Source: Sashavirus 536P12. Taken from it: a stretch of DNA of 55,927 nt. Below, one piece after another: positions 1 to 55,927 of this stretch (position 1 is the first letter of the stretch; each line of letters starts with the position of its first letter). The DNA lies in the sequence record OZ035768.1; one strand, given 5' to 3'. The translations under genes and the position numbers were made by a program. The notes below the pieces were generated by a model, which made no database searches, was not told the origin of the DNA, and was given only the letters and a program-made list of their open reading frames with translations.

Positions 1-29
1 CTAATTTAAAATTTATGGGAGACAAATTT

Positions 30-665
30 ATGAAAATTTCAGACCGGGCTAAAAGGGCTGCTCTGGAGTTGTCGCCGGAACAGCTTAAGTTCGCCAACCT
101 GTGGTTAGATCGTGTCAATAACGGCTTCAGCAATACGCGATGCGTTTTAGAGGCTTATCCGGGTCACACATCTGATGCAGCCGCTGCAACGACCGCACAC
201 CGCCTCCTGTCGAATACGAAGGTGTTGAACTATCTGGACGCGATGGGAAGTCATGCGCTTGAGTCTGTCGGGGAATCGTTAACGAGTCGTGTCGAGTGGT
301 GGAAACGAGCGGCAAGTACGGCTGAAGAATTACTGGAACCGTATTGTCAACGTGTCATCGTTCCTGGCGAAGACGACACAGAAGCGAAACACCTGTGGGT
401 GAACAGTACCGACGATATCCCCAGCCATCTGCAACAGTACGTAGTTTGCTACAAACGTTACATGCGGGGTGGATACATTCTGGTGACACGTGAACTGTTC
501 GACCCGAAAACTCGTGCAAAAGCGTCTGAACAACTGGATAAGATCACCGGGAACAGTATCGATCGTGTGGAATTGTCTGGCGTGGTTGGTAACGTGGTTC
601 AGAGTGTTCCTGAAGGTGCAACTATCGACGACATCGCGCAACTGTATCAGAAGGCGCTTAAATAA
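30..665 (+). CDS. terminase small subunit (TerS) candidate
   Basis: ORF 15..665; likely start ATG at 30 with GGGAGA SD 7 nt upstream; N-terminal HTH-like segment (AKRAALELSPEQLKFANLW) and GFSNTRCVLEAYPG...AHRLLSN pattern typical of phage TerS; lies upstream of TerL. Confidence 0.55.
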   Translation: MKISDRAKRAALELSPEQLKFANLWLDRVNNGFSNTRCVLEAYPGHTSDAAAATTAHRLLSNTKVLNYLDAMGSHALESVGESLTSRVEWWKRAASTAEELLEPYCQRVIVPGEDDTEAKHLWVNSTDDIPSHLQQYVVCYKRYMRGGYILVTRELFDPKTRAKASEQLDKITGNSIDRVELSGVVGNVVQSVPEGATIDDIAQLYQKALK

Positions 666-781
666 CGCCGGAAACCGTTTGCTTTTTCGATAAACAGGGT
701 TGGGTGGTGCGATGGTACAGTGTGGGGTGTTAAGTTCGTCAGAGAGCGTTTTAGAAAGCCCGGTTAATTCCGGGCGATGTT

Positions 782-970
782 TTACACAACAACTTCAAAA
801 ACTGTTTCACCGTTACCCATCGTGTAGTAACCATCGTCAGTTTTACGAACATTCCATTCCAGACCCTTGTGATAAACAACCATGTCGTCAGTATCCAGAT
901 CAACAACGGTTCCGATTTTAAAAGCACCGGGTGTCAGGTCTTTAGCGCGTTTGATTACTTTCAGTTCCAT
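782..970 (-). CDS. hypothetical small protein (62 aa)
   Basis: ORF directly downstream of conserved promoter copy P1; GAGGAA SD before ATG at 970. Confidence 0.5.
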   Translation of the reverse strand: MELKVIKRAKDLTPGAFKIGTVVDLDTDDMVVYHKGLEWNVRKTDDGYYTMGNGETVFEVVV

Positions 971-999
971 TTTTCAGTTCCTCACAGTTCGTTTCAATG

Positions 1000-1047
1000 A
1001 GGTCATTATAGGTTATTTTACTGTAATCCGTCAAGAATTATTTTAAA
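1000..1047 (-). promoter_or_regulatory. conserved sigma70-type promoter element (P1)
   Basis: plus-strand GTCAAGAATTATTTTAAA at 1030-1047 is the reverse complement of TTTAAAATAATTCTTGAC; -35 TTGACG, ~18-nt spacer, -10 TATAAT (1005-1010, minus strand); AT-rich UP-like segment. Confidence 0.7.
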
Positions 1048-1215
1048 CTGTCCGTCACTGTCTGCAGCGTAACAAATACCGTGACTGTAGATTGTCGCAG
1101 TTCGTGTAATTCGTTGATAGTCTGAGCATTGGTTACGAATACGCAGGTCATACCCGGACTGTATGATCAGCCAGGTTGCAATGATGGCGAGTAACTTTAA
1201 AACGTATCTGAACAT
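1018..1215 (-). CDS. small hydrophobic protein (possible membrane protein)
   Basis: ORF 1018..1224 begins with GTG; internal ATG at 1215 preceded by AGGAG at 9-nt spacing; hydrophobic N-terminus FRYVLKLLAIIATWLII; 3' end overlaps promoter P1. Confidence 0.3.
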   Translation of the reverse strand: MFRYVLKLLAIIATWLIIQSGYDLRIRNQCSDYQRITRTATIYSHGICYAADSDGQFKIILDGLQ

Positions 1216-1276
1216 GTTCCACACTCCTGTTTGATAATTTCAGGGTAGTGTGGAACTGGTGAAGATGGTATAGGAT

Positions 1277-1717
1277 TTACGATAATTTAACAGTTAATCC
1301 GGCATTGGTCAGAACGTTAGCAACATCACGCACACCAGCTTCATATCCGTCTATAGGTGTTGCGGGTGATTTAATACAAATGCCAGCATGCTTTGGTAAT
1401 TCAATTACCAACTGTTCCCGACTGACTTTCCACCCTTCCCACATTGCGCTCATGGTGATAAACCAGACACTACCTAAACTGGCTTTCTTGTTCTCCCAAA
1501 ACCAGTCGATGAACTCTATCGACATTCCATGCTGTTTTGCAATTTCATAACGGTCATCCACTTTTTCAACCCTCCACCCATATTTAGCACGATTCATAGC
1601 AGTCCGTTCATCATTTGTGGTGAACAGTACGCGCCCGGATTTATGACAAATGTTCCACATTATTTTGAAAACCATCCTCCTCAAGCTCACCAAGATACGC
1701 ACATTGCCAATCTGCAT
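1277..1717 (-). CDS. hypothetical protein
   Basis: 146-aa ORF in reverse-strand cassette between TerS and TerL; no recognisable motif. Confidence 0.4.
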   Translation of the reverse strand: MQIGNVRILVSLRRMVFKIMWNICHKSGRVLFTTNDERTAMNRAKYGWRVEKVDDRYEIAKQHGMSIEFIDWFWENKKASLGSVWFITMSAMWEGWKVSREQLVIELPKHAGICIKSPATPIDGYEAGVRDVANVLTNAGLTVKLS

Positions 1718-2001
1718 CGCAAAGTACAGGACGGTCAGTTGTTACCAATAGATTTAAACATTCAAATACGGTCATACTTCTGTAATCAAACATAACCTAA
1801 TAACCCCTTTTAATCTTTTCCAGTGCGCGTTGCACGATCTGTCAGGATGACAACATGAATAATTGTGCGTATTGCCCCAGTGCTAAATTTCGTGGTTTAT
1901 CCTGATAAGCGTAAATCGTTGCAACGTCATCACCATTTAAACGGATCCGCCACGGTGTCAGAGTTGGTTTATCACCCATGTTCGATGCTCTCCAGTAATT
2001 T

Positions 2002-2586
2002 TTACTCAGTGAAAAGTTTCACCAACAGTTTGTTAATGTCAGCATCATAAGCATCATAAGCAGCACGAGCAGCATAAGCATCAGCAGCACGAGCAGCACG
2101 AGCAGCACGAGCAGCACGAGCAGCACGAGCAGCATCATAAGCAGCACGAGCAGCATAAGCAGCAGCATAAGCAGCAGCACGAGCAGCACGAGCAGCATAA
2201 GCAGCATAAGCAGCAGCATAAGCAGCACGAGCAGCACGAGCAGCATCAGCAGCATCAGCAGCATCATAAGCAGCACGAGCAGCATAAGCAGCATAAGCAG
2301 CATTCTGTGATGGATTGTTAAGAAAATCCTGAATCAGATTAAAGTCATTCGTATAAGGTCGAATCAATTCGATATTCAACAAAGCACAATCGCAAGCGAA
2401 CCGAACGATTTTTTCTTTCGATAAGATTTTCCCGGCTAACCATAACAAGTCTGAAACGGTGTTTTCACCACCGATTAGACTAATAACTTCAACAGGTTCG
2501 TCAGTGTTGTTAGTCTGAATGATGAAACGTTTAAAACCTTCCTGACATGCGCCAAAATTTTTCAGTTCTTGTTTAGTGATTTTCAT
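2002..2586 (-). CDS. protein with N-terminal globular domain and C-terminal Ala-Ala-(Arg/Tyr/Asp) tripeptide repeat array
   Basis: 194-aa ORF; residues ~95-185 are AAY/AAR/AAD repeats encoded by a near-perfect 9-bp tandem DNA array; GAGGG SD upstream of ATG at 2586; driven by promoter P2. Confidence 0.6.
   Translation of the reverse strand: MKITKQELKNFGACQEGFKRFIIQTNNTDEPVEVISLIGGENTVSDLLWLAGKILSKEKIVRFACDCALLNIELIRPYTNDFNLIQDFLNNPSQNAAYAAYAARAAYDAADAADAARAARAAYAAAYAAYAARAARAAAYAAAYAARAAYDAARAARAARAARAARAADAYAARAAYDAYDADINKLLVKLFTE
2035..2303. repeat. tandem 9-bp (3-codon) repeat array (agcacgagc / agcataagc / agcatcagc), ~30 units
   Basis: directly visible periodicity in sequence 2035-2303; lies inside the 2002..2586 CDS. 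Confidence 0.9.
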
Positions 2587-2809
2587 ACCTGTAACCCTCT
2601 TGTTTTTTGTTTAGTGACAAGATATCTCTTCAACCCGTCGCAACTAATTTCACAATCCCCGCAGGAACCACCATCCAACCAGATGATGCATAGTGTGTGA
2701 TTTCGTGGGGTGAGTTACGCTTTATACTCACCGTAGCGCCTGACAATCAGCGGTATCTTCAGCCGGACAATTCCGGGTTACTACATACTTGGTCAGGTAT
2801 CTTGTCTAT

Positions 2810-2858
2810 GGCAATAACTATACAGATACATGAGTAATCTGTCAAGAATTATTTTAAA
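2810..2858 (-). promoter_or_regulatory. conserved promoter element (P2)
   Basis: GTCAAGAATTATTTTAAA at 2841-2858; minus-strand -35 TTGACA, 17-nt spacer, -10 TATAGT; ~220-nt leader before the ATG at 2586. Confidence 0.7.
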
Positions 2859-2921
2859 TCTCTGTTACCACCAATCACCCGTGGTAAACTGTACAGAACA
2901 GTTACAAACGGACCGACAATC

Positions 2922-4685
2922 ATGATTAAGTTTACTGGAAATATTCATAATTACCCGCGCTGGCGGGATGCTTACGCAAACGACGAACGTATCTGGCGAA
3001 AAGGTCATCCACGCCCGGATTACAAACAGTGTTACATTGACCGCATTAACCTGTTAAATCGTATGCGCATGGATCGGGTCATTGTCCCGGTGCTGAAAAA
3101 GTATTACGAAACAAACCCGGTAGCATTCATTCTCGACTGGGCGTTTACTTATGACCCGCGTAACGTCGGTACTGAATACCCGCCAAACATGCCTTTCTGC
3201 CTTTTCGAACGTCAGATCGACATGGTTCAGTTTGTTTACGAAGCGCTTGAAGACAAAGAAAAAGGGCTTTGGGAAAAATCGCGAGACTATGGTGCGACCT
3301 GGGTAGCCTGTGGTTTGTCCGTGTGGGCGTGGCTGTATCGTCCCGGTTCTTCAGTTGGCTGGGGATCACGTAAAGAGCAACTTGTTGATAAACTGGGCGA
3401 CCCGGATAGTATTTTTGAAAAGATTCGCCAGATTATCCGTGCATTACCACCGGAATTACGCCCTGTTGGTCTGCGTGAAAAAGACCATCTGGTTTACATG
3501 AAATGTATCAACCCTGAAAACGGTGCAACAATTACTGGCGAAGCTGGTGACAACATCGGTCGTGGTGGTCGTAAATCTGTCTATTTCTTGGATGAAGCGG
3601 CACACGTAGATCGTCCTGAACTGATTGAAGCGTCGTTGTCAGCTAACACCAACGTTCGTATCGACATCAGTTCAGTTAATGGCGTTGGTAATGTTTTTTA
3701 TCGTAATCGTAAAGCTGGTCTGGAATGGGAACCGGGTAAGAAATTACCCCGTGGTAAATTGCGTGTCATGGTTCTGGACTGGCGCGATCACCCGGCTAAA
3801 GACGACGAATGGTATAAGCGAGAAAAACAATCGTTCGCTGAAAAAGGTTTACAGCATATTTTCGCACAGGAAGTCGATCGCGACTATGCCGCTGCTGTTC
3901 AGGGTGTACTGATTAAAGCTGAATGGGTGCGCGCTGCTTTTGACGCGTTCCGTGATACAGAATGGCGCAAAGCTAACGACTTACTTACACCAACAGGTCA
4001 ACGTATCGCCGGACAGGATGCCGCAGACGGTGGTGAAGATGCAAGTGCATTGGTAATTGCTCACGGTGTATTCCTGACACATCTACAGCTTGACCACAGG
4101 GGCGCTGAACTGGCTGCACCAGGGATGTTGACGATGGCTAATATGCTGGGTGTTGATGAATACTGGTACGAAGTTAACGGTGTTGGTACAGGCGTTAAAG
4201 TAGCGGCAAATGACCGGAAAGATATTTTACGCTTCCGTGTGCGTCCGTGGTTACCGAATGGAAAAGTTGTGGATCCGGGTGGTGATATTATCGGTGGTAC
4301 GAAACCTGGTGACAAAGACCGTAAATCAAACAAAGATTATTTCTCAAATTATAAAGCACAGGCATCATGGGCGCTGCGTCTGCGTTGTCAGCGAATTTAT
4401 AAATGGTATGTGGAAGGTCAACCACAGGATCCAGACGAAATCATTCTGATTGATCCATCACTGGAAAACGCACAACGGTTAGAAGCTGAGTTAAGTCAGC
4501 CAACGTATACCAGTAACGGTGCCGGGAAGATTGTGATCGACAAGAAACCAAACGGAAGTAAGTCACCAAACTTTTTCGATGCTGCGGTTATTGCACTATC
4601 ACCAAAACGCACTGAATTTGTCGAAGAACCATTTACTGGTGGTGTGAATCCTGTTGGTACTCCTGAATACGGTGACATTTTTTAA
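2922..4685 (+). CDS. terminase large subunit (TerL)
   Basis: 587 aa; Walker A-like EKSRDYGATW, Walker B-like VYFLDEAAH, C-terminal nuclease-like region; size and position typical of TerL. Confidence 0.75.
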   Translation: MIKFTGNIHNYPRWRDAYANDERIWRKGHPRPDYKQCYIDRINLLNRMRMDRVIVPVLKKYYETNPVAFILDWAFTYDPRNVGTEYPPNMPFCLFERQIDMVQFVYEALEDKEKGLWEKSRDYGATWVACGLSVWAWLYRPGSSVGWGSRKEQLVDKLGDPDSIFEKIRQIIRALPPELRPVGLREKDHLVYMKCINPENGATITGEAGDNIGRGGRKSVYFLDEAAHVDRPELIEASLSANTNVRIDISSVNGVGNVFYRNRKAGLEWEPGKKLPRGKLRVMVLDWRDHPAKDDEWYKREKQSFAEKGLQHIFAQEVDRDYAAAVQGVLIKAEWVRAAFDAFRDTEWRKANDLLTPTGQRIAGQDAADGGEDASALVIAHGVFLTHLQLDHRGAELAAPGMLTMANMLGVDEYWYEVNGVGTGVKVAANDRKDILRFRVRPWLPNGKVVDPGGDIIGGTKPGDKDRKSNKDYFSNYKAQASWALRLRCQRIYKWYVEGQPQDPDEIILIDPSLENAQRLEAELSQPTYTSNGAGKIVIDKKPNGSKSPNFFDAAVIALSPKRTEFVEEPFTGGVNPVGTPEYGDIF

Positions 4686-4690
4686 ACAGT

Positions 4691-4724
4691 GTGGCGGGAT
4701 TATTCCCGCCCGTTTTCTTTTTTT
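4691..4724 (+). terminator. rho-independent terminator
   Basis: GGCGGGATTATTCCCGCC hairpin followed by a T-run immediately after the TerL stop. Confidence 0.7.
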
Positions 4725-4725
4725 A

Positions 4726-4760
4726 ATTCTTGACAAATTACATTATAAATGTTTGTAAAT
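4726..4760 (+). promoter_or_regulatory. promoter (partial copy of conserved element, + orientation)
   Basis: AATTCTTGACA with TTGACA at 4730-4735; -10 unclear (TGTAAAT near 4754-4760 or TATACT at 4787-4792); upstream of the strong AGGAG RBS of the gene at 4849. Confidence 0.4.
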
Positions 4761-4848
4761 TATCTGTTAGATTAATGTAACGCGTTTATACTCCTGTAGG
4801 TAACCGATCGGTTACAGTTAATTAACATTCTCTCACAGGAGTTTCAAC

Positions 4849-5526
4849 ATGTCTGACATGACTTTAGTTCCCACTGGCGGTTTCGGCGGTGAAGCTGGCG
4901 CGGCTGCACTTGGCGGTGGCATCGGTGGTCTTATCGGTTCCTGGTTCGGTAACGGTTGGGGTGGCGGTGGTAACTTTGGTGGTCCTGTAGAAGTTCAAGC
5001 CTCTGTAGATACCAACGCTATTCTGCAAGCCATCAATAACGGTGCTCTTCAGACCATTCAGGGTCAGAATGGTACAAACCTGACCGTTGAACGCGCTGCA
5101 GCTTCCACTTTTAACGGTATCACTCAACAGAACACACAAAACCTGCTGGCATCTGTACAAGGTTTTGCAGGTCTGAACACTCAGATTCAGCAGGGTACGA
5201 ACACTGTGACCAATGCGATCTGTGCATCTGAAACTGCGGCACTGACTCGTTCTTTCCAGGCACAGTTAGCGGCTGAGAAGTGTTGCTGCGAAACCAACCT
5301 GAATATCGAACGTCAGGCAGAAGCAACTCGTGCACTGATCCGTGATCAGTTCGCACAGTCTCAGGCTGTTCTGATTTGTGACCTGAAATCTCAGATTCAA
5401 ACCCGTGACTTCCAGTTGTCTCAATTGTCACAAACGTCTCAGTTGGCGTGCAAAATTAACCAGGTCGATCAGCTTATTAACTTCAAGCTGCCTACTCCGC
5501 AAACTCCACCGACTGGCTGCTGCTAA
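4849..5526 (+). CDS. Gly-rich / glycine-zipper N-terminus, Gln/Thr-rich, Cys-containing protein of unknown function
   Basis: 225 aa; N-terminal GGFGGEAGAAALGGGIGGLIGSWFGNGWGGGGNFGG, internal CCC, C-terminal GCC; strong SD AGGAG; first gene after TerL terminator. Confidence 0.6.
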   Translation: MSDMTLVPTGGFGGEAGAAALGGGIGGLIGSWFGNGWGGGGNFGGPVEVQASVDTNAILQAINNGALQTIQGQNGTNLTVERAAASTFNGITQQNTQNLLASVQGFAGLNTQIQQGTNTVTNAICASETAALTRSFQAQLAAEKCCCETNLNIERQAEATRALIRDQFAQSQAVLICDLKSQIQTRDFQLSQLSQTSQLACKINQVDQLINFKLPTPQTPPTGCC

Positions 5527-5576
5527 TTGGTTAACTAAGCGCCTCTGTACGGGGCGCTTTAACAGGAGATAAGAGT

Positions 5577-5936
5577 ATGCATTACAAACCGTATTACGTT
5601 ATCAAAAAAGACGATGATGACGATGAAGAGGAAGATGTAGAAATTCATCACCACCATCATTATCACCACGGACATCACCCGGACACGATGGGAGTATTTC
5701 ATCATGATAGCTCTGTTAGCGAACATGGTTCAGTTATGGCCCATGTTAAAGCACGTATGGATAACCCTCCTTCGACTTGGGCGTCGTACCACGATAAGCC
5801 CGGCGGGATGATGTCCATTGTTGAAATGGAATATCGCGAACTGATGGAAGAAAAAGCCGAAGGTTCGACGTCTGGTATTAAAAAAGAGCTAACAGATCTG
5901 GCTGCAGCCTGTATCAACGCGCTTAAAAAGATGTAA
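5577..5936 (+). CDS. histidine-rich acidic protein (putative metal-binding)
   Basis: 119 aa; DDDDDEEEDVEIHHHHHYHHGHHPD natural poly-His tract; good SD (AGGAGA). Confidence 0.6.
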   Translation: MHYKPYYVIKKDDDDDEEEDVEIHHHHHYHHGHHPDTMGVFHHDSSVSEHGSVMAHVKARMDNPPSTWASYHDKPGGMMSIVEMEYRELMEEKAEGSTSGIKKELTDLAAACINALKKM

Positions 5937-5952
5937 CTAACAGGAAACCGAC

Positions 5953-6456
5953 ATGCAGAATATTAACGCAGGTATGGGTGTCACCCAGTTTAACGGCATG
6001 AAACCGCGAAGCACTATTAACATTGGTGGTGTGGAGTGGTCATTACGTCGGGATGCCACTGACTCAACAACAATGTTTCCTCATCCGAAGGTAAGCTGGC
6101 TTAACGCTGGTTGTGAACCGATGGGTGATGGTCGTTTTCATTACTGTTGGATTTTGGGTGTGATTCCCCCGACACCGGGGACAATCGAACGACCTGTTAA
6201 TGTGATGTATGTTGGTTTCCATCAATTTAAAATTAATATTGCACCTAATTCAATTAGTCAGGCTGATTTGGACAGGATGCATGTTTATGTCAGCGACACT
6301 TCACATTTTGCTGGTGAATTTGTCAGTAAGTTTTTAGGTACAGAACCTGAACCTGTGGAAACTCGTGAAAATATCAGCCCGTGGCCCCCGATGAATGATC
6401 CTCGTGAGCAACCAAAAGTAGCCAAAAATAAGGTAAACGAAGATGACGAAGAATGA
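5953..6456 (+). CDS. hypothetical protein
   Basis: 167-aa ORF in the same operon; acidic C-terminus. Confidence 0.5.
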   Translation: MQNINAGMGVTQFNGMKPRSTINIGGVEWSLRRDATDSTTMFPHPKVSWLNAGCEPMGDGRFHYCWILGVIPPTPGTIERPVNVMYVGFHQFKINIAPNSISQADLDRMHVYVSDTSHFAGEFVSKFLGTEPEPVETRENISPWPPMNDPREQPKVAKNKVNEDDEE

Positions 6457-6697
6457 AGGGGTAGACAAAGTAGTCGAAAGTCTGGGGTTACGCGCACACG
6501 TAATCGTAGACGAAGGTCACAGTCAAGAAGTGATCATGAAGTCGGCATTTAACGATTTTAAAGCGTTGGGTTCAATGAGTGGGATCATGGCAGTGATGGC
6601 TACCGGGAAATTAAGTCAGCAACAGTTAGATCTGGCACAACGTATCGCTGTGAAAGTAATTGCCGTTTTAGGTCTTAAAGAGTCAGAAAAAGCGTAA
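6443..6697 (+). CDS. hypothetical protein
   Basis: 84-aa ORF overlapping the upstream gene end (translational coupling). Confidence 0.45.
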   Translation: MTKNEGVDKVVESLGLRAHVIVDEGHSQEVIMKSAFNDFKALGSMSGIMAVMATGKLSQQQLDLAQRIAVKVIAVLGLKESEKA

Positions 6698-6710
6698 AAA
6701 GGGGGTTATT

Positions 6711-6875
6711 ATGTGTTGTAGAACATCGTGTTGTCTGGGAAGTCCTGTTACGCAATTTGGTCTTCTTCAGTCACAGATTGCACATACTCAGGTCGTTTTC
6801 AGAGGGTTTACCAGTCCGTTCATAGTACCGTTACAGTTTTCCGCGTTCACGTTTAGGCCTTTTGTATTTTACTGA
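6711..6875 (+). CDS. small Cys-rich protein (54 aa), unannotated in the ORF track
   Basis: ATG at 6711 preceded by AAGGGGG SD at 7-nt spacing; N-terminus MCCRTSCC; ends just before the terminator hairpin. Confidence 0.3.
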   Translation: MCCRTSCCLGSPVTQFGLLQSQIAHTQVVFRGFTSPFIVPLQFSAFTFRPFVFY

Positions 6876-6883
6876 TCGACTTT

Positions 6884-6909
6884 GCCCCAGACAGTTCCGG
6901 GGCTTTTTT
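6884..6909. terminator. rho-independent terminator between convergent operons
   Basis: GCCCCAGACAGTTCCGGGGC hairpin followed by TTTTTT on the + strand. Confidence 0.6.
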
Positions 6910-7184
6910 CAACGTCTGAAAGATGAAAGAACAGCGAGGCTAACAGAACCTAAACCGAATATGACGGCGTATGTTAGCTGATGTTGAAGTTTCACAAAAC
7001 CGTAATAATCGCTTTGTAATTCCACGATGTCAAAAGCAATTGAAAAACTGGTTACCAGCAACATGATTGAAAGAACACGAATCAGAGCAACTGCTAATCC
7101 TATCACCCCTTGTTCTTTTTTCTCAGTTGTAATAACGACAACAATTATTAACAGAAGTGAAAAAGCAATGTACATGTATTCCAT
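6909..7184 (-). CDS. small membrane protein (2 predicted TM helices)
   Basis: 91 aa; hydrophobic segments IAFSLLLIIVVVI and VLSIMLLVTSFSIAF. Confidence 0.5.
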   Translation of the reverse strand: MEYMYIAFSLLLIIVVVITTEKKEQGVIGLAVALIRVLSIMLLVTSFSIAFDIVELQSDYYGFVKLQHQLTYAVIFGLGSVSLAVLSSFRR

Positions 7185-7344
7185 AATGATTAGTCCCGAT
7201 AAACTTCAGCACACCCATAAACTTTACCAGGGTTGTAAGCCTGTTCAGCTTGTAAAGCACCCTGACACTGTTCGAACGTCATGATACGTTCTGTCACAGG
7301 TTCAATAGTCACACCATGCAGAACAAGCACCAGTACATAACCAA

Positions 7345-7674
7345 TTAACATTTTCTTAGAGTCTCCCGCCAGTTCAGCCCGTGTAGGTTTACTTTACATA
7401 TATGAATAAACGGAATATCAGGATCATACCACGAGCTACCGCTAATGTATGGGTCGTGTTCCCACGCGTAAACTTCACCATCAGCATCAGTAGTAATAAC
7501 TGTATAGTTTTCTGGTATAGTTACTGACAATCCAAAATACATTACAGTTTTATAAAGATTCATTTCAACCAGTGTCATTTTACAATCCGGCGCTTCTTCG
7601 TGGATATCCCACGATTTACCACAGTGTGAACACTGATATTCATCGTTACAACGAATAGCGTTTACATGATTCAT
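7345..7674 (-). CDS. hypothetical protein with CxxC motif
   Basis: 109-aa ORF; CNDEYQCSHCG...C near N-terminus. Confidence 0.5.
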   Translation of the reverse strand: MNHVNAIRCNDEYQCSHCGKSWDIHEEAPDCKMTLVEMNLYKTVMYFGLSVTIPENYTVITTDADGEVYAWEHDPYISGSSWYDPDIPFIHICKVNLHGLNWRETLRKC

Positions 7675-7676
7675 GA

Positions 7677-7964
7677 TTATTCTCCGATTGCTTTTTTGAT
7701 TGCTTCACGAGCACCTTCAATACGTGCTAAACCATCAAAACCTGTACTTGGTAAGTATGACATAAACTCTTCACATAACTGCAAGGCTTCTAACAGTTCC
7801 GGCGCTGCAGCGATTAATCGTGCGTTTGCTAATTGTTCTGTTTTGTCACCGTTATAAGTTGGTGTATATGCAATCTCAACACCTGAGTCTGAAACAATAT
7901 CGGGAGTATTATCATCATTGATAATAACTTTCCACGAACCTTTTGTACCTTTAAATTGGTTCAT
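7677..7964 (-). CDS. hypothetical protein
   Basis: ORF 7677..7997; likely start at internal ATG 7964 preceded by GGGGTG SD. Confidence 0.45.
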   Translation of the reverse strand: MNQFKGTKGSWKVIINDDNTPDIVSDSGVEIAYTPTYNGDKTEQLANARLIAAAPELLEALQLCEEFMSYLPSTGFDGLARIEGAREAIKKAIGE

Positions 7965-7969
7965 AATTA

Positions 7970-8392
7970 TCACCCCGCGTCCTGAATATCTTCCCATTCT
8001 TCGTCAGATATATTTTGCCCAAAAACACCGCCGTAAAAGTAATCTTCACCAGGCCAAACAATACTGCCACCATAATAACCATTAGAACTGTTACGATAAT
8101 CAATGACTAAATCACCTTTATCGGTGGTTATTTTTGCACCATAGAATTGAAGATAATCATATTCTTCATTTGCTAACGGTTCTTTATTCATATCTAAATC
8201 ATCGCAAGCAATGACGGTAAACGGAAAACCTAATGCTGGAAGTTCTACTGATTCAATCCATGTGTGTGAATAACAGTCAGCATCAACACGAACGATCAGT
8301 TGTTGACCATCATCAGTGACAAAAAGAAGTGCTTTTTTATCCGAAGCGATTTGCATTTTAACTATTTTCTTATTCAATAATAAGTTATTCAT
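7970..8392 (-). CDS. hypothetical protein
   Basis: 140-aa ORF in minus-strand operon. Confidence 0.5.
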   Translation of the reverse strand: MNNLLLNKKIVKMQIASDKKALLFVTDDGQQLIVRVDADCYSHTWIESVELPALGFPFTVIACDDLDMNKEPLANEEYDYLQFYGAKITTDKGDLVIDYRNSSNGYYGGSIVWPGEDYFYGGVFGQNISDEEWEDIQDAG

Positions 8393-8395
8393 AAT

Positions 8396-8545
8396 TCAAA
8401 ACCCCTTACTTTTAGCAATTTGTTGTGCGCGTTTTTTAGTGTGACCAGCGGTAACCAAGCGTTTAACTTCTGCTTTACGGCGTTCGAAGTGATCGGAGCG
8501 TGAATTTTCAACCCACGGGCGACTAATATTCTCGTTCGGATTCAT
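8396..8545 (-). CDS. small basic protein (49 aa), unannotated in the ORF track
   Basis: ATG at 8545 with AAAGGA SD; stop overlaps the start region of the 7970..8392 gene. Confidence 0.3.
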   Translation of the reverse strand: MNPNENISRPWVENSRSDHFERRKAEVKRLVTAGHTKKRAQQIAKSKGF

Positions 8546-8557
8546 TTTAGTGTCCTT

Positions 8558-8854
8558 TCATTTGTAATAAAGTTCTTTTTCAAGCCTGATGATTTCTTCT
8601 TTCAACCACGAAAGTTCTAAAAGAGTTTGTTTACCCCACGCCGTCACTTCGGCATACCGTTTACACTCATAACTGTGTTTTTTACGCTCGTAACAGGTAA
8701 GATGTCGTTGACAACGCGTGCTATTTGAAAGGTGAAACCTTATGTTTACACTAACGCGGTTTTCAATTAAATCATCATTTATACAATCGTTTACGTTGCG
8801 CCAGTCTTGTCGCATTTTAGCTAGTACAACAAGTTTTTCAGCCCGTGTGGTCAT
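8558..8854 (-). CDS. hypothetical Cys-rich protein
   Basis: 98-aa ORF; several Cys/His. Confidence 0.5.
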   Translation of the reverse strand: MTTRAEKLVVLAKMRQDWRNVNDCINDDLIENRVSVNIRFHLSNSTRCQRHLTCYERKKHSYECKRYAEVTAWGKQTLLELSWLKEEIIRLEKELYYK

Positions 8855-9163
8855 TTAACTGTCTCCGGTACAAACCACATTGACGCGAGATACGCACACC
8901 CGGCAATTTTATGTTCGTGTTTAGGTTCGAAACTACCCAGAATCACGCTGATGTGTGCGTGGGCCTGTTTAAAATCCACACCTTTAACAGCAACCGCGTA
9001 TTCTTTCAGACCATTGAAAAACCATTTGCTGATCCACTGATTCCACGGGTTAGAATTTTCGAAAAAATTCTTTCGGAATACTACCCATCGTCGGGAGGAA
9101 TTCAGCAATGTTTTTAGGTCCAAAAGCAATATCCAGTTGTGTAATATTTTCATTCGGTTTCAT
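8851..9163 (-). CDS. hypothetical protein interrupted by a frameshift at a T6/A6 homopolymer
   Basis: ATG at 9163 with AAGGGTGA SD opens a 37-codon frame (MKPNENITQLDIAFGPKNIAEF...) that stops just after the A6 run at 9062-9067; the protein-like continuation lies in the +1 frame (ORF 8851..9153); removing one nucleotide from the run fuses them into ~103 aa. Confidence 0.35.
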
Positions 9164-9189
9164 AGTTATCACCCTTCGTTCATTTGATG

Positions 9190-9235
9190 ACTAAAGCATA
9201 ATCGCATGTTTGCAATCTGTCAAGAATTATTTTAA
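9190..9235 (-). promoter_or_regulatory. conserved promoter element (P4)
   Basis: GTCAAGAATTATTTTAA at 9219-9235; minus-strand -35 TTGACA, 17-nt spacer, -10 TATGCT. Confidence 0.65.
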
Positions 9236-9305
9236 CACCGTGCAAAAAAACCATCACTGATATAACATACGTTAAGAACCGTAAACCGTATGGAGCCTGT
9301 AGAAC

Positions 9306-10661
9306 ATGGCTGATCAACAATTCGAACAACTAGCCGTTGCCGGGTACAGTCGAACAGGCAACCAGGTAAACGACGATTTCCTTCCTAAACTGAATGGTAA
9401 ACAAGGCCGTCGTATTCTTCGTCAGATGGCTGAGAACGACGAAACGATCGGTGGTGTACTGTTTGCTATGAGTAGCGTTTATCGTTCTGTACAGTGGATT
9501 TTTGACCCGTCTGACAAAGATGATCCAGAAGCTATCCGTTATTCAGAATGGTTACAGGATGCTATTGAAAATAAAATGGGTGATCCGCGTGGTGCACTCC
9601 CGGATGATACCTGGTCTGCGTTCGTTCAGACATGGACAGACGTTGATGTATTCGGCTGGGGTTGGTATGACATTTGGGTGAAAGATCTTGATGACGGCAC
9701 GGTGGGTATTGCCCGTCTGGTTCCTGTAGCGCCTGAAACGCTTGCTGGATGGGATATAGAAGAACCGACAGGTTATGTTCGTGGTATTTATCAACGTTCA
9801 CCTAACCAGGGTACAACGACGTTAATCACGCGTGACCGTTCGCTTCATTTGATTTCAAGTCCGAATAAAGGTAACCCGGAAGGTTTATCACTGCTGCGCA
9901 CAGCTTATCGTCCGTGGTACTACAAAAAAGTGAATATGGAAATCGAATCCATACTTGCCGAACGTGGTACAGGGTTCCCGGTAATTACTGTTAACGCAGA
10001 TATTAAGAAAGCGGCTAATGACCCCAACGTTCCTGAACAACAGCGTCAGGCAGCACAGGCGATGATTGATAACTATGAAAACATCGTCGCTAATATCAAA
10101 CGCAATGAACAATCAGGGCTGGTGATTTATTCTAAACCGTATATCATGGGTTACGATAACGAAACAGGTGTTACTACGTACGGTGGTGAACAACAGGTGA
10201 AACTGGAATTCGTTACACCTAACCAGACCAGTTCCGTGGATATTGACCGGACGATTAAACGCCTGGATACCAGTATTGCCCGTGCGTTACTGGCTGATTT
10301 CATGTTTTTCGGAACGGGTGGTAATACCGGGAATAACGCTAATCTGGGTAGTCGTACTGAATTATGGATCCGCGCAATGCAATCACGTATTGACAGCATT
10401 GTAGAATGTGTTAATCGTCAGTTGATACCGCAGTTATGGTCGTTAAACGCATTCCCGAATGAATACCGCCCGTCGATTCGCGCCGGGTCGATCAGTAAAG
10501 ACAGTATCGAGACGTTGACCACTGCACTTGCACGACTTGCACAAGCTGGTGCGCCTGTATTCCCGGATCCAGACCTTCAGGAATACGTATATAAAGAGGC
10601 TGGTCTACCTATTACGGGGATTGATAAAGCAGGGGACGGATTACCGTCTATTGACGACTGA
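9306..10661 (+). CDS. portal protein candidate
   Basis: 451 aa; size and position (after terminase, before MuF-like protein and capsid genes); no motif checked by search. Confidence 0.5.
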   Translation: MADQQFEQLAVAGYSRTGNQVNDDFLPKLNGKQGRRILRQMAENDETIGGVLFAMSSVYRSVQWIFDPSDKDDPEAIRYSEWLQDAIENKMGDPRGALPDDTWSAFVQTWTDVDVFGWGWYDIWVKDLDDGTVGIARLVPVAPETLAGWDIEEPTGYVRGIYQRSPNQGTTTLITRDRSLHLISSPNKGNPEGLSLLRTAYRPWYYKKVNMEIESILAERGTGFPVITVNADIKKAANDPNVPEQQRQAAQAMIDNYENIVANIKRNEQSGLVIYSKPYIMGYDNETGVTTYGGEQQVKLEFVTPNQTSSVDIDRTIKRLDTSIARALLADFMFFGTGGNTGNNANLGSRTELWIRAMQSRIDSIVECVNRQLIPQLWSLNAFPNEYRPSIRAGSISKDSIETLTTALARLAQAGAPVFPDPDLQEYVYKEAGLPITGIDKAGDGLPSIDD

Positions 10662-10664
10662 ATG

Positions 10665-10697
10665 AAAAAGGGACCAGAAACGGTCCCTTAATTTTTA
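10665..10697. terminator. bidirectional rho-independent terminator
   Basis: AGGGACCAGAAACGGTCCCT hairpin flanked by an A-run and a T-run between convergent genes. Confidence 0.7.
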
Positions 10698-11027
10698 CTT
10701 AGTTTCAGGCTGCACGATTGACAGTAATTTACTCGCTTCATCAACAGCAGTCTGAATACGAGTCTGTAACGGGTAACTGTTGTTGATCGCGCGTTCCAGC
10801 GTTTTATCAAGCAGTTGCAGTTTGACTTCATCATCGCCAGTGAACGCGTACATGTCAGCGACAACTTCCTTAAACTGTGATGCTTTCTCAACGATAGTTG
10901 TGGTTACAATGTAGTTCCAGACTTTGTTAAGTAGTTTAAATTTCACTTCGTTGTCAGCAACTGCATCAACCAGAATTTCAGCAGCAGTCTTATCATATTT
11001 AACAAGCTCAAGAATTTCAAAACGCAT
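10695..11027 (-). CDS. hypothetical protein
   Basis: 110-aa ORF. Confidence 0.5.
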   Translation of the reverse strand: MRFEILELVKYDKTAAEILVDAVADNEVKFKLLNKVWNYIVTTTIVEKASQFKEVVADMYAFTGDDEVKLQLLDKTLERAINNSYPLQTRIQTAVDEASKLLSIVQPETK

Positions 11028-11042
11028 TTAAGTTTTCTCCTG

Positions 11043-11387
11043 TCAGTTAACGTACTTCGCGATCAGTTTATCACAGTCCTCGCGACAGGTAGCATACTTA
11101 AACAGGTCACTGGCTGCTTCTGCCCGGTAGTCAGTATCAATGGTGTAATGTTCATTAACATAGTTATAGGCTGCAAGGTAATTGCTGAACATCCCCGTGG
11201 TTACCACTTTCGGTTGTTCCCTTACGACCTTACCGTTAAACAGATATACTATTAGCAAAATCAGACCACCGATCACAGGACTTGTGAGAAATGCGATAAA
11301 GAACCATACACCAGGGTTACGACCTGTTTGTTTGGCAACACCCGCGACAACCAGAGAGAAAAGAATCCATAAAATAGCGAATAACAT
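11043..11387 (-). CDS. membrane protein (2 TM helices at N-terminus)
   Basis: 114 aa; MLFAILWILFSLVVAGVA and VWFFIAFLTSPVIGGLILLIVYLF. Confidence 0.5.
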   Translation of the reverse strand: MLFAILWILFSLVVAGVAKQTGRNPGVWFFIAFLTSPVIGGLILLIVYLFNGKVVREQPKVVTTGMFSNYLAAYNYVNEHYTIDTDYRAEAASDLFKYATCREDCDKLIAKYVN

Positions 11388-11411
11388 GATTGTGCCCTCC
11401 TTTGTTTTGAT

Positions 11412-11459
11412 GTTTGTAGGTTACACGTCCTTGTGTAATCCATCAAGAATTATTTTAAA
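11412..11459 (-). promoter_or_regulatory. conserved promoter element (P5, -35 variant TTGATG)
   Basis: ATCAAGAATTATTTTAAA at 11442-11459. Confidence 0.6.
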
Positions 11460-11698
11460 TTATCGTAGACAGGCGGTAAACCCATTGCGGCCTGTACAGA
11501 CCGTTTTTCGTATTCCTCCCGCAGTTTCTGAAGCTGTTCAATACCGATGTCACAACCACGCATAATATCAGCGCACAGGTCGTTGTAGGTCGCTTCAGAT
11601 TGCTTGCAGTGTGGGTAATCAACACAGGATGGATCTGCAATAATGACTTTCGGCAGATACGCGACAGTATCGCCCATTGCGTTCTTAAATATCGTCAT
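11450..11698 (-). CDS. hypothetical protein
   Basis: 82-aa ORF; last codons overlap the UP-like part of P5. Confidence 0.45.
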   Translation of the reverse strand: MTIFKNAMGDTVAYLPKVIIADPSCVDYPHCKQSEATYNDLCADIMRGCDIGIEQLQKLREEYEKRSVQAAMGLPPVYDNLK

Positions 11699-12024
11699 AA
11701 ATACGACCCCACAATTGCTGCACAGTTGACGATCGCTAAACGCGTTGCTTTTTCACGGTCTTCTCCGTGGCTAACTGGTTGCTTATAACTAACGCCAGTG
11801 TCAGGGTTATTAACCGTCACTTCGTTGTCACGAACATCCAGATCCATGTACATGTTAACCATCAGACTGAAAGCATCCTCATTACGTGTAAGAGGATTCC
11901 ACAGGCGACCATTACCTATATCAATACCTTCGTTTATGTAACGTTCGTCGTACGCGACGTAATATTTACCCTGGATTTCAGCAGCCCGTGCTGCGTTGAC
12001 TAATAAATCACGATTGTTCATCAT
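11695..12024 (-). CDS. hypothetical protein
   Basis: 109-aa ORF overlapping neighbours by 4 nt. Confidence 0.5.
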   Translation of the reverse strand: MMNNRDLLVNAARAAEIQGKYYVAYDERYINEGIDIGNGRLWNPLTRNEDAFSLMVNMYMDLDVRDNEVTVNNPDTGVSYKQPVSHGEDREKATRLAIVNCAAIVGSYL

Positions 12025-12524
12025 ACCCGTCCTGTTGATCCAAACCCGCCATTACGCTGACTATCAACATCTGGTAATTCTTCCACTTCAACCAGGTTAA
12101 CAGGTTCGACACGTTCAACCATAAGCTGGCAAACGCGTTCACCGTCTGCGATGGTCTGTAATTTCTGCCCGTGGTTAGTCAGCGTAACGTAGTATTCTTC
12201 TTTGTAATCACGATCACCGATACCCACACAGTTGATTAGTGACAAACCGTGTTTAAGACTCATGCCGGAACGTGGATAGAATTTAATGCAATATCCGCTA
12301 TCAACTGACATTTTCAGACCAGTGGGGATCATAGCGCGGTCGCTGGGCCATAATGCGATTGTTCCTGCAACAACCGGACGTTCCACTTTAGCACCCGATT
12401 CCGTGAATACCGTTACCGATTCTTCCCACAGGCAAGCACGAACGTCTAACCCGGCGCTGTCTGGTGTTGCACGTGTCGGAAGTTCGGCGCGGGGTGTTAG
12501 TTTTTTGATATACAGGTTAGTCAT
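12021..12524 (-). CDS. dut: dUTPase (trimeric dUTP diphosphatase / dCTP deaminase superfamily)
   Basis: motifs AGLDV (I), PRSGMSLKHGL (III), GIGDRDYKEEY (IV), RNGGFGSTG (V). Confidence 0.8.
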   Translation of the reverse strand: MTNLYIKKLTPRAELPTRATPDSAGLDVRACLWEESVTVFTESGAKVERPVVAGTIALWPSDRAMIPTGLKMSVDSGYCIKFYPRSGMSLKHGLSLINCVGIGDRDYKEEYYVTLTNHGQKLQTIADGERVCQLMVERVEPVNLVEVEELPDVDSQRNGGFGSTGRV

Positions 12525-12554
12525 TGTTTGATTCCTCAGTGTGTTTCGTTCGTG

Positions 12555-12602
12555 ACAAATGTTAGTGTTACTGCTTGCAATGTGTCAAGAATTATTTTAA
12601 AC
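12555..12602 (-). promoter_or_regulatory. conserved promoter element (P6)
   Basis: GTCAAGAATTATTTTAAAC at 12584-12602; minus-strand -35 TTGACA. Confidence 0.6.
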
Positions 12603-12631
12603 TTCTGTCAACGTTAACCAATGAGGAATAA

Positions 12632-13291
12632 ATGATGCGTAACTTTAACTGGAGTGAAGCACCGGACTGGGCTACTTGTGTTGTTAAACCAAAAATTAAT
12701 AAATTCAGTGTTGATTATCACTGGTCAGAAGAACCCCGTGCAGATGCACGCATGATGAGAATTGAAACCGGTACTGAATTTACAATGATCAGTGAAAATT
12801 TCTGGGAAATCATCGCAAAACGCCCTGTAGGTTCACCACGGGATGTAACGGTTACTCGTGTTAACGACGACCAGTTAGTCAAACATGGTTATTCTATTCG
12901 TACTAATGATGAAATAACAAAATATGAACAACCATCAACAGTAACCAGTGCATCTAGACCAACACCACCTTCAAACTGTCGGTGTACATTTACACCTGTT
13001 CAACAACCATCAACAGCGTCTGACTTGCTGAAACAGGCTGAACAGCTACTGACAGAACGTGGTAAGCAGTACGACACGTCTGGTCAGGAACGTTCGTCAG
13101 CTAAAATCGTTGCTGCGTTTAACACAATTACCGGGCGCGACTTAACACCGGGTGAAGGGTGGTTATTCCTGATGCTGTTAAAAGCGGTTCGTTTCTATTC
13201 CAACACTGAAACACCACATCGTGACAGTCTGGAAGACCTGATCAGCTATGCTGCTTTACACGCAGAGGAATATCTTAACGATGAACGGTGA
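12632..13291 (+). CDS. hypothetical protein
   Basis: 219-aa ORF; GAGGAA SD. Confidence 0.5.
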   Translation: MMRNFNWSEAPDWATCVVKPKINKFSVDYHWSEEPRADARMMRIETGTEFTMISENFWEIIAKRPVGSPRDVTVTRVNDDQLVKHGYSIRTNDEITKYEQPSTVTSASRPTPPSNCRCTFTPVQQPSTASDLLKQAEQLLTERGKQYDTSGQERSSAKIVAAFNTITGRDLTPGEGWLFLMLLKAVRFYSNTETPHRDSLEDLISYAALHAEEYLNDER

Positions 13292-13463
13292 ACAAGCATT
13301 CGACCTTCTGGTTAAATACGACATTATTGTTATTCACTGTGACCGTGAACAGATCGTTTTTACAGACGATCTTCGTTATGAAGAACCTTATGATGGTGAT
13401 AAACGGTCTGCCACGATTCGGTTAATCGAACGTGTGGCACGTGACAGAGGGGAACTATTATAA
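13281..13463 (+). CDS. hypothetical small protein
   Basis: ORF 13248..13463; likely start ATG 13281 after GAGGAA. Confidence 0.4.
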   Translation: MNGEQAFDLLVKYDIIVIHCDREQIVFTDDLRYEEPYDGDKRSATIRLIERVARDRGELL

Positions 13464-13657
13464 TGGTTCAAACTATTTCTGAATTACTACCCACCGTTTA
13501 TGGCAACGTGACAGAACTTGCCAGGCGGATTGGGTGTAACAAAGCGACAGTTTATAAATATATGGATGACACCAACGGTGAATTTCACGCAGTGGTGAAT
13601 GGTAAGTTGATGGTCAGACCCGGTTTTAAAGGACGTTATAATCGTGACAAAAGATGA
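13463..13657 (+). CDS. small HTH DNA-binding protein candidate
   Basis: 64 aa; NVTELARRIGCNKATVYKYM resembles a helix-turn-helix; start overlaps the previous stop (TAATG). Confidence 0.4.
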   Translation: MVQTISELLPTVYGNVTELARRIGCNKATVYKYMDDTNGEFHAVVNGKLMVRPGFKGRYNRDKR

Positions 13658-13788
13658 AAAATTATTACGTGAACTTGAAATAGACTACGAACGAGCACAA
13701 AAAGCGTTACAGTTTCTGGAAGAACAGATCCGCGAAGTTAAGAACCGCATTCAGGGAACTGAAAAACGTAATCTTCCACGCCCGTAAC

Positions 13789-13830
13789 ACGTGATATAAT
13801 CGGCCTCAGTGTGTTAACTGAGGCTTTTTT
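13789..13830 (+). promoter_or_regulatory. extended -10 promoter plus palindromic hairpin element abutting the start codon
   Basis: TGaTATAAT at 13792-13800; palindrome GCCTCAG-N8-CTGAGGC (13803-13824) followed by T6 and the ATG at 13831; the GAGG inside the 3' arm is the only SD-like sequence. Confidence 0.45.
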
Positions 13831-14790
13831 ATGGCTACTAAAGACCCATACCCGGATATTTCAGACAAGTATGACGCTCGTATTCGCGAAGCACTTGATA
13901 TTGTGTGGGAAAACGTGCGTCGTAGTGAGTCGTTAGCTAACCTGGAATACATCATTGAAACTCAGGGTATTGCCGGACTACTCCCCATTCTTGAAACACT
14001 TCCTGATGAACTTAGTGCACAGTTGCGCCCGGTTATTGAAGACGCGATCGCCGAATCAGGTCGTATAGTCGTTCAGGTTTTACCGAAAGCGGCTGTGACA
14101 GGTCCGGTTGTGTTCAGTCTGGTCACCCCACAGGTCAGTACATACATCAACAACTATGTCGGACAACTGATCCGTGAAGTCAGTGATGAAACAGTCAAAG
14201 CTGTTCAGATTGCAGTTAACCAGGGTGTGGTAACCGGACGAAATCCGCGTCAGATAGCCCGTGATTTTCGATCATCAATAGGGTTAACCACACGGCAGGA
14301 AATGACGGTTCAACGTCTGCGATCAGCACTGGAAAAAGGTGAATCAGGTTATGTGAACAGTCTGACCACAGTTACAGACAGTGCGAAGAACGCTGTAAGT
14401 GCCGGGAAACTATCACAGGCGAAGATTGACCAGATAATCGAACAGACACGCTTGCGTTACGTAAAACAGCGCACAGAGACAATAGCGCGTACTGAATCAC
14501 TTCGTGCTGTATCCGTTGGTCAGGACCAGGCTATTCGTCAGGGTCAGGTTACGGGGTCGATCAGTAATGAATTATTAAAACGTTGGTTGTACAGGAAGGA
14601 TGGTCGGACACGTGACGCGCATATTTCCACAGGTGAAACGAATGGCTGGATACCAATGGACAGACCGTTTTCAACGCCGTTAGGACCACTTATGTTTCCT
14701 CGTGATCCTAACGGTAGTGCCGCGAATGTGATTAATTGCCGTTGCCGGGTACAGTACAGTTTGCCGGAAGATATTGGTTCGTTTGGTTAA
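13831..14790 (+). CDS. minor head protein (Mu F-like / SPP1 gp7-like head morphogenesis protein)
   Basis: 319 aa; C-terminal NCRCRV motif characteristic of the family. Confidence 0.65.
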   Translation: MATKDPYPDISDKYDARIREALDIVWENVRRSESLANLEYIIETQGIAGLLPILETLPDELSAQLRPVIEDAIAESGRIVVQVLPKAAVTGPVVFSLVTPQVSTYINNYVGQLIREVSDETVKAVQIAVNQGVVTGRNPRQIARDFRSSIGLTTRQEMTVQRLRSALEKGESGYVNSLTTVTDSAKNAVSAGKLSQAKIDQIIEQTRLRYVKQRTETIARTESLRAVSVGQDQAIRQGQVTGSISNELLKRWLYRKDGRTRDAHISTGETNGWIPMDRPFSTPLGPLMFPRDPNGSAANVINCRCRVQYSLPEDIGSFG

Positions 14791-15017
14791 TCAGGTTCAC
14801 GCCAGTCAAGAGGTCGCACATCACATAACAGACGAACATTATCTTCAAATTTTATGTTTATCCTGTGATGTGCAGTATCATTTTCATAAACAGAAGGCCA
14901 TATTTCATAACCCTGAACAGTTCGTGCCACCCACTTGTTAATGCTTGCCAGATGGATCAACACTTCACAACCAACTGGAGGTAGGTTTTTACCATCCCAA
15001 ATCTGTTTCATTCCCAT
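14787..15017 (-). CDS. hypothetical protein
   Basis: 76 aa; AGGAG SD 9 nt upstream. Confidence 0.5.
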   Translation of the reverse strand: MGMKQIWDGKNLPPVGCEVLIHLASINKWVARTVQGYEIWPSVYENDTAHHRINIKFEDNVRLLCDVRPLDWREPD

Positions 15018-15244
15018 AGTGGTTACTCCTGTTCTGGTTTAAACACGCGACTGTTTTAAGTGCCATTGAGCAATGCAGAAGAACGTTGAACCGGGGGGGC
15101 ACTAAAACCGTTAAACAAACCGCCATTTTTTACGCTTATCAATGGTCATTCCTGTTTCTCCCCGCAGAACGGACAATAAGACATTTTGATGTTGATTTCC
15201 AGGCGTGTGAAGTTTGTCACCAACTTTTTTCATACAATCACACA

Positions 15245-15406
15245 TTACGCGTACCTCGATAGTCGTCTTAATTTAACGATCAACCTTGTGACTTTACTCC
15301 AGTCAGATTCAGTAAAGTAGTCCACATCTTTAGCCCATAACTCATTAACATGTCGTGGGTTATATGGTTCTTTCTTAACTGGCGGTTTCCTTTTCTTTTT
15401 ACCCAT
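15245..15406 (-). CDS. small basic protein (53 aa), unannotated in the ORF track
   Basis: ATG at 15406 with GGAGAA SD; N-terminal MGKKKRKPPVKK; stop TAA verified at 15245-15247. Confidence 0.3.
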   Translation of the reverse strand: MGKKKRKPPVKKEPYNPRHVNELWAKDVDYFTESDWSKVTRLIVKLRRLSRYA

Positions 15407-15409
15407 AGG

Positions 15410-15790
15410 TTATTCTCCAGGGTGACGGATGTTTAGATCCGGGAGAATTTGCATCGGGTTAAACGTAACACGATAACGATACTGATCTGTTGGCGAGGGG
15501 TCTGTTTGTTCAATGAAATAAGTTACCTCCGTGGTTAACCCCATAAAGTGTTTCTTAACGTCGTTCGGACCAGTTTTACAGGTGATTTCGATCTCTTTAC
15601 TAGTGTTCTCACGGGCACAACGACCTTCGATAGACAAAAGATACTCACCGTTACGAACGTTATAGAAAACGATACGACGATTTACTTCAAAGTTAGCTGC
15701 AGCGGTTGCAACGTTACGACTGGCAACATCAGCAGCGTTATCACAGGCTGTCAGGGTTGTTAACATTGCGCATAGAATCAGTTTCTTCAT
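15410..15790 (-). CDS. lipoprotein (candidate superinfection-exclusion lipoprotein)
   Basis: signal peptide plus lipobox MKKLILCAMLTTLTAC; 126 aa. Confidence 0.6.
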   Translation of the reverse strand: MKKLILCAMLTTLTACDNAADVASRNVATAAANFEVNRRIVFYNVRNGEYLLSIEGRCARENTSKEIEITCKTGPNDVKKHFMGLTTEVTYFIEQTDPSPTDQYRYRVTFNPMQILPDLNIRHPGE

Positions 15791-15805
15791 TTTAGTGTCT
15801 CGGAG

Positions 15806-16189
15806 TTATTTAATGATTAATGTTGGTTGTAAGTCTTCTTCATACCAAGTCCAACCAATGCATGTACCATCTTCAGCATCAACATATGGTTTCAACCAAT
15901 CGATAAATTGTTCAATCTCACTATCATAATTTTTAATATCGCTACGACTAAAAATATATTGAGTATCGGTGAAATCAAATTTAGGACAACTATTTATTAC
16001 TTCCGGGTGATGATAAAAACTGCTACAACTACCAATAAAATTCCACCTGGGGAGACTGAAAAACTTATGTTGTGGTAGTTTCTCTGGTTCTTTTTCACCA
16101 CAGAACATGTGTGCAATAACAGCTTTCACATCCACAGGTACATCTGCTTTAATCTGACACTTCAATACTAATTCGGTATACATTCCCAT
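15806..16189 (-). CDS. hypothetical protein
   Basis: ORF 15806..16264 over-extends into promoter P7 (TTG start); likely start ATG 16189 preceded by GAGGGTG. Confidence 0.45.
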   Translation of the reverse strand: MGMYTELVLKCQIKADVPVDVKAVIAHMFCGEKEPEKLPQHKFFSLPRWNFIGSCSSFYHHPEVINSCPKFDFTDTQYIFSRSDIKNYDSEIEQFIDWLKPYVDAEDGTCIGWTWYEEDLQPTLIIK

Positions 16190-16229
16190 TTTCACACCCT
16201 CGTTCATAAGCAACCCATCACTGCTTCCC

Positions 16230-16277
16230 GTGATAAAGATACCCCACCGCTTGTAATCCGTCAAGAATTATTTTAAA
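16230..16277 (-). promoter_or_regulatory. conserved promoter element (P7)
   Basis: GTCAAGAATTATTTTAAA at 16260-16277; minus-strand -35 TTGACG, -10 TATCTT. Confidence 0.65.
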
Positions 16278-16560
16278 GGTACAGCTAATACAGAACGTGT
16301 ACTAACTGCACATAGTTCTACATAGGTTTCATGATTTTGAGTTGCAGCTAATACAGAACGTGTATTAGTAGATCATGGGTTCATAGATTTCGTCATGTTT
16401 ATTTTTTAACCAACCTCTCTCTATCTTATTCTTTTTATTATCTTTTTATAATAAACATGATAAACATAGATAAATAGAAGAGTAGTATAAGTAGTATAAG
16501 TTGCTGCAAGTAGGAGAGGTTTAAAAGGTATAGGGAGTCGCATACTTCCCATGAATCTAT
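16278..16560. repeat. iteron-rich AT-rich region A (candidate origin or regulatory hub)
   Basis: two copies of AGCTAATACAGAACGTGTA; a 69-bp block (16382-16450) ~97% identical to 55578-55646; inverted arms CATAGATTTCGTCATG / CATGAATCTATACG flank the AT-rich core. Confidence 0.7.
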
Positions 16561-16603
16561 ACGTAAAATAATTCTTGACGGATTACACCGACACAACTAC
16601 CCT
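16561..16603 (+). promoter_or_regulatory. conserved promoter element (P8, + orientation)
   Basis: AAAATAATTCTTGACGGATTACA with TTGACG at 16575-16580; divergent from P7 across region A. Confidence 0.6.
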
Positions 16604-16633
16604 GTGGTTAAGAAAACAAGAAGGGTTGAATGT

Positions 16634-17002
16634 ATGGATCCGAACATCAGAATTGCTACAGACGAATTCATTCGTCGCGCCCGTAAAATTCACGGTGATC
16701 GTTACGACTACTCATTCAGCATTGTTGAAGATAGTTCCAGCACCGTGGTTATTATTGACCGTGAAACTAACACAGTGTTTTTCCAGGTTGTCGCTGAACA
16801 TCTGGACGGTGTTGAACCGGTAACGACTGCTGTTGAACCGGTAACGACTGCTGTTGAACCGGTAACGACTGCTGTTGAACCGATCAAGAATCTTTCTGAG
16901 ATATTCGGTAACGTCGTAAACAGCGTGTATCACCAGTGCAATTATTCATCTGAAATGTTAGAATTTAGTCATGTTGAAACAATACGAGGACAATCCCCGT
17001 GA
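16634..17002 (+). CDS. hypothetical protein with tandem VEPVTTA heptad repeats
   Basis: ORF 16604 begins with GTG; likely start ATG 16634 after AAGGG; N-terminal EFIRRARKIHGDRYDYS resembles the repeats of the 25306..26217 protein. Confidence 0.5.
   Translation: MDPNIRIATDEFIRRARKIHGDRYDYSFSIVEDSSSTVVIIDRETNTVFFQVVAEHLDGVEPVTTAVEPVTTAVEPVTTAVEPIKNLSEIFGNVVNSVYHQCNYSSEMLEFSHVETIRGQSP
16811..16882. repeat. 21-bp tandem repeat x3.4 (gttgaaccggtaacgactgct)
   Basis: perfect direct repeats inside the CDS, in frame. Confidence 0.9.
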
Positions 17003-17409
17003 TTAACATAAAAGTTAATAAGGTTGACAACTCACTACGTATGGTGTTCGGTTGGGGTAGTATCTGTAAAAAACGCAATCAGGAGACAGGCCAGTTAGAA
17101 ATTTACACAGACACGGACAACGAGCAATTTCCCGAGGATGTCACTCTGAAAGCATGGTTGGACTTCATGAATTCTGATCAGCGCATCATGGACAATATGC
17201 ACAATGAACAATCTGTTGGGAAAGTTGTGTTTGCGTTCCCGATGACTGAAGACATTGCGGCAAGTTTTGGACTGGTTGATAAACTGGATCAGACAGGCGT
17301 CATTGTTGGTACGTTGATAACTGATGACGAAGTTTTGAAAAAGTTTCAGACTGGTGAATATACGGGATATAGTATCGGTGGAACTGCATATTATGAGGAT
17401 GTGGAATAA
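16999..17409 (+). CDS. prohead protease-like protein (XkdF / S78-like) candidate
   Basis: 136 aa; N-terminal KVDNSLRMVFGWGSI and C-terminal GYSIGG resemble this family; sits just before the scaffold and capsid genes. Confidence 0.4.
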   Translation: MINIKVNKVDNSLRMVFGWGSICKKRNQETGQLEIYTDTDNEQFPEDVTLKAWLDFMNSDQRIMDNMHNEQSVGKVVFAFPMTEDIAASFGLVDKLDQTGVIVGTLITDDEVLKKFQTGEYTGYSIGGTAYYEDVE

Positions 17410-18674
17410 TGCGTACAGATGGTACTAATCATTTACGCCGCGCTAAATCGATGAAGATCGGTTTTCTGTCCGGCGTGACAAAACCTGCTCACGAGGGGGC
17501 AAACGCTCTTGTTCTTAAATCACATTCAGAACCGCCTGCTGTTGTTCTTTTAAAGTCAACATTTAGTGCAGCACTGGCTGAAAAAGAACTTGAACAGAAA
17601 GTTCGCGATTTCCTCTCTAATTCGTGGATGTTGAATGATGCGCTTTATGAAGCAGCAGAGGATATTGCAAAAGATGATTCTATTACCGATAAACAAGCAG
17701 CATTGCGTGACGCGGTAAATGAATATATTATAACGTTGCAACAGGCCGCTGGTATTTCGCTGAATAAAGCGAAAGGTGGTAAAACTGAAGGCGGTGAAGT
17801 TTTCCCGGCATCTGATTATGCATATGTACCAGATCCAGAAAAACCTTCAACCTGGAAACTTCGTTTAACAGCTACCCCTGGCGGTGAACCTGATGCGCGT
17901 ATTGTAGGCGCTGCACTTGCTGCATTAGGTCCGGGTTATCGCGGTAACAAAGTTGAAATCCCTGAAGCCGATTTAGCAGGTGTGAAAAACAAAGTCCGAT
18001 CCGCGTGGAAAAAATTACACCCGGACCAGGAAGTACCTCAAGTTTTAAAAACGGCAGAGGAAATCGAAATGTCCGAACTGGAACTGGAAAAATACAAAGC
18101 CCTGGCTGAGATGAACGACGTCCATAAGGCGTATCATAATTCTCTGCCTGAATCTGATCAGGAAGCATTCCGTAAAATGGATGCGACTGCTCGCGATGCC
18201 CTCGTGACGATGGCTAAACAGGCTGATGAATCGTTTACCACGATTGCGGGTCAGGTTGTTCAGAAATCTGTAGCTGGTCCGATGTATGACGTTCTGAAAT
18301 CTCAGGACGAACAACTTCGCAAAGCTCAGACTGAAGCGGCACTGGCGAAAGCTAAAGAAACCGTGAACACTGATTTCGCACATATTCCGGGTGAAATGGT
18401 ACAGAAAACCCAGATGGTCATGACTCTTGATCGTTTACCGGAAGCGGATCGTAACTTCCTGGTTGAAAAACTCAAACAGGCCGACGAACTCTGGAAAGCA
18501 CGTAAAGAACCAGCCGCGCCGAACGGCAGTGGTAAAGGTTCCAGTGCACTGGAAGACATGATTAACGAATGGCTGAAAGCAAATCCGGGTAAAACACGCA
18601 CCCAGGCTATGCAAGCTATTTCTGCAACTAAAAAAGGTCAGGAAGCAATCGAAGCGATGCGAGGTGACGAATAA
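17409..18674 (+). CDS. scaffolding protein candidate
   Basis: 421 aa, Ala/Glu/Lys-rich with helical/coiled-coil character; upstream of decoration and major capsid genes. Confidence 0.5.
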   Translation: MRTDGTNHLRRAKSMKIGFLSGVTKPAHEGANALVLKSHSEPPAVVLLKSTFSAALAEKELEQKVRDFLSNSWMLNDALYEAAEDIAKDDSITDKQAALRDAVNEYIITLQQAAGISLNKAKGGKTEGGEVFPASDYAYVPDPEKPSTWKLRLTATPGGEPDARIVGAALAALGPGYRGNKVEIPEADLAGVKNKVRSAWKKLHPDQEVPQVLKTAEEIEMSELELEKYKALAEMNDVHKAYHNSLPESDQEAFRKMDATARDALVTMAKQADESFTTIAGQVVQKSVAGPMYDVLKSQDEQLRKAQTEAALAKAKETVNTDFAHIPGEMVQKTQMVMTLDRLPEADRNFLVEKLKQADELWKARKEPAAPNGSGKGSSALEDMINEWLKANPGKTRTQAMQAISATKKGQEAIEAMRGDE

Positions 18675-19084
18675 TGGCTAAGAACAGCAAAATCTACTGG
18701 AACTATGAGCGCCCGACCCGTGCCGTTGCATCCGTGGATATTTCGGCAGGTATTGGTCTTGTTCTGGATACCAGTTTAGGTGACACTAACCAATGTGTAC
18801 CTAAATACAAATTCCCAACGGCTGACGGTCGTATTGACGGTGTAGCTGTTGATGATGCCACTGCTGGTGTATTCTTCGACCTGGTAAACGAAAAAGAAAA
18901 ATTCGTACCAGTAAAAGCTGCTGCACCGTTCGCCACAGGTGTTGAGCTTGCTGTTGGTGATGACGGACGATTCAAGGCCGCTACTGCTAAACAACTGGTT
19001 GTGGCTATTTCTCAAACTAATGCCACTGATAAAAACCAGGTAGTTACCGCATTACTTATTGCACCGTATTCTAAAGGAGCATAA
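18674..19084 (+). CDS. head decoration / cement protein candidate
   Basis: 136-aa ORF immediately upstream of the major capsid gene. Confidence 0.35.
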   Translation: MAKNSKIYWNYERPTRAVASVDISAGIGLVLDTSLGDTNQCVPKYKFPTADGRIDGVAVDDATAGVFFDLVNEKEKFVPVKAAAPFATGVELAVGDDGRFKAATAKQLVVAISQTNATDKNQVVTALLIAPYSKGA

Positions 19085-19087
19085 CCG

Positions 19088-20110
19088 ATGAGTTACAAAC
19101 AGAATTTTCGCGACGTTGGCGCACCAGATACATTCCTGTCTAACTTTTCTGTAAGTTACTGGCAGGATACATCACTGTTTGTCGGCACTCGTTATTTCCC
19201 GGTAGTTCCTGTTAATCAGGCTGCTGGTAAGTTTCTGACTTACCCGAAAGGGTATTTCGGTCGTCCGGTTAACTCCAAACGTGCCGAAGATGGTGTTGCT
19301 AACACTATTGGTTACAAAACCAAAAACCAGGGTTACACCGTTGATGACGATGCGATCCGTATCTTCATTTCTGACAAAAAACGTGCAAACGTTCAGAACG
19401 GTCAGCAACTGGATATGGAAGCATCTGCAGTAACCACGGACGCGTTGTTGATTAACAAAGAAGTGGATTTTGCTGAAAAATTCCTGACCGCTGGTAAATG
19501 GGGTCTTAATTTCCAGGGTAATAAAGATGCGTCTTTGTCCACGGGTGAATTCCTGAAATGGTCTAATGCGAATGCCGATCCGATTGGTGACATCCTGTCA
19601 CGGCGTGTTGCGTTCTCCCTGGCATCCGGTGGTCGTCGCTGGAACAAAGCACTGATGACGCTGGACGTGTATGACGCACTGACCCGTAGCCCGGCTGTTA
19701 TTGACCGTATTAACGGTGGTTCTACCACTCAGAATCCGGGAATCGTGACTAAACAGGCACTGGCTGCACTGCTGGAAGTTGACGAACTGGAAATCATGCA
19801 ATCTGTGGTCAACATGGCTACTGATGGCGTTGAAGACGTTAACGGCAATCCGCTGTCAAACTTCCAGTTTGCTAAAACTGGTGTGCTGATGCTCAACTAT
19901 GTTGAACCGACTGTTGGTAACATGAAACCTGTTGCTGCTGCTGGTTTCGTGTGGAACGAATTCATCGGTCTGGGTGTTAACAACGGTCCGTCTATCCGCA
20001 CCTATCCGGGTGTTGAAGGTCGTCGTGGTAATTTCGTTGAAGCGGAATTTGCCATTGATGTTCAGATGGTTGCACCTGATCTGGGCGTTCTGTTCTACGA
20101 CGCGGTTTAA
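19088..20110 (+). CDS. major capsid protein (lambda gpE-like)
   Basis: 340 aa; position after scaffold/decoration genes and followed by a strong terminator. Confidence 0.7.
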   Translation: MSYKQNFRDVGAPDTFLSNFSVSYWQDTSLFVGTRYFPVVPVNQAAGKFLTYPKGYFGRPVNSKRAEDGVANTIGYKTKNQGYTVDDDAIRIFISDKKRANVQNGQQLDMEASAVTTDALLINKEVDFAEKFLTAGKWGLNFQGNKDASLSTGEFLKWSNANADPIGDILSRRVAFSLASGGRRWNKALMTLDVYDALTRSPAVIDRINGGSTTQNPGIVTKQALAALLEVDELEIMQSVVNMATDGVEDVNGNPLSNFQFAKTGVLMLNYVEPTVGNMKPVAAAGFVWNEFIGLGVNNGPSIRTYPGVEGRRGNFVEAEFAIDVQMVAPDLGVLFYDAV

Positions 20111-20130
20111 TAACAACTGTGGTATTATTA

Positions 20131-20158
20131 AGGGGTGGCTTGTGCTGCCCCTTTTTTT
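20131..20158 (+). terminator. rho-independent terminator after major capsid gene
   Basis: AGGGGTGGCTTGTGCTGCCCCT hairpin plus T7. Confidence 0.7.
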
Positions 20159-20173
20159 CATGAGGTTAAAATC

Positions 20174-20527
20174 ATGCGTAATTCATATGATCCGTCACTG
20201 AAATATGTTTTCACCCGTCCGATACTGTGGAATGGTAAACAGATGTCCGCTGGCGATAAAGTATCAACATCAAAAGCTATCCCGGCTGTTTTAAATGCCC
20301 TTGTGCGTATGCGCCACATTGAACCAGCTACTGTGACCGTTGAAGAACCAGTGACTGTAGCAACCGAAGAATCGGCATCAACCACAGCTGCTGAAATCCG
20401 ACGTGACGCGCCAAAAACCTATAACGTTTATGTTATGGGTATGCCGATGAATTCAGAATCGTTTAGTAGTAAAAGTGCCGCTGCTGAATGGTGTGAATCA
20501 CAAGGCTTGACATATAACTATTCTTGA
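20174..20527 (+). CDS. hypothetical protein
   Basis: ORF 20135..20527; likely start ATG 20174 after GAGG. Confidence 0.4.
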   Translation: MRNSYDPSLKYVFTRPILWNGKQMSAGDKVSTSKAIPAVLNALVRMRHIEPATVTVEEPVTVATEESASTTAAEIRRDAPKTYNVYVMGMPMNSESFSSKSAAAEWCESQGLTYNYS

Positions 20528-20560
20528 CCTATTGTTAAGTCAGTGACAGAACTGCATAGC
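20517..20560 (+). promoter_or_regulatory. degenerate copy of conserved promoter element (+ orientation)
   Basis: TATAACTATTCTTGACC with TTGACC ~20523-20528; -10 not obvious. Confidence 0.25.
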
Positions 20561-20942
20561 AGACACTATCACTTAATCGGTCGAAAGACGCCGGATAAAC
20601 GTAACCGGCACATAACAGATAAGAGCATTGAGTTGTTTAAAGTGGTGCTGCGACGATTATCATACATCTCAGTGCTCTTATCGTTGTGGTGAATTGCAGT
20701 TCTTAGAAACAACCAGAAGATAAGCGCCTGGCACCGCAACCCAAACACTCGCTGATAAGGAGGTGATCCTTATCTTGCTGGCGGGAAAGCCGCAAATCGT
20801 GGGTAAAGCATGTTGTGAAACATCCTGAACTGCGTGTCGTTTTACATAACTGGTTATTCACGTGTCACGCATAGGGGTATGTTGGGACGTCAGGTGTGGA
20901 TGACCAGTTATGTAAAACCCTCATTATCACCCAGAGCCATTT

Positions 20943-20968
20943 GCCGTCTGTTTAAGACGGCTTTTTTT
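20943..20968 (+). terminator. rho-independent terminator inside noncoding island
   Basis: GCCGTCTGTTTAAGACGGC hairpin plus T7. Confidence 0.7.
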
Positions 20969-21007
20969 CGTGCTAATATAACGAAAACATTTCTCACAGG
21001 TGATCAC

Positions 21008-21418
21008 ATGGCTATTACAGTTGAAGGTATTCGTTATTTGATCAGTGTCCCTGATGTTACTGATGAACAAATTCAGTGGTACATTGACAACGGTTATACA
21101 AATCCTCTCAGTATTTGCGTCGCTCTCTGTGATTATATGGCGTCTATTGCCAGCAACGATACTGATATTAAAGTAGGCCCGATCTCACTCAGCAGTAGTC
21201 AGTCAGCAGACGCCTGGAATAAACTTAAAAAAGATTTTATTTTACGTATTAATACTGGCGCTGATTCAGGTGGCGGTTTGTTAGGTAATTTTATGGGTGT
21301 CGGTGGAGCTACATTAACTGGCGCTGGTATGCAACCTGCTATTCAGCGTGGTCAGTTCGACAACCCACCTGTAACACTTGAAAGTGGTGATCGTGCACTT
21401 AACGAGGGTGAACGGTGA
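21008..21418 (+). CDS. head-tail connector / adaptor protein candidate
   Basis: ORF 20834..21418 has an implausible N-terminal extension containing a terminator; likely start ATG 21008. Confidence 0.4.
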   Translation: MAITVEGIRYLISVPDVTDEQIQWYIDNGYTNPLSICVALCDYMASIASNDTDIKVGPISLSSSQSADAWNKLKKDFILRINTGADSGGGLLGNFMGVGGATLTGAGMQPAIQRGQFDNPPVTLESGDRALNEGER

Positions 21419-21792
21419 TGGCAGACAAACGTCAAAGTGTCCTGAACGGTGTTACTCGTGCACTTGCTGAAGTAGGTGAGGATTTGACGGTAAAACGTGT
21501 GACAACAGTTCCCAACCCGTCTAATCCTACATTACCGGGTACAACCGTTACTGAATCGCATACGTGCCGTGGTTATATTTACCCATTAGAAAAGTGGGAT
21601 CCGACTACTATGACCAGAATAACCACAACAATGGTAATTATGGATAGTCAGAGTTTTGAACCACGATTCGTTCCCGATCGGGGGGATGTTGTGGTTGATG
21701 AACGTGGTAAAGAATATCGCCTTCTTGATCGTCAAAACCCACGATTGTTAGGTGACGATATGGCGTTTATTCACCCTGTTGGAGCGGCCTGA
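21415..21792 (+). CDS. head closure / head-tail joining protein candidate
   Basis: 125 aa; C-terminal RGDVVVDERGKEYRLLD pattern; position. Confidence 0.4.
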   Translation: MMADKRQSVLNGVTRALAEVGEDLTVKRVTTVPNPSNPTLPGTTVTESHTCRGYIYPLEKWDPTTMTRITTTMVIMDSQSFEPRFVPDRGDVVVDERGKEYRLLDRQNPRLLGDDMAFIHPVGAA

Positions 21793-21793
21793 T

Positions 21794-22225
21794 ATGGCTA
21801 AGACTAACGTTAACGATATAAACCGGATAACAGGTGTCTTTAAAGACATTAAAGCCGACCTGCGAGATTTTACCGATCGTGAAGTCATCCGGTATGTCCT
21901 GACGTTACGTAATATTCTTGTCAGTGAACCACCTGACGGTACACCTGTGGATACAGGCTGGGCAAGCAACAACTGGTGGTTCGATCAGGGGCAACCCGCT
22001 AATAGTCCTGATACACCAACAGGTAATGTTGAAGCCAGTAAAGCACGTATCGAACAGGATACGGTCACTATCAGCAGTATTAAAGTTAATGGTCAGGAAC
22101 TGCATATTACTAACAACGTTCCTTACATTGGTGTTCTCAATGGTGGTAGCAGTACACAGACACCTTCCGGGTTTGTCGAACGTGCTATATTAAAAGCCGG
22201 AATAATGGTGAGGTTTAATCAGTGA
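21794..22225 (+). CDS. HK97 gp10-like neck / tail component candidate
   Basis: ORF 21752; likely start ATG 21794; DTGWASNNWWFD motif. Confidence 0.4.
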   Translation: MAKTNVNDINRITGVFKDIKADLRDFTDREVIRYVLTLRNILVSEPPDGTPVDTGWASNNWWFDQGQPANSPDTPTGNVEASKARIEQDTVTISSIKVNGQELHITNNVPYIGVLNGGSSTQTPSGFVERAILKAGIMVRFNQ

Positions 22226-22647
22226 TGACACTCTCAGATGTTTCAGGAATTGTTTATAATCGCGTTCTGGCGAATCTCCCCGTGGAAATTACACCTGACC
22301 GATTTACAATCGCTTCTGGTCAACTCCCTGATGACACTACAGAAAAACCCGGTCTGATTCTGACACACAATCCCGGCCCGTGGACAATAACCACGCTGGG
22401 TGGGGAAGGTGTTTGTCGCCGTCGTTTAAGAACAGGAAACGTTTTTTTACAGGTACGCACACCTGCTCAGTATGGTATGGACACTTTAAGTATTGATATT
22501 GCGGATCGGCTTGTAAAATTATTTGAAGGTGTCTGGCAGGATCGCCCGTTAATTTACACGAGTGTTGATATTCGTCATCAGGGTCGTGATAACGCGTGGT
22601 TTTTAACGAATGTCGTACTTAGTTACGAATACGAAGAAATATATTAA
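22222..22647 (+). CDS. tail terminator / tail completion protein candidate
   Basis: 141-aa ORF immediately upstream of the major tail protein gene. Confidence 0.35.
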   Translation: MMTLSDVSGIVYNRVLANLPVEITPDRFTIASGQLPDDTTEKPGLILTHNPGPWTITTLGGEGVCRRRLRTGNVFLQVRTPAQYGMDTLSIDIADRLVKLFEGVWQDRPLIYTSVDIRHQGRDNAWFLTNVVLSYEYEEIY

Positions 22648-22683
22648 ACTACGAATGATTGCAATCAAACGAGGCTTAGAACA

Positions 22684-24141
22684 ATGGCTGAATCAATTTT
22701 TAAATGTTCGCAAACACCTGCGGCTGATGTAAACGCAACACGACTCAGTGTAGCAAAAGTCTGTGAACCTGTTTTTGGTACACCCTGGACGGTTCAACAA
22801 CCGAATGAAATCAGTTCTTACAGTGCTGATATTACAAAGACTCAGCGTACACCGATCAGTACGGACCGATCTGCACGTAAAGGCACGGTAACTAACGTTG
22901 AAGTTGCACCGGGCTTTCAGACAGACCTGACACTTGATACGTTCCGCTACTGGGGTGACGGATTCCTTTATAGTAAATGGGTCGGTGCTGGTGCAATTGA
23001 TATTGATGTTACCAGTGTTGGCGCTGATGCTTATAACGTTACTACTCTTGATGCGGCATTACCTGAAGGTGCTCTTGTTTATGCGACAGGTTTTACACTG
23101 GCTGCAAACAACGGTTTGAAAACTGTAGGCGCTAATAGTACCACTACTGCTATCAACGTGTCAGGGCTTACTGCTGAAGCGTCACCGCCTACTGAAGCTC
23201 GTTTATATCTCGTGGGGTATGCTGCAGCGTCTGATGACATCGCTGTTAACAGTAATGGTCAGTTGACGTCTACCACCCCGTATTTTTCCACACTGGGTTT
23301 AGTACCGGGACAGTATATTTATATTGATGGTCTAACACAGTCTGTAACCAGTAAAATGGCCCGTGTGACTATGGTTAGCGATCATGTTCTGACTCTCGCT
23401 AACAGTGAATTCACCACTGAAGAAGGTACGGGTAAAACTGTACGTTTATTTGTTTCCAGTTTTGTTCGAAACGTTCCTGTTGACTCTGCAGAGTTCGTTA
23501 AAACTGAATACACAATGGAAGCACGTTACAACACGACACCTGTTATTTATGAATATGCGCGTGCTGTAGCTGCAAACCAGATGACGATCAACGCACCGTT
23601 GACTGAAAAAATGACAATGGATCTGACGTTTGTAGCACAGGATTTATCAGCACCGTCAAAAACCGCGCTACCTGGTTCCGGGTATGTTGAATTCGTGGCT
23701 AACGAAGCGTACAACACCGTAACGAACCTGAACCGTGTACGACTGACCGGGATTGATGATAGTGGACTCAGTACGTTCCTGAAAGACGTTACTGTCACAG
23801 TGAATAACAACGTGTCAGGCGAAAACGTGCTGGGCGTGATGGGTGCTGCGTTTACTAACATCGGTAACCTGGAAATCACGATGGAAACTGAAACAGTGAT
23901 GACTGACGGTGCTGTACTGACTGCGATCCGTAACAACGCGACCGTCAACTTCGAACTTGCCGGGGTAAACGGTGACGGTGCAATTGTGGTTAATATCCCC
24001 GCTATGACACTGGGTGACGGTTCTAAGAACCTTGCAACTGGCGAAAAAGTGAAAGTCACTGTGTCAGGTAACGCCCACGAAGAAGAGTCAATCGGTTTTA
24101 TGATTGGTTTCAGCTTGTTCCCGTACTTGCCTACAGCATGA
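22684..24141 (+). CDS. major tail (tube) protein candidate
   Basis: 485 aa, Thr/Val/Asn-rich beta-type composition; followed by a terminator and then tail chaperone genes. Confidence 0.55.
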   Translation: MAESIFKCSQTPAADVNATRLSVAKVCEPVFGTPWTVQQPNEISSYSADITKTQRTPISTDRSARKGTVTNVEVAPGFQTDLTLDTFRYWGDGFLYSKWVGAGAIDIDVTSVGADAYNVTTLDAALPEGALVYATGFTLAANNGLKTVGANSTTTAINVSGLTAEASPPTEARLYLVGYAAASDDIAVNSNGQLTSTTPYFSTLGLVPGQYIYIDGLTQSVTSKMARVTMVSDHVLTLANSEFTTEEGTGKTVRLFVSSFVRNVPVDSAEFVKTEYTMEARYNTTPVIYEYARAVAANQMTINAPLTEKMTMDLTFVAQDLSAPSKTALPGSGYVEFVANEAYNTVTNLNRVRLTGIDDSGLSTFLKDVTVTVNNNVSGENVLGVMGAAFTNIGNLEITMETETVMTDGAVLTAIRNNATVNFELAGVNGDGAIVVNIPAMTLGDGSKNLATGEKVKVTVSGNAHEEESIGFMIGFSLFPYLPTA

Positions 24142-24161
24142 CATGGTGGATGGTAGTGGTT

Positions 24162-24186
24162 GCCCGGTTAACGCCGGGCTTTTTTG
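24162..24186 (+). terminator. rho-independent terminator after major tail gene
   Basis: GCCCGGTTAACGCCGGGC hairpin plus T-run. Confidence 0.7.
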
Positions 24187-24215
24187 TTTATATTTTACCC
24201 TCCTGCATCAATCCT

Positions 24216-24452
24216 TCAGCAACAGTCATTTGGTAACGTGGTGCTTTCCATGCTTGAAGTGCTTTTTCTGCGCTTTTTTTGTGTTTTATACGGTTTGATA
24301 CTTGTTAAAATAGCAGTTGTAATACCTGCACCATAACCACGGTCTGTTTCCTGACAAACTCGAAACAAACCATCAATTTGTTTAACTACTAAACGTTTGA
24401 ACGCAATATTGCCCGTTTCTTTGTTGATGTAGCGTTGAATTACCCGTTCCAT
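24216..24452 (-). CDS. hypothetical protein
   Basis: 78 aa; GAGGG SD; driven by P9. Confidence 0.4.
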   Translation of the reverse strand: MERVIQRYINKETGNIAFKRLVVKQIDGLFRVCQETDRGYGAGITTAILTSIKPYKTQKKRRKSTSSMESTTLPNDCC

Positions 24453-24479
24453 TATTTTAACCCTCAGTTCGTTTCGTTG

Positions 24480-24526
24480 AGTTAAAGATACCTTAACAGG
24501 TGTAATTCGTCAAGAATTATTTTAAA
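24480..24526 (-). promoter_or_regulatory. conserved promoter element (P9)
   Basis: CGTCAAGAATTATTTTAAA at 24508-24526; minus-strand -35 TTGACG, -10 TATCTT. Confidence 0.65.
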
Positions 24527-24590
24527 TATCTTGCGTAATTTGTACAGAACTATTACTATCTAATCGTCTACTACATAAAAGGTAAAAACC

Positions 24591-25013
24591 ATGTCAAAGT
24601 TTGACCATCTGAAAAAAGCACTTTCTCCATTAGTGCTGAAGTCTTCTGCTGAACTGATTTTAAATGAAAATTTCAGTATCACCGTGTTGAACCTGAACAC
24701 CGCTAACCAGGTATATAACGTAACAGTCGCGGACTATGTAAAACAGAACGGTGTGTTGTCTGAAAACTTCTTTGAAAAACTGTGGAATCAGGAATATACA
24801 CCAGAAGGTGTTAAGTTCGTGGCTAACGTTCTTATGCTGGACTGGAAACTGATTGGTGAAGATGACAAACCGGAACCATTCAGTGTTGAAGAAGCTATTG
24901 AACTGTTAAGTGATGAACGTTTCGGTCAGGTGATCTACAGTCGTGTTATTCAGTTCGCAATTAATTCCGCATTCTTCCAGGACGAATGGGAAAAACAGAT
25001 TGAAAAAAACTGA
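24591..25013 (+). CDS. tail assembly chaperone (gpG-like)
   Basis: 140-aa acidic protein immediately upstream of the frameshift partner and tape measure gene. Confidence 0.55.
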   Translation: MSKFDHLKKALSPLVLKSSAELILNENFSITVLNLNTANQVYNVTVADYVKQNGVLSENFFEKLWNQEYTPEGVKFVANVLMLDWKLIGEDDKPEPFSVEEAIELLSDERFGQVIYSRVIQFAINSAFFQDEWEKQIEKN

Positions 25014-25309
25014 TCGACTTCCTCTTGTGGAACGATAAGACAGACGGGGACGACCTGGACTGGGTTACACAAGGGGCGGCTGCACGTGGTATATCTGTTC
25101 CGAGTGTTGTACAGAAACGTCCTGAATTGCGACCTGATGCTATCTTTTACTGGAATGCTTATCTTGATTTGATAAATAGTGATTGGGTTGCTTGTGAGCG
25201 GTATGCACGGGTGTATAACGTTGATGTACAGTTCCTATGGAAATTATTGGTAGCATTGCGGTCTGCACGTGTTGTCGAGATGAAGAAAAATAAACATAAG
25301 CCCGGTTAG
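24591..25309 (+). CDS. tail assembly chaperone frameshift product (gpGT-like), -1 frameshift at A_AAA_AAC (25004-25010)
   Basis: slippery heptamer A AAA AAC just before the G stop (25011-25013); -1 frame is open from 25004 to 25309 (ORF 25025..25309). Confidence 0.5.
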
Positions 25310-25322
25310 TTCCGGGCTTTTT
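25299..25322. terminator. bidirectional terminator hairpin
   Basis: AAGCCCGGTTAGTTCCGGGCTT followed by a T-run, at the junction of convergent genes. Confidence 0.6.
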
Positions 25323-26217
25323 CATTTATGTAGTCGAGGATTGCGGGAGAATATTTAAACCACTCTGTAGCACCGTCAAAGCCTTTGAGACGCGCATTAA
25401 GTTCACGGAAGACCTTGTGTACCTCTTGTTCCAGTTTGTAAGCATCAGCGCCGTGTGGAAATGGATACGACACGAGTTTAACCACGGGGTGCGGAGTTCG
25501 TCGTTGTAGTTGTCGTAGTCGCTGTTTTAAGTCGTTTGTAACACCGACTTTAAGCAGAGTGGGACACTGTTTATCATCGGTTAACACGTAGAGTGTACCG
25601 GGTTCAAGTGGGTTGAAACCCGCTTGTGAACATTGTGGGCAAGCGTTTAAACAGCAATGGTTATTAGGAGTCTGTTCAAACACCCCATGCTCGGGACATA
25701 TTATTTTTACTCGAGTGAAATTATTAATATACTCCACCAGTGAGTAATCGTATTTGTTTCCGTGAATTTCACGAGCACGATTGACGAATTCTTCAGTAGT
25801 CAAGCGTTGTTGTTCAGACGACTGTTCCCGAGCACATTGTGGGCAACCTCTCCCGTGAACATGGTTGTTAGGAGTCTGTTCAAACACCCCATGCTCTGGG
25901 CATGTTATTTTTACTTTAGTATGAGCGCCTTTATGTTCCACCAACGAGTAATCGTATTTGTGTCCATGGAGTTCACGCGCCCGTGTGATGAATTCTTCTA
26001 CAGGTGATCGTTTTTGTTCTACCGCACACCATGGACACCCATGTTTCAAAGAAACATGATTATTAGGAATCTGTTCAAACACACCATGTTCTGGACAGGT
26101 GACCTTCACAGGAGTACACCAATTCACATACTCCACTAGCGAGTAATCGTATTTGTGCCCGTGAAGTTCACGGGCACGCGTGATAAACTCTTCTGTGGTT
26201 AAACGTTTCCTACTCAT
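25306..26217 (-). CDS. T5orf172 (GIY-YIG-like) domain protein with three N-terminal zinc-ribbon-like repeats (homing-endonuclease-like)
   Basis: 303 aa; three ~65-aa repeats (TTEEF..RARELHGHKYDYSLVEY...CPEHGVFEQ.PNNH...GCPxC); C-terminal LYVLTDD...LLKVGVTNDLKQRL matches the T5orf172 signature. Confidence 0.55.
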   Translation of the reverse strand: MSRKRLTTEEFITRARELHGHKYDYSLVEYVNWCTPVKVTCPEHGVFEQIPNNHVSLKHGCPWCAVEQKRSPVEEFITRARELHGHKYDYSLVEHKGAHTKVKITCPEHGVFEQTPNNHVHGRGCPQCAREQSSEQQRLTTEEFVNRAREIHGNKYDYSLVEYINNFTRVKIICPEHGVFEQTPNNHCCLNACPQCSQAGFNPLEPGTLYVLTDDKQCPTLLKVGVTNDLKQRLRQLQRRTPHPVVKLVSYPFPHGADAYKLEQEVHKVFRELNARLKGFDGATEWFKYSPAILDYINEKARN

Positions 26218-26218
26218 C

Positions 26219-26398
26219 TTATTTGTCGCTTTTTAACACAGACCAGATTAACGCACCTAACCAACCGATGAATGTCCAACCCGCAAAGATGTTAAGTAAA
26301 ATAATTGCTGTTTGTTGTTTATGTTTAACGTTAATCGCGATGAGTGCTGGGATCAGATATACAGCAGCGATTAAGAAAAGAATGATGAAACTAGCCAT
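26219..26398 (-). CDS. superinfection immunity (Imm-like) small membrane protein
   Basis: 59 aa; strong SD GGAGGG; two TM segments and LLNIFAGWTFIGWLGALIW motif; the + ORF 26223..26405 is its mirror. Confidence 0.55.
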   Translation of the reverse strand: MASFIILFLIAAVYLIPALIAINVKHKQQTAIILLNIFAGWTFIGWLGALIWSVLKSDK

Positions 26399-26452
26399 TT
26401 TGTAACCCTCCGTTGTTTTGTTGATTGTAGTTTACACACCATTGTGCAATCC

Positions 26453-26470
26453 GTCAAGAATTATTTTAAA
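26453..26470 (-). promoter_or_regulatory. conserved promoter element (P10)
   Basis: GTCAAGAATTATTTTAAA at 26453-26470; minus-strand -35 TTGACG. Confidence 0.65.
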
Positions 26471-26514
26471 CATTTGTCGCTTTTTAGACCCGTGTTAAAC
26501 TGTGTATATGCTTC

Positions 26515-29103
26515 GTGAAAAGGTTAACCACAATGGCACAGTATCCGATTGATATAAAAATAGACACTGGTAACGCTGACAGAAATCTTAACAGCCTTAA
26601 TAACCAGTTAGACCAAACAGCTAATTCTGCAAAATCTGCTGCACAAGCGGCAAACACTTTATCAAAAAGTGAACAGCAAGCTGCAAAATCTGCACAAGTA
26701 ATGGCGTCAAATACTGGTAACGCTACATCATCTTTAAAGACGATGGCATCTGGCGTAAATCTTGCAACAAACGCCGTTCGTGGTTTTATGGCAATAGGTG
26801 CGGTGTCTTCTGCTATTGAGTTAGGAAAAGCGTTTATTGTTGCGGGTGATGCAGCTAATCAACTCGAAGCTCGTATTGCAAGATTGACCGGGAGTACATC
26901 ATCAGCCGAACAAACATTTCAAACACTCGCGGATATTGCCTCTAAAACAGGTGGTGGTCTTGCTGATACTGAACGTTTATGGGAAACCTTATCATCATCA
27001 TTAAAGGATAGCGGCGCAACAAACGATCAGATATTACGATTAACTGAAACACTTCAAAAAATAGGTCGTGTTGGTGGTTCATCTGCTGAAGAAATGTCTA
27101 ACGCATTACGTCAGTTTGGTCAGTCAATTTCATCTGGTGTAGTTCGTGCAGAAGAATTTAACAGCATTGTTGAACAGATGCCAGAACTGGCAAGACAGAT
27201 GGCTGCTGGTTTAGGTATTTCAATGGGTGAGTTACGTCAGCAAATGCTGAATGGTGAACTTACAGCGGAACAAGCATTGAATGCTATCATTCGTCAAACG
27301 CAAAATGTTGATGAAGAATTTAGCAAATTGCCACGGTCTTTAGATCAGGCCACAAATTCGTTATCTGTATCGTTAGCCACGTTTGTTGCAAGCATGAATG
27401 ATGTGACTGGAGCATCAAATCTTGCTGTAAACGCTATTGATACACTTACAGGTTTCATCAATAAATTAGGCGATGATTCAACAACAACTGCTGATAAATT
27501 GTGGTCAATAGCTGGCGTAATATCTAAGTTACAACCTGGTGCTATCGGAGCATCCCTTGCCGATCTGGTCTGGTCTAATGACGATGTAAATAATGCAAAA
27601 GCGTACAATGACCAGGTTGACAGATTTGTTAAAGCATCTGCTGCTGGATACGAACAAGCTGAAAAAAACCGTAATGCTACAAAACCTATTTCTATAAAAG
27701 GGACAAATGCATCAGACGCGGAAGCACAAAAACAGATTAAAAACCTGAAAGAGCAGATCACCTACACCCAGGCGCTTGCTGACGGTAACTATGAACTGGC
27801 AGCAAGTCAGAAACTGGGTAATAAAGCAACAAAGGAACAGATTGCAGACTATGCTGCGTTGTTGAAGCAACAGGCAGAATATAAAGAAAATCAAAAGAAC
27901 CAGAAGAAATCAGCGAGTGCTGAAGCATCTGCGGCTAAACGTGCACAGAAAGAACTGGAACGTAATCAGGCTGCTAACCAGAAATACCTGAAAACGCTTC
28001 AGGATAAAATCAATGCTGGTAATTATGATGTTCAGTTAGCACGTGAACTGGTTCAGATCGCTTTAACACAGGGGTCGTCTGTTGAACAACTTACAGCAAT
28101 GTATCAGAAAGAATATCAGGTACGTCAACAGTTAACGCTGGCTTCACAACAAGCAGAAGCACAGTCACGACTGAATAAAGACGCGACTGATGCTGAACGT
28201 GCCGCTGTTGATGCGCATGTGGCTGCATTGCAACGACAACAGCAGATAGCACAGTTAAGCGCAGATGTAAAACAAGTTGAATTAGATACCACAGGTATTC
28301 TTAATCCTGAGCAAGCCAAACTGGATGCTATAAACCAGCAAGAAGCCACTCGTCTTAGTATTGTTCAGGCGGCCCGTGAACAAGATTTAATCAACGAGCA
28401 ACAATACCAGGACATGAAAACGCAGATTCAACAGGCCGGGGAATTGCAACGTAATGATATGATGATGCAAAACAATGCATTACTATTGTCATCTACTGGT
28501 GATTTTTTCGGTGCAATGGGTGATGTTCTGAAAAATGCTAAAGGCGAACAGTCAGGCATTTATAAAGCGATGTTTGCCGCAAGTAAAGCGTTTGCCATAG
28601 CATCTGCATCAATTAACCTGTGGCAAAACGTCAGTAAAGCAATGTCTGTTGGTTTCCCAATGAACATTCCATTCATTGCCGGGGCTATGGCACAAGGTAC
28701 GGCAATTCTTCAAAGTTTATCATCTGTACAGGCTGCGGGGTTCGCTACGGGTGGTTTAGTTACTGGTCCTGGTACTGGTCAAAGTGATAGCATTAACGCA
28801 CGTTTAAGTAATGGGGAATTTGTCAGTACCAAACAGGCTACTAGTCGTTACCGTAATACACTGGAAGCAATGAACCGTGGTACATACACAGAGAACGGTC
28901 AGGGTAGTTCAGGTGTAAACGTACAGGTTTCCAATTATGGTGGTGAACGTGTTCGTGTGCAACAAGGCTTAACTCCCGATGATGTTCGTATTATCATAGG
29001 TGAAGAAGTACCCCGTATTAACCAACGTGAATTTAATGACCCTTATAGTAAAACAAATAAAGCGTTTCGTACTAACTATGAAGCACAAAGGAAAACATCA
29101 TGA
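26515..29103 (+). CDS. tape measure protein
   Basis: 862 aa, long helical Ala/Gln-rich protein downstream of the G/GT chaperones. Confidence 0.8.
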   Translation: MKRLTTMAQYPIDIKIDTGNADRNLNSLNNQLDQTANSAKSAAQAANTLSKSEQQAAKSAQVMASNTGNATSSLKTMASGVNLATNAVRGFMAIGAVSSAIELGKAFIVAGDAANQLEARIARLTGSTSSAEQTFQTLADIASKTGGGLADTERLWETLSSSLKDSGATNDQILRLTETLQKIGRVGGSSAEEMSNALRQFGQSISSGVVRAEEFNSIVEQMPELARQMAAGLGISMGELRQQMLNGELTAEQALNAIIRQTQNVDEEFSKLPRSLDQATNSLSVSLATFVASMNDVTGASNLAVNAIDTLTGFINKLGDDSTTTADKLWSIAGVISKLQPGAIGASLADLVWSNDDVNNAKAYNDQVDRFVKASAAGYEQAEKNRNATKPISIKGTNASDAEAQKQIKNLKEQITYTQALADGNYELAASQKLGNKATKEQIADYAALLKQQAEYKENQKNQKKSASAEASAAKRAQKELERNQAANQKYLKTLQDKINAGNYDVQLARELVQIALTQGSSVEQLTAMYQKEYQVRQQLTLASQQAEAQSRLNKDATDAERAAVDAHVAALQRQQQIAQLSADVKQVELDTTGILNPEQAKLDAINQQEATRLSIVQAAREQDLINEQQYQDMKTQIQQAGELQRNDMMMQNNALLLSSTGDFFGAMGDVLKNAKGEQSGIYKAMFAASKAFAIASASINLWQNVSKAMSVGFPMNIPFIAGAMAQGTAILQSLSSVQAAGFATGGLVTGPGTGQSDSINARLSNGEFVSTKQATSRYRNTLEAMNRGTYTENGQGSSGVNVQVSNYGGERVRVQQGLTPDDVRIIIGEEVPRINQREFNDPYSKTNKAFRTNYEAQRKTS

Positions 29104-29597
29104 CAGATAACTTACCACGGTTGATGTATGGTGGTGAAATGGTATTACCGGAACGTGACAGTTATAGTTACAACCCTCCGTGGGGGATTGTTAAATCTGA
29201 TATTGCCGGAACATTATCACGTTTACAAAGGGCTAGTTTTGGCAGTCCTGCTAATGTGTCTTGTTCTGTTCAATTATATTCACCAGCAATGCTTCAGTGG
29301 TGGGATGATTTTTATAATTATACAATTGCCGAAGGGTCTAAACGTTTTTTAATGCGTTTGTTTGTTAATGGTTTGATTCAGGATCATGTTTGTCAGATTG
29401 TTAATCAAGTACAATCTGACGTAGTAGGTTGGAAGGGGACTGTTCAGTTACAACTAGAAGCAATTCCTGTAATAGATCGTTGTGCAATGGCATCACGTAT
29501 TATCATTACTCAGTGTCAGGGTGATCGTGCGTTATGTTATTTACATGAAATCATTGATGTTGGTTTACTTCTGAATAATGCGTGGACACCAGAATGA
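29100..29597 (+). CDS. minor / distal tail protein candidate (gpM-like position)
   Basis: 165-aa ORF overlapping the tape measure stop. Confidence 0.4.
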   Translation: MTDNLPRLMYGGEMVLPERDSYSYNPPWGIVKSDIAGTLSRLQRASFGSPANVSCSVQLYSPAMLQWWDDFYNYTIAEGSKRFLMRLFVNGLIQDHVCQIVNQVQSDVVGWKGTVQLQLEAIPVIDRCAMASRIIITQCQGDRALCYLHEIIDVGLLLNNAWTPE

Positions 29598-30100
29598 AAG
29601 ATGAATTACGGGAACTACTAACTGTCGCTACTACAGGTAAAGGTGTGGTAGATGGTGTTGAAATAAATCATTCATCATGGTCTGAACCTGTTTATTTAAC
29701 ATCGTCTTACCCAGGTTTCACCGCCATACATGAAGATGGTAAGGAATATGATTACCTGTATGTGCCAATGGCTGTAAAAAAAGCAAACAAACAAACAGAT
29801 TTATCACAGGAGTTTAGTTTTACAATACAGGATCTGAATGAAATTGTGGCGGTTAAATGTGATGAAATACCTTTAGATACTGATGAAAAACCAACAGTAA
29901 CGTTAAGAACTTTTGTGTACCGTGAAGACGGGTCTATATCAGATATTCAGGATGGTCCATATATTTTAAATTCAGGTGATATAACTTTTTCACCTGAAGG
30001 TTGTACTTTTACAGCTAACCCACCGTTAACAAATTATGCTGGAACTGGCGAATTATATACGTTTGAACGTTTCCCGACACTTTTGGCATATGCATCATGA
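29582..30100 (+). CDS. minor tail protein candidate (gpL-like position)
   Basis: 172-aa ORF. Confidence 0.4.
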   Translation: MDTRMKDELRELLTVATTGKGVVDGVEINHSSWSEPVYLTSSYPGFTAIHEDGKEYDYLYVPMAVKKANKQTDLSQEFSFTIQDLNEIVAVKCDEIPLDTDEKPTVTLRTFVYREDGSISDIQDGPYILNSGDITFSPEGCTFTANPPLTNYAGTGELYTFERFPTLLAYAS

Positions 30101-30480
30101 TCGGTGATCGTTATGATATTGACAAGTGGAATTGCACACACGAGGTTGCGCAATGGTACGCTATAAACGGCTATCCCGGTGCAGTAGAACCTGTATCATC
30201 TTTACAATGGGATATTCGTTTTGTGCTATGGATGAGGCGACATTTTACACCTATTGAAAACACTGAACAGGGTGCTTTGGTAGTAATGCGTAATAAGTAC
30301 AGTGGCGGTTTACATGTTGGTGTGTGGGATAAGGGAATGGTTCATCATTGTTTCCAACCACTAACAGGAGGTCCCGGTCAGACTATACGATCCCCGTTGT
30401 GTCTGTTAAAATCAAACCATGTAATTCTAAAATATGGTAGATATAATGGCACGGATCCTTTACTTCAAACCAGGTCATGA
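30097..30480 (+). CDS. tail tip protein with NlpC/P60-type peptidase motifs (gpK-like)
   Basis: 127 aa; Cys (NCTHEVAQWY) and His (GGLHVGVW...MVHH) spacing consistent with an NlpC/P60 catalytic core. Confidence 0.5.
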   Translation: MIGDRYDIDKWNCTHEVAQWYAINGYPGAVEPVSSLQWDIRFVLWMRRHFTPIENTEQGALVVMRNKYSGGLHVGVWDKGMVHHCFQPLTGGPGQTIRSPLCLLKSNHVILKYGRYNGTDPLLQTRS

Positions 30481-32998
30481 TGTAATTGATGAACAGGCTG
30501 AAAACCTTGCTGAATGGTTGCTCGCAACATGGCCTGTCGGATCTGTTCGTCCACGTGGCCTTAAACTCTATAAAAATGAGGTTACTCCAGAAAATGACAT
30601 AACTCACGCGTGGGTTGGTGATCCGTCTGTAGTGATGGACAATAGTGCTAATTATATCGTTGTGGAACTTCCTAAAGGTCCGGTTGCTGCATTTGTTCCG
30701 TATATCATAGCAGCTATAGTTGCTGTTGCCGCAACTATTATTTTAACACCTAATGCGGGGCTATCTGCATCACTTAAAAATACTCGTTCAGCTTCTTCAA
30801 ATAACGCATTGCAAGGCCGTACCAACGCACCACGACCCGGTGAACGTATAGCAGATATCCGTGGTTATGTTCGTGCATACCCAGATCTTCTGATGGATTA
30901 TAAAATTTTCATTGACCGCACTGAATACGAAGTTCAGTTTCTATGTTTAGGCGCTGGTGAATATAAAATCGAAGATGTAAGAGATGGTATTACACCTGCG
31001 TTAAATATCAGTGGCGAACAGCTTGATTTTTATAAAAACAGTGCGGCACCTGGTTATGGTTCGCCATATATGAATATTGGCGGTGGTATCGATCTGTCTA
31101 AATTTCCAATAATGACAGCTAAATCATCAAATGAAGCCGATGGTTCTGAAGTCAAACCGCCTAATTATGCAGATATTAGTAACGCCAAATTTAAAATATT
31201 TAGCACGGGTGAAATTAATACCAGTATCACATCAGGAAGTGGTAACACTACTATTGATTGGACTGAACGTGCATCTACTGGTCAGGTTCGTCTTTCTGGT
31301 TTTTATAGTTTTACACCAAACACATTACCACTTAATACGTATACAAGAAATGATTTAAGCGGTTTATATGATGTTATATCATCCGGTGATGATTTTTTAA
31401 TACTTGACACTACTGGTCATGATGGGTGGGATGAATTATCATCTTCAGGTCAAGATGCGTATACACAGGCTTATTTGCGAAAAGACGGTTACTGGGAATT
31501 TGAAGCCACTGAAGGAAGCGAAAGTTTTTTATACAAATTTTCACCTGTTGTTGAAAGTACCGCACCTTATCAGGTTGGACCATACTTGTTAGATAGTGCA
31601 GATCGTGTAATGGTGAATTTGTATGCACAGTCTGGCGTATATAAAACAGATGGTGATATTTATCCTTTCACCTGTGATTTTCTTGTCATACTATCAGACC
31701 CCAATCATGTTCACGGGGATATTAGCCATTCTATGTCTGTTGTTGGTCGATATGATGAGGCTGTAGGTGCTACATTAATCGTAGATAATCCATTTAACGG
31801 ACCCGTTAATGTATCTGTTCGTCGTACTACTAATACAGATAAAGATTTCGAAGGTACTGTTGTAGATACGGTAAAATGGCGAGATTTATATGCTATAACT
31901 AATGTTCCCGCTCGTTCATATGGTGATGTAACATTAATTCATACAGTGACTAAAGCAACTAACGCAGCTTTAAAACAGAAAGAACGAAAACTAAACATGC
32001 TTGCAACCCGAGTGTATAATGGTGTTGCAAGTAGAAATTTTGCAGATGTAATAATGTCGATGCATACAGATCCATTTTTCGGTCGTCGAACTGTTGAAAG
32101 TATTGATGTTGACGCATTATATGACGTACAACAGCAGATATTAGATTATTTTGGTGATGGTCGTGCAATTGAAGTTGGTTATACATTTGACAGTAATAAC
32201 ACCACATATGAAGAAGCATTACAGGTTATTTGTGGACCAGTTAATATAATGCCCTATCAGGTCGGTAGTGTATTGTATTTCTGGCCTGAATTACCACAAG
32301 ACCAGTCCGCAATGCAGTTTGGTCATGCGTTTAAAGTACCAGATACTGATAAACGTACCCGGAGTTTTGCATCTAATAAAGATTTCACGGGTGTACAGGT
32401 GAAATATTTTGATCACGATGCTAAATCTTATTTATATATAACCAAAGGCGAAGAAACAAACCTTAATAAGATAGATCTTGTTGCGTGTCAGTCACGATAC
32501 CTTGCAAATATCCGTGCTAATCGTGAGATGAATAAATTACGTTATCAACGTATTACTCACGAGTGCACAGCGCTTAGTATCGGGTTACAGGCTACCCCGG
32601 GTATGCGTGTGGATATGATTGATAACACCCGTATGAAACAACACGAAGGTGTCGTAGTTGATGTTGACGGTTTAACGCTTATTCTTAGTGATCCTGTTAC
32701 GTTCACTACGGGTAATATATACAGCATAACGTTAACACACCGACTGGGAACACTTGAAAATATTCCTGTAACTGCCGGGGATGATGAATTTTCAGTGGTA
32801 ATGGCTTATCAACCGTCTGAAGAAATTTACACGGGGTGGTTACGTGACCGTACCGCATATGTTATCCGTGCTGATGACGAACGTAGCAAATTAGCGATGC
32901 TTGTTCAGAGTATGGAACCGTCAGGAAGAGATAATAACTATCAGGTAGGTTTAACGTGCATCAATTACGATGCACGTTATTATCAGGATGATTTATAA
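30434..32998 (+). CDS. tail tip / host-specificity protein candidate (gpI/gpJ-like region)
   Basis: 854 aa following the gpK-like gene; start uncertain (overlaps upstream gene by 47 nt). Confidence 0.5.
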   Translation: MVDIMARILYFKPGHDVIDEQAENLAEWLLATWPVGSVRPRGLKLYKNEVTPENDITHAWVGDPSVVMDNSANYIVVELPKGPVAAFVPYIIAAIVAVAATIILTPNAGLSASLKNTRSASSNNALQGRTNAPRPGERIADIRGYVRAYPDLLMDYKIFIDRTEYEVQFLCLGAGEYKIEDVRDGITPALNISGEQLDFYKNSAAPGYGSPYMNIGGGIDLSKFPIMTAKSSNEADGSEVKPPNYADISNAKFKIFSTGEINTSITSGSGNTTIDWTERASTGQVRLSGFYSFTPNTLPLNTYTRNDLSGLYDVISSGDDFLILDTTGHDGWDELSSSGQDAYTQAYLRKDGYWEFEATEGSESFLYKFSPVVESTAPYQVGPYLLDSADRVMVNLYAQSGVYKTDGDIYPFTCDFLVILSDPNHVHGDISHSMSVVGRYDEAVGATLIVDNPFNGPVNVSVRRTTNTDKDFEGTVVDTVKWRDLYAITNVPARSYGDVTLIHTVTKATNAALKQKERKLNMLATRVYNGVASRNFADVIMSMHTDPFFGRRTVESIDVDALYDVQQQILDYFGDGRAIEVGYTFDSNNTTYEEALQVICGPVNIMPYQVGSVLYFWPELPQDQSAMQFGHAFKVPDTDKRTRSFASNKDFTGVQVKYFDHDAKSYLYITKGEETNLNKIDLVACQSRYLANIRANREMNKLRYQRITHECTALSIGLQATPGMRVDMIDNTRMKQHEGVVVDVDGLTLILSDPVTFTTGNIYSITLTHRLGTLENIPVTAGDDEFSVVMAYQPSEEIYTGWLRDRTAYVIRADDERSKLAMLVQSMEPSGRDNNYQVGLTCINYDARYYQDDL

Positions 32999-33024
32999 CA
33001 AGTTATCTAAGCCGTTGGCTTGTT

Positions 33025-33395
33025 TCCGTTGCAACATCTGAGCAGTGGAAAGATAAGCAGACAGGAGAAAAGAAAGAACAGACTGAATGGCATCCGTGGT
33101 CATCTTCGGAAAGCTTGCTGAGGTTGCAGGAGAATACCTTAGCAAAGGCTCGCAGGTTTACATCGAAGGACAACTTCGCACTCGTAAGTGGACTGACAGC
33201 AATGGCGTGGACAAATACACCACTGAGATTGTCATTCCGCAGATGGGTGGCTTTATGCAGATGCTTGGCGGTAAACGTGATGATTCTGGTCAGCAACAAC
33301 AACGCCAGCAACGACAACAACAGCAACCACCAAAACAACAAAGCTCACAAGGAGGAAATGAGTCTCCTATGGACTTCGAAGATATTCCGTTTTGA
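33025..33395 (+). pseudogene. ssb: single-stranded DNA-binding protein (ssb) remnant: N-terminally truncated and frameshifted
   Basis: frame 1 encodes [21 protein letters not shown], then a 1-nt frame change near 33092 continues as [34 protein letters not shown]...MDFEDIPF (ORF 33087..33395); collinear with E. coli SSB residues ~36-178 as recalled; first ~35 residues absent; no SD before ATG 33087. Confidence 0.6.
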
Positions 33396-33406
33396 TGATA
33401 AAACTA

Positions 33407-33431
33407 GCCCCGCCGAAGCGGGGTTTATTTT
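33407..33431 (+). terminator. rho-independent terminator
   Basis: CCCCGCCGAAGCGGGG hairpin followed by TTTATTTT. Confidence 0.6.
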
Positions 33432-33537
33432 ACGGTGACACAGATGCTACCGTATACTCAACAGTAAGCCATGATCCGCATTCATTTTACTTTTATTATA
33501 CACAGTAGTTTAAAGTTCGTGCAGATCAAGGTCCCTG

Positions 33538-36081
33538 TTACTGTGAAACTAATTTCTCCTCAATGATGCTCAGTCTCTCTGACAGACCACGCATCACGAA
33601 TCTGTCAAATTCCTGATCGCGTAATTGCCATACAGAACCAGACTCACGTACTAATTGCAGTTCGCCAGTTTCAACGACTTCGCCATCTACCTCAATGGTT
33701 ACCGGGGTATATTCATCATCCCACTCATCAAAACAGATAAATCCATAGCTCCGCCAGTCTAGACCTTCCTCTTCCAGAACAGCTAACACTGCTTGAACCG
33801 TAGTCCCTGCATGCAAACGCTTACTGTCATCATCAAGCCACGTCCAGAATCCAAACATTTTCGAGATGCGCATTGCTGCATTGAGTTCGGCCTGATTGAA
33901 CTCCCGGATAGGGTCTTTAAGTGTGGCATCTGAAGTTGACTGTGTTCCGCCAGCGAAGAAACCAACATTGTAGCGATTGCTTGCCCTGCCAAGGTTCTGC
34001 GTGGCGTCATTGACTGGATGCTGGGTTCCGTCAGATTTGAATACATACAGGGGGGTTAATGCACCCGAGGATGTGTTTCTTTGCGAGACGGTGAGATCGC
34101 CTATTGATGATGCCGTGACATCAGCACCGGAAAGATTGGCGTTACGAATAGAAAGGATGCTTTGCGGGCCAGCATTCCTCGGCAGCATAGTACCATCTGG
34201 CTTGATTATTGTGCTCTCGCCGTTATTGATGTAATCTCCCGTTGTGTTACCAGTCACTTCTCCAGAGCCTTTAAGCACAATTTTTGCGTGAGTTACGTTA
34301 ACCCCATAGCGACCGTTGCTCGTTGAATTGGCATTGGCGGCAGATATTAAGCCATCGTAAACAGCAACCAGACCATCCGTGCCATTTTGTGTGGCAGTTG
34401 AGTTAGTGAAAATAACTGCACCGCTATTTGAAGCGGTTACACCAATTAGCCTGTTTAAATAGCTCTTCCCATTTTGCAGATTTAATGCACCTGGTCCGCG
34501 TGATTCACCACCATTGGTATAGTTACCGCACGCAATCCCCCCTGGTGCCCCCAAAAAACCATGATTAAAAGACCAGAACCCATTCAACCCATTGCCAGAG
34601 CAAACTGATCCGTTAGCCTGTATTGCGCCACCAATATCAGCAATAATCCCATCCTCACCATTCCCTGAGCAAAGCATAAATTTACCGCGTATATGAGCGC
34701 CTTCAGAATATACACCGCGCTTGCGGTTAGAGCATGAAGATATAAAGTTTGAAACCACACCAGATCTTTCTGAAGCCACGACCCCCTGTTCTCCGAACCC
34801 AACGATCGCCAGATCAGGCCCAATTGCTATACATCCTGACGCATCAAAAACCACGTTGGATGGGTCTTGGATGGCAACAGTTATATCTGGAGTGGCAAGG
34901 GAGAAGCCATGTGCCCCGATAGTGCCAGTGCCGGCCACAAGGTCATAATCACCAACAATTGCGACACCGTTTATTGTCTTAATGCACCCAGCACCTGCAG
35001 CCACAATCCCATCACATCCGGCATATCTCAGAATACTTTTTAGTATGACTACTGTTCCGCCTGTAATCGTTGACGTTGGTAATTCAGACAGGTGGCAGGT
35101 GTTTTTTACGGTAACATTTTTGCCAGACACGGCAGTCACAACCCATCCGCCACAATGGATGTGATATCCTCCTGTCCCCGTTATATCGTGACGAATCATC
35201 ACGATGTCGCCTACAGAAACGTTTGAAGCATCAGCCAGAGAGAGCGTAACTAGGTATGATTTGGGGATACCAGATACACCCACTAAGCCAGTTAGCGTAG
35301 TTGAATACGTAATACCAGAAATAGAAAGTTTATGAACATTTTGTGATCTGATTAGCGTCTTTTCTGATAGGTTAACAGTTCCAACAGGAAGATTGATGGT
35401 CAAAGAACCTCTAAACTCTGCTCGTGAAAGCAATTTCAGTACAGAAGGAACCTGCGACAAGGTTGGCGTGGCCGTATAATCGCCTGGAGGCACAATGATG
35501 GTGCCGCTTGTCGCCGCTACCGCCTTAATGATTGCTCCCGCAACATCACCTCCGGTCAGGTAATCTGCAATGCTTATCGACTCCAGCATTTTGTCGTGAA
35601 CGGTTCTGACGACCGAGTCGCCTGGCTGCTTAACTACAACCAATGCATCTCCAGCCCCATCATGAGGACTACCCAGAACAGCCGAGCCAACTCCCAGCCA
35701 TTTTCCGATCCCAACACCACCTGCCGTGTCAGGAGTGGAACCTGGTGGAACAATTTTTCCTGATGGCAGAAATGCGCCATCCCAGCGGTAATATTCGCCA
35801 GTTGCCTTATATCGCAGCACCTGATTAGATAATGTAAGTGTCGCACCATCTTCGAAGCTATCCATCGTTATATAGCCGACCCGAGATATAGCCTGATTAT
35901 ACAGGTTTTCTAAACCATCAAGTGTCTTGTTAGTAACTGATTCGCCACGGATTGTATCGGTTGCTTCCAGTGCAGGTTTACCGGTAGCGTCACGACTTTT
36001 TGCAACGTGTTCAATATGTAAAATCGCTTGTTTGCCTGTTTTCAAATCATCAGCACTGATATAATCGTTACAGTTAGCCAT
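33538..36081 (-). CDS. tailspike / tail fibre with beta-helix region and C-terminal intramolecular chaperone (peptidase S74-like) domain
   Basis: ORF 33538..36108 begins with TTG; likely start ATG 36081 with GGAGA SD; Gly/Asn/Ser-rich central region; C-terminal TSDATLKDPIREFNQAELNAA matches the autoproteolytic chaperone motif. Confidence 0.75.
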   Translation of the reverse strand: MANCNDYISADDLKTGKQAILHIEHVAKSRDATGKPALEATDTIRGESVTNKTLDGLENLYNQAISRVGYITMDSFEDGATLTLSNQVLRYKATGEYYRWDGAFLPSGKIVPPGSTPDTAGGVGIGKWLGVGSAVLGSPHDGAGDALVVVKQPGDSVVRTVHDKMLESISIADYLTGGDVAGAIIKAVAATSGTIIVPPGDYTATPTLSQVPSVLKLLSRAEFRGSLTINLPVGTVNLSEKTLIRSQNVHKLSISGITYSTTLTGLVGVSGIPKSYLVTLSLADASNVSVGDIVMIRHDITGTGGYHIHCGGWVVTAVSGKNVTVKNTCHLSELPTSTITGGTVVILKSILRYAGCDGIVAAGAGCIKTINGVAIVGDYDLVAGTGTIGAHGFSLATPDITVAIQDPSNVVFDASGCIAIGPDLAIVGFGEQGVVASERSGVVSNFISSCSNRKRGVYSEGAHIRGKFMLCSGNGEDGIIADIGGAIQANGSVCSGNGLNGFWSFNHGFLGAPGGIACGNYTNGGESRGPGALNLQNGKSYLNRLIGVTASNSGAVIFTNSTATQNGTDGLVAVYDGLISAANANSTSNGRYGVNVTHAKIVLKGSGEVTGNTTGDYINNGESTIIKPDGTMLPRNAGPQSILSIRNANLSGADVTASSIGDLTVSQRNTSSGALTPLYVFKSDGTQHPVNDATQNLGRASNRYNVGFFAGGTQSTSDATLKDPIREFNQAELNAAMRISKMFGFWTWLDDDSKRLHAGTTVQAVLAVLEEEGLDWRSYGFICFDEWDDEYTPVTIEVDGEVVETGELQLVRESGSVWQLRDQEFDRFVMRGLSERLSIIEEKLVSQ

Positions 36082-36107
36082 CTTTAAGTCTCCAGGAGTG
36101 TAGAACA

Positions 36108-36428
36108 ATGTCTGATAACCCAGTGTTAAGGTATTGGCCTATAATAGCATTTGTTGCCACGGGGTTGGTAGGTTACGGAGTAACTCAAAACCAAATCAAT
36201 TCTAATGAAAAAGATATTACTGATGCAAAAACCTATGCGCATGAGGCGCTTAATCTGGCAAAGCGAGTGGAATCCCGAGTGGATGTTCACGACATCAAAA
36301 TCGAATATCAGGCCACACAGAACGCTGAAATCCTCACTAGTGTTAAAGAGCTAACACAGTCAACAAATGACCTGAAAGTTGTTATTGAAGGTTTGAAAGC
36401 GGAACAACGTAAAACCGGGAGTAAGTGA
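36108..36428 (+). CDS. membrane protein with N-terminal TM helix and coiled-coil (holin/antiholin-like lysis protein candidate)
   Basis: 106 aa; YWPIIAFVATGLVGYGV TM; immediately upstream of the endolysin gene. Confidence 0.4.
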   Translation: MSDNPVLRYWPIIAFVATGLVGYGVTQNQINSNEKDITDAKTYAHEALNLAKRVESRVDVHDIKIEYQATQNAEILTSVKELTQSTNDLKVVIEGLKAEQRKTGSK

Positions 36429-36817
36429 TGAATAACTTTAAATTCAGTCAGAGAAGTGAAAATAATCTGAAAGGGGTTAACCCAGATCTTGTGAAAATCG
36501 TGCGTCGGGCACTTCAGTTATCACCCGTTGATTTCGGTATCACAGAAGGTTTACGAACTGTTGAACGACAACGACAACTGGTTGCTGCAGGTAAAAGTCA
36601 GACAATGAACAGTCGTCATATTTCGGGTCACGCAGTGGATGTATTTGCTTATCCTACATCTGCCGGGTCGTGGGAGTGGAAGTATTACGAACAAATTGCC
36701 ACTGCATTTAAACAGGCTGCAAAAGAACTGAATATCCCTGTTGAATGGGGTGGTGACTGGAAAACACTGAAAGATGGTCCACACTTCCAGTTACCACATG
36801 CGAAATATCCGGCGTGA
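36425..36817 (+). CDS. endolysin, L-alanyl-D-glutamate peptidase (peptidase M15 / T5-type)
   Basis: 130 aa; metal-binding motif SRHISGHAVDV...; overlapping start with the upstream gene. Confidence 0.75.
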   Translation: MMNNFKFSQRSENNLKGVNPDLVKIVRRALQLSPVDFGITEGLRTVERQRQLVAAGKSQTMNSRHISGHAVDVFAYPTSAGSWEWKYYEQIATAFKQAAKELNIPVEWGGDWKTLKDGPHFQLPHAKYPA

Positions 36818-36827
36818 GATAACAATC

Positions 36828-37058
36828 ATGGATAAATTCAGCATATTACGTAACACAACCGGGGGGATCTCTTTAAGCCGCGCACAAGCGGCTTTAGGCT
36901 TCCTCGTGGTAACAGGTATTCTGATTTATCAGACCGTGGACCGCACACTTGATGATACAGTGCTGTTAACCTATTTCGGTTTCTGTATAGGTCAGTATGT
37001 TGGTGCTAAAAAAATCGCTGTAGATAAACAACGAGGTACACCAAATGACAACCCGTAG
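36828..37058 (+). CDS. holin-like small membrane protein (2 TM)
   Basis: ORF 36774; likely start ATG 36828; hydrophobic segments AALGFLVVTGILIY and VLLTYFGFCIGQYVGA. Confidence 0.4.
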   Translation: MDKFSILRNTTGGISLSRAQAALGFLVVTGILIYQTVDRTLDDTVLLTYFGFCIGQYVGAKKIAVDKQRGTPNDNP

Positions 37059-37443
37059 TGTGTTAATCACCGTTGTTGCAACTGTTCTGGTATTAGGCGC
37101 TGGTGCGTATACGTGTTACCACGCGGGATATAAAGCACGGGTAAATGAAGAACGTCAGGAACGTTTAGACGATGCACAACGGGAACAACAACGGTTAAAG
37201 GCACAACAGGAACTGGCAGATGATGTACTTCGTGGTTTAGCTGACTGGTCGCAGAATACTAAAATCGTGGAAATACGACATGAAAAGACTAATACTGTTT
37301 TTCGTAACGAGTGTCTTACTTCTGAATATCAACGCTTGTACAACGAACGAGTTACCGAAGCAGAAGCCCGTTTATCAGGCCGCATTAGTTCAGAAGTGTC
37401 AGACCGAAAACCTTCCACGGCTGAACGGTCTGACAGGAAGTGA
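37045..37443 (+). CDS. i-spanin (Rz-like)
   Basis: 132 aa; N-terminal TM (VLITVVATVLVLGAGAY) then charged coiled-coil; contains an out-of-frame lipoprotein gene. Confidence 0.55.
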   Translation: MTTRSVLITVVATVLVLGAGAYTCYHAGYKARVNEERQERLDDAQREQQRLKAQQELADDVLRGLADWSQNTKIVEIRHEKTNTVFRNECLTSEYQRLYNERVTEAEARLSGRISSEVSDRKPSTAERSDRK

Positions 37444-37528
37444 TTCAACAGATGTTAATGACCAGTGGTTAGATATTTATTTCAAATGTGCAACTATTCA
37501 CAACGCATTAGTAGACAGTCTTCAGTAA
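37280..37528 (+). CDS. o-spanin (Rz1-like outer-membrane lipoprotein)
   Basis: 82 aa; signal peptide and Cys (MKRLILFFVTSVLLLNINAC); starts inside the Rz-like gene in a different frame and extends past its stop. Confidence 0.5.
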   Translation: MKRLILFFVTSVLLLNINACTTNELPKQKPVYQAALVQKCQTENLPRLNGLTGSDSTDVNDQWLDIYFKCATIHNALVDSLQ

Positions 37529-37741
37529 ATCTTCAACCGATACTTCAATCCACGATGCGGGAACCGGATATTCAGTCCGGTACATGAACAAGGATGTTCC
37601 AATCAACCCGTGTGGATCTGTTTTAATCCCTCGCATGTTCAACAACGGAAAAAACTGTTCACGCGTTTGTGGCAACCTTGCAAAGCGCCCTGTGGGACGT
37701 TTCGCCGGGTCCATAGGGTTAAACTCAACGATTGTGGACAT
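37508..37741 (-). CDS. hypothetical protein
   Basis: 77-aa ORF overlapping the 3' end of the Dam-like gene by 17 nt; could instead be a frameshifted Dam C-terminus. Confidence 0.3.
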   Translation of the reverse strand: MSTIVEFNPMDPAKRPTGRFARLPQTREQFFPLLNMRGIKTDPHGLIGTSLFMYRTEYPVPASWIEVSVEDLLKTVY

Positions 37742-38246
37742 AACAATAACTCCTGTATGCTTGTCGTTTTATTTTCTGATAGTCAGAAACTTTTACAGAT
37801 CTCGTTTTACATTCACCAATACGATACGGGTCGAAAATAAACATTACCTGTGAACGATCATTTCCTCCTGCTGGTAACCCGGTGTCAGGGTCTACAAATG
37901 CTATACGGCCTTTAAACACCCATAGTTCCGAACAATGTGTCAGTGCTTTGTGAAACCAGTCTGCAGACGTCATAGCGTTCACGAGTAATAACGAACCAGT
38001 TCCCTGATGAACAGTGGTTATTATTTTATTAACCCAGGGAGACGGATCGCTGTACGGTGGGTTACACCAGATGAACCCACCACCATTACTTTGAACAATC
38101 GAATGCCAGTCTTTATTCAGACTATCAGTGATAAACAACGAACATTTAGCGTTAGAACCATCGGTACACACATCAAGAACAAGTGGGAATTCACGAGAAA
38201 CGTTATCAATAAAATCCCACGGTGTTTCCCAGTTGTCTTTAGCCAT
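37725..38246 (-). CDS. DNA N6-adenine methyltransferase (phage Dam / T1-Dam-like)
   Basis: N-terminal WETPWDFIDNV and catalytic CNPPYS motif. Confidence 0.65.
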   Translation of the reverse strand: MAKDNWETPWDFIDNVSREFPLVLDVCTDGSNAKCSLFITDSLNKDWHSIVQSNGGGFIWCNPPYSDPSPWVNKIITTVHQGTGSLLLVNAMTSADWFHKALTHCSELWVFKGRIAFVDPDTGLPAGGNDRSQVMFIFDPYRIGECKTRSVKVSDYQKIKRQAYRSYCYVHNR

Positions 38247-38592
38247 GTTCCGGTACGCTCTCCACGCTGTAGTAAACAGGAATACCCAACCGTTCAGCTT
38301 CTACAATTTCTGCCAGCGTACCAGATGAACGACGATAATCAGGAAGCACCAGAACAGCGTCACAACGGCGCATAACTTCTAATGTGCCTGACAGGTAGTA
38401 TTCAGGTTGTACATTGCGTAAACCGCCGTCAAAGTCCCACAATTCGGTGTTCTTGTGAGGGATAACCGGGAACCACCCCGGACGTTGTAAAGCAAGTCGT
38501 TTACCTGCCTGTTCAGCGCGTGACACGTTACGGGATGTTTTAAGCGCACAATCAGCACGATAAGGCCCGGCAATGTAACAGAGTTTAATCAT
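38239..38592 (-). CDS. DUF4406 / nucleoside 2-deoxyribosyltransferase-like protein
   Basis: ORF 38239..38622; likely start ATG 38592 (MIKLCYIAGPYR...); Rossmann-like pattern with conserved AGPY and trailing acidic residue. Confidence 0.45.
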   Translation of the reverse strand: MIKLCYIAGPYRADCALKTSRNVSRAEQAGKRLALQRPGWFPVIPHKNTELWDFDGGLRNVQPEYYLSGTLEVMRRCDAVLVLPDYRRSSGTLAEIVEAERLGIPVYYSVESVPEHG

Positions 38593-38926
38593 GGTTGTTT
38601 TCCTGCATCTGTAAGAACACAATCATTGCGGCACGGAGTGGGTTAGCGTGAATAACACATGAGTCATCCGCATAAATCATTTCTGTCGCATCACCAGTAA
38701 TTCCATCAATAGCAGCATTGTCAGGTAAAGCGATCCATGATGAATCTGTTGAAACAATACTAATTTTATTTTCAATAATAATCGGCATTGCATCGTTTGG
38801 TTTATTACAATAATCGACTACTTGATTCACCAGTTCGAGACGATGTTCATGTGATGGTTCACCGTACAATTTACGACTAACCATTGCGTTGATTGAAATA
38901 TCACTTAAAACGCTGTAATCAGTCAT
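38585..38926 (-). CDS. hypothetical protein
   Basis: 113-aa ORF. Confidence 0.45.
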   Translation of the reverse strand: MTDYSVLSDISINAMVSRKLYGEPSHEHRLELVNQVVDYCNKPNDAMPIIIENKISIVSTDSSWIALPDNAAIDGITGDATEMIYADDSCVIHANPLRAAMIVFLQMQENNHD

Positions 38927-39455
38927 GACGATTCATTCCTTCTAACATATCCCAGATAAGTGCAACACGACGCGGGTCAGTGCTGATAGTGTGTAGAGTT
39001 TCACACCCGTAATGCCACCCCCAGCGAACGGATAATTCTGACAGTAGGTAACCACGAGAATTAGCCAGTTCAGCCAGTTCACCGGGTTTAAACGTCGCTG
39101 TATTAGGTTCTGTAAGAACACGAGTACCACAGATAGCGTCACTGATGCGCCACGGTTTCATCAGGTTATCAACCTTATACCAGTTACTGATACTGATTTC
39201 AGACGTTCCCCAGCGTGCAGCCAGTTTAAGACGTTCCTGACGGGCCGGGAACATTGGCATCTGTGGTAAACGCAGTTGGATCTGTTCTGCAGGTTCGAAC
39301 ATGTCATCGTCTGTTAAACGGAATTCACCACGGTCATCAATATAAAAACCACGGGAACGACCATCACGGGTGAACCCGTCAACACGGTTGTAAATTTTAC
39401 CGGGAGTAAAGACACCAATCGGTGAACCAGCTACAAATTTGTGTGAAGTATGCAT
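38919..39455 (-). CDS. hypothetical protein
   Basis: 178-aa ORF directly downstream of the DNA polymerase gene. Confidence 0.5.
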   Translation of the reverse strand: MHTSHKFVAGSPIGVFTPGKIYNRVDGFTRDGRSRGFYIDDRGEFRLTDDDMFEPAEQIQLRLPQMPMFPARQERLKLAARWGTSEISISNWYKVDNLMKPWRISDAICGTRVLTEPNTATFKPGELAELANSRGYLLSELSVRWGWHYGCETLHTISTDPRRVALIWDMLEGMNRHD

Positions 39456-39494
39456 TGTTATCGCCTCAATAAGTTTTAAATAATTCTATACGGT

Positions 39495-41351
39495 TTACCG
39501 AAGTGGTGCAACGAGTTTTTCAGCTTCTTTGATGTAAAAATCATAATTGAGCGTTGCCCGGTTAAAACGTTTCATGTCGTTACATTCCGTGGTCAACCAA
39601 CCTTTGCACACGGACATACGGCGCTCAGGCGCGTCAGGGTTCAGTTTCAGTGATTTTGCCAGCGGTGGCATGACTTTTGTCAAAGGTGCACCATCTGTAC
39701 TGACGTAATAACGGGTAATGTTCTGAACCTGTTTATCACCCCATAGTAATTTGCTGTTACGCGGTACTTTCGTCACTAACATGAAATCGTGAATATCTTC
39801 GTGTGATGTTATAAAATCACGAATGTCTTTATTGTGTACCAGTGCTGCTTCAGCCGCTTTTGCGACAACCTGCATGCTGTGGTTTTGATGCCAACCAAGG
39901 TCAACACTGTGACAATAAGCACCTTTACGTTTAACTTTCTTACCACCTTCGTAAACAGCGATGTAGTTGTTTACGTCGCGAATAAACATCACGTCATAAA
40001 TCGCTTCTTCAAGCTGGAGTCTGGTTAATTTTTCCCACGCGTGACGAACCTGTTCTACTTGTCCGGTAAACACTCGTGGTACGTAAACCGTAAGACCATC
40101 TGTGTTAGCCTGGATCATGGACAAACCAGGGATTTTCAGAAGTTCTTCAGCCAACATGCACAAAAGTAATTGTCCGTTAATCGTAATAGCCATTGTATAA
40201 GCAGGATCGTAGAACGGGCTGTATACGTTATTACTGTCACCATACACACCGTTTAACGCCAGTTTTAACATTGCATTTTCTGGTGTACCTTTCGGGTAAC
40301 TGGAACGCATGTCATAAACATTTTTATAAATGGTGCAAAATTGTTTACCCAGATGTGCCGGATAAAGTTCATTACTGATCGCAAGGTTCGGGTAAAAACT
40401 GGCAACGTCCAGATCGATGATCACATAATTTTCAGTGGACCTGATAGTTTGAGACTCAATAGACCCGTGGATACCACCCGTACCAAAATCAAACGAGAAC
40501 CCGTTAATGTCTGCGCTTAAATCTGTAAATACACCTTTTGTTTCAGTGATGACCTGCTGACGTAACCAGTTAAGAACACGATTAAATTCAGGCTGTTCAA
40601 AACGGACATAAGGGAAAATCACGCTGTTTAATGCAATTGATAGTCTGTGCGTCTGTCGTGGTTTTCTACTACCCGGTTCGAAACATTGAATACCTGATTT
40701 TTCAAGTTCCATGATGAAATAGTCTTTACCGATTTTCGTGTCGTTATGGTTCATGAAATTACGACCGTATTTAGCAGAAAGTTCACGACGAAAATCTATC
40801 AGCTTTTTACTATGTTTATAAAACATCAAAGTCGCTTTCAAATCGTGTATCAGATATTGACGAAGCGTATCAATTTGAGAATCGGTTAAATAAGTCCCTG
40901 GGATAAACGGAAGGTCTTCAATGTTTTCCATTCTCATATTGAATTCAAGTGTTTTCAGACTTGTTCGTTTTGCCTGATTGTCGAAATGATGAATTTTATA
41001 CAAATCAAGCTGGGGAACTATCCAGTCTTTTTCCCACACCATATGAGCAAAACGATTTTCATCACCAGCGTTAATTATTGAATCACCTTTTTTATAAATG
41101 TCTGCGTTGGTGATATACATGATGTTGTTCAAAATAGAATGCTGAACAGGATAGTCGTAACCCAGATTGTTATAACCAATTTCTTCAGCACGATGTTCAC
41201 GCAAATATTCTGTGAACAGGTAAAAAGCCTGACGATCATCGCGACGATGTGAAATCTCAAAAATATAAGGCGTTTCAGTTAACGCGTGAATAGCACCGAA
41301 CAGAAAAACATTAGGATAGTTTTCAATATCGTGAACGTAAGCATCTGACAT
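39495..41351 (-). CDS. DNA polymerase (compact family-B-like with 3'-5' exonuclease motifs)
   Basis: 618 aa; Exo I-like HDIEN; motif A-like DLDVASFYPNL (DxxSLYPS); motif B-like KLALNGVYG (Kx3NSxYG); motif C-like ANTDGL (DTDS variant). Confidence 0.65.
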   Translation of the reverse strand: MSDAYVHDIENYPNVFLFGAIHALTETPYIFEISHRRDDRQAFYLFTEYLREHRAEEIGYNNLGYDYPVQHSILNNIMYITNADIYKKGDSIINAGDENRFAHMVWEKDWIVPQLDLYKIHHFDNQAKRTSLKTLEFNMRMENIEDLPFIPGTYLTDSQIDTLRQYLIHDLKATLMFYKHSKKLIDFRRELSAKYGRNFMNHNDTKIGKDYFIMELEKSGIQCFEPGSRKPRQTHRLSIALNSVIFPYVRFEQPEFNRVLNWLRQQVITETKGVFTDLSADINGFSFDFGTGGIHGSIESQTIRSTENYVIIDLDVASFYPNLAISNELYPAHLGKQFCTIYKNVYDMRSSYPKGTPENAMLKLALNGVYGDSNNVYSPFYDPAYTMAITINGQLLLCMLAEELLKIPGLSMIQANTDGLTVYVPRVFTGQVEQVRHAWEKLTRLQLEEAIYDVMFIRDVNNYIAVYEGGKKVKRKGAYCHSVDLGWHQNHSMQVVAKAAEAALVHNKDIRDFITSHEDIHDFMLVTKVPRNSKLLWGDKQVQNITRYYVSTDGAPLTKVMPPLAKSLKLNPDAPERRMSVCKGWLTTECNDMKRFNRATLNYDFYIKEAEKLVAPLR

Positions 41352-41431
41352 AATAAAACCCTGATAAGTAAATGGGGCACTATGGCCCCATGTCTGTTTA
41401 AAGCGGTATGTCGTCCCAGTTCCAGTAACTA

Positions 41432-42235
41432 TCAGTAACCGTTACCGTTGAGAAAATTCGGGGCCGGGGTGGTCATTACCATATAACCGTTAGCGATCAA
41501 TTGTTCATCGTTCCAACCTTGCGCAATAAACTGTTCGTAAGTAGCACCACCTGCTTTTTCAGTCATTACCTTCACAGGTGCTGCCGCTGGTGTAGGCGCT
41601 GCTACAGGTGCTGCCGCTGGTGTAGGCGCTGGTGTTACGCCGATCGGACGTGCACCTTCAGGCATTGCAGGAGCAGCACCGAACACAGAGGCAGGAGCCG
41701 GACCAGAAATAATTTCTTCACCTGCATAAAGCAATTGCGCCATTTCCATGTTGATATATACACCAGCCTGATTACCTGTACGACCGTTTGCAACAGATGA
41801 CCCGCTGATACGGTAGTAATAACCTTTTTTCGCCAGATTTTTATCAATAACTGGCTGGTACGCTGCGTTATAAACAGGACACGCGTCAATAGCCACGTTG
41901 CGTGAGAAACCAATTACCCAGTGACCAGCATAACCAGTTTTACTCGCATGTTTCGGATCGTCACCGTTAATAATTTTCCATGCGAAAGTGGGTTGTTGTG
42001 GTTCGCCGTTCACATAGTGTGAGTTAGCCGCTCGCATGATGGCCTGGAACACCGCACCAAGTTCACCTTGTTCTTCCCACCAGTTCGCAGCTGTTTTAGG
42101 AAATGCCAGACCAACCCACCAGTTATGTTTTTCAGGTGCTAACGGTTTATTTTCGTGGTCATGAGTGTTGATATCGAAAAAAGAACCGCCAACCAGACGA
42201 CCAACCGGAGTTACAAAAGATTCTTTCTGTGCCAT
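41432..42235 (-). CDS. ssDNA-binding protein candidate (gp2.5 / DUF2815-like)
   Basis: 267 aa; N-terminal FVTPVGRLVGGSFFD...KHNWWVGLAFPK pattern, Pro/Ala-rich linker, aromatic C-terminus; sits in the replication module. Confidence 0.35.
   Translation of the reverse strand: MAQKESFVTPVGRLVGGSFFDINTHDHENKPLAPEKHNWWVGLAFPKTAANWWEEQGELGAVFQAIMRAANSHYVNGEPQQPTFAWKIINGDDPKHASKTGYAGHWVIGFSRNVAIDACPVYNAAYQPVIDKNLAKKGYYYRISGSSVANGRTGNQAGVYINMEMAQLLYAGEEIISGPAPASVFGAAPAMPEGARPIGVTPAPTPAAAPVAAPTPAAAPVKVMTEKAGGATYEQFIAQGWNDEQLIANGYMVMTTPAPNFLNGNGY
41575..41636. repeat. 30-bp tandem repeat x2 inside CDS (encodes PAPTPAAAPV linker)
   Basis: CAGGTGCTGCCGCTGGTGTAGGCGCTG(C/G)T repeated directly. Confidence 0.8.
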
Positions 42236-42250
42236 GTTATTAACCTTCTT

Positions 42251-43396
42251 TTAAAGTGGACGTGCGCCAGTCGGCATCGTCACGGGTTTATTAAAAACAG
42301 ATTCTGCCAGTGTGCTGTGACCTTTACGCGGGTCACTGTCAGGTACTAAAACTGGCTGACCTTCTGGTTTTGTCGTACACATGTCAACAAGTGCCGGAGG
42401 CAGTGATTTTTCCAGTGTTGACAACGGTTTTAATTTACGTTCGTACAATGTTTCAGGGTTTACACCAAACATGGGTGCAGCACCGATCAGTTTTCCTTCG
42501 TCCGTAAGCTGACGTCGGGTTTGCTTTGTTGCAAGTTTAAAACCCGGTAAAGCCTTACCCATGCGAACAAAATGTAACCCCTGAGTATGTAACGCTGTTT
42601 TTGCTTCAGAAGAACGTGTATACAGTTCTTCAAGAAGTGCCAGACGACGCGCTACTTCTTCTGGCGTAAGTGATGGTGGTGCATCAAGAACAGTAGCCAA
42701 TTCTAAAACCCTCTCATACATTGCCGGACACATACCACGCGCCGGACAGTAATGACAATGACTACCAACATTTAACGGTGCGTCTGGTTTATGTGCTTCG
42801 TTAAACCCGTGTTTAAATCGTTCAGCCCATTCCATCAATGTTGCCCGGTTAAACTCCCATCGTCTTACAGGTCCGAGTGGGTGATAAGCCCGTGGCTGAA
42901 CAATTGTGAACACAACGCGCTTAACAGTGTCGATGCAACGTTGGTCCAGTGCATAATAGACCCCCTGTGAGTTATCAACTGCGTCAACTGCAACATGACC
43001 GTATTTATAATCCCATACGTAAAGCGTATCAGTATTAAAGTCATACCAGCGATAATCACAGGTTCCGTACTGACCGGGTAACAACCAGTCAATGTGAATG
43101 CGAACTTCTGAAAACAGCGGATCAAGTTTCGCACCAACTGAAAGAACATCTGCTATAAAGTCACCCGCGTAAATATGCATGTCTTCAGTAACCTGAACAC
43201 CGTTAGGAGCAAGACACGGCATTAATGGCGGTTTACCTTTAATCTTCTGTTCTAACACCCAGTGTCCGGCTGTACCTTCTTCAGCACTGGGTGATGATGG
43301 TTCTACATAATCAATCCGCTGTGACAGTTGAACGCTACCCGGACAAGCTAACCAACGTTTTGATCCACTGGCACTAAAGGTAGCGTGACTGGTCAT
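42251..43396 (-). CDS. PD-(D/E)xK nuclease with Cys cluster (Cas4 / DUF2800-like exonuclease)
   Basis: 381 aa; N-terminal SASGSKRWLACPGS, DYKYG (D/ExK), and CHYCPARGMC cysteine cluster. Confidence 0.55.
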   Translation of the reverse strand: MTSHATFSASGSKRWLACPGSVQLSQRIDYVEPSSPSAEEGTAGHWVLEQKIKGKPPLMPCLAPNGVQVTEDMHIYAGDFIADVLSVGAKLDPLFSEVRIHIDWLLPGQYGTCDYRWYDFNTDTLYVWDYKYGHVAVDAVDNSQGVYYALDQRCIDTVKRVVFTIVQPRAYHPLGPVRRWEFNRATLMEWAERFKHGFNEAHKPDAPLNVGSHCHYCPARGMCPAMYERVLELATVLDAPPSLTPEEVARRLALLEELYTRSSEAKTALHTQGLHFVRMGKALPGFKLATKQTRRQLTDEGKLIGAAPMFGVNPETLYERKLKPLSTLEKSLPPALVDMCTTKPEGQPVLVPDSDPRKGHSTLAESVFNKPVTMPTGARPL

Positions 43397-44166
43397 CAGA
43401 ATGCCCCACCCATTTGTTTAACAGACTCAGCCTGACCGACAATATTTTCAGCATCAGCAGGGGCAGCGTTAATACGTTCAATCAGTTCGATGATAGATTT
43501 CAGTTTTACTGGGTCGTCAATCTGCATCACGTTCTGAGTTTCATACAGTCCCATGATTCGCTGACTTAATGGCGCAGCACGGTCACCCGTAATTTGTCCA
43601 AACATCTGCATCAGTGCTGACTGAAGAACCTGTGTGTTATAAACTTTAGCCGGATCCGTGGTTACATGTTGCTCGATTGGTGCAGCCGGTGCTGCTGGTA
43701 CAACTGGAGCTACCGGAGCTACCGGAGCGGCAGGAACCGCTGGAGCAGGATCAACAGGTGCTACATAACCCGGTGCAAGTTCTGCAGGTCCGGTATAACG
43801 CCCTGCTTCAACTGCTTCAGCGATAAGTTCACGTTTAACACCGTCAACAAACGCTTCATCCAGTTTTTTCTTTTGACGCCACAGACCATCACCTTTGTTC
43901 AGGGATTTACTGTCAGTGTGGATACGCGGATCATGACGCAAACCCCATTTGTCGAACTCTTCAGTGCTGGTTTCATTATCGTCAACATCTTCAGTTGGTG
44001 CAGATACAACAGGCAATGATTCAGCAACGACAGTCACAGTTTCTTTAGTGATACCATCACCCTGAGCAGTCATGAGTGGTGCAGCACCAGTCGCAATAGC
44101 ATTTGCCAGATTGTTGATCGCAGTTTCCAGACCCGGAGCAGTTACAAGTAATTTAACTTCGAACAT
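43396..44166 (-). CDS. hypothetical protein with Pro/Ala-rich linker
   Basis: 256 aa; first gene of the minus-strand replication operon; PAPAVPAAPVAPVAPVVPAAPAAP linker. Confidence 0.5.
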   Translation of the reverse strand: MFEVKLLVTAPGLETAINNLANAIATGAAPLMTAQGDGITKETVTVVAESLPVVSAPTEDVDDNETSTEEFDKWGLRHDPRIHTDSKSLNKGDGLWRQKKKLDEAFVDGVKRELIAEAVEAGRYTGPAELAPGYVAPVDPAPAVPAAPVAPVAPVVPAAPAAPIEQHVTTDPAKVYNTQVLQSALMQMFGQITGDRAAPLSQRIMGLYETQNVMQIDDPVKLKSIIELIERINAAPADAENIVGQAESVKQMGGAF

Positions 44167-44192
44167 TACGTTTTCCTCTTGTTGTTTGGTTG

Positions 44193-44240
44193 TCGCTAAC
44201 TTTAAAAGGTGTTGTGTAATCTGTCAAGAATTATTTTACA
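44193..44240 (-). promoter_or_regulatory. conserved promoter element (P11)
   Basis: GTCAAGAATTATTTTACA at 44223-44240; minus-strand -35 TTGACA, -10 TAAAGT. Confidence 0.6.
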
Positions 44241-44255
44241 CTCGCCTTTCGTTGA

Positions 44256-44303
44256 TGCAGATGTTAGAGGAATGAGTTGCAATACGTCAAGAACTATTTT
44301 AAA
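44256..44303 (-). promoter_or_regulatory. conserved promoter element (P12, tandem with P11)
   Basis: GTCAAGAACTATTTTAAA at 44286-44303; minus-strand -35 TTGACG. Confidence 0.55.
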
Positions 44304-44336
44304 CTTTTTTCACGATTCGATATTACAGGGTAGAAA

Positions 44337-45998
44337 ATGAAAGCTCGTTATTATCAGACTGAAGCTATCAATAACGTATGTCAGGCATGGTCAAGCGGTG
44401 CTGACGACGTGATTCTTGTGCTTCCCACGGGGGCAGGAAAAACGTTCTGTATGTCTGAACTGGTAAAAACAAGAGACGGTGTAAAAGTCATTCAGGCGCA
44501 CCGTAAGGAACTGGTTAGCCAAATCGCAATGGCTGTTGCTCGTCAGGGGTTAGCACACAGATTTATAGCGCAAAAAGATACTGTTAAGTTTGCAACTAAT
44601 CAGCAGATGAAAACGCTTGGTTACAGTACCTATTCCCCCGGCGCTGACATCGTTATTACCAGTTCACAAACGTTAAGAACAAAACAGTACGAACGGTGGT
44701 ACAACGATGTGTCTCTTGTGTTCAGCGACGAAGCGCATCACCTGGTGCGTGGCACACAGTGGGGAGACTGCCGGGAAAAATTCCCTAACGCTAAAGGTCT
44801 GGGTGTTACAGCTACACCGATCCGTGCTGACGGTAAAGGCTTGGGTCGTCATGCGTCAGGTTACGCAGATCAGATGATCATTGGTCCGTCAATGCGTGAG
44901 TTAATCAGTCAACAACACTTGGCTGATTATCGTCTGATTATGGCTGAAACAGACCTGGAATTAACTGCAGAAATGATTTCCCATACTACGGGTGATTACA
45001 AACCCTCTGCGTTAAAAAAAGCGATGGAAGATTCAAACATCGTTGGTGATACCGTCAGTACGTGGAAAACATATGCAGATGGTTTACTCACTGTTGTGTT
45101 TACGTGTGATGTGGATTCTGCTGAAGCACTTGCAAAAGAATTTCGCGATGCTGGCATTCCTGCAGAGGCGATCAGCTCACGAAACAGCAATCAGGAACGA
45201 GCGGATATTCTGGAACGTTTTGAACGACGTAAAACACTCGTGCTATGTAACAACGATTTATTCGGTGAAGGGTATGATTGCCCGGCGATGGAATGTGCTG
45301 TAATGGACCGTCCAACAGAATCTTACTCTTTGTTTGTACAACAGATGGGTCGTCCGTTGCGTTTCAAACCGGGTAAAAAAGCACTGATTATTGATAAAGT
45401 AGGTAATGTTCGTCGATTTCTGGCCCGTGGTTTTCCACTTCCTGATCAGCACTACAACTGGTCTTTAGATGACCGTGACCGTCGTTCATCTAACAGCAGC
45501 GGGAACAGTAACACAACATGCACAAACAAGGGTGATCCTGATAATGGTATTCCACCGTGTCTAAAGCCTTATCCGTCTGGTCTGCCATGCTGCCCATATT
45601 GTGGTCATATTCCTGAAAAAGCCGAACGCTCAGGCCCGGATCGTGTAGAAGGTAATTTACGTGAACTGACACCTGAAGAACTGGAAGAATTACGCCGGGC
45701 AGTTGTGATAATCGACCGTGACCCTGTTGCGGTAAAAGAACAAATGTTGAACGCTGGTGCACCCCCTGTTGCAGCTTACAGTGCAATGAAAAACATTCAG
45801 GCAATGAATGATGCACAGCGTAAGTTACGTAGCATGATTACCACATGGGCGGGTATTCAGCGTGATAAAGGTATACCCGTTGATGACGCTTACAAGATGT
45901 TTTACAGGGTGTTTGGTGTTGATGTACTTAGCGCTCAGGGGTTACGTACTCGTGAAGCTAATGAACTTGCCGCAAGGGTTGCAAGTTCATTAATCTGA
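44337..45998 (+). CDS. SF2 DEAD/DEAH-box DNA helicase
   Basis: 553 aa; Walker A LPTGAGKT, motif II FSDEAHH, C-terminal Cys-rich CPYCGH. Confidence 0.7.
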   Translation: MKARYYQTEAINNVCQAWSSGADDVILVLPTGAGKTFCMSELVKTRDGVKVIQAHRKELVSQIAMAVARQGLAHRFIAQKDTVKFATNQQMKTLGYSTYSPGADIVITSSQTLRTKQYERWYNDVSLVFSDEAHHLVRGTQWGDCREKFPNAKGLGVTATPIRADGKGLGRHASGYADQMIIGPSMRELISQQHLADYRLIMAETDLELTAEMISHTTGDYKPSALKKAMEDSNIVGDTVSTWKTYADGLLTVVFTCDVDSAEALAKEFRDAGIPAEAISSRNSNQERADILERFERRKTLVLCNNDLFGEGYDCPAMECAVMDRPTESYSLFVQQMGRPLRFKPGKKALIIDKVGNVRRFLARGFPLPDQHYNWSLDDRDRRSSNSSGNSNTTCTNKGDPDNGIPPCLKPYPSGLPCCPYCGHIPEKAERSGPDRVEGNLRELTPEELEELRRAVVIIDRDPVAVKEQMLNAGAPPVAAYSAMKNIQAMNDAQRKLRSMITTWAGIQRDKGIPVDDAYKMFYRVFGVDVLSAQGLRTREANELAARVASSLI

Positions 45999-46038
45999 TG
46001 GTAATCTGCATAGAAATATTTAAACGTAAGGAACTGTA

Positions 46039-46545
46039 ATGCGTGATTTGATGGTTGACATTGAAACGTGTGGTACTAAACCGGGTTGTGTAGTGCTGTC
46101 AATTGGCGCTGTTTACTTTGACCGTCAGGGTAACATTGGTGAAACGTTTTACGCATCAATGGGTTTTAATGCGCTCGCTTATGGTCACACAGACCCTGAC
46201 ACTATGAAGTGGTGGTCGCAGCAGTCAGAACAAGCACAAAAAGATGCTTTTGGTGGTACTGCCGATCCTGTTCAGGTTGCTAAAGATTTTGCCAAATTCA
46301 TCTGGCACGATGCTAAACCGTGGGGCAATGGTTCCACATTCGATATCACTATTCTGGAAGCATGGTTTAATGCGGTTGGTGTTCGTTGCCCGTGGAAGTT
46401 CTGGAACGTCCGTGATGTTCGTACCGCTGTTGATTTGCTGGGTATTAACCCGAAAGAATTTACCCGTGACGGTACTTACCACAATGCGTTAGACGACTGT
46501 TTACACCAGATTAAATATCTTACTAGCGGGACTAAAACATTATGA
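46039..46545 (+). CDS. DEDDh 3'-5' exonuclease (DnaQ-like)
   Basis: 168 aa; Exo I DIETCG, C-terminal H..LDDC motif. Confidence 0.65.
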   Translation: MRDLMVDIETCGTKPGCVVLSIGAVYFDRQGNIGETFYASMGFNALAYGHTDPDTMKWWSQQSEQAQKDAFGGTADPVQVAKDFAKFIWHDAKPWGNGSTFDITILEAWFNAVGVRCPWKFWNVRDVRTAVDLLGINPKEFTRDGTYHNALDDCLHQIKYLTSGTKTL

Positions 46546-47033
46546 CAACGCTTGAACAATGGGCGATTCGTCACGGTATTAGTCAGATGGCGTTGTACGA
46601 GTTATACGCTCTTTATCAGCCTGATGGAACACCACACGAAGACGGTGTAAGTGAAAGCGCTACCAGTAAAGAGTGTGAACTGATTGCGGCACGTGCAGGG
46701 CAACGTATCTGGCGTAATAACTCAGGTGCTCTGAAAAACAAAAAAGGAATGATGGTTCGTTATGGTCTTGGTAACACCAGTGCGAAAATCAACGCTGTTA
46801 TGAAGTCAAGCGACTACATCGGCATTAAAACCAAAATCGTTACACCAGACATGGTAGGTTCGAAAGTGGGTGTCTTTATTGCTGCCGAAATGAAACGCCC
46901 TGACTGGCACATGATCCCCAGTGATAAACGTGCACAAGCACAAGCCACTTTCGGTGCGATTGTTGAAAACGCAGGTGGTGAATTTCGTTTCATCACCCAT
47001 CCTTCACAATTTGAAAAATGGATTAAACAATGA
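46542..47033 (+). CDS. VRR-NUC domain nuclease candidate
   Basis: 163 aa; WRNNSGA...DYIGIK...AAEMKR pattern consistent with a PD-(D/E)xK VRR-NUC core. Confidence 0.5.
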   Translation: MTTLEQWAIRHGISQMALYELYALYQPDGTPHEDGVSESATSKECELIAARAGQRIWRNNSGALKNKKGMMVRYGLGNTSAKINAVMKSSDYIGIKTKIVTPDMVGSKVGVFIAAEMKRPDWHMIPSDKRAQAQATFGAIVENAGGEFRFITHPSQFEKWIKQ

Positions 47034-47305
47034 ATAAAAAATCTTTAATCGCAACAATTGTAAGTCCTGAATACAAACAAAAACGTGAATCAATAACGTC
47101 TGAAATTGTTTCTGAATTTGATGACGTTAAAAAAACAAACCAGCGCGTATCACGTCTACAAAAACTGATTGATAACCACGGTATTGAAGCTGTTGCTAAA
47201 CGTCTGAACGTTACTGAAATTCATGTTAAACGTAATCTGCTTACCGGGCGATCTGCTATCAACCTGGTCAAACTGATGGCTGCTGAACGTCAGTTCGGAG
47301 CGTAA
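47030..47305 (+). CDS. small HTH-like protein
   Basis: 91 aa; IEAVAKRLNVTEIHVKRNL resembles a helix-turn-helix. Confidence 0.4.
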   Translation: MNKKSLIATIVSPEYKQKRESITSEIVSEFDDVKKTNQRVSRLQKLIDNHGIEAVAKRLNVTEIHVKRNLLTGRSAINLVKLMAAERQFGA

Positions 47306-47308
47306 ATT

Positions 47309-49663
47309 ATGAAAGGGTTACTGAACCGTAAACAGTGGGTCATGTGGCGACTTGAGACAGTCGCCGATCGTCCAAAACCAACGAAAGTACCATACAGCCC
47401 GGTACACGGTTATAAAGCCAGTACCACTAACCCTAACGACTGGTCTGACTATCACACCGCGTTAGGTATGGCGCAAATGTACGGTATGTCTGGTGTTGGT
47501 TTTGTATTCACAGAAAATGACCCTTATTTCTTTATCGATATTGATAACTGTCTGGTAGATCAGGCAACAGCTACGTGGTCACCACTGGCGCATGAATTCG
47601 TAAACCGTTTTCCAAATGCTTACACTGAAGTCAGTCAGTCAGGAACAGGTTTGCATATCATCTGTGCTTATACCAGCATACCGGAAGGTTTTAACAGTCT
47701 GAACGACCAGAAAACCGGGCTGGAAATGTACTGGCGTGATCGTTTCGTCGCGATGACGCTCACGGGTAATGGTGATGTTGATATTGATTATACCCAGGGC
47801 ATTCATGATTCTATTGCCCGGTATGGTCGTATCCGTTCAGACCGTTCCGCACGCTGGACAACAGCACCTTGTGATGACTGGTCAGGTCCGGCAGACGATG
47901 ATGAACTGATTAAAATGGCGTTAAATTCGTCCAGTGCTGCTTCAGTATTTGGCAATAAAGCGTCATTTGCAGATCTGTGGAATGCAAACGTTGAACGTCT
48001 GTCTGTGTCATATCCTAGCGACCAGGGAAAAGACTACAATGCATCTGCCGCTGATGCTGCCCTGTGCTCACACCTTGCGTTCTGGACCGGGAAAGATTGC
48101 GAACGTATTGAACGATTGTTTAACCGTTCCGGGCTGGTTCGTGGTAAATGGACAGATCGTCAGGATTACCGTGAAAACACAATTCTGGGCGCTGTGGAAC
48201 GTTGTGATACGGTTTATCGTAGTCAACCGACGCTGACACCAGAACTGATGAAAGCAGTCACACCAGCGCCTACCATCGTTCCTAACGGTGGAACACCTGC
48301 GTACATGAGTGTGAAACCCGGTGAAGGTGCATATGGTTCAAACCATACTGTTAATGCATCCACTTTCGTTAATAACTATTATCCGAACAACACATTGATT
48401 TTCGTCCAGCAACAGCCGTACCGGTTCAACGGTCGCGTGTGGGAACGTGTGAGTGAAGATGAACTGAAACATCAGATATCTATGGCAATGCTCGCCAGCG
48501 AACCAAAAGCTGACGTAATTAACGGTACGTACAAGGTTTTGTCGTATTTATTCACACGCGCTGATCGTGAGCTTGGAACATGGCCAGGTGTTGATGTGTC
48601 ACACTACATTGTATGTCAGAACGGGATACTGGATGTACACACGGGTAAATGTGATGCACATAACCCGGATTTCTTTACGACCAGTATTTTACCGTATAGC
48701 TACGATCCGTTTGCCCGTGCGCCAGCATTTGAACAGTTTTTAAATACAACTCTGGAAGGTGATCAGGAACGTATTGCACTGTTGCAGGAATGGCTGGGTT
48801 ACATGCTTGTCAACTCATATGACTATCAGAAAGCGATGCTGTTGATTGGTGCACCACGTTCCGGTAAAGGTACGATTGGTCGCATCATTCAGGCACTGGT
48901 AGGTGATGAAGCGTATGCAGGGATCACACTAGAGGGTTTAGCTAGTGATGCGGTACTTGAAACTGTGTTGGATAAATCTGTGCTGTTTATTGGTGATGCT
49001 CACAGTGTGTCCGGGCCTGATCGCAACCGAATTCTGGACCGTTTCAAATCTATTACAGGTTGTGATGCGATTCCGGTTAATCGTAAATATAAAGGTGCAT
49101 GGAACGGTCGTTTACCGGGACGTATGACACTGGCTGCTAACAACATTCCGGCATTTGCTGATGATTCAGGTGCAATGGCTAACCGTTTGCTGATCCTGCC
49201 ATTCAACATTTCGTTCCTGGGTCGTGAAGATACCACTCTGGAAGCACGACTGATGAAAGAACTACCGGGGATCTGTAACTGGGCGATTGAAGGTTTACAA
49301 CGGTTACGTGCTAACGGACGATTTTCTGAACCAAAAGCAAGTCTGGAAGAACGTCAGGAAATTATGGATCAACAATCACCACTTAGAAGTTTTATCAGAG
49401 ATTGTTGCGAATTGGTATCTGATGGTGAGGTGCACACTGAAGAACTCTATGGTCGTTATCGTCTCTGGAAAACACAGGAAGGTGGTCCAGCAATGACTAA
49501 AACTGCATTTAGTCGGGCATTTAAATCCACCCTTCGTGGTAAAGTGAAAAAAGACGTCGTTAATATAAATAACGTTCGACTAAACGGTTTCAGGGGTATT
49601 CGTCTTCTCCCTTTTCAGTCAACAGCTAATGTAGTGCCTTTCCCACCTGCGAGTAACGGTTAG
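47309..49663 (+). CDS. primase-helicase (prim-pol N-terminal domain plus D5/SF3-type P-loop NTPase)
   Basis: 784 aa; prim-pol motifs FIDIDN and GLHIICAY; Walker A GAPRSGKGT. Confidence 0.75.
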   Translation: MKGLLNRKQWVMWRLETVADRPKPTKVPYSPVHGYKASTTNPNDWSDYHTALGMAQMYGMSGVGFVFTENDPYFFIDIDNCLVDQATATWSPLAHEFVNRFPNAYTEVSQSGTGLHIICAYTSIPEGFNSLNDQKTGLEMYWRDRFVAMTLTGNGDVDIDYTQGIHDSIARYGRIRSDRSARWTTAPCDDWSGPADDDELIKMALNSSSAASVFGNKASFADLWNANVERLSVSYPSDQGKDYNASAADAALCSHLAFWTGKDCERIERLFNRSGLVRGKWTDRQDYRENTILGAVERCDTVYRSQPTLTPELMKAVTPAPTIVPNGGTPAYMSVKPGEGAYGSNHTVNASTFVNNYYPNNTLIFVQQQPYRFNGRVWERVSEDELKHQISMAMLASEPKADVINGTYKVLSYLFTRADRELGTWPGVDVSHYIVCQNGILDVHTGKCDAHNPDFFTTSILPYSYDPFARAPAFEQFLNTTLEGDQERIALLQEWLGYMLVNSYDYQKAMLLIGAPRSGKGTIGRIIQALVGDEAYAGITLEGLASDAVLETVLDKSVLFIGDAHSVSGPDRNRILDRFKSITGCDAIPVNRKYKGAWNGRLPGRMTLAANNIPAFADDSGAMANRLLILPFNISFLGREDTTLEARLMKELPGICNWAIEGLQRLRANGRFSEPKASLEERQEIMDQQSPLRSFIRDCCELVSDGEVHTEELYGRYRLWKTQEGGPAMTKTAFSRAFKSTLRGKVKKDVVNINNVRLNGFRGIRLLPFQSTANVVPFPPASNG

Positions 49664-49681
49664 TCATTGCACAAGGATGTG

Positions 49682-49723
49682 TAAAATAATTCTTGACGAA
49701 TTACAGAGGTGTGCGCTATAGTC
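49682..49723 (+). promoter_or_regulatory. conserved promoter element (P13, + orientation)
   Basis: TAAAATAATTCTTGACGAATTACA; -35 TTGACG 49693-49698, 18-nt spacer, -10 TATAGT 49717-49722. Confidence 0.7.
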
Positions 49724-49753
49724 TGTACATCAAGTGAACAAGGAGTGATTGTT

Positions 49754-49966
49754 ATGAAACCACACTACCGATTAATGAGACTTTCACAGTGTCCTAATGG
49801 AACACGGTTTTATTTTTATCGTCTGAAGCAACTATTACCTTTCACGTTAATTGCTAACAGCTTCAAGAAATACGAAAGTATTTATCACGAGGGTCACGAT
49901 TTTAATATTACCGCGAGAAAATACAGAACGTCTATTCATAAACTTGTGTGGGCTAAGGTGAACTAA
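49754..49966 (+). CDS. hypothetical early protein
   Basis: ORF 49709 begins with GTG; likely start ATG 49754 after AAGGAG. Confidence 0.45.
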   Translation: MKPHYRLMRLSQCPNGTRFYFYRLKQLLPFTLIANSFKKYESIYHEGHDFNITARKYRTSIHKLVWAKVN

Positions 49967-49968
49967 TA

Positions 49969-50208
49969 ATGGGTGGTCGTGGATCATGTCGTCGAACTCG
50001 TTCATTACGCTGCAGTAAGTGTTATGAGCGAAACCTACGTGATTATTTATTAGGGTTTGGTACACGCAACTGGGAAAACGTTGAAGTTACTGGTGAAAAT
50101 GGAAACACTTACACCTGCCGTTGTGAATCCTGTGGTCACACTTATCAAACAACATCAGCGGCTGCACGTCGCGAATGGAAGTGGAAGAAAAACCATGTTA
50201 ATAACTAG
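49969..50208 (+). CDS. small Cys-rich zinc-finger-like protein
   Basis: 79 aa; CSKCYER...CRCESCGH. Confidence 0.45.
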   Translation: MGGRGSCRRTRSLRCSKCYERNLRDYLLGFGTRNWENVEVTGENGNTYTCRCESCGHTYQTTSAAARREWKWKKNHVNN

Positions 50209-50452
50209 TATTTTCATACTTGTATTTTGGATAATCATCGTTATACGTATAATTATTTGTGCTGTCATACAAAGAAAAATGATTGATTTTTATTATTCTG
50301 ATAAAAGTGGTTGGGACACACATCAACAGAGTATGTTTGATGCTTACCCACAATTAGATACTTTCAAAATGATTTTTAAATTCTGGGTATGGCCTATGTC
50401 AAAATTCTATCCTGAATACAGGAAAGGTAAAAACCATGAAAAACATATTTGA
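50195..50452 (+). CDS. small membrane protein
   Basis: ORF 50057; likely start ATG 50195; hydrophobic LITSIFILVFWIIIVIRIIICAVI. Confidence 0.35.
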   Translation: MLITSIFILVFWIIIVIRIIICAVIQRKMIDFYYSDKSGWDTHQQSMFDAYPQLDTFKMIFKFWVWPMSKFYPEYRKGKNHEKHI

Positions 50453-50633
50453 CCGTTTAATTACTGTTATCGTATTTCTTGTATCCGTAACGCTCGCGTC
50501 TTGTATTGTCGGACTAATGACCCGTGGTAATCATGCGGAAACACCGTGGTGGTTTCTGGCAGGTATTGGATTATTAGCGGCTGCGGCATCAATTGATGCT
50601 TGCATGTGGGGAGTGAAAAACGATCATGACTGA
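50436..50633 (+). CDS. small membrane protein (2 TM)
   Basis: 65 aa; LITVIVFLVSVTLASCIVGLM and WWFLAGIGLLAAAASI. Confidence 0.45.
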   Translation: MKNIFDRLITVIVFLVSVTLASCIVGLMTRGNHAETPWWFLAGIGLLAAAASIDACMWGVKNDHD

Positions 50634-50841
50634 ATTCGGTGCTGTAATCAAAAAAGAAGACCGTTATGCACATATTGATACCCGGATTACCTGGGTTGAT
50701 ATCAGTGAAGCTACTCTGTTCAGTTCAACTTACATGGCTGGTGTTGCACTTAAATCACTTCGCGATCAGGGTTTCAATTGCAGAAAAGTAACAATTGCTC
50801 CTGTTAAAATCACGCGGATCGTAGAGGAAACAGAAGGATGA
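50626..50841 (+). CDS. hypothetical protein
   Basis: 71-aa ORF. Confidence 0.4.
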   Translation: MTEFGAVIKKEDRYAHIDTRITWVDISEATLFSSTYMAGVALKSLRDQGFNCRKVTIAPVKITRIVEETEG

Positions 50842-50865
50842 ATATTGCTGGTAGGAGTATTGATT

Positions 50866-51063
50866 ATGCAAGTAGGTAATTGTTATTTATATCCTAAAAC
50901 AGATCTGTTTGAAAAATGTTGGGTGGTAATAACCTATTCAAATCCGTGTCAGGGAGTTATCATGTGGGATGATGGTAAATGTCAGACTTCAATGATAAAT
51001 GATCAGGACATGCGAGGCTGTCAATTAGTTGGATGTAATATGAAGATGAGATCAACACAATGA
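50866..51063 (+). CDS. hypothetical Cys-containing protein
   Basis: ORF 50845 begins with TTG; likely start ATG 50866 after AGGAG. Confidence 0.35.
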   Translation: MQVGNCYLYPKTDLFEKCWVVITYSNPCQGVIMWDDGKCQTSMINDQDMRGCQLVGCNMKMRSTQ

Positions 51064-51455
51064 TAATCGTCGTCACAGGTGGTCGTGACTTCAACGACAG
51101 AGTAGCAGTATTTTCCGCGTTAGGACTACTTCACAAACAATTCCCCATTACCGAACTAATTGAAGGTGGTGCGTCAGGTGTTGATAACCTGTGTAAGCAA
51201 TGGGCGCAGTTACACAGTATTCCTGTGCGTAGTTGCCCGGCAGCGTGGGACGATCTGACTGTACCTGGTGCGGTTGTAAAACAGGGCAAGCACGGGCCTT
51301 ATAACGCTGTTGCAGGTCATCAACGTAATCAGGCGATGTTAGAGGGTGAGCCACGCCCTACATATGGTGTTGTGTTCCCCGGTGGGCGTGGTACTGCTGA
51401 TATGCATCGTCGCATGTTGAAAGCTGGTTTAACTGTGTGGGTTCCATATCCTTAA
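51060..51455 (+). CDS. DUF2493 / SLOG-family protein (predicted nucleotide-binding)
   Basis: 131 aa; MIIVVTGGRDF...GGASGVDNL...GHQRNQAM...VVFPGGRGT pattern; stop overlaps promoter P14. Confidence 0.5.
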   Translation: MIIVVTGGRDFNDRVAVFSALGLLHKQFPITELIEGGASGVDNLCKQWAQLHSIPVRSCPAAWDDLTVPGAVVKQGKHGPYNAVAGHQRNQAMLEGEPRPTYGVVFPGGRGTADMHRRMLKAGLTVWVPYP

Positions 51456-51493
51456 AATAATTCTTGACAGATTACCAACCCTCCCCGATAATT
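51452..51493 (+). promoter_or_regulatory. conserved promoter element (P14, + orientation)
   Basis: TTAAAATAATTCTTGACAGATTACCA; -35 TTGACA 51464-51469, 17-nt spacer, -10 GATAAT 51487-51492. Confidence 0.7.
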
Positions 51494-51518
51494 AGCCTCA
51501 GTTAACACACATGAGGCT
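51494..51518. promoter_or_regulatory. palindromic element AGCCTCA-N11-TGAGGCT at the transcription start region (operator or leader hairpin candidate)
   Basis: inverted repeat directly visible; near reverse complement of the element at 13803-13824; GAGG in its 3' arm is the SD for the ATG at 51527. Confidence 0.45.
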
Positions 51519-51526
51519 AAACACAA

Positions 51527-51622
51527 ATGGCTAACATTAACTCCCTTCGCAAGCTATCTGATACCGATAAAACCAATGTAAAACGTGGTAATGCGTATCA
51601 TCAAGATTCGTCCAGGGCATAA
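51527..51622 (+). CDS. small ORF (31 aa) downstream of P14
   Basis: ATG 51527 nine nt after GAGG; stop TAA at 51620-51622. Confidence 0.25.
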   Translation: MANINSLRKLSDTDKTNVKRGNAYHQDSSRA

Positions 51623-51894
51623 CCCACGCGGTGAATGGTCTGTAACCCGTTCGGAAAGTGGTAAAGTCCTGGTTGAACTTACCACTGAACAGTTCGAAGC
51701 GTTAAAAGCACTGAAGGAGCACCAGTTATGAAAACTATGTCAGACAACTTAACATCAATTTACGGTACGTTGACCTGTCGTTCTAAATTTAAACCGTTGA
51801 CAAAAGAAGAAGAACGTCAGTGTAAGTTTAATAACAGTTTTCCCAGCGTTAATGAAAATCGTTGGATTGCCAAACTGACCGGGAGTAAAAAGAA

Positions 51895-52119
51895 ATGACT
51901 ATCCGACTGATGAATCCAACCGTTGCCCGTAATATTAAACCGGGCGACAAGATTGAAGTATTTAATGAATGGTACTGGGTACGCTATATCAATTACCACG
52001 GGGCAACACTTACCCTTCGCTTACAACCGGAAGATGAACCGCTATCACCATTTTGCGAAAACGACCGCGTTGTGGTGACAGTACCAGAAGATTTAACGAT
52101 TGATGTCGAGGTGCGTTAA
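51895..52119 (+). CDS. hypothetical early protein
   Basis: 74-aa ORF. Confidence 0.45.
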   Translation: MTIRLMNPTVARNIKPGDKIEVFNEWYWVRYINYHGATLTLRLQPEDEPLSPFCENDRVVVTVPEDLTIDVEVR

Positions 52120-52443
52120 ATGACTGTATATGAAATGGAAGGTTTTCTTCGTGGTAAATGTGTTCCGGGCGACCTGAAAGTTAACGAAACAAACGCTGAA
52201 TATCTGGTACGTAAATTTGGTGAACTTGAAAATAAATGTGCGGCGCTGGTTACGGAGAATGTTCGACTTAAGTCAGGTATAGCTGGCCTGATACATCTCG
52301 GTATTCGATACGCAGATGTTGATGTAATGAAAATTGCTGGAGACGCACAGCTTTCCACTCCATGTACTGATGACATCATAAACAGCATTACCCAAAAAGA
52401 AACCAGTGATAAAAGTGCACAAGCACAAAATGTTCCCTCGTAA
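52120..52443 (+). CDS. hypothetical early protein
   Basis: 107-aa ORF. Confidence 0.45.
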   Translation: MTVYEMEGFLRGKCVPGDLKVNETNAEYLVRKFGELENKCAALVTENVRLKSGIAGLIHLGIRYADVDVMKIAGDAQLSTPCTDDIINSITQKETSDKSAQAQNVPS

Positions 52444-52672
52444 TGGTTTGAAGTGGTCCGCACGAGATCTGACGTTATTAAAAATTAATGCAGGAAAGAT
52501 CAGTGCGGACGAAATAGCGTATTACCTTCGCCGGGACGTTGAAGCGGTGCACATTAAAGCGTCACGTCTCGGTATATCACTGGTAACCAATAAATGTAAA
52601 CGTGGTCATACGCGAGTTTACCAAAAAGGTAGATGGCGCTGTCCTGAGTGTAGAAAATTAAAAGGGTATTAA
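52430..52672 (+). CDS. small protein with C-terminal zinc-ribbon-like motif
   Basis: ORF 52406; likely start ATG 52430; CKRGHTRVYQKGRWRCPEC. Confidence 0.35.
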   Translation: MFPRNGLKWSARDLTLLKINAGKISADEIAYYLRRDVEAVHIKASRLGISLVTNKCKRGHTRVYQKGRWRCPECRKLKGY

Positions 52673-52674
52673 AG

Positions 52675-52908
52675 ATGAAAATTAAAAACATGGCTACAAG
52701 TGGTCTGTCAGGCCGTATCTTTTACGGTACGATGGAAACAAAAGACGGTGGTCAGTCTGGTAAATGGTTAGCAGGAAAGCAAGACGTTACTGATATGGCG
52801 ATCCGCGCCGTTGCTGAACATTGTCATCTGACAGGGAACGAATATTCATTTACGCTTAACGACGGTCGTGTGATTACACTGGCAGTAACAGAGGTACAAC
52901 CATCATGA
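52675..52908 (+). CDS. hypothetical early protein
   Basis: 77-aa ORF. Confidence 0.4.
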   Translation: MKIKNMATSGLSGRIFYGTMETKDGGQSGKWLAGKQDVTDMAIRAVAEHCHLTGNEYSFTLNDGRVITLAVTEVQPS

Positions 52909-53474
52909 CACCTGAACAATTCGCAACAGCAGCACACGGTGATCAACTTCGTAAGTACACCAACGACCCATATGTGAACCACTGCCGGAACGTTGCTGAA
53001 CTGGTTAAACGCTATGGTGGTACGCCGGATATGGTTACCGCTGCCTGGCTGCATGACGTCGTTGAAGATACACCCGTGACCGTGGGTGATGTGTGTTCGC
53101 AGTTCGGTGAGACTGTGGCACGTTATGTTGATCAGCTTACTGATGTGAGTCGTCCACACCACGGCAACCGTGTTAAGCGTAAAGCACGGGACATCGACCA
53201 TTTATCACGGGCTGAACCTGTAGTGAAAACTATAAAACTGTGTGATCTGCTAGATAACACCTCTTCAATTGTCCGACACGATCCGAAGTTTGCTGTAACA
53301 TACCTGGCTGAAAAACAACTCATGCTTGCTCACCTGTCAGACACCAGTAATCAGGAGTTATACGCGCTTGTTGAGCGTGAATTGTTTAAAGCCAAATACA
53401 AACTAACGAACGTCCAGTTGACCGCGTTTGACAAACACTACGACGCACTGGTTAAAGCGATGGGGGAGTTGTGA
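52905..53474 (+). CDS. HD-domain hydrolase, SpoT/Mesh1-like small alarmone hydrolase candidate
   Basis: 189 aa; AAHGDQLRKYTNDPYVNHCRNVA and AAWLHDVVEDT match the HD signature of (p)ppGpp hydrolase domains. Confidence 0.6.
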   Translation: MTPEQFATAAHGDQLRKYTNDPYVNHCRNVAELVKRYGGTPDMVTAAWLHDVVEDTPVTVGDVCSQFGETVARYVDQLTDVSRPHHGNRVKRKARDIDHLSRAEPVVKTIKLCDLLDNTSSIVRHDPKFAVTYLAEKQLMLAHLSDTSNQELYALVERELFKAKYKLTNVQLTAFDKHYDALVKAMGEL

Positions 53475-53783
53475 TTATGAAAGAAATAGAACAACTGGTT
53501 AAACGTTTACGTGCTGCTGATCATCAACTTACTGTTGAAAATAACTGGATAGTGGTTAATCCACCATGTTCTTTATCTGATACGCTTTTAATTCAGAAAT
53601 TGAATAAAGGTGAAAAACTGGCTAAGTATATTAAGGAAAACCCGTAATGAAACTAAAACTTCCAGGATACTGGTTTTCCGTAAGCTGGAACAATTACAGT
53701 AATTGGGGTTATTTCAAACTATGGTATGACGGCCCGTACCGCGCATTCTGGATCGGTCGTCTTTGTTTCGAATGGTGGTGGCG

Positions 53784-54005
53784 ATGATTGCAGATCACTT
53801 ACTGTGTAAACTACGTGCGGACCTGATTAATAAAAAGTTTTGTCGTGATATAAACAAACCACTTGTATTTGTAAAAATGCTCAACGTCTATAGAGCAGGT
53901 CGTGGTTTTAAGGTCATGTTCAGATACGGTGATGACGGTCATGTCGTATATTGTGGTTACACCAATTTTTTGAAACGTTACCCGGAGGAACTAACACATG
54001 AATAA
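53784..54005 (+). CDS. hypothetical early protein
   Basis: ORF 53763; likely start ATG 53784 after GGTGGTGG. Confidence 0.35.
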   Translation: MIADHLLCKLRADLINKKFCRDINKPLVFVKMLNVYRAGRGFKVMFRYGDDGHVVYCGYTNFLKRYPEELTHE

Positions 54006-54207
54006 AGCATCGCCTGTAGAAATACGTAAGTGTCTTGAAATGGCAAACAGTCTTGCACATGCCGGGATTAGATTTGTCCCTGTACCAGTAACCAGTGATG
54101 ATGAATTTAATTCGCTGGTTTCTCATTCGTACGGGATGCTAAACAAAATAGCAGACGATTGTGATACAACTAACCGCCAGTTCGAAAGCCTGGCTAATCA
54201 TAAATAA
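53998..54207 (+). CDS. hypothetical early protein
   Basis: 69-aa ORF; GGAA SD. Confidence 0.4.
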   Translation: MNKASPVEIRKCLEMANSLAHAGIRFVPVPVTSDDEFNSLVSHSYGMLNKIADDCDTTNRQFESLANHK

Positions 54208-54270
54208 CTACCCGTTCATACTAATCATCAGTGCGCTCTATGTGGCGCACGTTTTCTGGGAGATGTACCG

Positions 54271-54558
54271 ATGACCATAAGACGTGTTGTGTGTGCGGCA
54301 AATAAATATGAACTTAACGATGGTTCAACTAAAATTTTCACGGGTATCCGACACTATTGTCCCGTTATGCGTCAGAATATGGAGTTCTGGAAATTATCCA
54401 TCAAACGTTCTACAGAAATACAAGGCTTTGTAGATCAGTATGGTGTTTTTATGGACCGTTTTGAAGCACTTCAGGTTGCAAAAGATTCCGGGCAACTGAA
54501 TATCGCCAGACCAAAAACATCACCTGAAGATCGGTTATTTAGCAAGGACTTATACTAA
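54271..54558 (+). CDS. hypothetical protein
   Basis: 95-aa ORF followed by a terminator. Confidence 0.45.
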   Translation: MTIRRVVCAANKYELNDGSTKIFTGIRHYCPVMRQNMEFWKLSIKRSTEIQGFVDQYGVFMDRFEALQVAKDSGQLNIARPKTSPEDRLFSKDLY

Positions 54559-54584
54559 CAAAAAAGCGGGGCTAACTACCCCGC
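54559..54584. terminator. bidirectional terminator hairpin
   Basis: AAAAAA + GCGGGGCTAACTACCCCGC between convergent genes. Confidence 0.6.
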
Positions 54585-54589
54585 TATCT

Positions 54590-55345
54590 TTATTGACCCA
54601 TCATATCTTTATACATCATCAAAACAACATCATCCGGCATATTGTCTACATCACAATGTGGGTTGTGTGATAACGCATACAGTCTGATTTTCTCCTTCAA
54701 ATCGCTGACATCGACTACAGGTGGTTCCACTCGTGTTACAGGTGGTTCCACTCGTGTTACAGGTGGTTCCACTCGTGTTACAGGTGGTTCACAAACCATC
54801 ACGTTAAACGGTGTACCGGTGCCTTCGTATTTTTCAAGCAAATCGACCATTACGTTTACACATTCCGGGATCCAGCCCCGGCGCAAACCATTCTGAATCC
54901 AACTGTCAGTAATTGTGTGTTCGTTTAAATTTCTGCGTAGCACATATCTTGCACATTCAAAATTACCGCACATCGCCTCAAACCGTGTCCACACGTCGTG
55001 ACCGTGAACAGCTTCCAGGATCTGTGAATCAACGTATCTGACACGTTGCCAGTATTTATTAGCAAAACGCCTGTGTGGTAATTTCTGACGCAGTTCGGTA
55101 ACCGGTATTGTGTGTTTAAGAACAATATTTTCGTCAGAATGTTGTACTGGCAAGGGTGACAGTGTGAAGTCAGTAATCTCTTCAAGAATAATACTGATCG
55201 TTTCATATTTAGGATGAAACCTACCGCTTAACCATTGGTTGTAACGACCAACAGTTACCTTAACACCCCGACGATTAAGGTATTCAACAGCGTTTTGTAC
55301 CCCGCCTTTTAAATCTATCAATTCGTCTAAAAGGTTCTTTTTCAT
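54590..55345 (-). CDS. HTH-like protein with C-terminal VEPPVTR tandem repeats (candidate regulator of adjacent operator-like repeats)
   Basis: ORF 54590..55381; likely start ATG 55345 with AAGGGTG SD; N-terminal LIDLKGGVQNAVEYLNRRGVKVTVGRYNQW resembles an HTH. Confidence 0.45.
   Translation of the reverse strand: MKKNLLDELIDLKGGVQNAVEYLNRRGVKVTVGRYNQWLSGRFHPKYETISIILEEITDFTLSPLPVQHSDENIVLKHTIPVTELRQKLPHRRFANKYWQRVRYVDSQILEAVHGHDVWTRFEAMCGNFECARYVLRRNLNEHTITDSWIQNGLRRGWIPECVNVMVDLLEKYEGTGTPFNVMVCEPPVTRVEPPVTRVEPPVTRVEPPVVDVSDLKEKIRLYALSHNPHCDVDNMPDDVVLMMYKDMMGQ
54718..54790. repeat. 21-bp tandem repeat x3.5 (caggtggttccactcgtgtta)
   Basis: perfect direct repeats inside the CDS, in frame. 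Confidence 0.9.
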
Positions 55346-55380
55346 TATCACACCCTTCTTGTTTGACCACGGGTAAATCA

Positions 55381-55927
55381 TAACGCGCGTTAGCAGCTAG
55401 TGCAAGACGTGCTTTATATGTTAGTGTGTTTACACCTAATGCATGTTGTGCATTAGCAGTTAGTGCAAGATGCACGTTGTGTATTAGCTGTTAGTGCACG
55501 TTGTGTATCTATGTTGGTACAGCTAATGCACGTTGTGAATTATATAATGCATGTTGTGCATTAAAGTTATACTTAACATAGATTTCGTCATGTTTACTTT
55601 TTAACCAACCCCTCTCTATCTTATTCTTTTTATTATCTTTTTATAGATAACATAGAAAACATAGATATAAAGAAGAAGTAGTATAGAAAGATAGAGATAG
55701 TGCATATAGTGTATTAGCTGTAAATAGAGCTAAAATAAAAGTCTGGGAGATACCTATTGTAATCTATGTTTTTATGCAAGTCTTTGAATTGATTGTGATT
55801 ATGGGCTACGTATTTATGTATGTAATCGAAAATTAGTGCATGTTGTGCACTAACTGTAAAATTAATACTAACGTTGTATTAGCTGTAAAACAGGGCGTGT
55901 GGACAACCCGTGGGTATCTGTGGGAAA
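55381..55927. repeat. iteron / operator-rich AT-rich region B (candidate origin, pac-proximal or regulatory region)
   Basis: multiple copies of TGCACGTTGTG / TATTAGCTG motifs; palindrome TTAGTGCA-N5-TGCACTAA (~55840-55860); 69-bp block 55578-55646 ~97% identical to 16382-16450; AT-rich core. Confidence 0.7.

What the first reader, a model, noticed from the sequence alone, without database searches (positions are those of the whole stretch)
20517..21007. ~480-bp noncoding island inside the head-tail structural module, with terminator and a perfect SD-in-hairpin
Between the gene ending at 20527 and the connector gene (21008) there is no credible ORF. The island has a degenerate copy of the conserved promoter (~20523), a hairpin GATAAGG-AGGTGAT-CCTTATC whose loop and stem contain TAAGGAGGTGATC (the full complement of the 16S rRNA 3' end), and a strong intrinsic terminator (20943-20968). 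The ORF-track extension of the connector gene runs through the terminator and is implausible. The island could encode a small RNA, a ribosome-binding decoy, or hold a packaging or regulatory site.
Basis: seen in the sequence. Interest (0 to 1): 0.5.

Follow-up and report, generated by a model that had tools for sequence, protein, structure and literature searches.

The report
Modular structured small-RNA gene island
The ~480-bp gap in this phage's head-tail genes is not empty spacer but most likely a small non-coding RNA gene assembled from folded RNA modules that many unrelated enterobacterial phages share, two of which are widespread, strongly supported by compensatory mutations, and absent from the RNA family catalogue.

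Summary
Window 20528-21007 has no conserved ORF, a 14-nt perfect complement of the 16S rRNA 3' tail inside a hairpin, and a strong intrinsic terminator.

The phage is a Sashavirus, 99.6% identical to Escherichia phage Bas82. The island looks like its own transcription unit: a sigma-70-like promoter (20507-20535), about 430 nt of very stable RNA (z = -6.5), then the terminator. A conserved extended -10 promoter restarts transcription for gene 21008.

The RNA is a chain of modules:
- leader hairpin
- long hairpin H
- three-way junction "mini-G"
- the SD-bearing module "S"
- a lineage-specific long hairpin
- terminator

S and mini-G each occur in at least 120 viral contigs. Both show strong covariation and neither matches Rfam. 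Full-size G modules match the core of prophage sRNA STnc100.

In sister phages the same slot holds tRNA-Ser, T-arm hairpins, an RprA-like 3' end and tmRNA-tag-like modules.

The SD hairpin stem is lineage-specific. The 16S-tail complement at a fixed distance from an invariant UUG is conserved. The 17-codon ORF is not.

Best reading: an autonomous multi-module sRNA precursor whose constant part (S) docks 30S subunits. Function is inferred, not shown.

The parts
20507..20535 (+). Sigma-70-type promoter-like site, TTGACA-17-TATTGT. It would start the island RNA near 20542. Its -35 element lies inside the last codons of the upstream gene.
   Evidence: 10 of 12 consensus matches. Unique in the window. 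Conserved as TTGACT-17-TATTGT in 9NA and Carvaje. This is a pattern match only; function was not tested.
20521..20528 (+). TTCTTGAC, the core of the promoter motif this phage repeats about 14 times (AAAATAATTCTTGACrrATTrCA). Here it has no -10 element in register.
   Evidence: It overlaps the stop codon of the upstream gene and is not conserved in 9NA (TTCGTGAC) or Carvaje (TTCTTAAC).
20590..20609 (+). Leader hairpin L: GCCGG-AUAAACGUAA-CCGGC.
   Evidence: Fold. The same hairpin carries a compensatory change (GCUGG...CCAGC) in Carvaje, L013 and L014, and is also present in LPST10.
20611..20688 (+). Module H: a long, nearly perfect hairpin with core arms 20618-20632 and 20668-20682 and the outer extension CAUAAC/GUUGUG. 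It is a candidate double-strand-specific (RNase III-type) processing site.
   Evidence: -36.3 kcal/mol, z = -5.8 (inverted repeat I2). About 35 distinct stem versions occur in other phages, with compensatory distal pairs and constant flanks ACAACA-GGUAAG...CUUWCC-GUUGUG.
20683..20740 (+). Module mini-G: a 58-nt three-way junction. P1 is 20683-20691 with 20732-20740. P2 is 20699-20701 with 20708-20710. P3 is 20713-20716 with 20728-20731. The junction AAUUGCAG and the loops are conserved.
   Evidence: 80-84% identical to P1/P7-type phages and to epsilon34. At least 120 IMG/VR contigs carry it. On 34 distinct copies, 93.4% of cells are paired, 9 pairs change on both sides, and 0 of 500 shuffles reach the observed score. 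Single copy in the window.
20750..20835 (+). Module S. It contains the 16S-tail complement (20756-20769), the lineage-specific hairpin 20754-20761 / 20767-20774, the invariant UUGCUG (20775-20780), hairpin H1 at 20781-20784 / 20790-20793 with loop GAAAG, and a long arm made of P2 (20798-20802 / 20830-20834) and P3 (20807-20814 / 20819-20826) capped by a GUGA tetraloop.
   Evidence: At least 120 IMG/VR contigs and 22 species genomes carry it. For covariation on 62 copies, the score is 0.408 against 0.203 for shuffles (0 of 500), and all 7 P3 pairs change on both sides. It is 91-96% conserved across genera. It has no Rfam match.
20839..20918 (+). Long hairpin Y, with 23-nt arms. It sits in a 93-nt insertion found only in Sasha-type phages.
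   Evidence: Inverted repeat I1. -39.4 kcal/mol, z = -5.8. Present only in Sasha-like loci. Its loop ATAGGGGTATGT resembles a stretch in LPST10.
20943..20968 (+). Intrinsic terminator: GCCGUCU-GUUUA-AGACGGC followed by U7.
   Evidence: Conserved in all relatives. In L013 it is replaced by an RprA-like 3' half.
20971..20979 (+). Extended -10 promoter-like element TGcTAATAT, placed to restart transcription for gene 21008. The gene's SD is AGGTGA at 20998-21003.
   Evidence: Read. Conserved as TGcTAAAAT (Carvaje), TGcTAGAAT (L013) and TGaTAGAAT (9NA). Not tested for function.

Best explanation
The island is an autonomous non-coding RNA gene.

Transcription (inferred from sequence). A sigma-70-type promoter at the end of the upstream gene starts a transcript of about 430 nt, which stops at the intrinsic terminator at 20943-20968. 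The downstream head-tail genes restart from their own extended -10 promoter.

Architecture (shown by folding and comparison). The transcript is a chain of independently folding modules: leader hairpin, long hairpin H, three-way junction mini-G, module S, long hairpin Y, terminator. These modules are portable cassettes. Closely similar copies, in different orders and combinations, sit in untranslated parts of operons or in stand-alone units of many unrelated enterobacterial phages. In sister phages the same slot also holds a true tRNA-Ser, T-arm-bearing tRNA-like hairpins, an RprA-like sRNA end and tmRNA-tag-like modules.

Processing (inferred). The primary transcript is probably a precursor. 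The two long, near-perfect hairpins (H and Y) flank mini-G plus S, as RNase III stems flank rRNAs. The tRNA-acceptor-like closing stems would mark further cleavage sites.

Function (inferred). S is the one module present in every 9NA-like relative. It keeps a 9-14-nt complement to the 16S rRNA 3' tail at a fixed distance from an invariant UUG, followed by covarying hairpins. It therefore most likely works as a translation-initiation-region mimic that docks 30S subunits without making a conserved peptide. The purpose could be to stabilise the RNA, to load or hold ribosomes, or to titrate them.
For: Transcription unit:
- Promoter-like site and terminator.
- The terminator and a downstream extended -10 element are conserved in three genera.
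- The same kinds of modules form stand-alone units, with their own promoter and terminator, on the strand opposite to the neighbouring genes in ZCEC13 and LPST10.

Non-coding:
-.
- The S mini-ORF loses its stop codon or its proline through changes that keep the hairpin.

Structure:
- Whole island z = -6.5. H and Y z = -5.8 each.
- Covariation of S and mini-G. Compensatory variants of the H stem.
- The helices contain many G-U pairs, which exist only on the + strand RNA.

Conservation:
- S is 91-96% identical across genera, against 81-83% for the adjacent gene.
- S and mini-G each occur in at least 120 viral contigs.

Small-RNA and tRNA cassette character:
- tRNA-Ser sits in the same slot in Carvaje, L013 and L014.
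- P1 copies lie directly after tRNA-Asn and tRNA-Thr in the ban operon leader.
- Full-size G modules match the core of the STnc100 sRNA model.
- L013 has an RprA-like end.

30S docking:
- Across 94 distinct contexts, the median duplex with the 16S tail is -18.4 kcal/mol against -5.6 for shuffles.
- The paired tract ends 3-5 nt before the invariant UUG.
- The recurrent substitutions in GGUGAUC (A to G, C to U) would still pair with an unchanging partner GAUCACC.
Against: - No transcript data exist for this phage, so promoter use, RNA ends and processing are all predictions.
- The -35 element lies in coding sequence, so part of its conservation may be due to the protein.
- In about half of its 129 distinct contexts, S is followed directly by an SD-ATG gene rather than a terminator. 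That fits a cis-acting leader role as well as a trans-acting RNA.
- In most copies the purine tract of the SD-like element can pair with an upstream ACCCC to form hairpin P0 (helix 1). Its SD-likeness could therefore be partly a by-product of that helix.
- In the window the tract is half buried in a stable hairpin.
- The minimum-free-energy fold of the whole island does not form the mini-G closing stem, because GUUGUG can pair on either side.
- No function is known for any of the related RNAs (STnc100/PasD).
Confidence: 0.5

Rival explanations
1. The island is a cis-acting leader or attenuator for the head-tail genes. It would be transcribed as part of the structural operon. S would be a processive antiterminator, or a Rho-shielding or translation-loading element acting on the same transcript. 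The terminator at 20943-20968 would be the regulated stop that sets the ratio of head proteins to connector and tail proteins.
For: - S lies on the sense strand, just upstream of a strong terminator, in all 9NA-like phages.
- In prophages S lies on the sense strand of the late operon, between the lysis genes and the terminase genes.
- In 65 of 129 contexts S is followed first by an SD-ATG gene.
- mini-G sits in the PL leader just before N-like genes.
- Another terminator follows the capsid gene at 20130-20153, so graded read-through is plausible here.
Against: - A conserved extended -10 promoter follows the terminator directly, so the downstream genes need no read-through.
- ZCEC13 and LPST10 carry the modules in stand-alone units that converge on their neighbouring genes.
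- The known RNA antiterminator, HK022 put, is a different two-hairpin element placed right after early promoters (PMC9378689).
- The boxA-like string GCUCUUA in H is buried in a stem, and it varies with compensatory changes.
Confidence: 0.22
2. The island is decayed cargo with no function of its own. It would be a recombination-prone slot where tRNA or sRNA cassettes are gained and lost. The window would hold degenerate tRNA-like remnants and mosaic junction sequences kept by recent horizontal transfer rather than by selection. Alternatively it would be a DNA-level site such as a packaging signal or a Dam (GATC) site.
For: - The 5' two-thirds of the island is highly mosaic among close relatives, with insertions of 190-700 nt.
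- No canonical tRNA is present in the window.
- The linker words CACAAC and GUUGUG recur at module borders and could serve as recombination points.
- S contains a conserved GATC.
- In several Jedunavirus records S lies within about 400 bp of the record end.
Against: - S and mini-G keep their helices through many independent compensatory changes and through G-U pairs specific to one strand. That indicates selection on the RNA.
- S is more conserved than the neighbouring genes.
- The mini-G variant is itself conserved in P1-like, P22-like and Sasha-like phages, so it is not a random deletion product.
Confidence: 0.12
3. The island encodes a small protein or regulatory peptide. Candidates are the 17-codon ORF that starts at UUG 20775 behind the perfect SD (a leader peptide or a lambda-bar-type minigene), one of the 49-59-aa ORFs, or an N-terminal extension of gene 21008.
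For: - A very strong SD sits at a workable distance from an invariant UUG.
- Most prophage copies read M-L-T-G-K-P-stop.
- 9NA and AVIO78A annotate the extended form of the downstream gene.
Against: - Stop and sense codons of the mini-ORF change in step with base pairing. ACG...UAA becomes GCG...CAA; CCG becomes CUG together with ACG to ACA; UAA becomes GAA.
- ORF length varies from 6 to more than 17 codons.
- The extension of gene 21008 is closed by stop codons in PJ16, L009 and Carvaje-like phages.
- None of the ORFs has a family match.
Confidence: 0.04

Closest known systems
STnc100 / PasD prophage sRNA family (Rfam RF02076)
   Same: - The core of the model (positions 31-147) is a closing stem ..UGGUGAAU ... 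CACCA.. around internal hairpins, the last one being CCGG-loop-CCGG just before the 3' strand.
- This is the architecture of the full-size G modules. A P1 copy scores 33.4 bits.
- The window's mini-G has it in reduced form: GUGGUGAAU...CCAG-loop-CUGG-CACC.
- Both sit in untranslated stretches of phage operons. STnc100 lies 75 nt downstream of stx2 (PMC12370729).
   Different: - The window's mini-G is 58 nt against about 120 nt.
- It gets no RF02076 hit even at E <= 10.
- It has its own conserved junction and loop sequences.
- The function of STnc100 is itself unknown.
Phage tRNA-region stable RNAs and polycistronic sRNA precursors: T4 species 1 and 2 RNAs, P1/P7 c4 RNA released by RNase P, DicF released by RNase III and E (my own knowledge of these systems)
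   Same: - Small structured RNAs are co-transcribed with, or take the place of, tRNAs.
- tRNA-acceptor-like closing stems are present.
- They lie in operon leaders.
- In sister phages tRNA-Ser occupies the same slot.
- In P1 the modules follow the DicF-like region, tRNA-Asn and tRNA-Thr.
   Different: - There is no sequence or covariance-model match to c4, DicF or tRNA in the window.
- Processing here is only inferred.
SD-like elements that bind 30S without translation, such as the STAB-SD mRNA stabiliser of Bacillus cryIIIA (my own knowledge)
   Same: An unusually long complement to the 16S 3' end is conserved, but it is not tied to a conserved ORF.
   Different: - STAB-SD is a bare sequence near a 5' end in Gram-positive bacteria.
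- S is a roughly 90-nt covarying structure in enterobacterial phages, with an invariant UUGCUG and GNRA-type loops.
- Stabilisation was not tested.
HK022 put antiterminator RNA (PMC9378689)
   Same: It is a cis-encoded structured phage RNA of 70-100 nt, lying on the sense strand upstream of terminators.
   Different: - put is two long stem-loops immediately downstream of PL and PR, and it binds the RNA polymerase beta' zinc-binding domain.
- S has a different layout, occurs in late or structural regions, and also occurs in stand-alone units.
- The two sequences were not compared directly.
tmRNA (SsrA)
   Same: - This applies only to the sister-phage T module, not to the window.
- It has a pseudoknot, an A-rich spacer, then GCA AAC GA. 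opening a 10-codon ORF that ends in ..LAVA, ..MVAA or ..LMAA.
- Its stop codon lies in a hairpin.
   Different: - No canonical alanine-accepting tRNA-like domain was found.
- ARAGORN calls these only at a relaxed threshold.
- The module is absent from the window.

Membership tests
Any Rfam 15 family | Covariance-model score at or above the family's gathering threshold | tested here: not met
   The cmscan of window 19500-22000 at E <= 10 gave only chance-level hits; the best was 22.9 bits against a threshold of 100. Six prophage loci carrying S gave no hit on S.
tRNA | Cloverleaf with an anticodon arm, detectable by ARAGORN or by RF00005 | tested here: not met
   There are no tRNAs in the whole window and no RF00005 hit. 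The same slot does hold tRNA-Ser(GCU) in Carvaje, L013 and L014.
tmRNA | tRNA-like domain plus a tag reading frame | tested here: not met
   ARAGORN finds none in the window, nor at 90% or 80% of its thresholds. At 70% it makes only a spurious call. The tag-like module is absent from the window.
STnc100 (RF02076) | Match to the model; closing stem UGGUGAAU...CACCA around internal hairpins | tested here: inconclusive
   The window gets no hit at E <= 10. The closing-stem and terminal-hairpin layout is shared, and a full-size P1 G module scores 33.4 bits against a threshold of 47. This is a resemblance, not membership.
C4 antisense RNA (P1/P7) | Match to the Rfam model; loops complementary to a target next to an RBS on the same transcript | tested here: not met
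   No Rfam hit. An 8-nt complementarity between the mini-G loop AAGAUAAG and CUUAUCUU next to the SD does exist in the window (I4). It is not conserved where mini-G occurs without S.
Intrinsic (Rho-independent) terminator | G+C-rich hairpin followed directly by a U tract | tested here: met
   A 7-bp stem with 5 G-C pairs, a 5-nt loop and U7. -12.8 kcal/mol, z = -4.9. Conserved in relatives.
Sigma-70 promoter | -35 and -10 hexamers with 16-18 nt spacing; activity in vivo | tested here: inconclusive
   TTGACA-17-TATTGT matches 10 of 12 positions and is conserved in two other genera. The region as a whole has no more promoter-like sites than shuffles (8 against 7.6). Activity cannot be tested here.
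Lambda bar-type minigene or leader peptide | SD plus a short ORF whose codons or stop are conserved | tested here: not met
   The stop and the last sense codon change with compensatory partners. ORF length ranges from 6 to more than 17 codons.
NusB/E boxA antitermination site | Single-stranded GCUCUUUA-type boxA | tested here: not met
   GCUCUUA is present at 20674-20680, but it forms the 3' strand of the H stem. In other copies it is replaced by GCCCUUA, GUUCUUU or AAUCUUU together with compensatory 5' changes.
30S-docking SD-like element (STAB-SD type) | Conserved complement to the 16S 3' tail that is not used for a conserved ORF; binding to 30S subunits | tested here: inconclusive
   The complement is conserved and the ORF is not. 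Binding and any stabilising effect cannot be tested with these tools.

The most novel reading that the evidence does not exclude
The island may be one instance of an unrecognised system of phage RNAs aimed at the ribosome.
- Its parts are exchangeable cassettes: the super-SD module S, tRNA-like G and H modules, true tRNAs, and tmRNA-tag-like modules. The tag modules encode ANDDLMMVAA-type tags and are found even in phage P1.
- The cassettes would be strung into precursor transcripts.
- Together they would capture, rescue or reprogram host ribosomes, or act as decoys for tRNA- and ribosome-targeting defence nucleases.
- S would then be a new class of 30S-binding RNA.
Probability: 0.17. Interest if true: 0.85.

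Novelty: new variant of a known kind. Interest (0 to 1): 0.64.

Why it matters
The island turns an 'empty' gap in a model-collection phage (a BASEL-type Sashavirus) into an entry point to at least three widespread structured RNA motifs: S, mini-G and H.
- S and mini-G are supported by covariation counts, and H by compensatory variants of its stem.
- S and mini-G get no Rfam match, and S is unannotated in every phage record examined.
- They are shared by virulent and temperate phages of Escherichia, Salmonella, Klebsiella, Yersinia, Enterobacter and others.

It also links these motifs to two things: the poorly understood STnc100/PasD prophage sRNAs, and phage tRNA cassettes.

If S really docks 30S subunits, it would be a compact, portable ribosome-binding RNA used by many phages. 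Because the host phage is easy to grow, this can be tested directly.

The comparison also uncovered tmRNA-tag-like modules in P1 and many other phages. These bear on how phages deal with stalled ribosomes.

Tried and rejected
- tRNA or tmRNA in the window: none found.
- Known RNA families: none match.
- Peptide-coding readings of the 17-codon ORF, the 49-59-aa ORFs and the extension of gene 21008: rejected.
- The minus-strand ORF PJ16_048 across the sister-phage insertion has no PHROG family.
- The SD hairpin as the conserved feature: rejected, because the stem is lineage-specific.
- boxA/nut reading of H: rejected, because the string is paired and covaries. In epsilon34 a separate boxB-like hairpin lies upstream of mini-G.
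- mini-G acting as an antisense regulator of S through AAGAUAAG/CUUAUCUU: possible in the window, but the two modules are adjacent only in Sasha-type phages.
- Hammerhead-like or other ribozyme cores: not seen by eye and no Rfam hit.
- DNA-level packaging site: not supported, because the G-U pairing is strand-specific.
- Searching E. coli genomes for the prophage-type S found only 7 genomes, and none annotates it.
- A loose pattern scan, GGTGATC..TCTTGCTG, returned mostly chance matches and only 4-5 new true copies.
- Literature searches for tmRNA-like phage RNAs, for the tag strings and for phage tRNA-like ncRNAs found no description of these modules.
Full report
**Identity of the window and check of the observation**

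The window is a 9NA-like siphophage of the Sashavirus group. It is 99.6% identical over the query to Escherichia phage KarinMuster_Bas82 and 98.3% identical to Salmonella phage Sasha.

The island lies between two genes:
- a 117-aa gene of unknown function (phrog_19242), which ends at 20527;
- a 136-aa gene (phrog_21889), which starts at ATG 21008 and is followed by the head-closure gene.

- The hairpin is GAUAAGGA (20754-20761) / UCCUUAUC (20767-20774).
- The complement of the 16S 3' end is 14 nt long (20756-20769).
- The terminator is 20943-20961 plus U7.
- No island ORF has a family match.
- The upstream extension of gene 21008 is closed by stop codons in PJ16, L009 and the Carvaje-like phages, so the gene starts at 21008.
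- The 'degenerate conserved promoter' is the core TTCTTGAC of a motif present about 14 times in the genome. At the island it lacks a -10 element.
- The better candidate promoter is TTGACA-17-TATTGT at 20507-20535, which is conserved in 9NA and Carvaje.
- The island RNA folds at -155.4 kcal/mol, z = -6.5.

**The island is conserved at its 3' end and mosaic at its 5' end**

Local BLAST against relatives gives three results.
- Window 20744/20758-20835 is 91-96% identical in 9NA, in the Klebsiella phage Carvaje and in four metagenomic relatives.
- The adjacent terminator-to-gene segment is only 81-83% identical.
- The upstream gene is about 66-87% identical.

Between the promoter and 20744, relatives carry quite different inserts. 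Carvaje, L013 and L014 have a true tRNA-Ser(GCU) immediately upstream of the conserved part. 9NA has neither H nor mini-G. After the terminator, all relatives keep an extended -10 element, TGnTAnAAT (read).

**Module S (20750-20835)**

It also occurs in 22 species genomes of Enterobacter, Yersinia, Serratia, Pantoea, Citrobacter and others.

In prophages S sits on the sense strand between the lysis genes and the terminase genes.

On 62 copies sharing less than 93% identity (alignment A1), a four-helix structure is supported:
- 84.6% of cells are paired, against 73.2% in shuffles;
- the covariation score is 0.408 against 0.203, reached by 0 of 500 shuffles;
- sliding the partners lowers pairing to 25-47%;
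- all 7 pairs of the distal helix change on both sides, and that helix is capped by a GNGA tetraloop.

Many pairs are G-U, so the structure exists on the + strand RNA only.

The short ORF behind the SD is not conserved. ACG...UAA becomes GCG...CAA; CCG becomes CUG together with ACG to ACA; UAA becomes GAA. Each time, hairpin H1 is preserved.

What is conserved is GGUGAUC, 4-5 variable bases, and then AUCUUGCUG. Across 94 distinct contexts the region upstream of the UUG forms a predicted duplex with GAUCACCUCCUUA of median -18.4 kcal/mol, against -5.6 for shuffles. The duplex ends 3-5 nt before the UUG.

S has no Rfam match and is unannotated in every isolated phage that has it.

Of 129 distinct contexts:
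- 65 are followed first by an SD-ATG gene;
- 29 are followed first by a terminator;
- 35 are followed by neither, by my crude criteria.

**Module mini-G (20683-20740)**

This segment is 80-84% identical to a spot in P1/P7-type phages. There it lies about 70 nt after tRNA-Thr in the ban operon leader, antisense to the annotated plp ORF. It is also similar to a spot between PL and the N-like gene of epsilon34.

The word CAACCAGAAGATAAGC hits at least 120 viral contigs. Thirty-four distinct true copies (alignment A2) support a three-way junction:
- 93.4% of cells are paired, against 81.4% in shuffles;
- 9 pairs change on both sides;
- 0 of 500 shuffles reach the observed score;
- the closing stem has at least six different sequence versions.

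Larger 'G' modules share the same ends (GUUGUGGUGAAU ... CACCACAAC). Some carry a canonical T-arm. They replace mini-G in L007, L009, L010, L014, HK629, ZCEC13 and P1.

One P1 copy aligns to the core of Rfam STnc100 at 33.4 bits. STnc100 and PasD are prophage sRNAs of unknown function (PMC12370729; bioRxiv 10.64898/2026.05.13.724894).

**Modules H, L and Y**

H (20611-20688) is a long hairpin: -36.3 kcal/mol, z = -5.8. About 35 stem versions in other phages keep the ends ACAACA-GGUAAG...CUUWCC-GUUGUG while the distal pairs covary.

Its 3' extension GUUGUG is also the 5' strand of the mini-G closing stem, so the two pairings exclude each other.

The leader hairpin L shows a compensatory change in Carvaje-type phages.

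Y (20839-20918; -39.4 kcal/mol, z = -5.8) is confined to Sasha-type phages.

**Stand-alone units elsewhere**

In ZCEC13 the order is promoter, H, S, G, strong terminator. The unit lies on the strand opposite to the flanking baseplate genes.

In LPST10 a promoter, L, H, a G-like module and a terminator lie opposite to their neighbours.

S and mini-G are single-copy in the window and are adjacent only in Sasha-type phages. The modules therefore combine freely.

**Interpretation**

Shown:
- the island is non-coding;
- it folds exceptionally well;
- two of its modules are under selection for RNA structure;
- the modules are shared horizontally among many phage groups;
- sister phages put tRNA and sRNA-like cassettes in the same slot.

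Inferred:
- it is transcribed from its own promoter to its own terminator;
- the long hairpins and acceptor-like stems are processing sites;
- S docks 30S subunits through the 16S-tail complement.

The main rival is a cis-acting leader role. It is favoured by the many S copies that sit directly before genes. It is disfavoured by the promoter after the terminator and by the stand-alone units.

A decayed-cargo or DNA-site reading does not fit the strand-specific covariation. A peptide reading is contradicted by the substitution pattern.

**Comparison with known systems and novelty**

The nearest described relatives are:
- the STnc100/PasD sRNAs, which share architecture with G;
- phage tRNA-region stable RNAs and polycistronic sRNA precursors, which share context;
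- SD-like 30S-binding stabilisers, which share a possible mode of action with S.

No defining test for membership of any curated family is met. I therefore file the island as a new variant of a known kind, namely phage-encoded structured small RNAs in tRNA/sRNA cassette arrays. S and mini-G are apparently undescribed motif families.

**Seen in sister phages, not in the window**

A module of about 170 nt occurs in PJ16, L009, Carvaje, L013, L015 and P1. It carries:
- a pseudoknot;
- an A-rich spacer;
- GCA AAC GA. opening an ORF of exactly 10 codons, with 16 variants such as ANDDLMMVAA, ANEEMYLAVA and ANDEQFLAVA;
- its stop codon in a hairpin.

ARAGORN reports these tags only at relaxed thresholds.

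A 2014 census found ssrA among RefSeq viral and plasmid records only in eight mycobacteriophages, and named Bacillus phage G and mycobacteriophage DS6A from outside that set (PMC4131195). The tag strings are absent from the paper library.

Noticed in passing
L004 1340-1510; L006 1033-1200; L013 1790-1960; L015 1940-2100; L001 (phage P1) 810-960. Not present in the window.: tmRNA-like coding modules in sister phages and in P1. Each has a pseudoknot, an A-rich spacer, then GCA AAC GA. opening an ORF of exactly 10 codons plus stop. There are 16 peptide variants, for example ANDDLMMVAA, ANDDVVLMAA, ANEEMYLAVA and ANDEQFLAVA. The stop codon lies in a hairpin and a second pseudoknot follows. At least 120 IMG/VR contigs carry the module. 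No canonical tRNA-like domain was found. They seem unreported.
   Followed up: partly
L001 1401-1778 (phage P1 'plp' ORF, minus strand): The annotated putative lipoprotein gene plp of P1 lies antisense to the end of tRNA-Thr, to a T-arm-bearing H hairpin, to mini-G and to a further H/G pair. The conservation there is explained by the covarying plus-strand RNA modules, so the ORF may be spurious.
   Followed up: partly
L013 2368-2461; also L164, L240, L247 just after mini-G: The 3' end of the island in one relative is an RprA-like sRNA half, UUGCUGUGUGUAGUCUUUGCCCGUC plus terminator. It scores 63.9 bits against a gathering score of 70. The same seed-like string follows mini-G in three other viral contigs.
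   Followed up: no
window, about 14 sites, e.g. 1022-1052, 2833-2863, 9211-9241, 11434-11464, 16252-16282, 24501-24531, 26445-26475, 44215-44245 (minus strand) and 16558-16586, 49676-49704, 51447-51475 (plus strand): A phage-wide promoter family, AAAATAATTCTTGACrrATTrCA, with variable -10 elements. Several minus-strand copies share a longer 65-nt upstream region.
   Followed up: partly
window 20998-21007: The real ribosome-binding site of gene 21008 is AGGTGATCAC. It uses the same GGUGAUC word that is invariant in module S, so extended pairing to 16S GAUCACC is also used for genuine translation starts in this phage.
   Followed up: no
window 20548-20556 and 20695-20703: A perfect 9-nt complementarity (AGAACUGCA / UGCAGUUCU) links the 5' leader to the conserved junction of mini-G. 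The leader word is also conserved in relatives that lack mini-G, so a long-range pairing is uncertain.
   Followed up: no
window 2023-2328; 25646-26207; 16272-16481 with 55374-55877: Three sets of repeats were seen in passing. The first is a run of 9-nt-period tandem repeats (19 registers). The second is three 163-nt direct repeats. The third is a 100-nt repeat (90% identical) plus several short repeat families shared between about 16.3 kb and the window's right end.
   Followed up: no
H147-H151, H181-H182 (Klebsiella phages KB2, KLPPOU148, 1611E-K2-1, JD001): In several Jedunavirus-type records, module S lies within about 200-400 bp of the end of the linear record. This could reflect proximity to physical genome ends or merely a shared convention for where the record starts.
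   Followed up: no

What the first reader, a model, noticed from the sequence alone, without database searches (positions are those of the whole stretch)
25306..26470. Homing-endonuclease-like T5orf172 protein with a triplicated zinc-ribbon module, plus an Imm-like protein, inserted between tail chaperone and tape measure genes
A minus-strand cassette headed by P10 sits where G/GT and the tape measure gene are normally contiguous. It encodes a 59-aa two-TM protein with a GWTFIGWLGALIW motif (T4 Imm-like superinfection immunity) and a 303-aa protein with three ~65-aa repeats (HGHKYDYS...CPEHGVFEQ...CPxC) fused to a T5orf172/GIY-YIG-like domain. One copy of the repeat also forms the N-terminus of the iteron-adjacent gene at 16634, suggesting a shared DNA-binding module.
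Basis: partly seen in the sequence, partly recalled or inferred. Interest (0 to 1): 0.5.

Follow-up and report, generated by a model that had tools for sequence, protein, structure and literature searches.

The report
Homing endonuclease plus Imm gene cassette
A 1.2-kb two-gene insert between the tail-chaperone and tape-measure genes of a 9NA/Sasha-like coliphage encodes a probable homing endonuclease and a small T4-Imm-like membrane protein; both belong to already described families, so this is a clear example rather than something new.

Summary
Window 25326-26490 is a discrete 1165-bp insert on the minus strand. It carries a sigma70-like promoter, a 59-aa Imm_superinfect protein and a 303-aa protein. 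The 303-aa protein has three tandem C-x2-H...C-x2-C zinc modules (DUF723/CapR/DUF4379 type) fused to a T5orf172 domain. That domain models confidently as a GIY-YIG nuclease fold and keeps the conserved Tyr, Arg and Glu positions.

Relatives show a clean presence/absence polymorphism at one identical site: 8 carriers and 9 verified empty sites, with no intermediate state. The cassette occurs beside at least three tape-measure alleles. In the window it sits at a sharp identity breakpoint (96.5% on the left, about 75% or unalignable on the right). The zinc modules are hypervariable (62-83% DNA identity) inside 90-99% identical surroundings. Two of the 8 carriers have a broken nuclease gene, while the Imm gene is intact in all 8.

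The gene near 16634 does not hold a shared DNA-binding module. It is an internally deleted relic of a second endonuclease gene.

All of this matches the T5orf172 homing endonucleases described by Barth et al. 2023. Relatives' GenBank records already label the two genes 'endonuclease' and 'superinfection immunity protein'. The only modestly new points are the fixed Imm-endonuclease linkage and its position next to the tape-measure gene, whose T4 counterpart (gp29) is the protein that T4 Imm binds.

The parts
25326..26490 (.). The inserted cassette (1165 bp). It replaces 13 nt (ATATTATGGTTAA) of the empty site found in cassette-less relatives.
   Evidence: Junction alignments with PDP46 and Sasha, anchor coordinates, and identical junctions in L018.
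25306..26217 (-). 303-aa T5orf172 (GIY-YIG superfamily) endonuclease gene with three zinc modules. Its last 5-6 codons (..EKARN*) lie in pre-existing flank sequence.
   Evidence: (phrog_681 'endonuclease', 5.5e-86). The C-terminal tail is site-specific among paralogs.
25309..25605 (-). T5orf172 / GIY-YIG nuclease domain (aa ~205-303) with conserved Y210, K223, G225, R233, E263, H267 and T284-E285-W286-F287.
26014..26205 (-). Zinc module 1 (aa 5-68; ligands C41, H44, C61, C64).
   Evidence: pLDDT >90 in the full model.
25816..26010 (-). Zinc module 2 (aa 70-134; ligands C106, H109, C125, C128).
25618..25806 (-). Zinc module 3 (aa 138-200; ligands C174, H177, C193, C196).
26219..26398 (-). 59-aa Imm_superinfect-family membrane protein with two hydrophobic segments. 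Its stop codon is 1 nt from the endonuclease ATG (TAA-G-ATG).
   Evidence: Pfam 62.8 bits against a cut-off of 27.9, phrog_1039; 30% identity to T4 Imm over 47 aa; hydropathy; sequence.
26406..26411 (-). Shine-Dalgarno-like GGAGGG upstream of the Imm ATG.
   Evidence: Read directly from the sequence.
26429..26457 (-). Sigma70-like promoter match TTGACG-17-TAAACT heading the cassette.
   Evidence: Consensus match only; conserved region in all carriers (92-95% identity).
25298..25319 (.). Bidirectional terminator hairpin that pre-exists in empty-site genomes. The chaperone T ORF and the endonuclease ORF both end in its loop (TTAG).
   Evidence: present in PDP46 and Sasha; annotated as a terminator in Sasha.
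26221..26235 (.). Copy 1 of a 15-nt direct repeat ATTTGTCGCTTTTTA (3' end of the Imm ORF).
26472..26486 (.). Copy 2 of the 15-nt direct repeat, 4 nt inside the tape-measure-side edge of the insert. Together the two copies bracket the promoter plus Imm gene.
   Evidence: conserved in all 8 carriers.
24591..25309 (+). Left flank: tail assembly chaperone G (24591-25013) and T (25025-25309). It is 96.5% identical to cassette-less PDP46 and Sasha up to 25329.
26533..29103 (+). Right flank: tape measure gene (ATG at 26533; a GTG at 26515 would give 862 aa). It is a divergent mosaic allele relative to Sasha and PDP46.
16604..17002 (+). Relic of a second, paralogous endonuclease gene (probable start ATG 16634). 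It retains a degenerate first repeat, a 21-nt x3.5 tandem repeat (16810-16882) and the last ~20 codons.

Best explanation
The insert is a two-gene mobile cassette in a virulent 9NA/Sasha-like siphophage. Inferred from consensus signals: it is transcribed from its own sigma70-type promoter, against the direction of the late tail operon, and ends at the pre-existing bidirectional terminator after the chaperone gene. The second gene encodes a free-standing homing endonuclease. Three tandem zinc modules arranged like beads on a string provide site recognition, and a C-terminal T5orf172 (GIY-YIG-fold) domain cuts DNA. Inferred mechanism: in a mixed infection the enzyme cuts the uninterrupted chaperone/tape-measure junction of a cassette-less relative, and recombinational repair from the carrier genome copies the whole insert into the break. 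The carrier's own site is protected because the insert splits it. The first gene encodes a T4-Imm-type inner-membrane protein. Most likely it blocks genome entry of later-arriving phages by interfering with their tape measure protein, as shown for T4 Imm, and it travels as beneficial cargo. Shown here: domain content, fold, conserved catalytic and zinc-ligand residues, precise site-specific indel polymorphism, occurrence on several tape-measure backgrounds, decay of the nuclease but not of the Imm gene, and paralogs and a relic at other sites. Inferred: cleavage, homing, timing of expression, and exclusion.
Against: No activity data exist for either protein. Homing has not been shown experimentally for any T5orf172 enzyme in the papers I read; the evidence there is comparative, plus Odn's nuclease activity. 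All carriers share one junction, so a single ancestral insertion spread by ordinary homologous recombination would give the same pattern. L018's right flank is Sasha-type right up to the junction, so no co-conversion tract is visible. The zinc modules differ widely between carriers that share the same site, which is odd if target specificity were constrained. Exclusion of late-arriving phages would reduce the co-infections that homing needs. The 59-aa protein covers only residues 22-68 of T4 Imm, and T4 R33 is not conserved.
Confidence: 0.72

Rival explanations
1. The 303-aa protein is no longer a homing enzyme. It is a co-opted site-specific nuclease or DNA-binding regulator, like ICP1 Odn (anti-satellite nuclease) or PLE CapR (repressor). 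It would act on a competitor's DNA or on phage transcription, and the cassette stays in place because it is useful.
For: T5orf172 and CapR-type proteins have been co-opted in exactly these ways. The zinc modules vary strongly among carriers with an unchanged insertion site, as expected if the real target is something else that evolves. I-TevI doubles as an autorepressor (cited).
Against: The gene is dispensable: it is broken in 2 of 8 carriers. It is absent from close relatives whose chaperone G protein is 100% identical. The family has multiple paralogs next to essential genes and a decayed relic, which is the typical selfish-element pattern.
Confidence: 0.13
2. The cassette is an ordinary moron that arose once and spreads only by general homologous recombination between tail modules. 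The nuclease gene is a passenger or inactive, and the identity breakpoint merely reflects module boundaries.
For: All carriers share one junction. The chaperone/tape-measure slot is a classic moron site, as with HK97 gene 15. Imm-like morons sit in the tail modules of Skate and Bas77 with no endonuclease. A second indel slot with unrelated genes lies 1 kb upstream.
Against: Catalytic and zinc-ligand residues are conserved in most copies. The same family sits at other essential-gene junctions in the same phage group. The cassette is found on three tape-measure backgrounds with breakpoints exactly at its edges, which nuclease-stimulated recombination explains more easily.
Confidence: 0.12
3. The 59-aa protein is not a superinfection-exclusion factor. 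It is a small membrane protein with another role (for example lysis timing or membrane stress), and the Pfam name is misleading.
For: Only T4 Imm has been characterised in this family. The protein is shorter than T4 Imm (59 against 83 aa) and only 30% identical. No PADLOC or NCBIfam match.
Against: Strong full-length match to the 42-residue Imm_superinfect core, scoring higher than T4 Imm itself (62.8 against 58.2 bits). The W50 equivalent is conserved. High conservation and 8 of 8 intact copies indicate selection. Small membrane exclusion proteins next to tape-measure genes have a precedent in HK97 gp15.
Confidence: 0.3

Closest known systems
T5orf172-family homing endonucleases of ICP1, T5-like and other phages, with repeated CapR/DUF723/DUF4379 zinc-finger modules (Barth, Dunham & Seed 2023, PMC10448857)
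   Same: Same domain architecture of N-terminal tandem zinc modules plus a C-terminal T5orf172 domain. Repeat-number changes by recombination between repeats (2, 3 or 4 modules here). Location beside essential structural genes, including chaperone and tape-measure genes. Position at boundaries of genetic exchange. Several paralogs per genome.
   Different: Here the gene is fixed in a two-gene unit with an Imm-type gene. The zinc ligand pattern is C-x2-H...C-x2-C, whereas CapR is reported as CxxC...CxC. No member of this Sasha/9NA lineage has been studied.
ICP1 Odn (Gp88), a T5orf172 nuclease (PMC8263062)
   Same: T5orf172 catalytic domain with conserved Arg and Glu. Odn shows that this domain cuts DNA in vitro and in vivo.
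   Different: Odn uses a RepA_N DNA-binding domain and is an anti-satellite weapon, not a homing element. It has no zinc modules.
I-TevI and the T4 Seg proteins (GIY-YIG free-standing and intron homing endonucleases)
   Different: Domain order is reversed: the nuclease is N-terminal in I-TevI and C-terminal here. The DNA-binding modules are different. There is no detectable sequence similarity to any solved structure.
T4 Imm (PF14373), which blocks genome entry by binding tape measure protein gp29 (bioRxiv 10.64898/2026.03.06.709160)
   Same: Same Pfam family, and the W50 equivalent is conserved. T4 Imm is a small membrane protein, and two hydrophobic segments here suggest the same. Like T4, this phage group is virulent (from my own knowledge).
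   Different: 59 aa against 83 aa, aligning only to T4 Imm residues 22-68 and so lacking its N-terminal part and C-terminal tail. Encoded directly beside the tape measure gene and linked to an endonuclease gene. The host phage is a siphovirus. Function untested.
HK97 gene 15 moron (Cumby et al. 2012; PMC3594210)
   Same: A small inner-membrane protein gene in exactly the same slot between the chaperone and tape-measure genes. HK97 gp15 excludes phages at genome entry in a tail-dependent manner.
   Different: Not homologous: it belongs to the YebO family and gives no alignment. It is co-oriented with the tail operon, expressed from a prophage, and has no linked nuclease.

Membership tests
T5orf172 / GIY-YIG nuclease superfamily | Profile match above the curated cut-off | tested here: met
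   PF10544 52.3 bits (cut-off 20) and PF13455 48.1 bits (cut-off 22.3), aa 207-295.
T5orf172 / GIY-YIG nuclease superfamily | GIY-YIG alpha/beta fold | tested here: met
T5orf172 / GIY-YIG nuclease superfamily | Conserved catalytic Tyr, Arg and Glu | tested here: met
   Y210 and E285 are invariant and R233 is at least 90% conserved among 24 homologs. Equivalence to I-TevI and Odn residues rests on motif order, not on structural superposition.
T5orf172 / GIY-YIG nuclease superfamily | DNA cleavage activity | not testable with these tools
   Requires a biochemical assay. Precedent: Odn.
Free-standing homing endonuclease gene | Presence/absence polymorphism at one precise site in otherwise collinear genomes | tested here: met
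   8 carriers with identical junctions, 9 verified empty sites and no intermediates.
Free-standing homing endonuclease gene | Signs of the invasion, decay and loss cycle, and paralogs at other sites | tested here: met
   Truncated copy in PJ16, frameshifted copy in BDX09P1, relic at 16604, paralogs at three other sites.
Free-standing homing endonuclease gene | Cuts the endonuclease-less allele and is inherited above the input ratio in crosses | not testable with these tools
   Needs a cleavage assay and mixed infections.
Free-standing homing endonuclease gene | Co-conversion of flanking markers | tested here: inconclusive
   There is a sharp identity breakpoint at the cassette in the window. 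L018, however, has Sasha-type sequence right up to both junctions.
CapR/DUF723/DUF4379 zinc-finger DNA-binding modules | Profile match above the cut-off | tested here: met
   DUF723 47.6 bits (cut-off 20.9) and CapR 25.0 (cut-off 24.2). DUF4379 at 22.5 is below its cut-off of 24.5.
CapR/DUF723/DUF4379 zinc-finger DNA-binding modules | Four conserved zinc ligands per module | tested here: met
   C-x2-H...C-x2-C is invariant in all three modules and in 24 homologs. The pattern differs from the CxxC...CxC reported for CapR.
CapR/DUF723/DUF4379 zinc-finger DNA-binding modules | Known fold or sequence-specific DNA binding | tested here: inconclusive
Imm_superinfect (T4 Imm family) | Profile match above the cut-off | tested here: met
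   62.8 bits (cut-off 27.9), covering the full 42-position profile. T4 Imm itself scores 58.2.
Imm_superinfect (T4 Imm family) | Small membrane protein with a hydrophobic helical core | tested here: met
   Kyte-Doolittle means of 2.7-2.85 (aa 2-22) and 1.2-1.9 (aa 30-55), with a basic loop between.
Imm_superinfect (T4 Imm family) | Residues shown to matter in T4 Imm (W50, R33) | tested here: inconclusive
   W50 aligns with conserved W41. R33 aligns with V24, next to K25.
Imm_superinfect (T4 Imm family) | Blocks genome entry and binds the tape measure protein | not testable with these tools
   Needs plating, DNA-entry and co-purification experiments.
HK97 gp15-type moron | Homology to gp15 / YebO | tested here: not met
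   No BLASTP alignment; gp15 hits PF13974 YebO. The analogy is in position and function only.

The most novel reading that the evidence does not exclude
The Imm gene and the endonuclease gene form one co-adapted phage-against-phage competition module placed deliberately at the tape measure gene. The Imm-type protein blocks tape-measure-mediated genome delivery by later-arriving relatives. The endonuclease cuts the chaperone/tape-measure junction of simultaneously co-infecting cassette-less relatives. It possibly reads the three GTTAA(A)C motifs of the empty site with its three zinc modules. By stimulating recombination exactly there it also drives exchange of tape-measure alleles, which would fuel an Imm-versus-tape-measure arms race. 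The conserved 15-nt direct repeat bracketing the promoter and Imm gene would be the scar, or a control site, of how the two genes were joined.
Probability: 0.15. Interest if true: 0.6.

Novelty: new member of a known kind. Interest (0 to 1): 0.3.

Why it matters
If confirmed, this would be a compact and genetically tractable example of a homing endonuclease carrying a useful cargo gene. One carrier is in a phage collection described as shared with the community (Bas82, BASEL), and natural empty-site partners exist (PDP46, AVIO78A, Sasha). The cassette lies at a junction where tail modules are visibly being exchanged. It could be used to test three things directly: whether T5orf172 enzymes really home; how tandem zinc modules set target specificity; and whether Imm-type proteins of siphoviruses act on the tape measure protein, as recently shown for T4. 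As it stands, it mainly confirms patterns already published for this enzyme family.

Tried and rejected
1. **Cassette tied to one tape-measure allele.** I tested whether the cassette simply came in with a foreign tail module. Rejected: L018 has the cassette in a Sasha-type genome with a 960-aa tape measure protein, and L019 has a 925-aa one.
2. **Imm and endonuclease genes travelling together elsewhere.** Not found. Skate and swi2 have both genes but far apart, and in Skate and Bas77 the Imm gene sits in a tail-module moron cluster without an endonuclease.
3. **A recent donor for the divergent zinc modules.** I searched the paralogs I hold. None exceeds 82% identity, and there are only hints of out-of-register matches.
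4. **HK97 gp15 homology.** None.
6. **Other libraries.** NCBIfam gave no hits. PADLOC gave only weak PDC-S57 matches to the nuclease domain, so this is not a recognised defence system.
8. **BASEL paper.** It does not discuss the cassette.
9. **Base composition.** It gives no sign of foreign origin: 0.37-0.46 GC across the cassette, close to the 0.36-0.49 of the flanks.
Full report
**What is there**

They lie between the tail assembly chaperone pair (G 24591..25013; T 25025..25309) and the tape measure gene (TMP_3, E 6.7e-53). The tape measure gene starts at ATG 26533, or at GTG 26515.

The 303-aa protein has three tandem modules of about 65 aa. At the DNA level these are 163-nt copies at 72-75% identity. 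At the protein level they are 63-75% identical, with invariant HG.KYDYS...CPEHGVFEQ...C..C. The modules match DUF723 (E 1.6e-12) and CapR (2.1e-5). They also match DUF4379 (1.3e-4), just below Pfam's cut-off. The C-terminal 100 residues match T5orf172 (8.6e-14) and MUG113 (1.8e-12). PHROGs places the whole protein in phrog_681 'endonuclease' (5.5e-86).

The 59-aa protein matches Imm_superinfect over the full profile (2.8e-17, 62.8 bits) and phrog_1039 'immunity to superinfection'. T4 Imm itself scores 58.2 bits on the same profile and aligns at 30% identity over 47 residues. The protein has two hydrophobic segments separated by a basic loop.

**Which phage this is, and the insertion polymorphism**

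The window is a 9NA/Sasha-like siphovirus of E. coli. The closest GenBank record is Escherichia phage KarinMuster_Bas82 (93% over this region). There the two genes are already annotated 'endonuclease' and 'superinfection immunity protein'.

Cassette-less relatives (PDP46, Sasha, 9NA) have the chaperone and tape measure genes 57-72 nt apart. Junction alignments show that shared sequence ends at window 25325 (...GGGCTTTTTCAT) and resumes at 26491 (CGTGTTAAACTG...). The insert is therefore 25326-26490 (1165 bp), and it replaces 13 nt (ATATTATGGTTAA) of the empty site.

The same junctions occur in every carrier examined: the window, Bas82, PJ16, BDX09P1, two IMG/VR contigs (L006, L007) and two ENA contigs (L018, L019). 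A survey through the chaperone protein in IMG/VR returned 9 loci. Two were the IMG/VR carrier contigs already counted (L024 = L007, L026 = L006). Seven were empty sites, one of which (L028) is 9NA itself. Two of the empty sites have a chaperone G protein 100% identical to the window's. No Imm-only or endonuclease-only state was seen.

**The cassette is a discrete unit, not part of one tail-module allele**

In the window the cassette sits at a sharp breakpoint. The left flank is 96.5% identical to PDP46 for 4.65 kb, up to 25329. The right flank is about 75% identical, or unalignable between 26697 and 27728.

That first suggested the cassette arrived together with a foreign tape measure gene. 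L018 rules this out. L018 is collinear with cassette-less Sasha at 93-97% on both sides, including the whole 960-aa tape measure gene, and differs only by the 1153-bp insert at the same position. L019 carries the same cassette next to a 925-aa hybrid tape measure gene. The cassette therefore occurs on at least three tape-measure backgrounds, with recombination breakpoints at its edges. This is the pattern that Barth et al. 2023 summarised as nuclease genes occupying boundaries of genetic exchange (PMC10448857).

**The endonuclease**

An AlphaFold2 model built from 24 homologs is confident (mean pLDDT 86). Its low pTM (0.42) fits independent beads on a string.

Across homologs down to 36% identity, the invariant or near-invariant positions in this domain are Y210, K223, G225, R233, E263, H267 and G282/T284-E285-W286-F287. 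These correspond to the Tyr, Arg and Glu of the GIY-YIG motif set. Each module also has an invariant C-x2-H...C-x2-C.

A T5orf172 domain has been shown to be a nuclease in ICP1 Odn, where the Glu mutant E180A is inactive in vitro and in vivo (PMC8263062). The CapR-type zinc module has been shown to bind DNA (bioRxiv 10.1101/2020.11.28.402263). The family is large: 578 phage records match at E < 1e-20, often with several copies per genome.

**Selfish-element signatures**

- **Paralogs at other sites.** Paralogs with the same architecture sit at other junctions next to essential genes in this phage group. 9NA gp46 lies between the tail terminator and tail tube genes. In the L018-type phage two more lie next to the portal gene and the Mu-F-like gene.
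- **Module number.** Copy number of the modules at this site varies: 2 in PJ16, 3 in most carriers, and 4 in P0003, which ends with the site-specific tail INEKARN.
- **Decay.** Two carriers have a damaged nuclease. PJ16 has lost a module and stops before TEWF. BDX09P1 is frameshifted inside the domain, although a sequencing error cannot be excluded there.
- **ORF end in the flank.** The endonuclease ORF runs into the flank. Its last 5-6 codons and stop are the complement of the pre-existing terminator hairpin. Paralogs at other sites have different tails.
- **Hypervariable zinc modules.** The zinc-module region is only 62-83% identical between most carrier pairs (one PJ16 module reaches 96%). 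It sits inside 90-99% identical surroundings: nuclease domain 90-94%, Imm gene 97-99%, chaperone genes 93-99%. Some best matches are out of register, but no recent donor was found. Barth et al. report the same repeat recombination and domain shuffling.

**The gene near 16634**

Proteins P0029 and P0015 (372 and 374 aa) begin with the same odd N-terminus (DEFIRRA...IIDRETNTVFFQ...VEPVTTAVEP) and end with the same ...RGQSP. Between these ends they contain three intact zinc modules and a T5orf172 domain.

P0029 is encoded in L017 directly upstream of the same 136-, 421-, 136- and 339-aa head genes as in the window. The window matches L017 nt 1-420 at 96% and nt 1271 onward at 86%. The ~850 nt in between are replaced by extra copies of a 21-nt repeat (x3.5, 16810-16882) plus a short unique stretch.

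The ORF is thus a deletion relic of a second endonuclease gene. Its repeat copy has lost the zinc ligands, so it is not evidence for a shared working DNA-binding module.

**The Imm-like gene**

It is intact in all 8 carriers and highly conserved even where the nuclease is broken. This argues that it is kept by selection and that the nuclease gene is the dispensable, selfish partner.

The family is common: 922 phage records match. In Skate-like phages an Imm gene also sits in a reverse-strand moron cluster inside the tail module, without an endonuclease.

A 2026 preprint shows that T4 Imm blocks genome translocation by binding the tape measure protein, with W50 important for activity. W50 aligns with conserved W41 here, whereas R33 does not align with a basic residue.

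HK97 gene 15, the original 'moron', occupies exactly the same chaperone/tape-measure slot and excludes phages at genome entry in a tail-dependent way. It belongs to the unrelated YebO family. The most likely role of the 59-aa protein is therefore exclusion at genome entry, but this rests on family membership and analogy only.

**Expression signals**

- A sigma70-like match (TTGACG-17-TAAACT, 26457..26429, minus strand) and a GGAGGG ribosome-binding site precede the Imm gene.
- The Imm stop and the endonuclease start are 1 nt apart (TAA-G-ATG).
- The unit ends at the bidirectional hairpin 25298-25319, which is already present in empty-site genomes and is annotated as a terminator in Sasha.

These are consensus matches, not evidence of function.

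**Unexplained details**

1. A 15-nt direct repeat (ATTTGTCGCTTTTTA on the + strand) lies at 26221-26235 and 26472-26486. The first copy is the end of the Imm ORF and the second is 4 nt inside the insert edge. Together they bracket exactly the promoter plus Imm gene. The repeat is conserved at both places in all 8 carriers, and in Bas82 both copies share the same G-to-A change. Skate-type Imm proteins end similarly (...KSGDKK), so the edge copy looks like a duplicated Imm 3' fragment.
2. The Sasha-type empty site holds three GTTAA(A)C motifs within 44 nt. The genome-wide density is 1.1 per kb, and the window has no other triple cluster. The insert removes the first motif. 9NA and the Klebsiella-type relatives, none of which carries the cassette, have only one motif. 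This was noticed post hoc. It is offered only as a candidate recognition pattern for the three modules.

**Verdict**

The architecture, genomic behaviour and likely mechanism coincide with the published T5orf172 homing-endonuclease family. The Imm assignment matches existing annotation of relatives. This is a new member of a known kind, of modest interest. The fixed endonuclease-Imm linkage next to the tape measure gene is the only aspect worth an experiment.

Noticed in passing
window 16604-17002 (probable start 16634); compare L017 212-1330: The 132-aa ORF is an internally deleted relic of a second T5orf172 endonuclease gene, which is intact (372 aa) at the same locus in a relative. It contains a perfect 21-nt x3.5 tandem repeat (16810-16882) encoding VEPVTTA repeats; the intact relative has about 1.5 copies.
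   Followed up: yes
window 24189-24530: A second indel slot lies between the tail tube and chaperone genes. The window, Bas82 and PDP46 have a small minus-strand ORF here (24216..24452, phrog_27467, unknown function). Sasha has an unrelated 207-aa gene (gp43, phrog_30881). PJ16, L007, L018 and L019 lack the segment. Terminator-like hairpins lie at 24162-24179 and 24256-24276.
   Followed up: partly
window 26533-29103: The tape measure gene is mosaic among close relatives, with lengths of 856/862, 925, 960 and 971 aa. The 5' ~200 nt and the 3' half align at ~75% with Sasha, while 26697-27728 is unalignable.
   Followed up: partly
window 26221-26235 and 26472-26486: A conserved 15-nt direct repeat brackets the promoter plus Imm gene inside the cassette. 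Both copies co-vary in Bas82. Its origin (joining scar, operator or recombination site) is unknown.
   Followed up: partly
L004 (Sasha) 6690-6745; window 26494 and 26523: Three GTTAA(A)C motifs lie within 44 nt at the empty insertion site of Sasha-clade phages. Two remain in the window, and 9NA and the Klebsiella-type relatives have one. This may be the endonuclease recognition pattern (post-hoc observation).
   Followed up: partly
window 26194-26209 and 26517-26532: A 16-nt inverted repeat (88% complementary) lies between the 5' end of the endonuclease ORF and the ribosome-binding region of the tape measure gene. It may be chance.
   Followed up: no
L005 2318-3214 (9NA gp46); L020 229-1131 and 5001-5891: Paralogous three-module T5orf172 genes sit at other junctions: tail terminator/tail tube in 9NA, and next to the portal and Mu-F-like head genes in an L018-type phage. 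The window has none of these.
   Followed up: partly
Klebsiella phages JustaPhage, JYSS3 and KLPPOU148 (hits H63, H69, H72): Homologs of the endonuclease lie under or between two annotated 'DNA polymerase' CDSs, which suggests polymerase genes split by an endonuclease gene insertion.
   Followed up: no
L033 1048-1960 (BDX09P1) and L002 2558-3169 (PJ16): The endonuclease gene is frameshifted (BDX09P1) or shortened and truncated (PJ16), while the adjacent Imm gene is intact.
   Followed up: yes

What the first reader, a model, noticed from the sequence alone, without database searches (positions are those of the whole stretch)
33003..33431. Truncated, frameshifted E. coli-like ssb remnant that keeps the C-terminal DIPF interaction tail
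Two adjacent frames together encode a protein collinear with host-type SSB from about residue 36 to the end (…MDFEDIPF), with a Q-rich linker. The first ~35 residues of the OB fold are missing and a 1-nt frame change near 33092 separates the halves. It sits between the tail-tip gene and the opposite-strand tailspike, a recombination hotspot. It is either a decaying acquired host gene or, if the ATG at 33087 is used, a 102-aa fragment carrying the SSB C-terminal tip that could titrate host SSB-interacting proteins.
Basis: partly seen in the sequence, partly recalled or inferred. Interest (0 to 1): 0.6.

Follow-up and report, generated by a model that had tools for sequence, protein, structure and literature searches.

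The report
Dead ssb fragment beside swapped tailspike
This is a broken leftover of another phage's single-strand-DNA-binding gene, carried in when a tailspike (host-recognition) module was swapped between two phage groups; the protein is almost certainly non-functional, but the DNA still serves as a crossover site for further tailspike swaps.

Summary
Window 33023-33395 (+) matches a bacterial-type SSB from residue 33 to the ...DIPF end. One base is missing at 33094/95.

- **Source:** the donor was a phage, not the host. Identity is 87-95% to ssb of Skatevirus-like small siphoviruses, against 76% over 142 nt to E. coli ssb.
- **Donor layout:** in those phages ssb lies tail-to-tail with the tailspike gene.
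- **Window phage:** it is 9NA-like. Six relatives have no ssb piece, and their tail-tip gene abuts the tailspike.
- **One event:** twelve copies in 9NA-like phages share one identical illegitimate junction. At least six different terminator or tailspike variants lie behind it.
- **Crossovers:** breakpoints fall inside the fragment. L015 vs IME207 has 24 differences in 261 nt, then 0 in 398. L017 vs L024 has 0 in about 290 nt, then 21 in 110.
- **Decay:** lesions differ by lineage (frameshifts, a nonsense codon, in-frame deletions). Recent changes are mostly non-synonymous.
- **102-aa ORF:** it has no Shine-Dalgarno, covers half an OB fold, and is unique to this genome. The phage has its own Gp2.5-like SSB.

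Verdict: a pseudogene left as a recombination scar, reused as a homology arm. Modest interest.

The parts
30434..32998 (+). Tail-tip (J-like) gene. Its last codon was altered by the junction: it ends ...YYQDDL* here, versus ...YYQDD* in 9NA-like phages without the ssb piece.
   Evidence: Annotated as tail tip/tail protein in relatives.
32994..33022 (+). Illegitimate junction plus a 29-nt filler (TATAACAAGTTATCTAAGCCGTTGGCTTG) of unknown origin that forms a small hairpin. All but the last three bases (GATGATT|TATAACAAGTTATCTAAGCCGTTGGC) are identical in 11 of the 12 remnant copies; Bas82 has four substitutions in the filler. The TTG-to-TTT boundary and T-run length differ between lineages.
   Evidence: Hairpin dG about -7 to -9 kcal/mol.
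33023..33094 (+). 5' piece of the ssb remnant (codons about 33-56: [23 protein letters not shown]), read in frame 33022 mod 3. No in-frame start codon precedes it. The upstream TTG (33020) is out of frame because the T-run is one base short.
33094..33095 (+). Site of the 1-nt (G) deletion that shifts the frame.
33095..33395 (+). 3' piece of the ssb remnant (codons about 58-162): the rest of the OB fold, the Q-rich linker with a 15-nt deletion at 33311/12, and the acidic tip MDFEDIPF with a 3-nt deletion at 33383/84.
33087..33395 (+). Mechanical 102-aa ORF created by the frameshift joining an out-of-frame ATG to the ssb frame. It has no Shine-Dalgarno and is judged not to be a functional gene.
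33406..33425 (.). Bidirectional intrinsic terminator (GCCCCGCCGAAGCGGGGT) imported together with ssb. It now ends both the late tail operon and the convergent tailspike gene.
   Evidence: dG -16.6 and -14.8 kcal/mol. The same hairpin follows ssb in ZCEC08, ASO78B, KFS-SE2, Seszw_1 and IME207.
33538..35728 (-). Variable (receptor-binding) part of the tailspike gene: the exchanged cassette. Here it is about 90% aa identical to tail fibre proteins of Justusliebigvirus/Phapecoctavirus myoviruses.
35729..35877 (-). Second homology arm: a tailspike 5'-proximal segment sharing 78-87% nt identity with tailspike genes of Skatevirus-like phages.
   Evidence: Protein level: 60% identity to ZCEC08 tailspike aa 42-126.
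35878..36081 (-). 9NA-type N-terminal anchor of the tailspike. The likely true start is ATG 36081 (MANCNDY...), as annotated in relatives.
   Evidence: PF18668 Tail_spike_N.
41435..42235 (-). The phage's own Gp2.5-like ssDNA-binding/annealing protein. It is context, not part of the remnant: it shows that a bacterial-type SSB is not needed.

Best explanation
The region is a non-functional, 5'-truncated and frameshifted ssb pseudogene.

**How it got there.** It was a passenger when an ancestor of this 9NA-like (Nonanavirus/Sashavirus) phage took a tailspike cassette from a Skatevirus-like small siphovirus. In those phages ssb and the tailspike gene are convergent neighbours that share one bidirectional terminator. 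One crossover was homologous, in the conserved 5'-proximal part of the tailspike gene. The other was a single illegitimate join, just after the tail-tip gene on one side and inside ssb at codon about 33 on the other.

**What it does now.** The fragment makes no working SSB. The phage replicates with its own Gp2.5-like protein. The roughly 400 bp are still 85-95% identical to ssb of co-infecting Skatevirus-like phages. Together with the tailspike 5' arm, they bracket the variable receptor-binding cassette, so homologous recombination keeps replacing that cassette, with left crossovers inside the fragment. The imported terminator probably ends both convergent transcripts.

**Shown:**
- homology to phage ssb
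- truncation
- a single shared junction
- absence of the fragment from six relatives
- different lesions in different lineages
- breakpoints inside the fragment in relatives

**Inferred:**
- the direction and order of the original event
- lack of expression
- that the window's own copy has been used as a crossover site
For: 1. **Phage type.** The window is a 9NA-like phage: 92% to Sashavirus BDX09P1, about 91-92% to PJ16 and Bas82, and 79% to 9NA.
2. **Ancestral layout.** In PJ16, Sergei, AVIO78A, PDP46, Sasha and 9NA the tail-tip gene ends YYQDD* and meets the opposite-strand tailspike directly. There is no ssb.
3. **One origin.** Twelve remnant copies share the same junction and the same genomic context. 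They are the window, Bas82, BDX09P1, two IMG/VR contigs, one metagenome contig and six Logan/ENA contigs.
4. **Donor layout.** ZCEC08, ASO78B, Bas81, Seszw_1, KFS-SE2 and IME207 all have recombinase, then ssb(+), terminator, and tailspike(-).
5. **Direct transfer.** IMG/VR contig L015 matches IME207 at 95.2% without interruption. The match runs from the same ssb start point through the terminator into about 580 nt of the tailspike 3' end.
6. **Crossovers inside the fragment.**
   - L015 vs IME207: 24 differences in the first 261 nt, then 0 in the next 398 (Fisher p=1e-10).
   - L017 vs L024: 0 differences in about 290 nt, then 21 in about 110 (p=4e-13).
   - Bas82's 3' end and terminator are Bas81-like, while its 5' part is most like other remnants.
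7. **Variable cassette.** At least six different downstream terminator or tailspike variants lie behind the one junction. Tailspike lengths range from 618 to 847 aa.
8. **Second arm.** Window 35729-35877 is 78-87% identical to Skatevirus-like tailspike genes.
9. **Decay.**
   - Lesions differ by lineage.
   - BDX09P1 differs from its 99%-identical sister L019 by four changes, all non-synonymous, including a nonsense codon.
   - Recent remnant pairs give N:S = 5:2, against 9:32 for singletons in intact alleles (Fisher p=0.017).
10. **Own SSB.** A Gp2.5-like protein is encoded at 41435-42235. No second bacterial-type ssb is present.
11. **Not from the host.** E. coli chromosomal ssb is only 76% identical over 142 nt.
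Against: - The ORF from the upstream TTG to ...DIPF is open in several relatives (Bas82, L014/15, L019-21, L022/23). In L017/L024 a -1 and a -2 deletion together restore that frame. This could hint at selection for an ORF.
- It can also be explained without selection. Repeated overwriting of the 3' part by intact alleles would keep the frame open, and a second indel restores the frame about one time in three by chance.
- Singleton N:S within the OB-fold part alone does not differ significantly between remnants and intact genes (9:13 vs 6:19, p=0.35).
- The sample of recent changes is small (7). Breakpoints were chosen after looking at the data.
- No sampled Skatevirus-like phage carries the window's present tailspike cassette, whose closest relatives are myovirus tail fibres. 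Use of the arm in this particular genome is therefore inferred from relatives.
- Expression was not measured.
Confidence: 0.8

Rival explanations
1. The 102-aa ORF (ATG 33087) is translated. Its product, half an OB fold plus the linker and the ...DFEDIPF tip, acts as a decoy that titrates host proteins which dock on the SSB C-terminus.
For: - The ORF is intact and ends in an SSB-like acidic tip with the terminal IPF.
- It probably lies on the late tail-operon transcript, because only a weak hairpin lies in the 29-nt filler (its T-run is broken in this window) and the strong terminator comes at 33406-33425.
- A gene caller called it in the NCBI record.
Against: - No Shine-Dalgarno: -0.9 kcal/mol, weaker than 93% of long-ORF starts and no better than a random ATG in the window.
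- The ATG is an out-of-frame triplet (GA-ATG-GC) present in nearly all ssb alleles (two read GAGTGG). It becomes an ORF start only through this genome's private 1-nt deletion.
- The product is a singleton cluster.
- It covers only Pfam SSB positions 51-101 of 104. From established knowledge of E. coli SSB, it therefore lacks W40, W54 and H55, as well as strand beta-1, which builds the oligomer.
- The tip is one residue short here, is cut off by a stop codon in BDX09P1, and varies in relatives (DDLIPF, DDSIPF, FSDDIPF).
Confidence: 0.04
2. The clade maintains an N-terminally truncated SSB protein of about 124-136 aa, started at the TTG 22 nt after the tail-tip stop, with some function. The window's copy is then a recent loss, or the frameshifts are sequencing errors.
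For: - The ORF is open from the TTG in Bas82, L014/15, L019-21 and L022/23, and is restored by compensating indels in L017/L024.
- The amino-acid sequence of the OB-fold part is well conserved among remnants.
- Translational coupling to the tail-tip gene is conceivable.
Against: - There is no Shine-Dalgarno before the TTG (-0.5 kcal/mol in the window).
- Codons 1-32 are missing in every copy.
- The N-terminal part tolerates 16 out-of-frame residues (L017/L024) and a 7-codon deletion in loop L23 (L022/23).
- BDX09P1 and the window are broken in different ways.
- Recent changes are mostly non-synonymous.
- Sequence conservation is explained by repeated copying from intact alleles.
- Two separate 1-nt deficits in the window, neither in a long homopolymer at 33094/95, would both have to be errors.
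Confidence: 0.1
3. The fragment was captured directly from the bacterial host chromosome or a plasmid, and is decaying.
For: It belongs to the bacterial-type SSB family and is 70% identical at protein level to E. coli SSB in the OB-fold part.
Against: - The best E. coli chromosomal match is 76% over 142 nt. The best match of any kind in 5,426 complete genomes is 74% over 58% of the query.
- Phage ssb genes match at 85-89% over the whole fragment, and at 95-100% in relatives.
- The terminator after ssb is shared with those phages as well.
Confidence: 0.02

Closest known systems
ssb genes of Skatevirus-like small siphoviruses (ZCEC08, ASO78B, Bas77-81, Seszw_1, KFS-SE2, Shuimuvirus IME207)
   Same: 85-89% nt identity over 33023-33395, and 94% to ZCEC08 over a 100-nt segment at about 33132-33231. 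The same downstream bidirectional terminator. The same tail-to-tail position next to a tailspike gene.
   Different: Those genes are full length (160-167 aa), have a start codon and sit in a recombination module (exonuclease, Erf/recombinase, ssb). The window's copy lacks codons 1-32, is frameshifted, has linker and tip deletions, and follows a tail-tip gene.
E. coli SSB (chromosomal ssb; Pfam PF00436)
   Same: The same protein family, with an OB fold, a disordered Gln/Pro-rich linker and an acidic C-terminal tip ending IPF.
   Different: Only 76% nt identity over 142 nt. It is not the source. The linker differs in composition and length.
Gene fragments at mosaic joints, and conserved flanking sequences in phage module exchange (modular theory of phage evolution; illegitimate recombination followed by homologous exchange). 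This is established knowledge, not re-read here.
   Same: A novel joint inside a gene left a fragment. Flanking homology shared between otherwise unrelated phages brackets an exchangeable cassette.
   Different: The left flank is a pseudogene of a replication protein rather than a functional neighbouring gene or a dedicated boundary sequence. Breakpoints inside it can be mapped at nucleotide resolution.
Horizontal exchange of tailspike receptor-binding modules behind a conserved N-terminal anchor. PMC11990801 describes this for O16-dependent Kagunavirus, Skatevirus and Nonanavirus phages and cites Pas et al. 2023.
   Same: The same locus directly downstream of the J-like tail-tip gene. The N-terminal anchor is conserved and the distal part is variable.
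   Different: That paper does not mention the ssb fragment: a search of its text for 'single-stranded DNA-binding' found only a reference-list entry. In Bas82 the fragment is simply annotated as 'single strand DNA binding protein'.

Membership tests
Functional bacterial-type SSB (PF00436) | Complete OB fold (Pfam profile positions 1-104) | tested here: not met
   The 102-aa ORF covers profile positions 51-101. The repaired fragment covers 29-101. Intact ZCEC08 SSB covers 1-101.
Functional bacterial-type SSB (PF00436) | Uninterrupted reading frame with a start codon and ribosome-binding site | tested here: not met
   1-nt deletion at 33094/95. No in-frame start for the 5' piece. SD duplex energy is -0.9 kcal/mol at ATG 33087 and -0.5 at TTG 33020, against a median of -5.6 for long ORFs.
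Functional bacterial-type SSB (PF00436) | Acidic C-terminal tip ending ...D-I-P-F | tested here: met
   MDFEDIPF* at 33369-33395, one residue shorter than the DFDDDIPF of intact alleles.
Functional bacterial-type SSB (PF00436) | Homotetramer formation and ssDNA binding | not testable with these tools
   Needs biochemistry. From established knowledge, the missing residues include strand beta-1, W40, W54 and H55 of E. coli SSB.
Pseudogene / gene remnant | Truncated relative to full-length homologues, at a junction with unrelated sequence | tested here: met
   Homology starts at codon about 33, 24 nt after the tail-tip stop. The junction is identical in 12 copies.
Pseudogene / gene remnant | Independent disabling lesions in different lineages | tested here: met
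   Window: -1, -1, -15 and -3 nt. L017/L024: -1 and -2. L022/23: -21. BDX09P1: TAG nonsense.
Pseudogene / gene remnant | Relaxed constraint (N:S near the neutral expectation) | tested here: inconclusive
   Recent pairs give N:S 5:2, against 9:32 in intact alleles (p=0.017). Only 7 changes are involved, and singletons in the OB-fold part alone give p=0.35. Recombination with intact alleles confounds the test.
Pseudogene / gene remnant | No protein product | not testable with these tools
   Needs proteomics or ribosome profiling.
Homology arm of an exchangeable tailspike cassette | Both flanks shared at nucleotide level between the two phage groups, with a variable segment between them | tested here: met
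   Left arm 33023-33432 is 85-95% identical. Right arm 35729-35877 is 78-87% identical. At least six cassette variants lie between them.
Homology arm of an exchangeable tailspike cassette | Recombination breakpoints that map inside the arm | tested here: met
   Met in relatives. L015/IME207: 24 differences in 261 nt, then 0 in 398. L017/L024: 0 in about 290 nt, then 21 in 110.
Homology arm of an exchangeable tailspike cassette | Breakpoint inside the arm in this window's own copy | tested here: inconclusive
   A 100-nt segment at about 33132-33231 is 94% ZCEC08-like, against 85-87% to other remnants. No sampled donor gives a clean breakpoint.
SSB C-terminus mimic / decoy | Tip conserved and expressed across the carriers | tested here: not met
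   BDX09P1 has a stop before the tip. The tip varies between copies. No SD. The 102-aa form is a singleton.

The most novel reading that the evidence does not exclude
The dead ssb fragment is not only a scar. It is kept in this lineage of 9NA-like phages because it works as a 'landing pad'. About 400 bp of homology, paired with the conserved tailspike 5' segment, gives these phages recombinational access to the large tailspike repertoire of Skatevirus-like phages. Lineages that keep it would switch host serotype more often, so a pseudogene would be retained by second-order selection for host-range evolvability. Use of the fragment as a crossover site is shown in relatives. Selection for keeping it is not shown.
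Probability: 0.2. Interest if true: 0.6.

Novelty: new member of a known kind. Interest (0 to 1): 0.3.

Why it matters
**Annotation.** Databases label this fragment 'single strand DNA binding protein' (Bas82), or call it as a gene (this genome's 102-aa ORF). It should be marked as a pseudogene.

**Phage evolution.** This is an unusually clean, nucleotide-resolution example of how receptor-binding modules move between unrelated siphovirus groups. There was one illegitimate event, followed by repeated homologous exchanges that used the leftover of a neighbouring gene as a homology arm.

**Phage engineering and host-range prediction.** The two arms, the ssb fragment and the tailspike 5' segment, mark natural cassette boundaries. 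Co-occurring Skatevirus-like phages emerge as the likely tailspike donors for 9NA-like phages.

It does not reveal a new protein function.

Tried and rejected
- **Second bacterial-type ssb in the window.** tblastn found none. The phage uses a Gp2.5-like protein instead.
- **Host origin.** A search of 5,426 complete E. coli genomes gave at best 74-77% identity over a third to a half of the fragment.
- **Donor of the window's present tailspike among Skatevirus-like phages.** Not found. The closest relatives are myovirus tail fibres at about 90% aa identity.
- **Origin of the 29-nt filler.** A scan of IMG/VR with the filler alone returned only the two 9NA-like contigs already known. Its origin remains unknown.
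- **RNA family in 32800-33700.** Nothing approaches a gathering score: the best hits are 17 bits against thresholds of 45 and 114.
- **Promoter for the 102-aa ORF.** No sigma-70-like site lies upstream within the fragment. The count in the region is no higher than in shuffled sequence.
- **Antisense 112-aa ORF (33003-33341, minus strand).** Rejected. It is the Leu-rich reverse complement of the Gln-rich linker, and the indels that differ between copies break it.
- **Programmed frameshift.** Rejected. The upstream piece has no start codon, and the shift is a private deletion.
- **Singleton N:S test on all remnants.** Only weakly informative, because misalignment around the window's linker deletion and import of changes from unsampled intact alleles both confound it. 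Closely related remnant pairs were used instead.
- **Literature.** No paper was found that describes this fragment or a phage SSB-tip decoy.
- **Structure prediction.** Not run. A confident model of a partial OB fold would not show whether the fragment is stable or expressed.
Full report
**1. What is in the sequence**

Window 33023-33395 (+) is collinear with a bacterial-type SSB from residue 33 to the C-terminal ...DIPF.
- tblastn with the 162-aa SSB of phage ZCEC08 gives two hits in adjacent frames. Residues 33-56 map to 33022-33093 (96% identity). Residues 49-162 map to 33066-33392 (80% identity, E=2e-42).
- Pfam SSB (PF00436) matches the 102-aa ORF at positions 51-101 of 104. It matches the conceptually repaired fragment at 29-101, and an intact homologue at 1-101.
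- The frame change is one missing G between 33094 and 33095. The window reads CATC-CGTGG; the 10 other copies aligned read CATCG..., and none of the 17 other copies shows a frame break there.

Three more lesions are private to this genome:
- The T-run at 33022/23 is one base short, so the upstream TTG is out of frame.
- 15 nt are missing from the Gln-rich linker at 33311/12.
- 3 nt are missing from the acidic tip at 33383/84, giving DFEDIPF instead of DFDDDIPF.

**2. What phage this is, and what normally sits here**

The window is a 9NA-like siphovirus. Identity is 92% to Sashavirus BDX09P1, about 91-92% to PJ16 and KarinMuster_Bas82, 89-90% to Sergei, Solent and Sasha, and 79% to 9NA. The exact 102-aa product is on record from an NCBI contig of 55,927 bp, so the window appears to be a whole genome record.

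In PJ16, Sergei, AVIO78A, PDP46, Sasha and 9NA the tail-tip gene ends ...YYQDD*. It meets the opposite-strand tailspike or tail fibre gene directly, with between a 4-nt overlap and 91 nt separating them. No ssb sequence is present. The ssb piece is therefore an insertion relative to the ancestral layout of the group.

**3. Where the piece came from**

- The best nucleotide matches to the ssb fragment itself, outside other remnant-bearing 9NA-like phages, are ssb genes of small siphoviruses of about 45-48 kb. These are classified as, or near, Skatevirus or Shuimuvirus: ZCEC08, ASO78B, BS5, KFS-SE2, Akira, LPST10, Bas77-81 and IME207. Identity is 85-89% over essentially the whole fragment, starting at window 33023.
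- In every one of those examined, the layout is exonuclease, recombinase, ssb(+), bidirectional terminator, tailspike(-), J-like tail protein(-). The 'ssb facing a tailspike' arrangement is native to them.
- E. coli chromosomal ssb matches at only 76% over 142 nt. Nothing in 5,426 complete E. coli genomes covers 80% of the fragment.
- The 'acquired host gene' reading is therefore not supported. The donor was another phage.

**4. One illegitimate event, many later exchanges**

Eleven other copies of the fragment turned up, all in 9NA-like context (tail-tip gene of 843 aa, the fragment, then the opposite-strand tailspike, holin and endolysin):
- Bas82 and BDX09P1
- two IMG/VR contigs, L014 and L015
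- one metagenome contig, L017
- six Logan/ENA contigs, L019-L024

All twelve copies share the same junction: GATGATT|TATAACAAGTTATCT...GGCTTG, followed by ssb codon about 33. The tail-tip protein is extended by one residue, YYQDDL*. Eleven copies share the identical filler; Bas82 has four substitutions within it. Independent origin of such a joint is implausible, so the truncation happened once.

Behind this single junction lie at least six different terminator or downstream sequences. Tailspikes range from 618 to 847 aa.

The fragment itself is mosaic:
- **L015 vs IME207.** The match is 95.2% and uninterrupted, from the ssb start point through the terminator into about 580 nt of the tailspike 3' end. 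The differences are 24 in the first 261 nt, then none in the next 398 nt (Fisher p=1e-10).
- **L017 vs L024.** They are identical over the first ~290 nt, including both of their frameshift lesions. They then differ at 21 of the last ~110 nt (p=4e-13).
- **Bas82.** Its 5' 100 nt are closest to other remnants (94-95%). Its 3' end and terminator are Bas81-like (91-92%, against about 50% for all others downstream).

These breakpoints were located after inspecting the data, so the p-values are optimistic. The contrasts are nonetheless extreme. They show that the fragment is repeatedly used as the left site of homologous crossovers with intact ssb genes of Skatevirus-like phages, and that the downstream tailspike cassette is replaced in the process.

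The right-hand arm is the 5'-proximal part of the tailspike gene:
- Window 35729-35877 is 78-87% identical to Skatevirus-like tailspike genes.
- At protein level, window tailspike residues 58-145 are 60% identical to ZCEC08 residues 42-126.

The BASEL paper places the tailspikes of Skatevirus and Nonanavirus phages at the same locus after the J-like gene, and stresses frequent horizontal exchange. It does not mention the ssb fragment (PMC11990801).

**5. Is anything made from it?**

For the window's copy the answer is almost certainly no.
- The 5' piece has no in-frame start codon.
- The 102-aa ORF starts at an ATG that is an out-of-frame triplet in nearly all ssb alleles (two have GAGTGG instead). 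It becomes an ORF start only because of this genome's private deletion.
- Its upstream region has no Shine-Dalgarno. The duplex energy with the anti-SD is -0.9 kcal/mol. That is weaker than 93% of long-ORF starts in the window (median -5.6) and no better than a typical random ATG.
- No promoter-like site lies inside the fragment.
- From established knowledge of E. coli SSB, the product would lack strand beta-1, W40, W54 and H55. That is half of the OB fold.
- The phage has its own Gp2.5-like ssDNA-binding/annealing protein next to its DNA polymerase: 41435-42235(-), with its first 199 residues identical to Bas82 gp67.

Across the clade, the lesions differ by lineage:

| Lineage | Lesion |
|---|---|
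| Window | two frameshifts and two in-frame deletions |
| L017/L024 | -1 and -2 nt, leaving 16 out-of-frame residues |
| L022/23 | 7-codon deletion in loop L23 |
| BDX09P1 | TAG stop before the tip |

- BDX09P1 differs from its 99%-identical sister L019 at four sites. All four are non-synonymous (A36T, T37K, G69R, Q146*).
- Adding L014/L015, recent changes give N:S = 5:2. That is compatible with neutrality (about 3:1) and differs from the 9:32 of singletons in intact alleles (p=0.017).

Some caveats apply:
- The numbers are small.
- A singleton test restricted to the OB-fold part is not significant.
- The ORF from the upstream TTG is open in several relatives and is restored by compensating indels in L017/L024.

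I therefore leave about 10% for a maintained truncated protein in the clade.

**6. Mechanism, committed**

- **Step 1 (inferred).** A 9NA-like ancestor co-infecting with a Skatevirus-like phage acquired that phage's tailspike distal part. One crossover was homologous, in the shared tailspike 5' segment. The other was illegitimate, between the end of the tail-tip gene and the interior of ssb. The 3' two-thirds of ssb and the bidirectional terminator came along as passengers.
- **Step 2 (shown in relatives).** The passenger stayed 85-95% identical to ssb of the same donor group. Since then it has served as the left homology arm for further cassette replacements and for gene-conversion patches.
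- **Step 3 (shown).** Without a start codon and with a redundant function, it accumulates lesions. Its 3' part is periodically refreshed from intact alleles.
- **Step 4 (inferred).** The imported terminator (33406-33425; dG about -15 to -17 kcal/mol on either strand) now ends both the late tail operon and the convergent tailspike transcript.

In this window the present cassette is about 90% aa identical to tail fibres of Justusliebigvirus/Phapecoctavirus myoviruses. No sampled Skatevirus-like phage carries it. The last exchange in this lineage therefore cannot be reconstructed.

**7. Comparison with known things, and novelty**

The fragment fails membership as a functional SSB: incomplete OB fold, broken frame, no start. 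It retains the family's C-terminal tip. It meets the criteria of a pseudogene or gene remnant.

As a phenomenon it belongs to the known kind 'gene fragment at a mosaic joint, with flanking homology that promotes module exchange'. Two things are particular here:
- A dead replication gene serves as the arm for tailspike exchange between two siphovirus groups.
- The breakpoints are resolved to the nucleotide.

I found no description of it in the papers searched. Public records annotate it as an SSB protein or call it as a gene.

I rate it a new member of a known kind, with interest about 0.3. The most novel reading not excluded is that the pseudogene is retained by selection for host-range evolvability, as a 'landing pad'. 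I give that about 0.2 probability.

Noticed in passing
window 41435-42235 (-): The Gp2.5-like ssDNA-binding/annealing protein has a tandem Ala/Pro-rich decapeptide repeat (PAAAPVAAPT-type) before its C-terminal domain. The window has about 2 units (267 aa) and Bas82 has about 10 (343 aa). The flanks are 98-100% identical, so linker length varies sharply between close relatives.
   Followed up: partly
window 33541-35553 (-): The distal about 670 aa of the tailspike is 89-90% aa identical (87% nt) to 'tail fiber' proteins of large myoviruses (Justusliebigvirus VEcB/alia, Phapecoctavirus 536P1). This indicates receptor-binding module sharing across morphotypes.
   Followed up: partly
L017 about 1190-1215 and L024 about 3400-3425 (terminator after the ssb remnant): Two closely related contigs carry the same terminator stem, but the 4-nt loop is reverse-complemented: CCCCGC-CGAA-GCGGGG versus CCCCGC-TTCG-GCGGGG. 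Identical sequence resumes downstream. This looks like a hairpin-loop inversion or a short conversion patch.
   Followed up: no
window 32994-33022: The 29-nt filler between the tail-tip stop and the ssb homology has no match outside remnant-bearing 9NA-like phages. It folds into a small hairpin. In most relatives a T-run (TTTTTTG) follows the hairpin, resembling a weak intrinsic terminator. In the window the T-run is interrupted (TTTCCG).
   Followed up: partly
window 36081-36108 (-): The mechanical ORF list starts the tailspike at TTG 36108 (856 aa). Relatives are annotated from the ATG at 36081 (MANCNDYISADDLK..., 847 aa), which is the likely true start.
   Followed up: partly
L006 (AVIO78A) 2961-5027 and L010 (ASO78B) 3921-5957: A 9NA-like phage and a Skatevirus-like phage isolated on the same E. 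coli O78 strain are both annotated with tail fibres similar to the C-terminus of the phage FEC14 fibre. This is another case of the two groups sharing receptor-binding modules, here in a 9NA-like phage without the ssb fragment.
   Followed up: no
L003 (ZCEC08) 2404-2904: In ZCEC08 an HNH endonuclease gene sits immediately upstream of ssb and abuts it, and the N-terminal 30 residues of its SSB differ from the other alleles (MSSIGINKCIILGRVG... versus MARGVNKVIIVGTLG...). A homing endonuclease next to ssb could promote local recombination.
   Followed up: no

What the first reader, a model, noticed from the sequence alone, without database searches (positions are those of the whole stretch)
39495..41351. 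Compact (618 aa) family-B-like DNA polymerase with a DTDS-to-NTDG motif C
Exo I (HDIEN), motif A (DLDVASFYPNL) and motif B (KLALNGVYG) resemble family-B polymerases, but the protein is far shorter than T4/RB69-type enzymes and motif C reads ANTDG. It sits in a module with a Cas4-like nuclease and a gp2.5-like SSB candidate. The family assignment rests on short motifs read by eye and needs confirmation.
Basis: partly seen in the sequence, partly recalled or inferred. Interest (0 to 1): 0.45.

Follow-up and report, generated by a model that had tools for sequence, protein, structure and literature searches.

The report
Known NTDG-type phage PolB polymerase
This gene encodes the DNA-copying enzyme of a Sasha-like E. 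coli/Salmonella phage; it belongs to an already published group of compact family B phage polymerases whose hallmark is the NTDG active-site motif, so it is ordinary.

Summary
The 618-aa ORF at 39495-41351 is real but lies on the minus strand. Sequence-profile and fold comparisons both assign it to family B DNA polymerases, not family A and not the phi29-type protein-primed enzymes. The window is a Sashavirus genome. The same protein is annotated "DNA polymerase" in GenBank relatives, up to 99.5% aa identity. Sashavirus is listed among PolB-encoding phages in Yutin et al. 2024.

The NTDG motif C is not a private mutation. It is invariant in 151/151 diverse representatives and persists in crAss-like, Pseudomonas, Xanthomonas, Rhodobacter and Leuconostoc phage homologues; Enterococcus phages read NTDA. 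Kazlauskas and Venclovas (2011) published it as the characteristic motif of the "PolIIphages" subgroup of RNA-primed PolBs. The 2020 PolB survey notes divergent motif C and KxY in the crAss-like group.

Both metal-binding aspartates (D315, D418) and the full proofreading exonuclease motif set are conserved, so the enzyme is predicted active. It is short mainly because the PolB N-terminal domain segment is missing and the fingers are short.

The neighbouring genes are confirmed: a gp2.5/Enc34-type SSB, a DUF2800 Cas4-like nuclease, a DEAD-box helicase and an NrS-1-like primase-polymerase/helicase. There are no inverted terminal repeats and no room for the TPR1/TPR2 insertions. Verdict: already known, low interest.

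The parts
39495..41351 (-). Family B DNA polymerase gene (618 aa), NTDG clade
40812..41351 (-). N-terminal 3'-5' proofreading exonuclease domain (about residues 1-180): ExoI D8/E10 (41319-41330), ExoII N61/D66 (41154-41177), ExoIII Y166/D170 (40842-40856)
40383..40415 (-). Polymerase motif A, DLDVASFYPNL; D315 is the metal-ligand Asp and Y320 the steric-gate Tyr
   Evidence: D315 and Y320 are 151/151. The motif aligns with YLDFRSLYPS of archaeal PolB.
40239..40265 (-). Polymerase motif B, KLALNGVYG (Kx3NSxYG type, fingers helix)
   Evidence: K363 151/151, N367 150/151, G371 151/151. Aligned with KILANSFYG.
40095..40109 (-). Polymerase motif C, ANTDG; N416 replaces the first Asp of DTD and D418 is the metal-ligand Asp
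   Evidence: N416, T417, D418 and G419 are each 151/151 and are kept in distant phage and crAss-like homologues. Published as a subgroup signature (PMC3201878).
39963..39974 (-). VNNY block at the KxY position (Lys replaced by Asn, Tyr kept)
   Evidence: N461 149/151, N462 126/151, Y463 150/151. Aligns with KKKY of archaeal PolB. Conserved in distant homologues.
41366..41393 (-). GC-rich hairpin followed by T's (ATGGGGCcatagtGCCCCATTT) between the SSB and polymerase genes; terminator-like attenuator
   Evidence: Sequence read. The equivalent site is annotated 'terminator' in phage Sasha.
41432..42235 (-). gp2.5-like / Enc34-type ssDNA-binding and annealing protein
   Evidence: phrog_7011 at E 9.5e-93; PF10991 at E 5.4e-6
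42251..43396 (-). DUF2800 / PD-(D/E)XK (Cas4-like) exonuclease
   Evidence: PF10926 at E 5.4e-57 and PF12705 at E 6.6e-7; phrog_69 'exonuclease'
43396..44166 (-). First gene of the polymerase operon, function unknown (phrog_27827)
   Evidence: Searches give no informative match. A positional counterpart exists in phage PTXU04.
44337..45998 (+). Superfamily 2 (ResIII/DEAD) helicase, divergently transcribed
   Evidence: PF04851 at E 1.5e-22 and PF00271 at E 1e-10
47309..49663 (+). NrS-1-like primase-polymerase fused to a D5_N/SF3 helicase; the likely primer source
   Evidence: PF22763, PF08706 and PF19263; PDB 7ola 'DNA primase' at E 1.3e-34

Best explanation
The gene encodes the replicative, proofreading family B DNA polymerase of a Sashavirus. 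It belongs to the phage PolB clade defined by an NTDG motif C, called 'PolIIphages' in 2011 and overlapping the 'crAss-like' PolB group of 2020.

Shown here: it has the PolB fold and all six canonical regions (ExoI-III, motifs A-C). The two carboxylates that bind the catalytic metals in RB69 gp43 (D411 and D623) correspond to D315 and D418, both invariant. The first Asp of 'DTD' is an invariant Asn, and the Lys of KxY is Asn throughout the clade.

Inferred: the enzyme extends 3'-OH primers laid down by the neighbouring NrS-1-like primase-polymerase/helicase, on template coated by the gp2.5-like SSB. It proofreads with its N-terminal DEDDy exonuclease. In this phage it probably works without a sliding clamp, since none was found in the window.

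It is compact because the first N-terminal-domain segment of canonical PolBs is absent: ExoI starts at residue 8, against about 141 in KOD-type enzymes. The fingers are also short, with 48 residues from motif A to motif B against 83 in KOD.
For: - **Family match:** PHROG 'DNA polymerase' at E 9e-214.
- **Profile against PDB:** only family B polymerases are hit, including KOD/9°N, Pol alpha, RB69, Pol II and Pol epsilon; best E 2.3e-7.
- **Model:** AF2 pLDDT 96.3, pTM 0.91.
- **Foldseek on PDB:** the top 50 are all PolB, E about 5e-15.
- **Conservation:** catalytic residues are invariant or nearly so in 151 sequences of 42-56% identity, and motifs persist in 8 distant phage homologues including Crassvirales.
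- **Family size:** 4839 representative clusters and 968 phage records.
- **Annotation:** 'DNA polymerase' in Sasha, PDP46, PJ16 and AVIO78A. It is the only DNA polymerase annotated in PDP46.
- **Literature:** NTDG is the signature of the PolIIphages subgroup of RNA-primed PolBs (PMC3201878). The crAss-like group diverges in motif C and KxY (PMC7544198). Sashavirus is in a PolB-encoding clade where PolB and PolA swap in situ (PMC11348598). RB69 catalytic metals are bound by D411 and D623, the second Asp of DTDS (PMC3564110).
- **Replication module:**. The same module occurs in the distant phage PTXU04.
Against: - No Pfam model matches, even at E<=1. NCBIfam gives only a sub-threshold Pol II hit at E 0.015. 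Single-sequence similarity to solved PolBs is marginal at E 0.013.
- In my limited searches I found no biochemical or structural study of any member of this clade, so activity, processivity, primer type and the role of N416 are all inferred.
- The NrS-1-like primase-polymerase is itself a DNA polymerase in its founding member (from memory, Zhu et al. 2017). The division of labour between the two enzymes is therefore untested.
Confidence: 0.9

Rival explanations
1. It is a protein-primed PolB of the phi29/PRD1 type that starts replication from a terminal protein at the genome ends.
Against: - The phi29 match covers only 299 residues, against 452 for Pol II.
- Motif A to B is 48 residues and motif B to C is 55, the same as KOD. 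That leaves no room for the roughly 100-residue TPR1 or roughly 30-residue TPR2 insertions (phi29 domain limits from memory).
- The profile search finds no phi29-type chain.
- The window has no inverted repeats of 40 nt or more.
- Terminase and portal genes are present, as is a primase-polymerase/helicase.
- The literature places the NTDG subgroup in the RNA-primed cluster.
Confidence: 0.03
2. It is a catalytically impaired PolB, an exonuclease-only or structural protein, because motif C lost its first Asp and KxY lost its Lys. Bulk DNA synthesis would then be done by the NrS-1-like primase-polymerase or by the host replisome.
For: D to N at motif C and K to N at KxY. Inactivated PolB paralogues are known elsewhere, such as the Pol epsilon C-terminal half and archaeal PolB2 (PMC7544198, PMC8764526). 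The neighbouring primase-polymerase has a polymerase-competent relative, NrS-1.
Against: - Both metal-ligand aspartates, the steric-gate Tyr, the motif B Lys/Asn/Tyr/Gly and finger residues R349 and K354 are invariant or nearly so.
- In RB69 the first Asp of DTDS is not one of the two metal ligands.
- The substitutions are fixed across thousands of clusters. That pattern indicates a functional variant, not decay.
- The gene swaps in situ with PolA in related phages, which implies an equivalent replicase function.
Confidence: 0.04
3. It is a family A (Pol I/T7-like) polymerase misread as family B.
Against: The family A matches cover only 175-200 residues, which is the shared DEDD exonuclease fold. 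Motif B has PolB spacing (Kx3N-G-x-YG) rather than Kx3NFGx2YG, and motif C is xTDG rather than HDE. The sequence profile hits no family A chain.
Confidence: 0.01

Closest known systems
'PolIIphages' subgroup of RNA-primed viral PolBs (Kazlauskas and Venclovas 2011, PMC3201878)
   Same: It carries the defining NTDG motif in the polymerase active site. It is a phage-encoded PolB falling in the RNA-primed cluster. E. coli Pol II gives the longest structural alignment, 452 residues, and is the only NCBIfam hit, though sub-threshold.
   Different: None found. I could not read the 2011 member list because no supplement is held. Membership therefore rests on the signature and on homology, not on an explicit listing of Sashavirus.
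'crAss-like' PolB group within the EpsilonN-like clade (Kazlauskas et al. 2020, PMC7544198)
   Different: It comes from a 56-kb enterobacterial siphovirus, not from Crassvirales. I did not build a tree, so its placement inside that named group, or beside it, is not established.
Archaeal/E. coli Pol II-type PolB (KOD, 9°N, Pfu; E. coli Pol II)
   Same: Same fold and the same order of ExoI-III and motifs A-C. The same two catalytic Asp residues align, D404 and D542 in 9°N. The spacing from motif B to motif C is identical at 55 residues.
   Different: About 155 residues shorter: it has no N-terminal-domain segment before ExoI, and it has shorter fingers and thumb. Motif C reads NTDG instead of DTDG/DTDS, and NNY replaces KxY. 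Sequence identity is only 12-15%.
phi29-type protein-primed PolB
   Different: No TPR1 or TPR2 insertions, no inverted terminal repeats, no identified terminal protein, and a primase-polymerase is encoded nearby.

Membership tests
Family B DNA polymerase | 3'-5' exonuclease motifs ExoI (DxE), ExoII (Nx2-3[F/Y]D) and ExoIII (Yx3D) N-terminal to the polymerase domain | tested here: met
   D8/E10, N61/D66 and Y166/D170 are conserved in 147-149 of 151 sequences and in distant homologues.
Family B DNA polymerase | Motif A, DxxSLYPS, with a catalytic Asp | tested here: met
   D315-V-A-S-F-Y-P-N. D315 and Y320 are 151/151. It aligns with D404 of archaeal PolB.
Family B DNA polymerase | Motif B, Kx3NSxYG, in the fingers | tested here: met
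   K363-LAL-N367-G-V-Y370-G371 has the exact PolB spacing. K363 and G371 are 151/151 and N367 is 150/151.
Family B DNA polymerase | Motif C with the catalytic (second) Asp of DTD | tested here: met
   T417-D418-G419 are invariant, and D418 aligns with D542 of 9°N. The first Asp is Asn; see the canonical-consensus row.
Family B DNA polymerase | PolB three-dimensional fold over the exonuclease, palm, fingers and thumb | tested here: met
Family B DNA polymerase | Match to the curated Pfam PolB models (DNA_pol_B, DNA_pol_B_exo1 or DNA_pol_B_2) | tested here: not met
   No Pfam hit at E<=1, and precomputed Pfam is '-' for all close homologues. This is a sensitivity gap in the models. A family profile does reach solved PolBs at E 2.3e-7.
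Canonical PolB active-site consensus (DTDS/DTDG plus KxY) | First Asp of DTD and the Lys of KxY | tested here: not met
   N416 is 151/151 and V-N-N-Y replaces K-x-Y. This is a known clade-level deviation, not grounds for exclusion from family B.
NTDG clade ('PolIIphages' 2011 / crAss-like group 2020) | Characteristic NTDG motif in the polymerase active site | tested here: met
   definition quoted from PMC3201878.
NTDG clade ('PolIIphages' 2011 / crAss-like group 2020) | Full-length homology to Crassvirales PolB, with a divergent KxY | tested here: met
   tblastn to cr60_1 at E 3e-60, and to cr124_1 and cr110_1. VNNY/INDY is shared. BFVD neighbours support it.
NTDG clade ('PolIIphages' 2011 / crAss-like group 2020) | Phylogenetic placement inside the named group | not tested
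   No tree was built. The 2011 supplement is not held. The 2020 supplement lists related phage PolBs only as 'PolBmain'.
Protein-primed PolB (phi29/PRD1/adenovirus type) | TPR1 insertion between motifs A and B, and TPR2 between motifs B and C | tested here: not met
   Motif A to B is 48 residues and motif B to C is 55, the same as KOD. No phi29-type chain appears in the profile search.
Protein-primed PolB (phi29/PRD1/adenovirus type) | Inverted terminal repeats at the genome ends | tested here: not met
   No inverted repeats of 40 nt or more in the whole 55,927-base window. Caveat: the true physical ends of the genome are not known from the sequence.
Protein-primed PolB (phi29/PRD1/adenovirus type) | Terminal protein covalently linked to the DNA 5' ends | not testable with these tools
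   This needs virion DNA biochemistry. No neighbouring ORF matched a terminal protein family.
Family A DNA polymerase | PolA motifs (DYSQIELR; Rx3Kx3NFGx2YG; HDE) and the PolA fingers/thumb | tested here: not met
   The motifs are absent. Structural matches to T7, Klenow and other family A enzymes cover only the roughly 190-residue exonuclease fold. There are no sequence-profile hits.

The most novel reading that the evidence does not exclude
The clade-invariant pair of substitutions, Asn for the first motif-C Asp and Asn-Asn-Tyr for KxY, may mark a mechanistically distinct PolB active site. Possibilities include altered use of an auxiliary metal or a different grip on the primer terminus. Such a site might be adapted to clamp-independent extension of DNA (not RNA) primers made by the NrS-1-like primase-polymerase/helicase. 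That would give a replisome with no need for RNA-primer removal. No member of this very large clade (more than 4800 clusters at 50% identity) has a solved structure, and I found no biochemistry for it.
Probability: 0.12. Interest if true: 0.45.

Novelty: already known. Interest (0 to 1): 0.12.

Why it matters
It matters little as a discovery. The gene is already annotated as a DNA polymerase in public Sashavirus genomes. The PolB assignment of this phage group is published, and so is the NTDG signature. The residual value is practical. This is a very abundant, compact, proofreading phage PolB clade that Pfam does not cover and that has no experimental structure. An N416D (or reciprocal) mutational study, or a structure, would show what the Asn does. 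The clade could also supply small mesophilic proofreading polymerases for biotechnology.

Tried and rejected
- **Pfam and NCBIfam scans:** nothing usable.
- **First homologue search:** it returned only sequences about 99% identical, useless for conservation. I replaced it with the representatives search.
- **Protein-primed hypothesis:** rejected on motif spacing, absence of inverted terminal repeats, and the presence of a primase-polymerase.
- **Family A hypothesis:** rejected.
- **Enterococcus phage IME199 family B polymerase paper (PMC10590003):** I considered it as biochemical evidence for this clade. Its residue numbering (D30, E32, D112, D251, D596, Y639) does not fit the Efquatrovirus homologue PMBT2, and the paper describes a phi29-like enzyme from a genome with terminal inverted repeats. 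I did not use it.
- **Supplements of the 2011 and 2020 PolB surveys:** I looked for an explicit Sashavirus listing. The first is not held. The second gives only the coarse 'PolBmain' label for related phage PolBs such as 9NA.
- **The unknown operon-leading protein at 43396-44166:** no match in Pfam, NCBIfam or PDB.

Full report
**Observation.** An ATG-initiated ORF of 618 codons occupies exactly 39495..41351, but on the minus strand. The plus-strand reading of those coordinates is full of stops.

| Motif | Sequence | Residues | DNA coordinates |
|---|---|---|---|
| ExoI | HDIEN (D8, E10) | 7-11 | 41319-41330 (DIEN, residues 8-11) |
| ExoII | GYNNLGYD | 59-66 | 41154-41177 |
| ExoIII | YLIHD | 166-170 | 40842-40856 |
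| Motif A | DLDVASFYPNL | 313-323 | 40383-40415 |
| Motif B | KLALNGVYG | 363-371 | 40239-40265 |
| Motif C | ANTDG | 415-419 | 40095-40109 |
| KxY position | VNNY | 460-463 | 39963-39974 |

ExoII, ExoIII and VNNY were not in the original finding. A GC-rich hairpin followed by T's lies between the upstream SSB gene and the polymerase start. The equivalent site is annotated as a terminator in phage Sasha.

**What the window is.** The polymerase gene is 96-97% identical in DNA to Escherichia and Salmonella phages of the genus Sashavirus (AVIO78A, KarinMuster_Bas82, PJ16, Sasha, Sergei, Solent, PDP46). In all annotated ones it is called 'DNA polymerase'. The protein is 99.5% identical to that of phage PDP46. 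PDP46's full annotation contains a single DNA polymerase.

**Family assignment.**
- Pfam gives no hit even at E<=1. NCBIfam gives only a sub-threshold Pol II match.
- PHROGs places the protein in phrog_1252 'DNA polymerase' at E 9e-214.
- Single-sequence phmmer against PDB sequences gives marginal hits (E 0.013-0.24), exclusively to archaeal PolBs and E. coli Pol II. Motifs A, B and C align in register: D315 with D404, K363 with K487, N416 with D540, D418 with D542.
- A profile built from the query plus 60 representatives at 42-54% identity (alignment A1) hits 81 PDB sequences at E<=1. All 60 shown are family B polymerases (KOD/9°N/Tgo/Pfu, Pol alpha, ASFV, RB69, Pol II, Pol epsilon), best E 2.3e-7. 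None is family A or phi29-type.
- AlphaFold2 with that alignment gives a very confident model, mean pLDDT 96.3 and pTM 0.91.
- Foldseek against the PDB returns only PolBs in the top 50, E about 5e-15 and probability 1.0.
- Family A enzymes (T7, Klenow and others) align over only 175-200 residues, which is the shared DEDD exonuclease fold.

**The NTDG motif is a clade signature.** An exhaustive HMMER search of 1.84 billion representatives at 50% identity finds 4839 clusters at E<=1e-3 and 2049 at E<=1e-30. tblastn finds homologues in 968 phage records. I aligned the query with the best 150 representatives (42-56% identity, lengths 486-950, median 659).
- N416, T417, D418 and G419 are each 151/151.
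- D315, Y320, K363 and G371 are 151/151; N367 is 150/151.
- The exonuclease carboxylates and Y166 are 147-149/151.
- At the KxY position the clade reads V-N-N-Y: N461 149/151, N462 126/151, Y463 150/151.

Eight much more distant phage homologues at 24-29% identity all keep NTDG and V/I-N-x-Y; Enterococcus reads NTDA. They are two Crassvirales phages, Pseudomonas NP1 and PS9N, Xanthomonas FoX4, Rhodobacter RcPacific, Leuconostoc P974 and Enterococcus PMBT2. BFVD structural neighbours are the same set of phage and crAss-like polymerases, TM 0.66-0.93.

**What is already published.**
- Kazlauskas et al. [quoted passage not shown]
- Yutin et al. 2024 list Sashavirus, with Nonanavirus and Gorganvirus, in a clade of PolB-encoding phages. 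Within it, a PolB-to-PolA swap occurred in situ in near-identical Vibrio phages (PMC11348598).

The gene, its family and its odd motif C are therefore all in the literature.

**How it most likely works.** In RB69 gp43 the two catalytic metal ions are bound by D411 (motif A) and D623, the second Asp of DTDS (PMC3564110). The equivalents here, D315 and D418, are invariant. So are the steric-gate Tyr (Y320), the motif B Lys/Asn/Tyr/Gly, and finger residues R349 and K354. The Asn replaces the Asp that is not one of those two metal ligands. I therefore infer a fully active polymerase with an active DEDDy proofreading exonuclease.

The compactness has four components. They are measured against 9°N/KOD from the alignments, plus the well-known D141/E143 ExoI position, which I cite from memory.

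| Region | This protein compared with KOD |
|---|---|
| N-terminal segment before ExoI (ExoI at residue 8 vs about 141) | about 133 residues missing |
| Fingers, motif A to motif B (48 vs 83) | 35 shorter |
| After motif C | about 32 shorter |
| Exonuclease-to-palm connector | 44 longer |

The model begins directly with the beta-beta-beta-alpha exonuclease core at residue 4.

**Surrounding genes.** The polymerase is the fourth gene of a minus-strand operon:
- 43396-44166: unknown function.
- 42251-43396: DUF2800/PD-(D/E)XK Cas4-like exonuclease.
- 41432-42235: gp2.5-like/Enc34 SSB.
- 39495-41351: the polymerase.

Divergently transcribed on the plus strand are:
- 44337-45998: an SF2 helicase.
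- 46039-46545: an Rv2179c-like 3'-5' exonuclease.
- 47309-49663: a 784-aa NrS-1-like primase-polymerase fused to a D5_N/SF3 helicase (PDB 7ola E 1.3e-34).

The same arrangement recurs in the distant phage PTXU04, whose polymerase is 41.7% identical. In Pseudomonas phage NP1 the homologous polymerase sits next to a 'putative replicative clamp'. No clamp was seen in this window. I infer primer synthesis by the primase-polymerase/helicase, SSB-coated template, and extension with proofreading by this PolB.

**Protein priming excluded.**
- Motif A to B (48 residues) and motif B to C (55 residues) leave no room for the TPR1 and TPR2 insertions.
- The profile search does not find phi29-type chains.
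- The window has no inverted repeats of 40 nt or more.
- The phage has a terminase and a portal.
- The published classification puts the NTDG subgroup among RNA-primed PolBs.

**Limits.** In a limited literature search I found no biochemical or structural study of any member of this clade. The Enterococcus phage IME199 family B polymerase paper (PMC10590003) concerns a phi29-like enzyme. Its residue numbering does not fit the Efquatrovirus homologue of this clade. Activity, primer type, processivity and the function of N416 and N461/N462 are inferred, not shown. I did not build a phylogeny. Placement in 'PolIIphages'/'crAss-like' rests on the signature motifs and on full-length homology.

**Verdict.** Interest is low (0.12). 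The only open angle is the untested mechanistic meaning of the clade-invariant Asn substitutions.

Noticed in passing
window 1023-1045, 2834-2856, 9212-9234, 11435-11457, 12577-12599, 16253-16275, 24502-24524, 26446-26468, 44216-44238, 44279-44301 (+); 16564-16586, 49682-49704, 51453-51475 (-): A 23-nt motif, GTAATCNGTCAAGAATTATTTTA, occurs 13 times at up to 3 mismatches, against 0 expected from shuffles. Several copies lie 35-95 nt upstream of gene starts, including terminase 2922, portal 9306, ORF 12632, tape measure 26515 and helicase 44337. It is probably a phage-specific promoter or regulator binding site. Two copies sit in the divergent region between the polymerase operon and the helicase gene, oriented towards the helicase.
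   Followed up: partly
window 16382-16481 and 55577-55676: A 100-nt AT-rich direct repeat, 90% identical, with copies about 39 kb apart. Its function is unknown. It could be a regulatory or origin-like region, or a recombination scar.
   Followed up: no
window 41432-42235 (-): The gp2.5-like SSB carries a Pro/Ala-rich low-complexity linker (PAPTPAAAPVAAPTPAAAPV). Its length varies between relatives: 267 aa here, 303 aa in Sasha and 331 aa in PDP46. Sasha annotates a tandem-repeat region there. The first protein of the operon (43396-44166) has a similar PAPA-type linker.
   Followed up: no
window 43396-44166 (-): A conserved 256-aa protein heads the polymerase operon and has no match in Pfam, NCBIfam or PDB (phrog_27827, unknown function). 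PDP46 labels it 'helicase' without visible support. A positional counterpart exists in phage PTXU04. It is a candidate uncharacterised replication accessory factor.
   Followed up: partly
window 47309-49663 (+): The gene annotated 'DNA primase' is an NrS-1-like primase-polymerase (AEP) with the NrS-1 helix-bundle domain, fused to D5_N and an SF3 helicase (PDB 7ola, E 1.3e-34). The founding member is a self-priming DNA polymerase (from memory). Primers in this phage may therefore be DNA rather than RNA.
   Followed up: partly
window 2023-2328 (within ORF 2002..2586, -) and 25646-26207 (within ORF 25306..26217, -): There is a tandem array with a 9-nt period, about 19 overlapping copies. There are also three copies of a roughly 163-nt repeat, 72-75% identical and spaced 195-204 nt apart. 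Both lie inside coding regions. They are probably a repetitive peptide and repeated domains respectively.
   Followed up: no
loci (for example Klebsiella phages FZ14 and KpTRp1, Rheinheimera Barba phages, Vibrio phages): In many homologues the polymerase matches in two or three pieces. The break falls around query residues 265-280, and proteins there are up to 950 aa. In Klebsiella phage FZ14 the gene is annotated as two 'DNA polymerase' CDSs with a hypothetical protein between them. This is a recurrent insertion site in the clade, possibly for an intein, an intron with a homing endonuclease, or an extra domain.
   Followed up: no
L010 (Pseudomonas phage NP1) 5801-6754: The NP1 homologue of this polymerase lies immediately downstream of a gene annotated 'putative replicative clamp', and next to a queuosine/7-deazaguanine biosynthesis cluster. 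At least some NTDG-clade polymerases may therefore be clamp-dependent.
   Followed up: no
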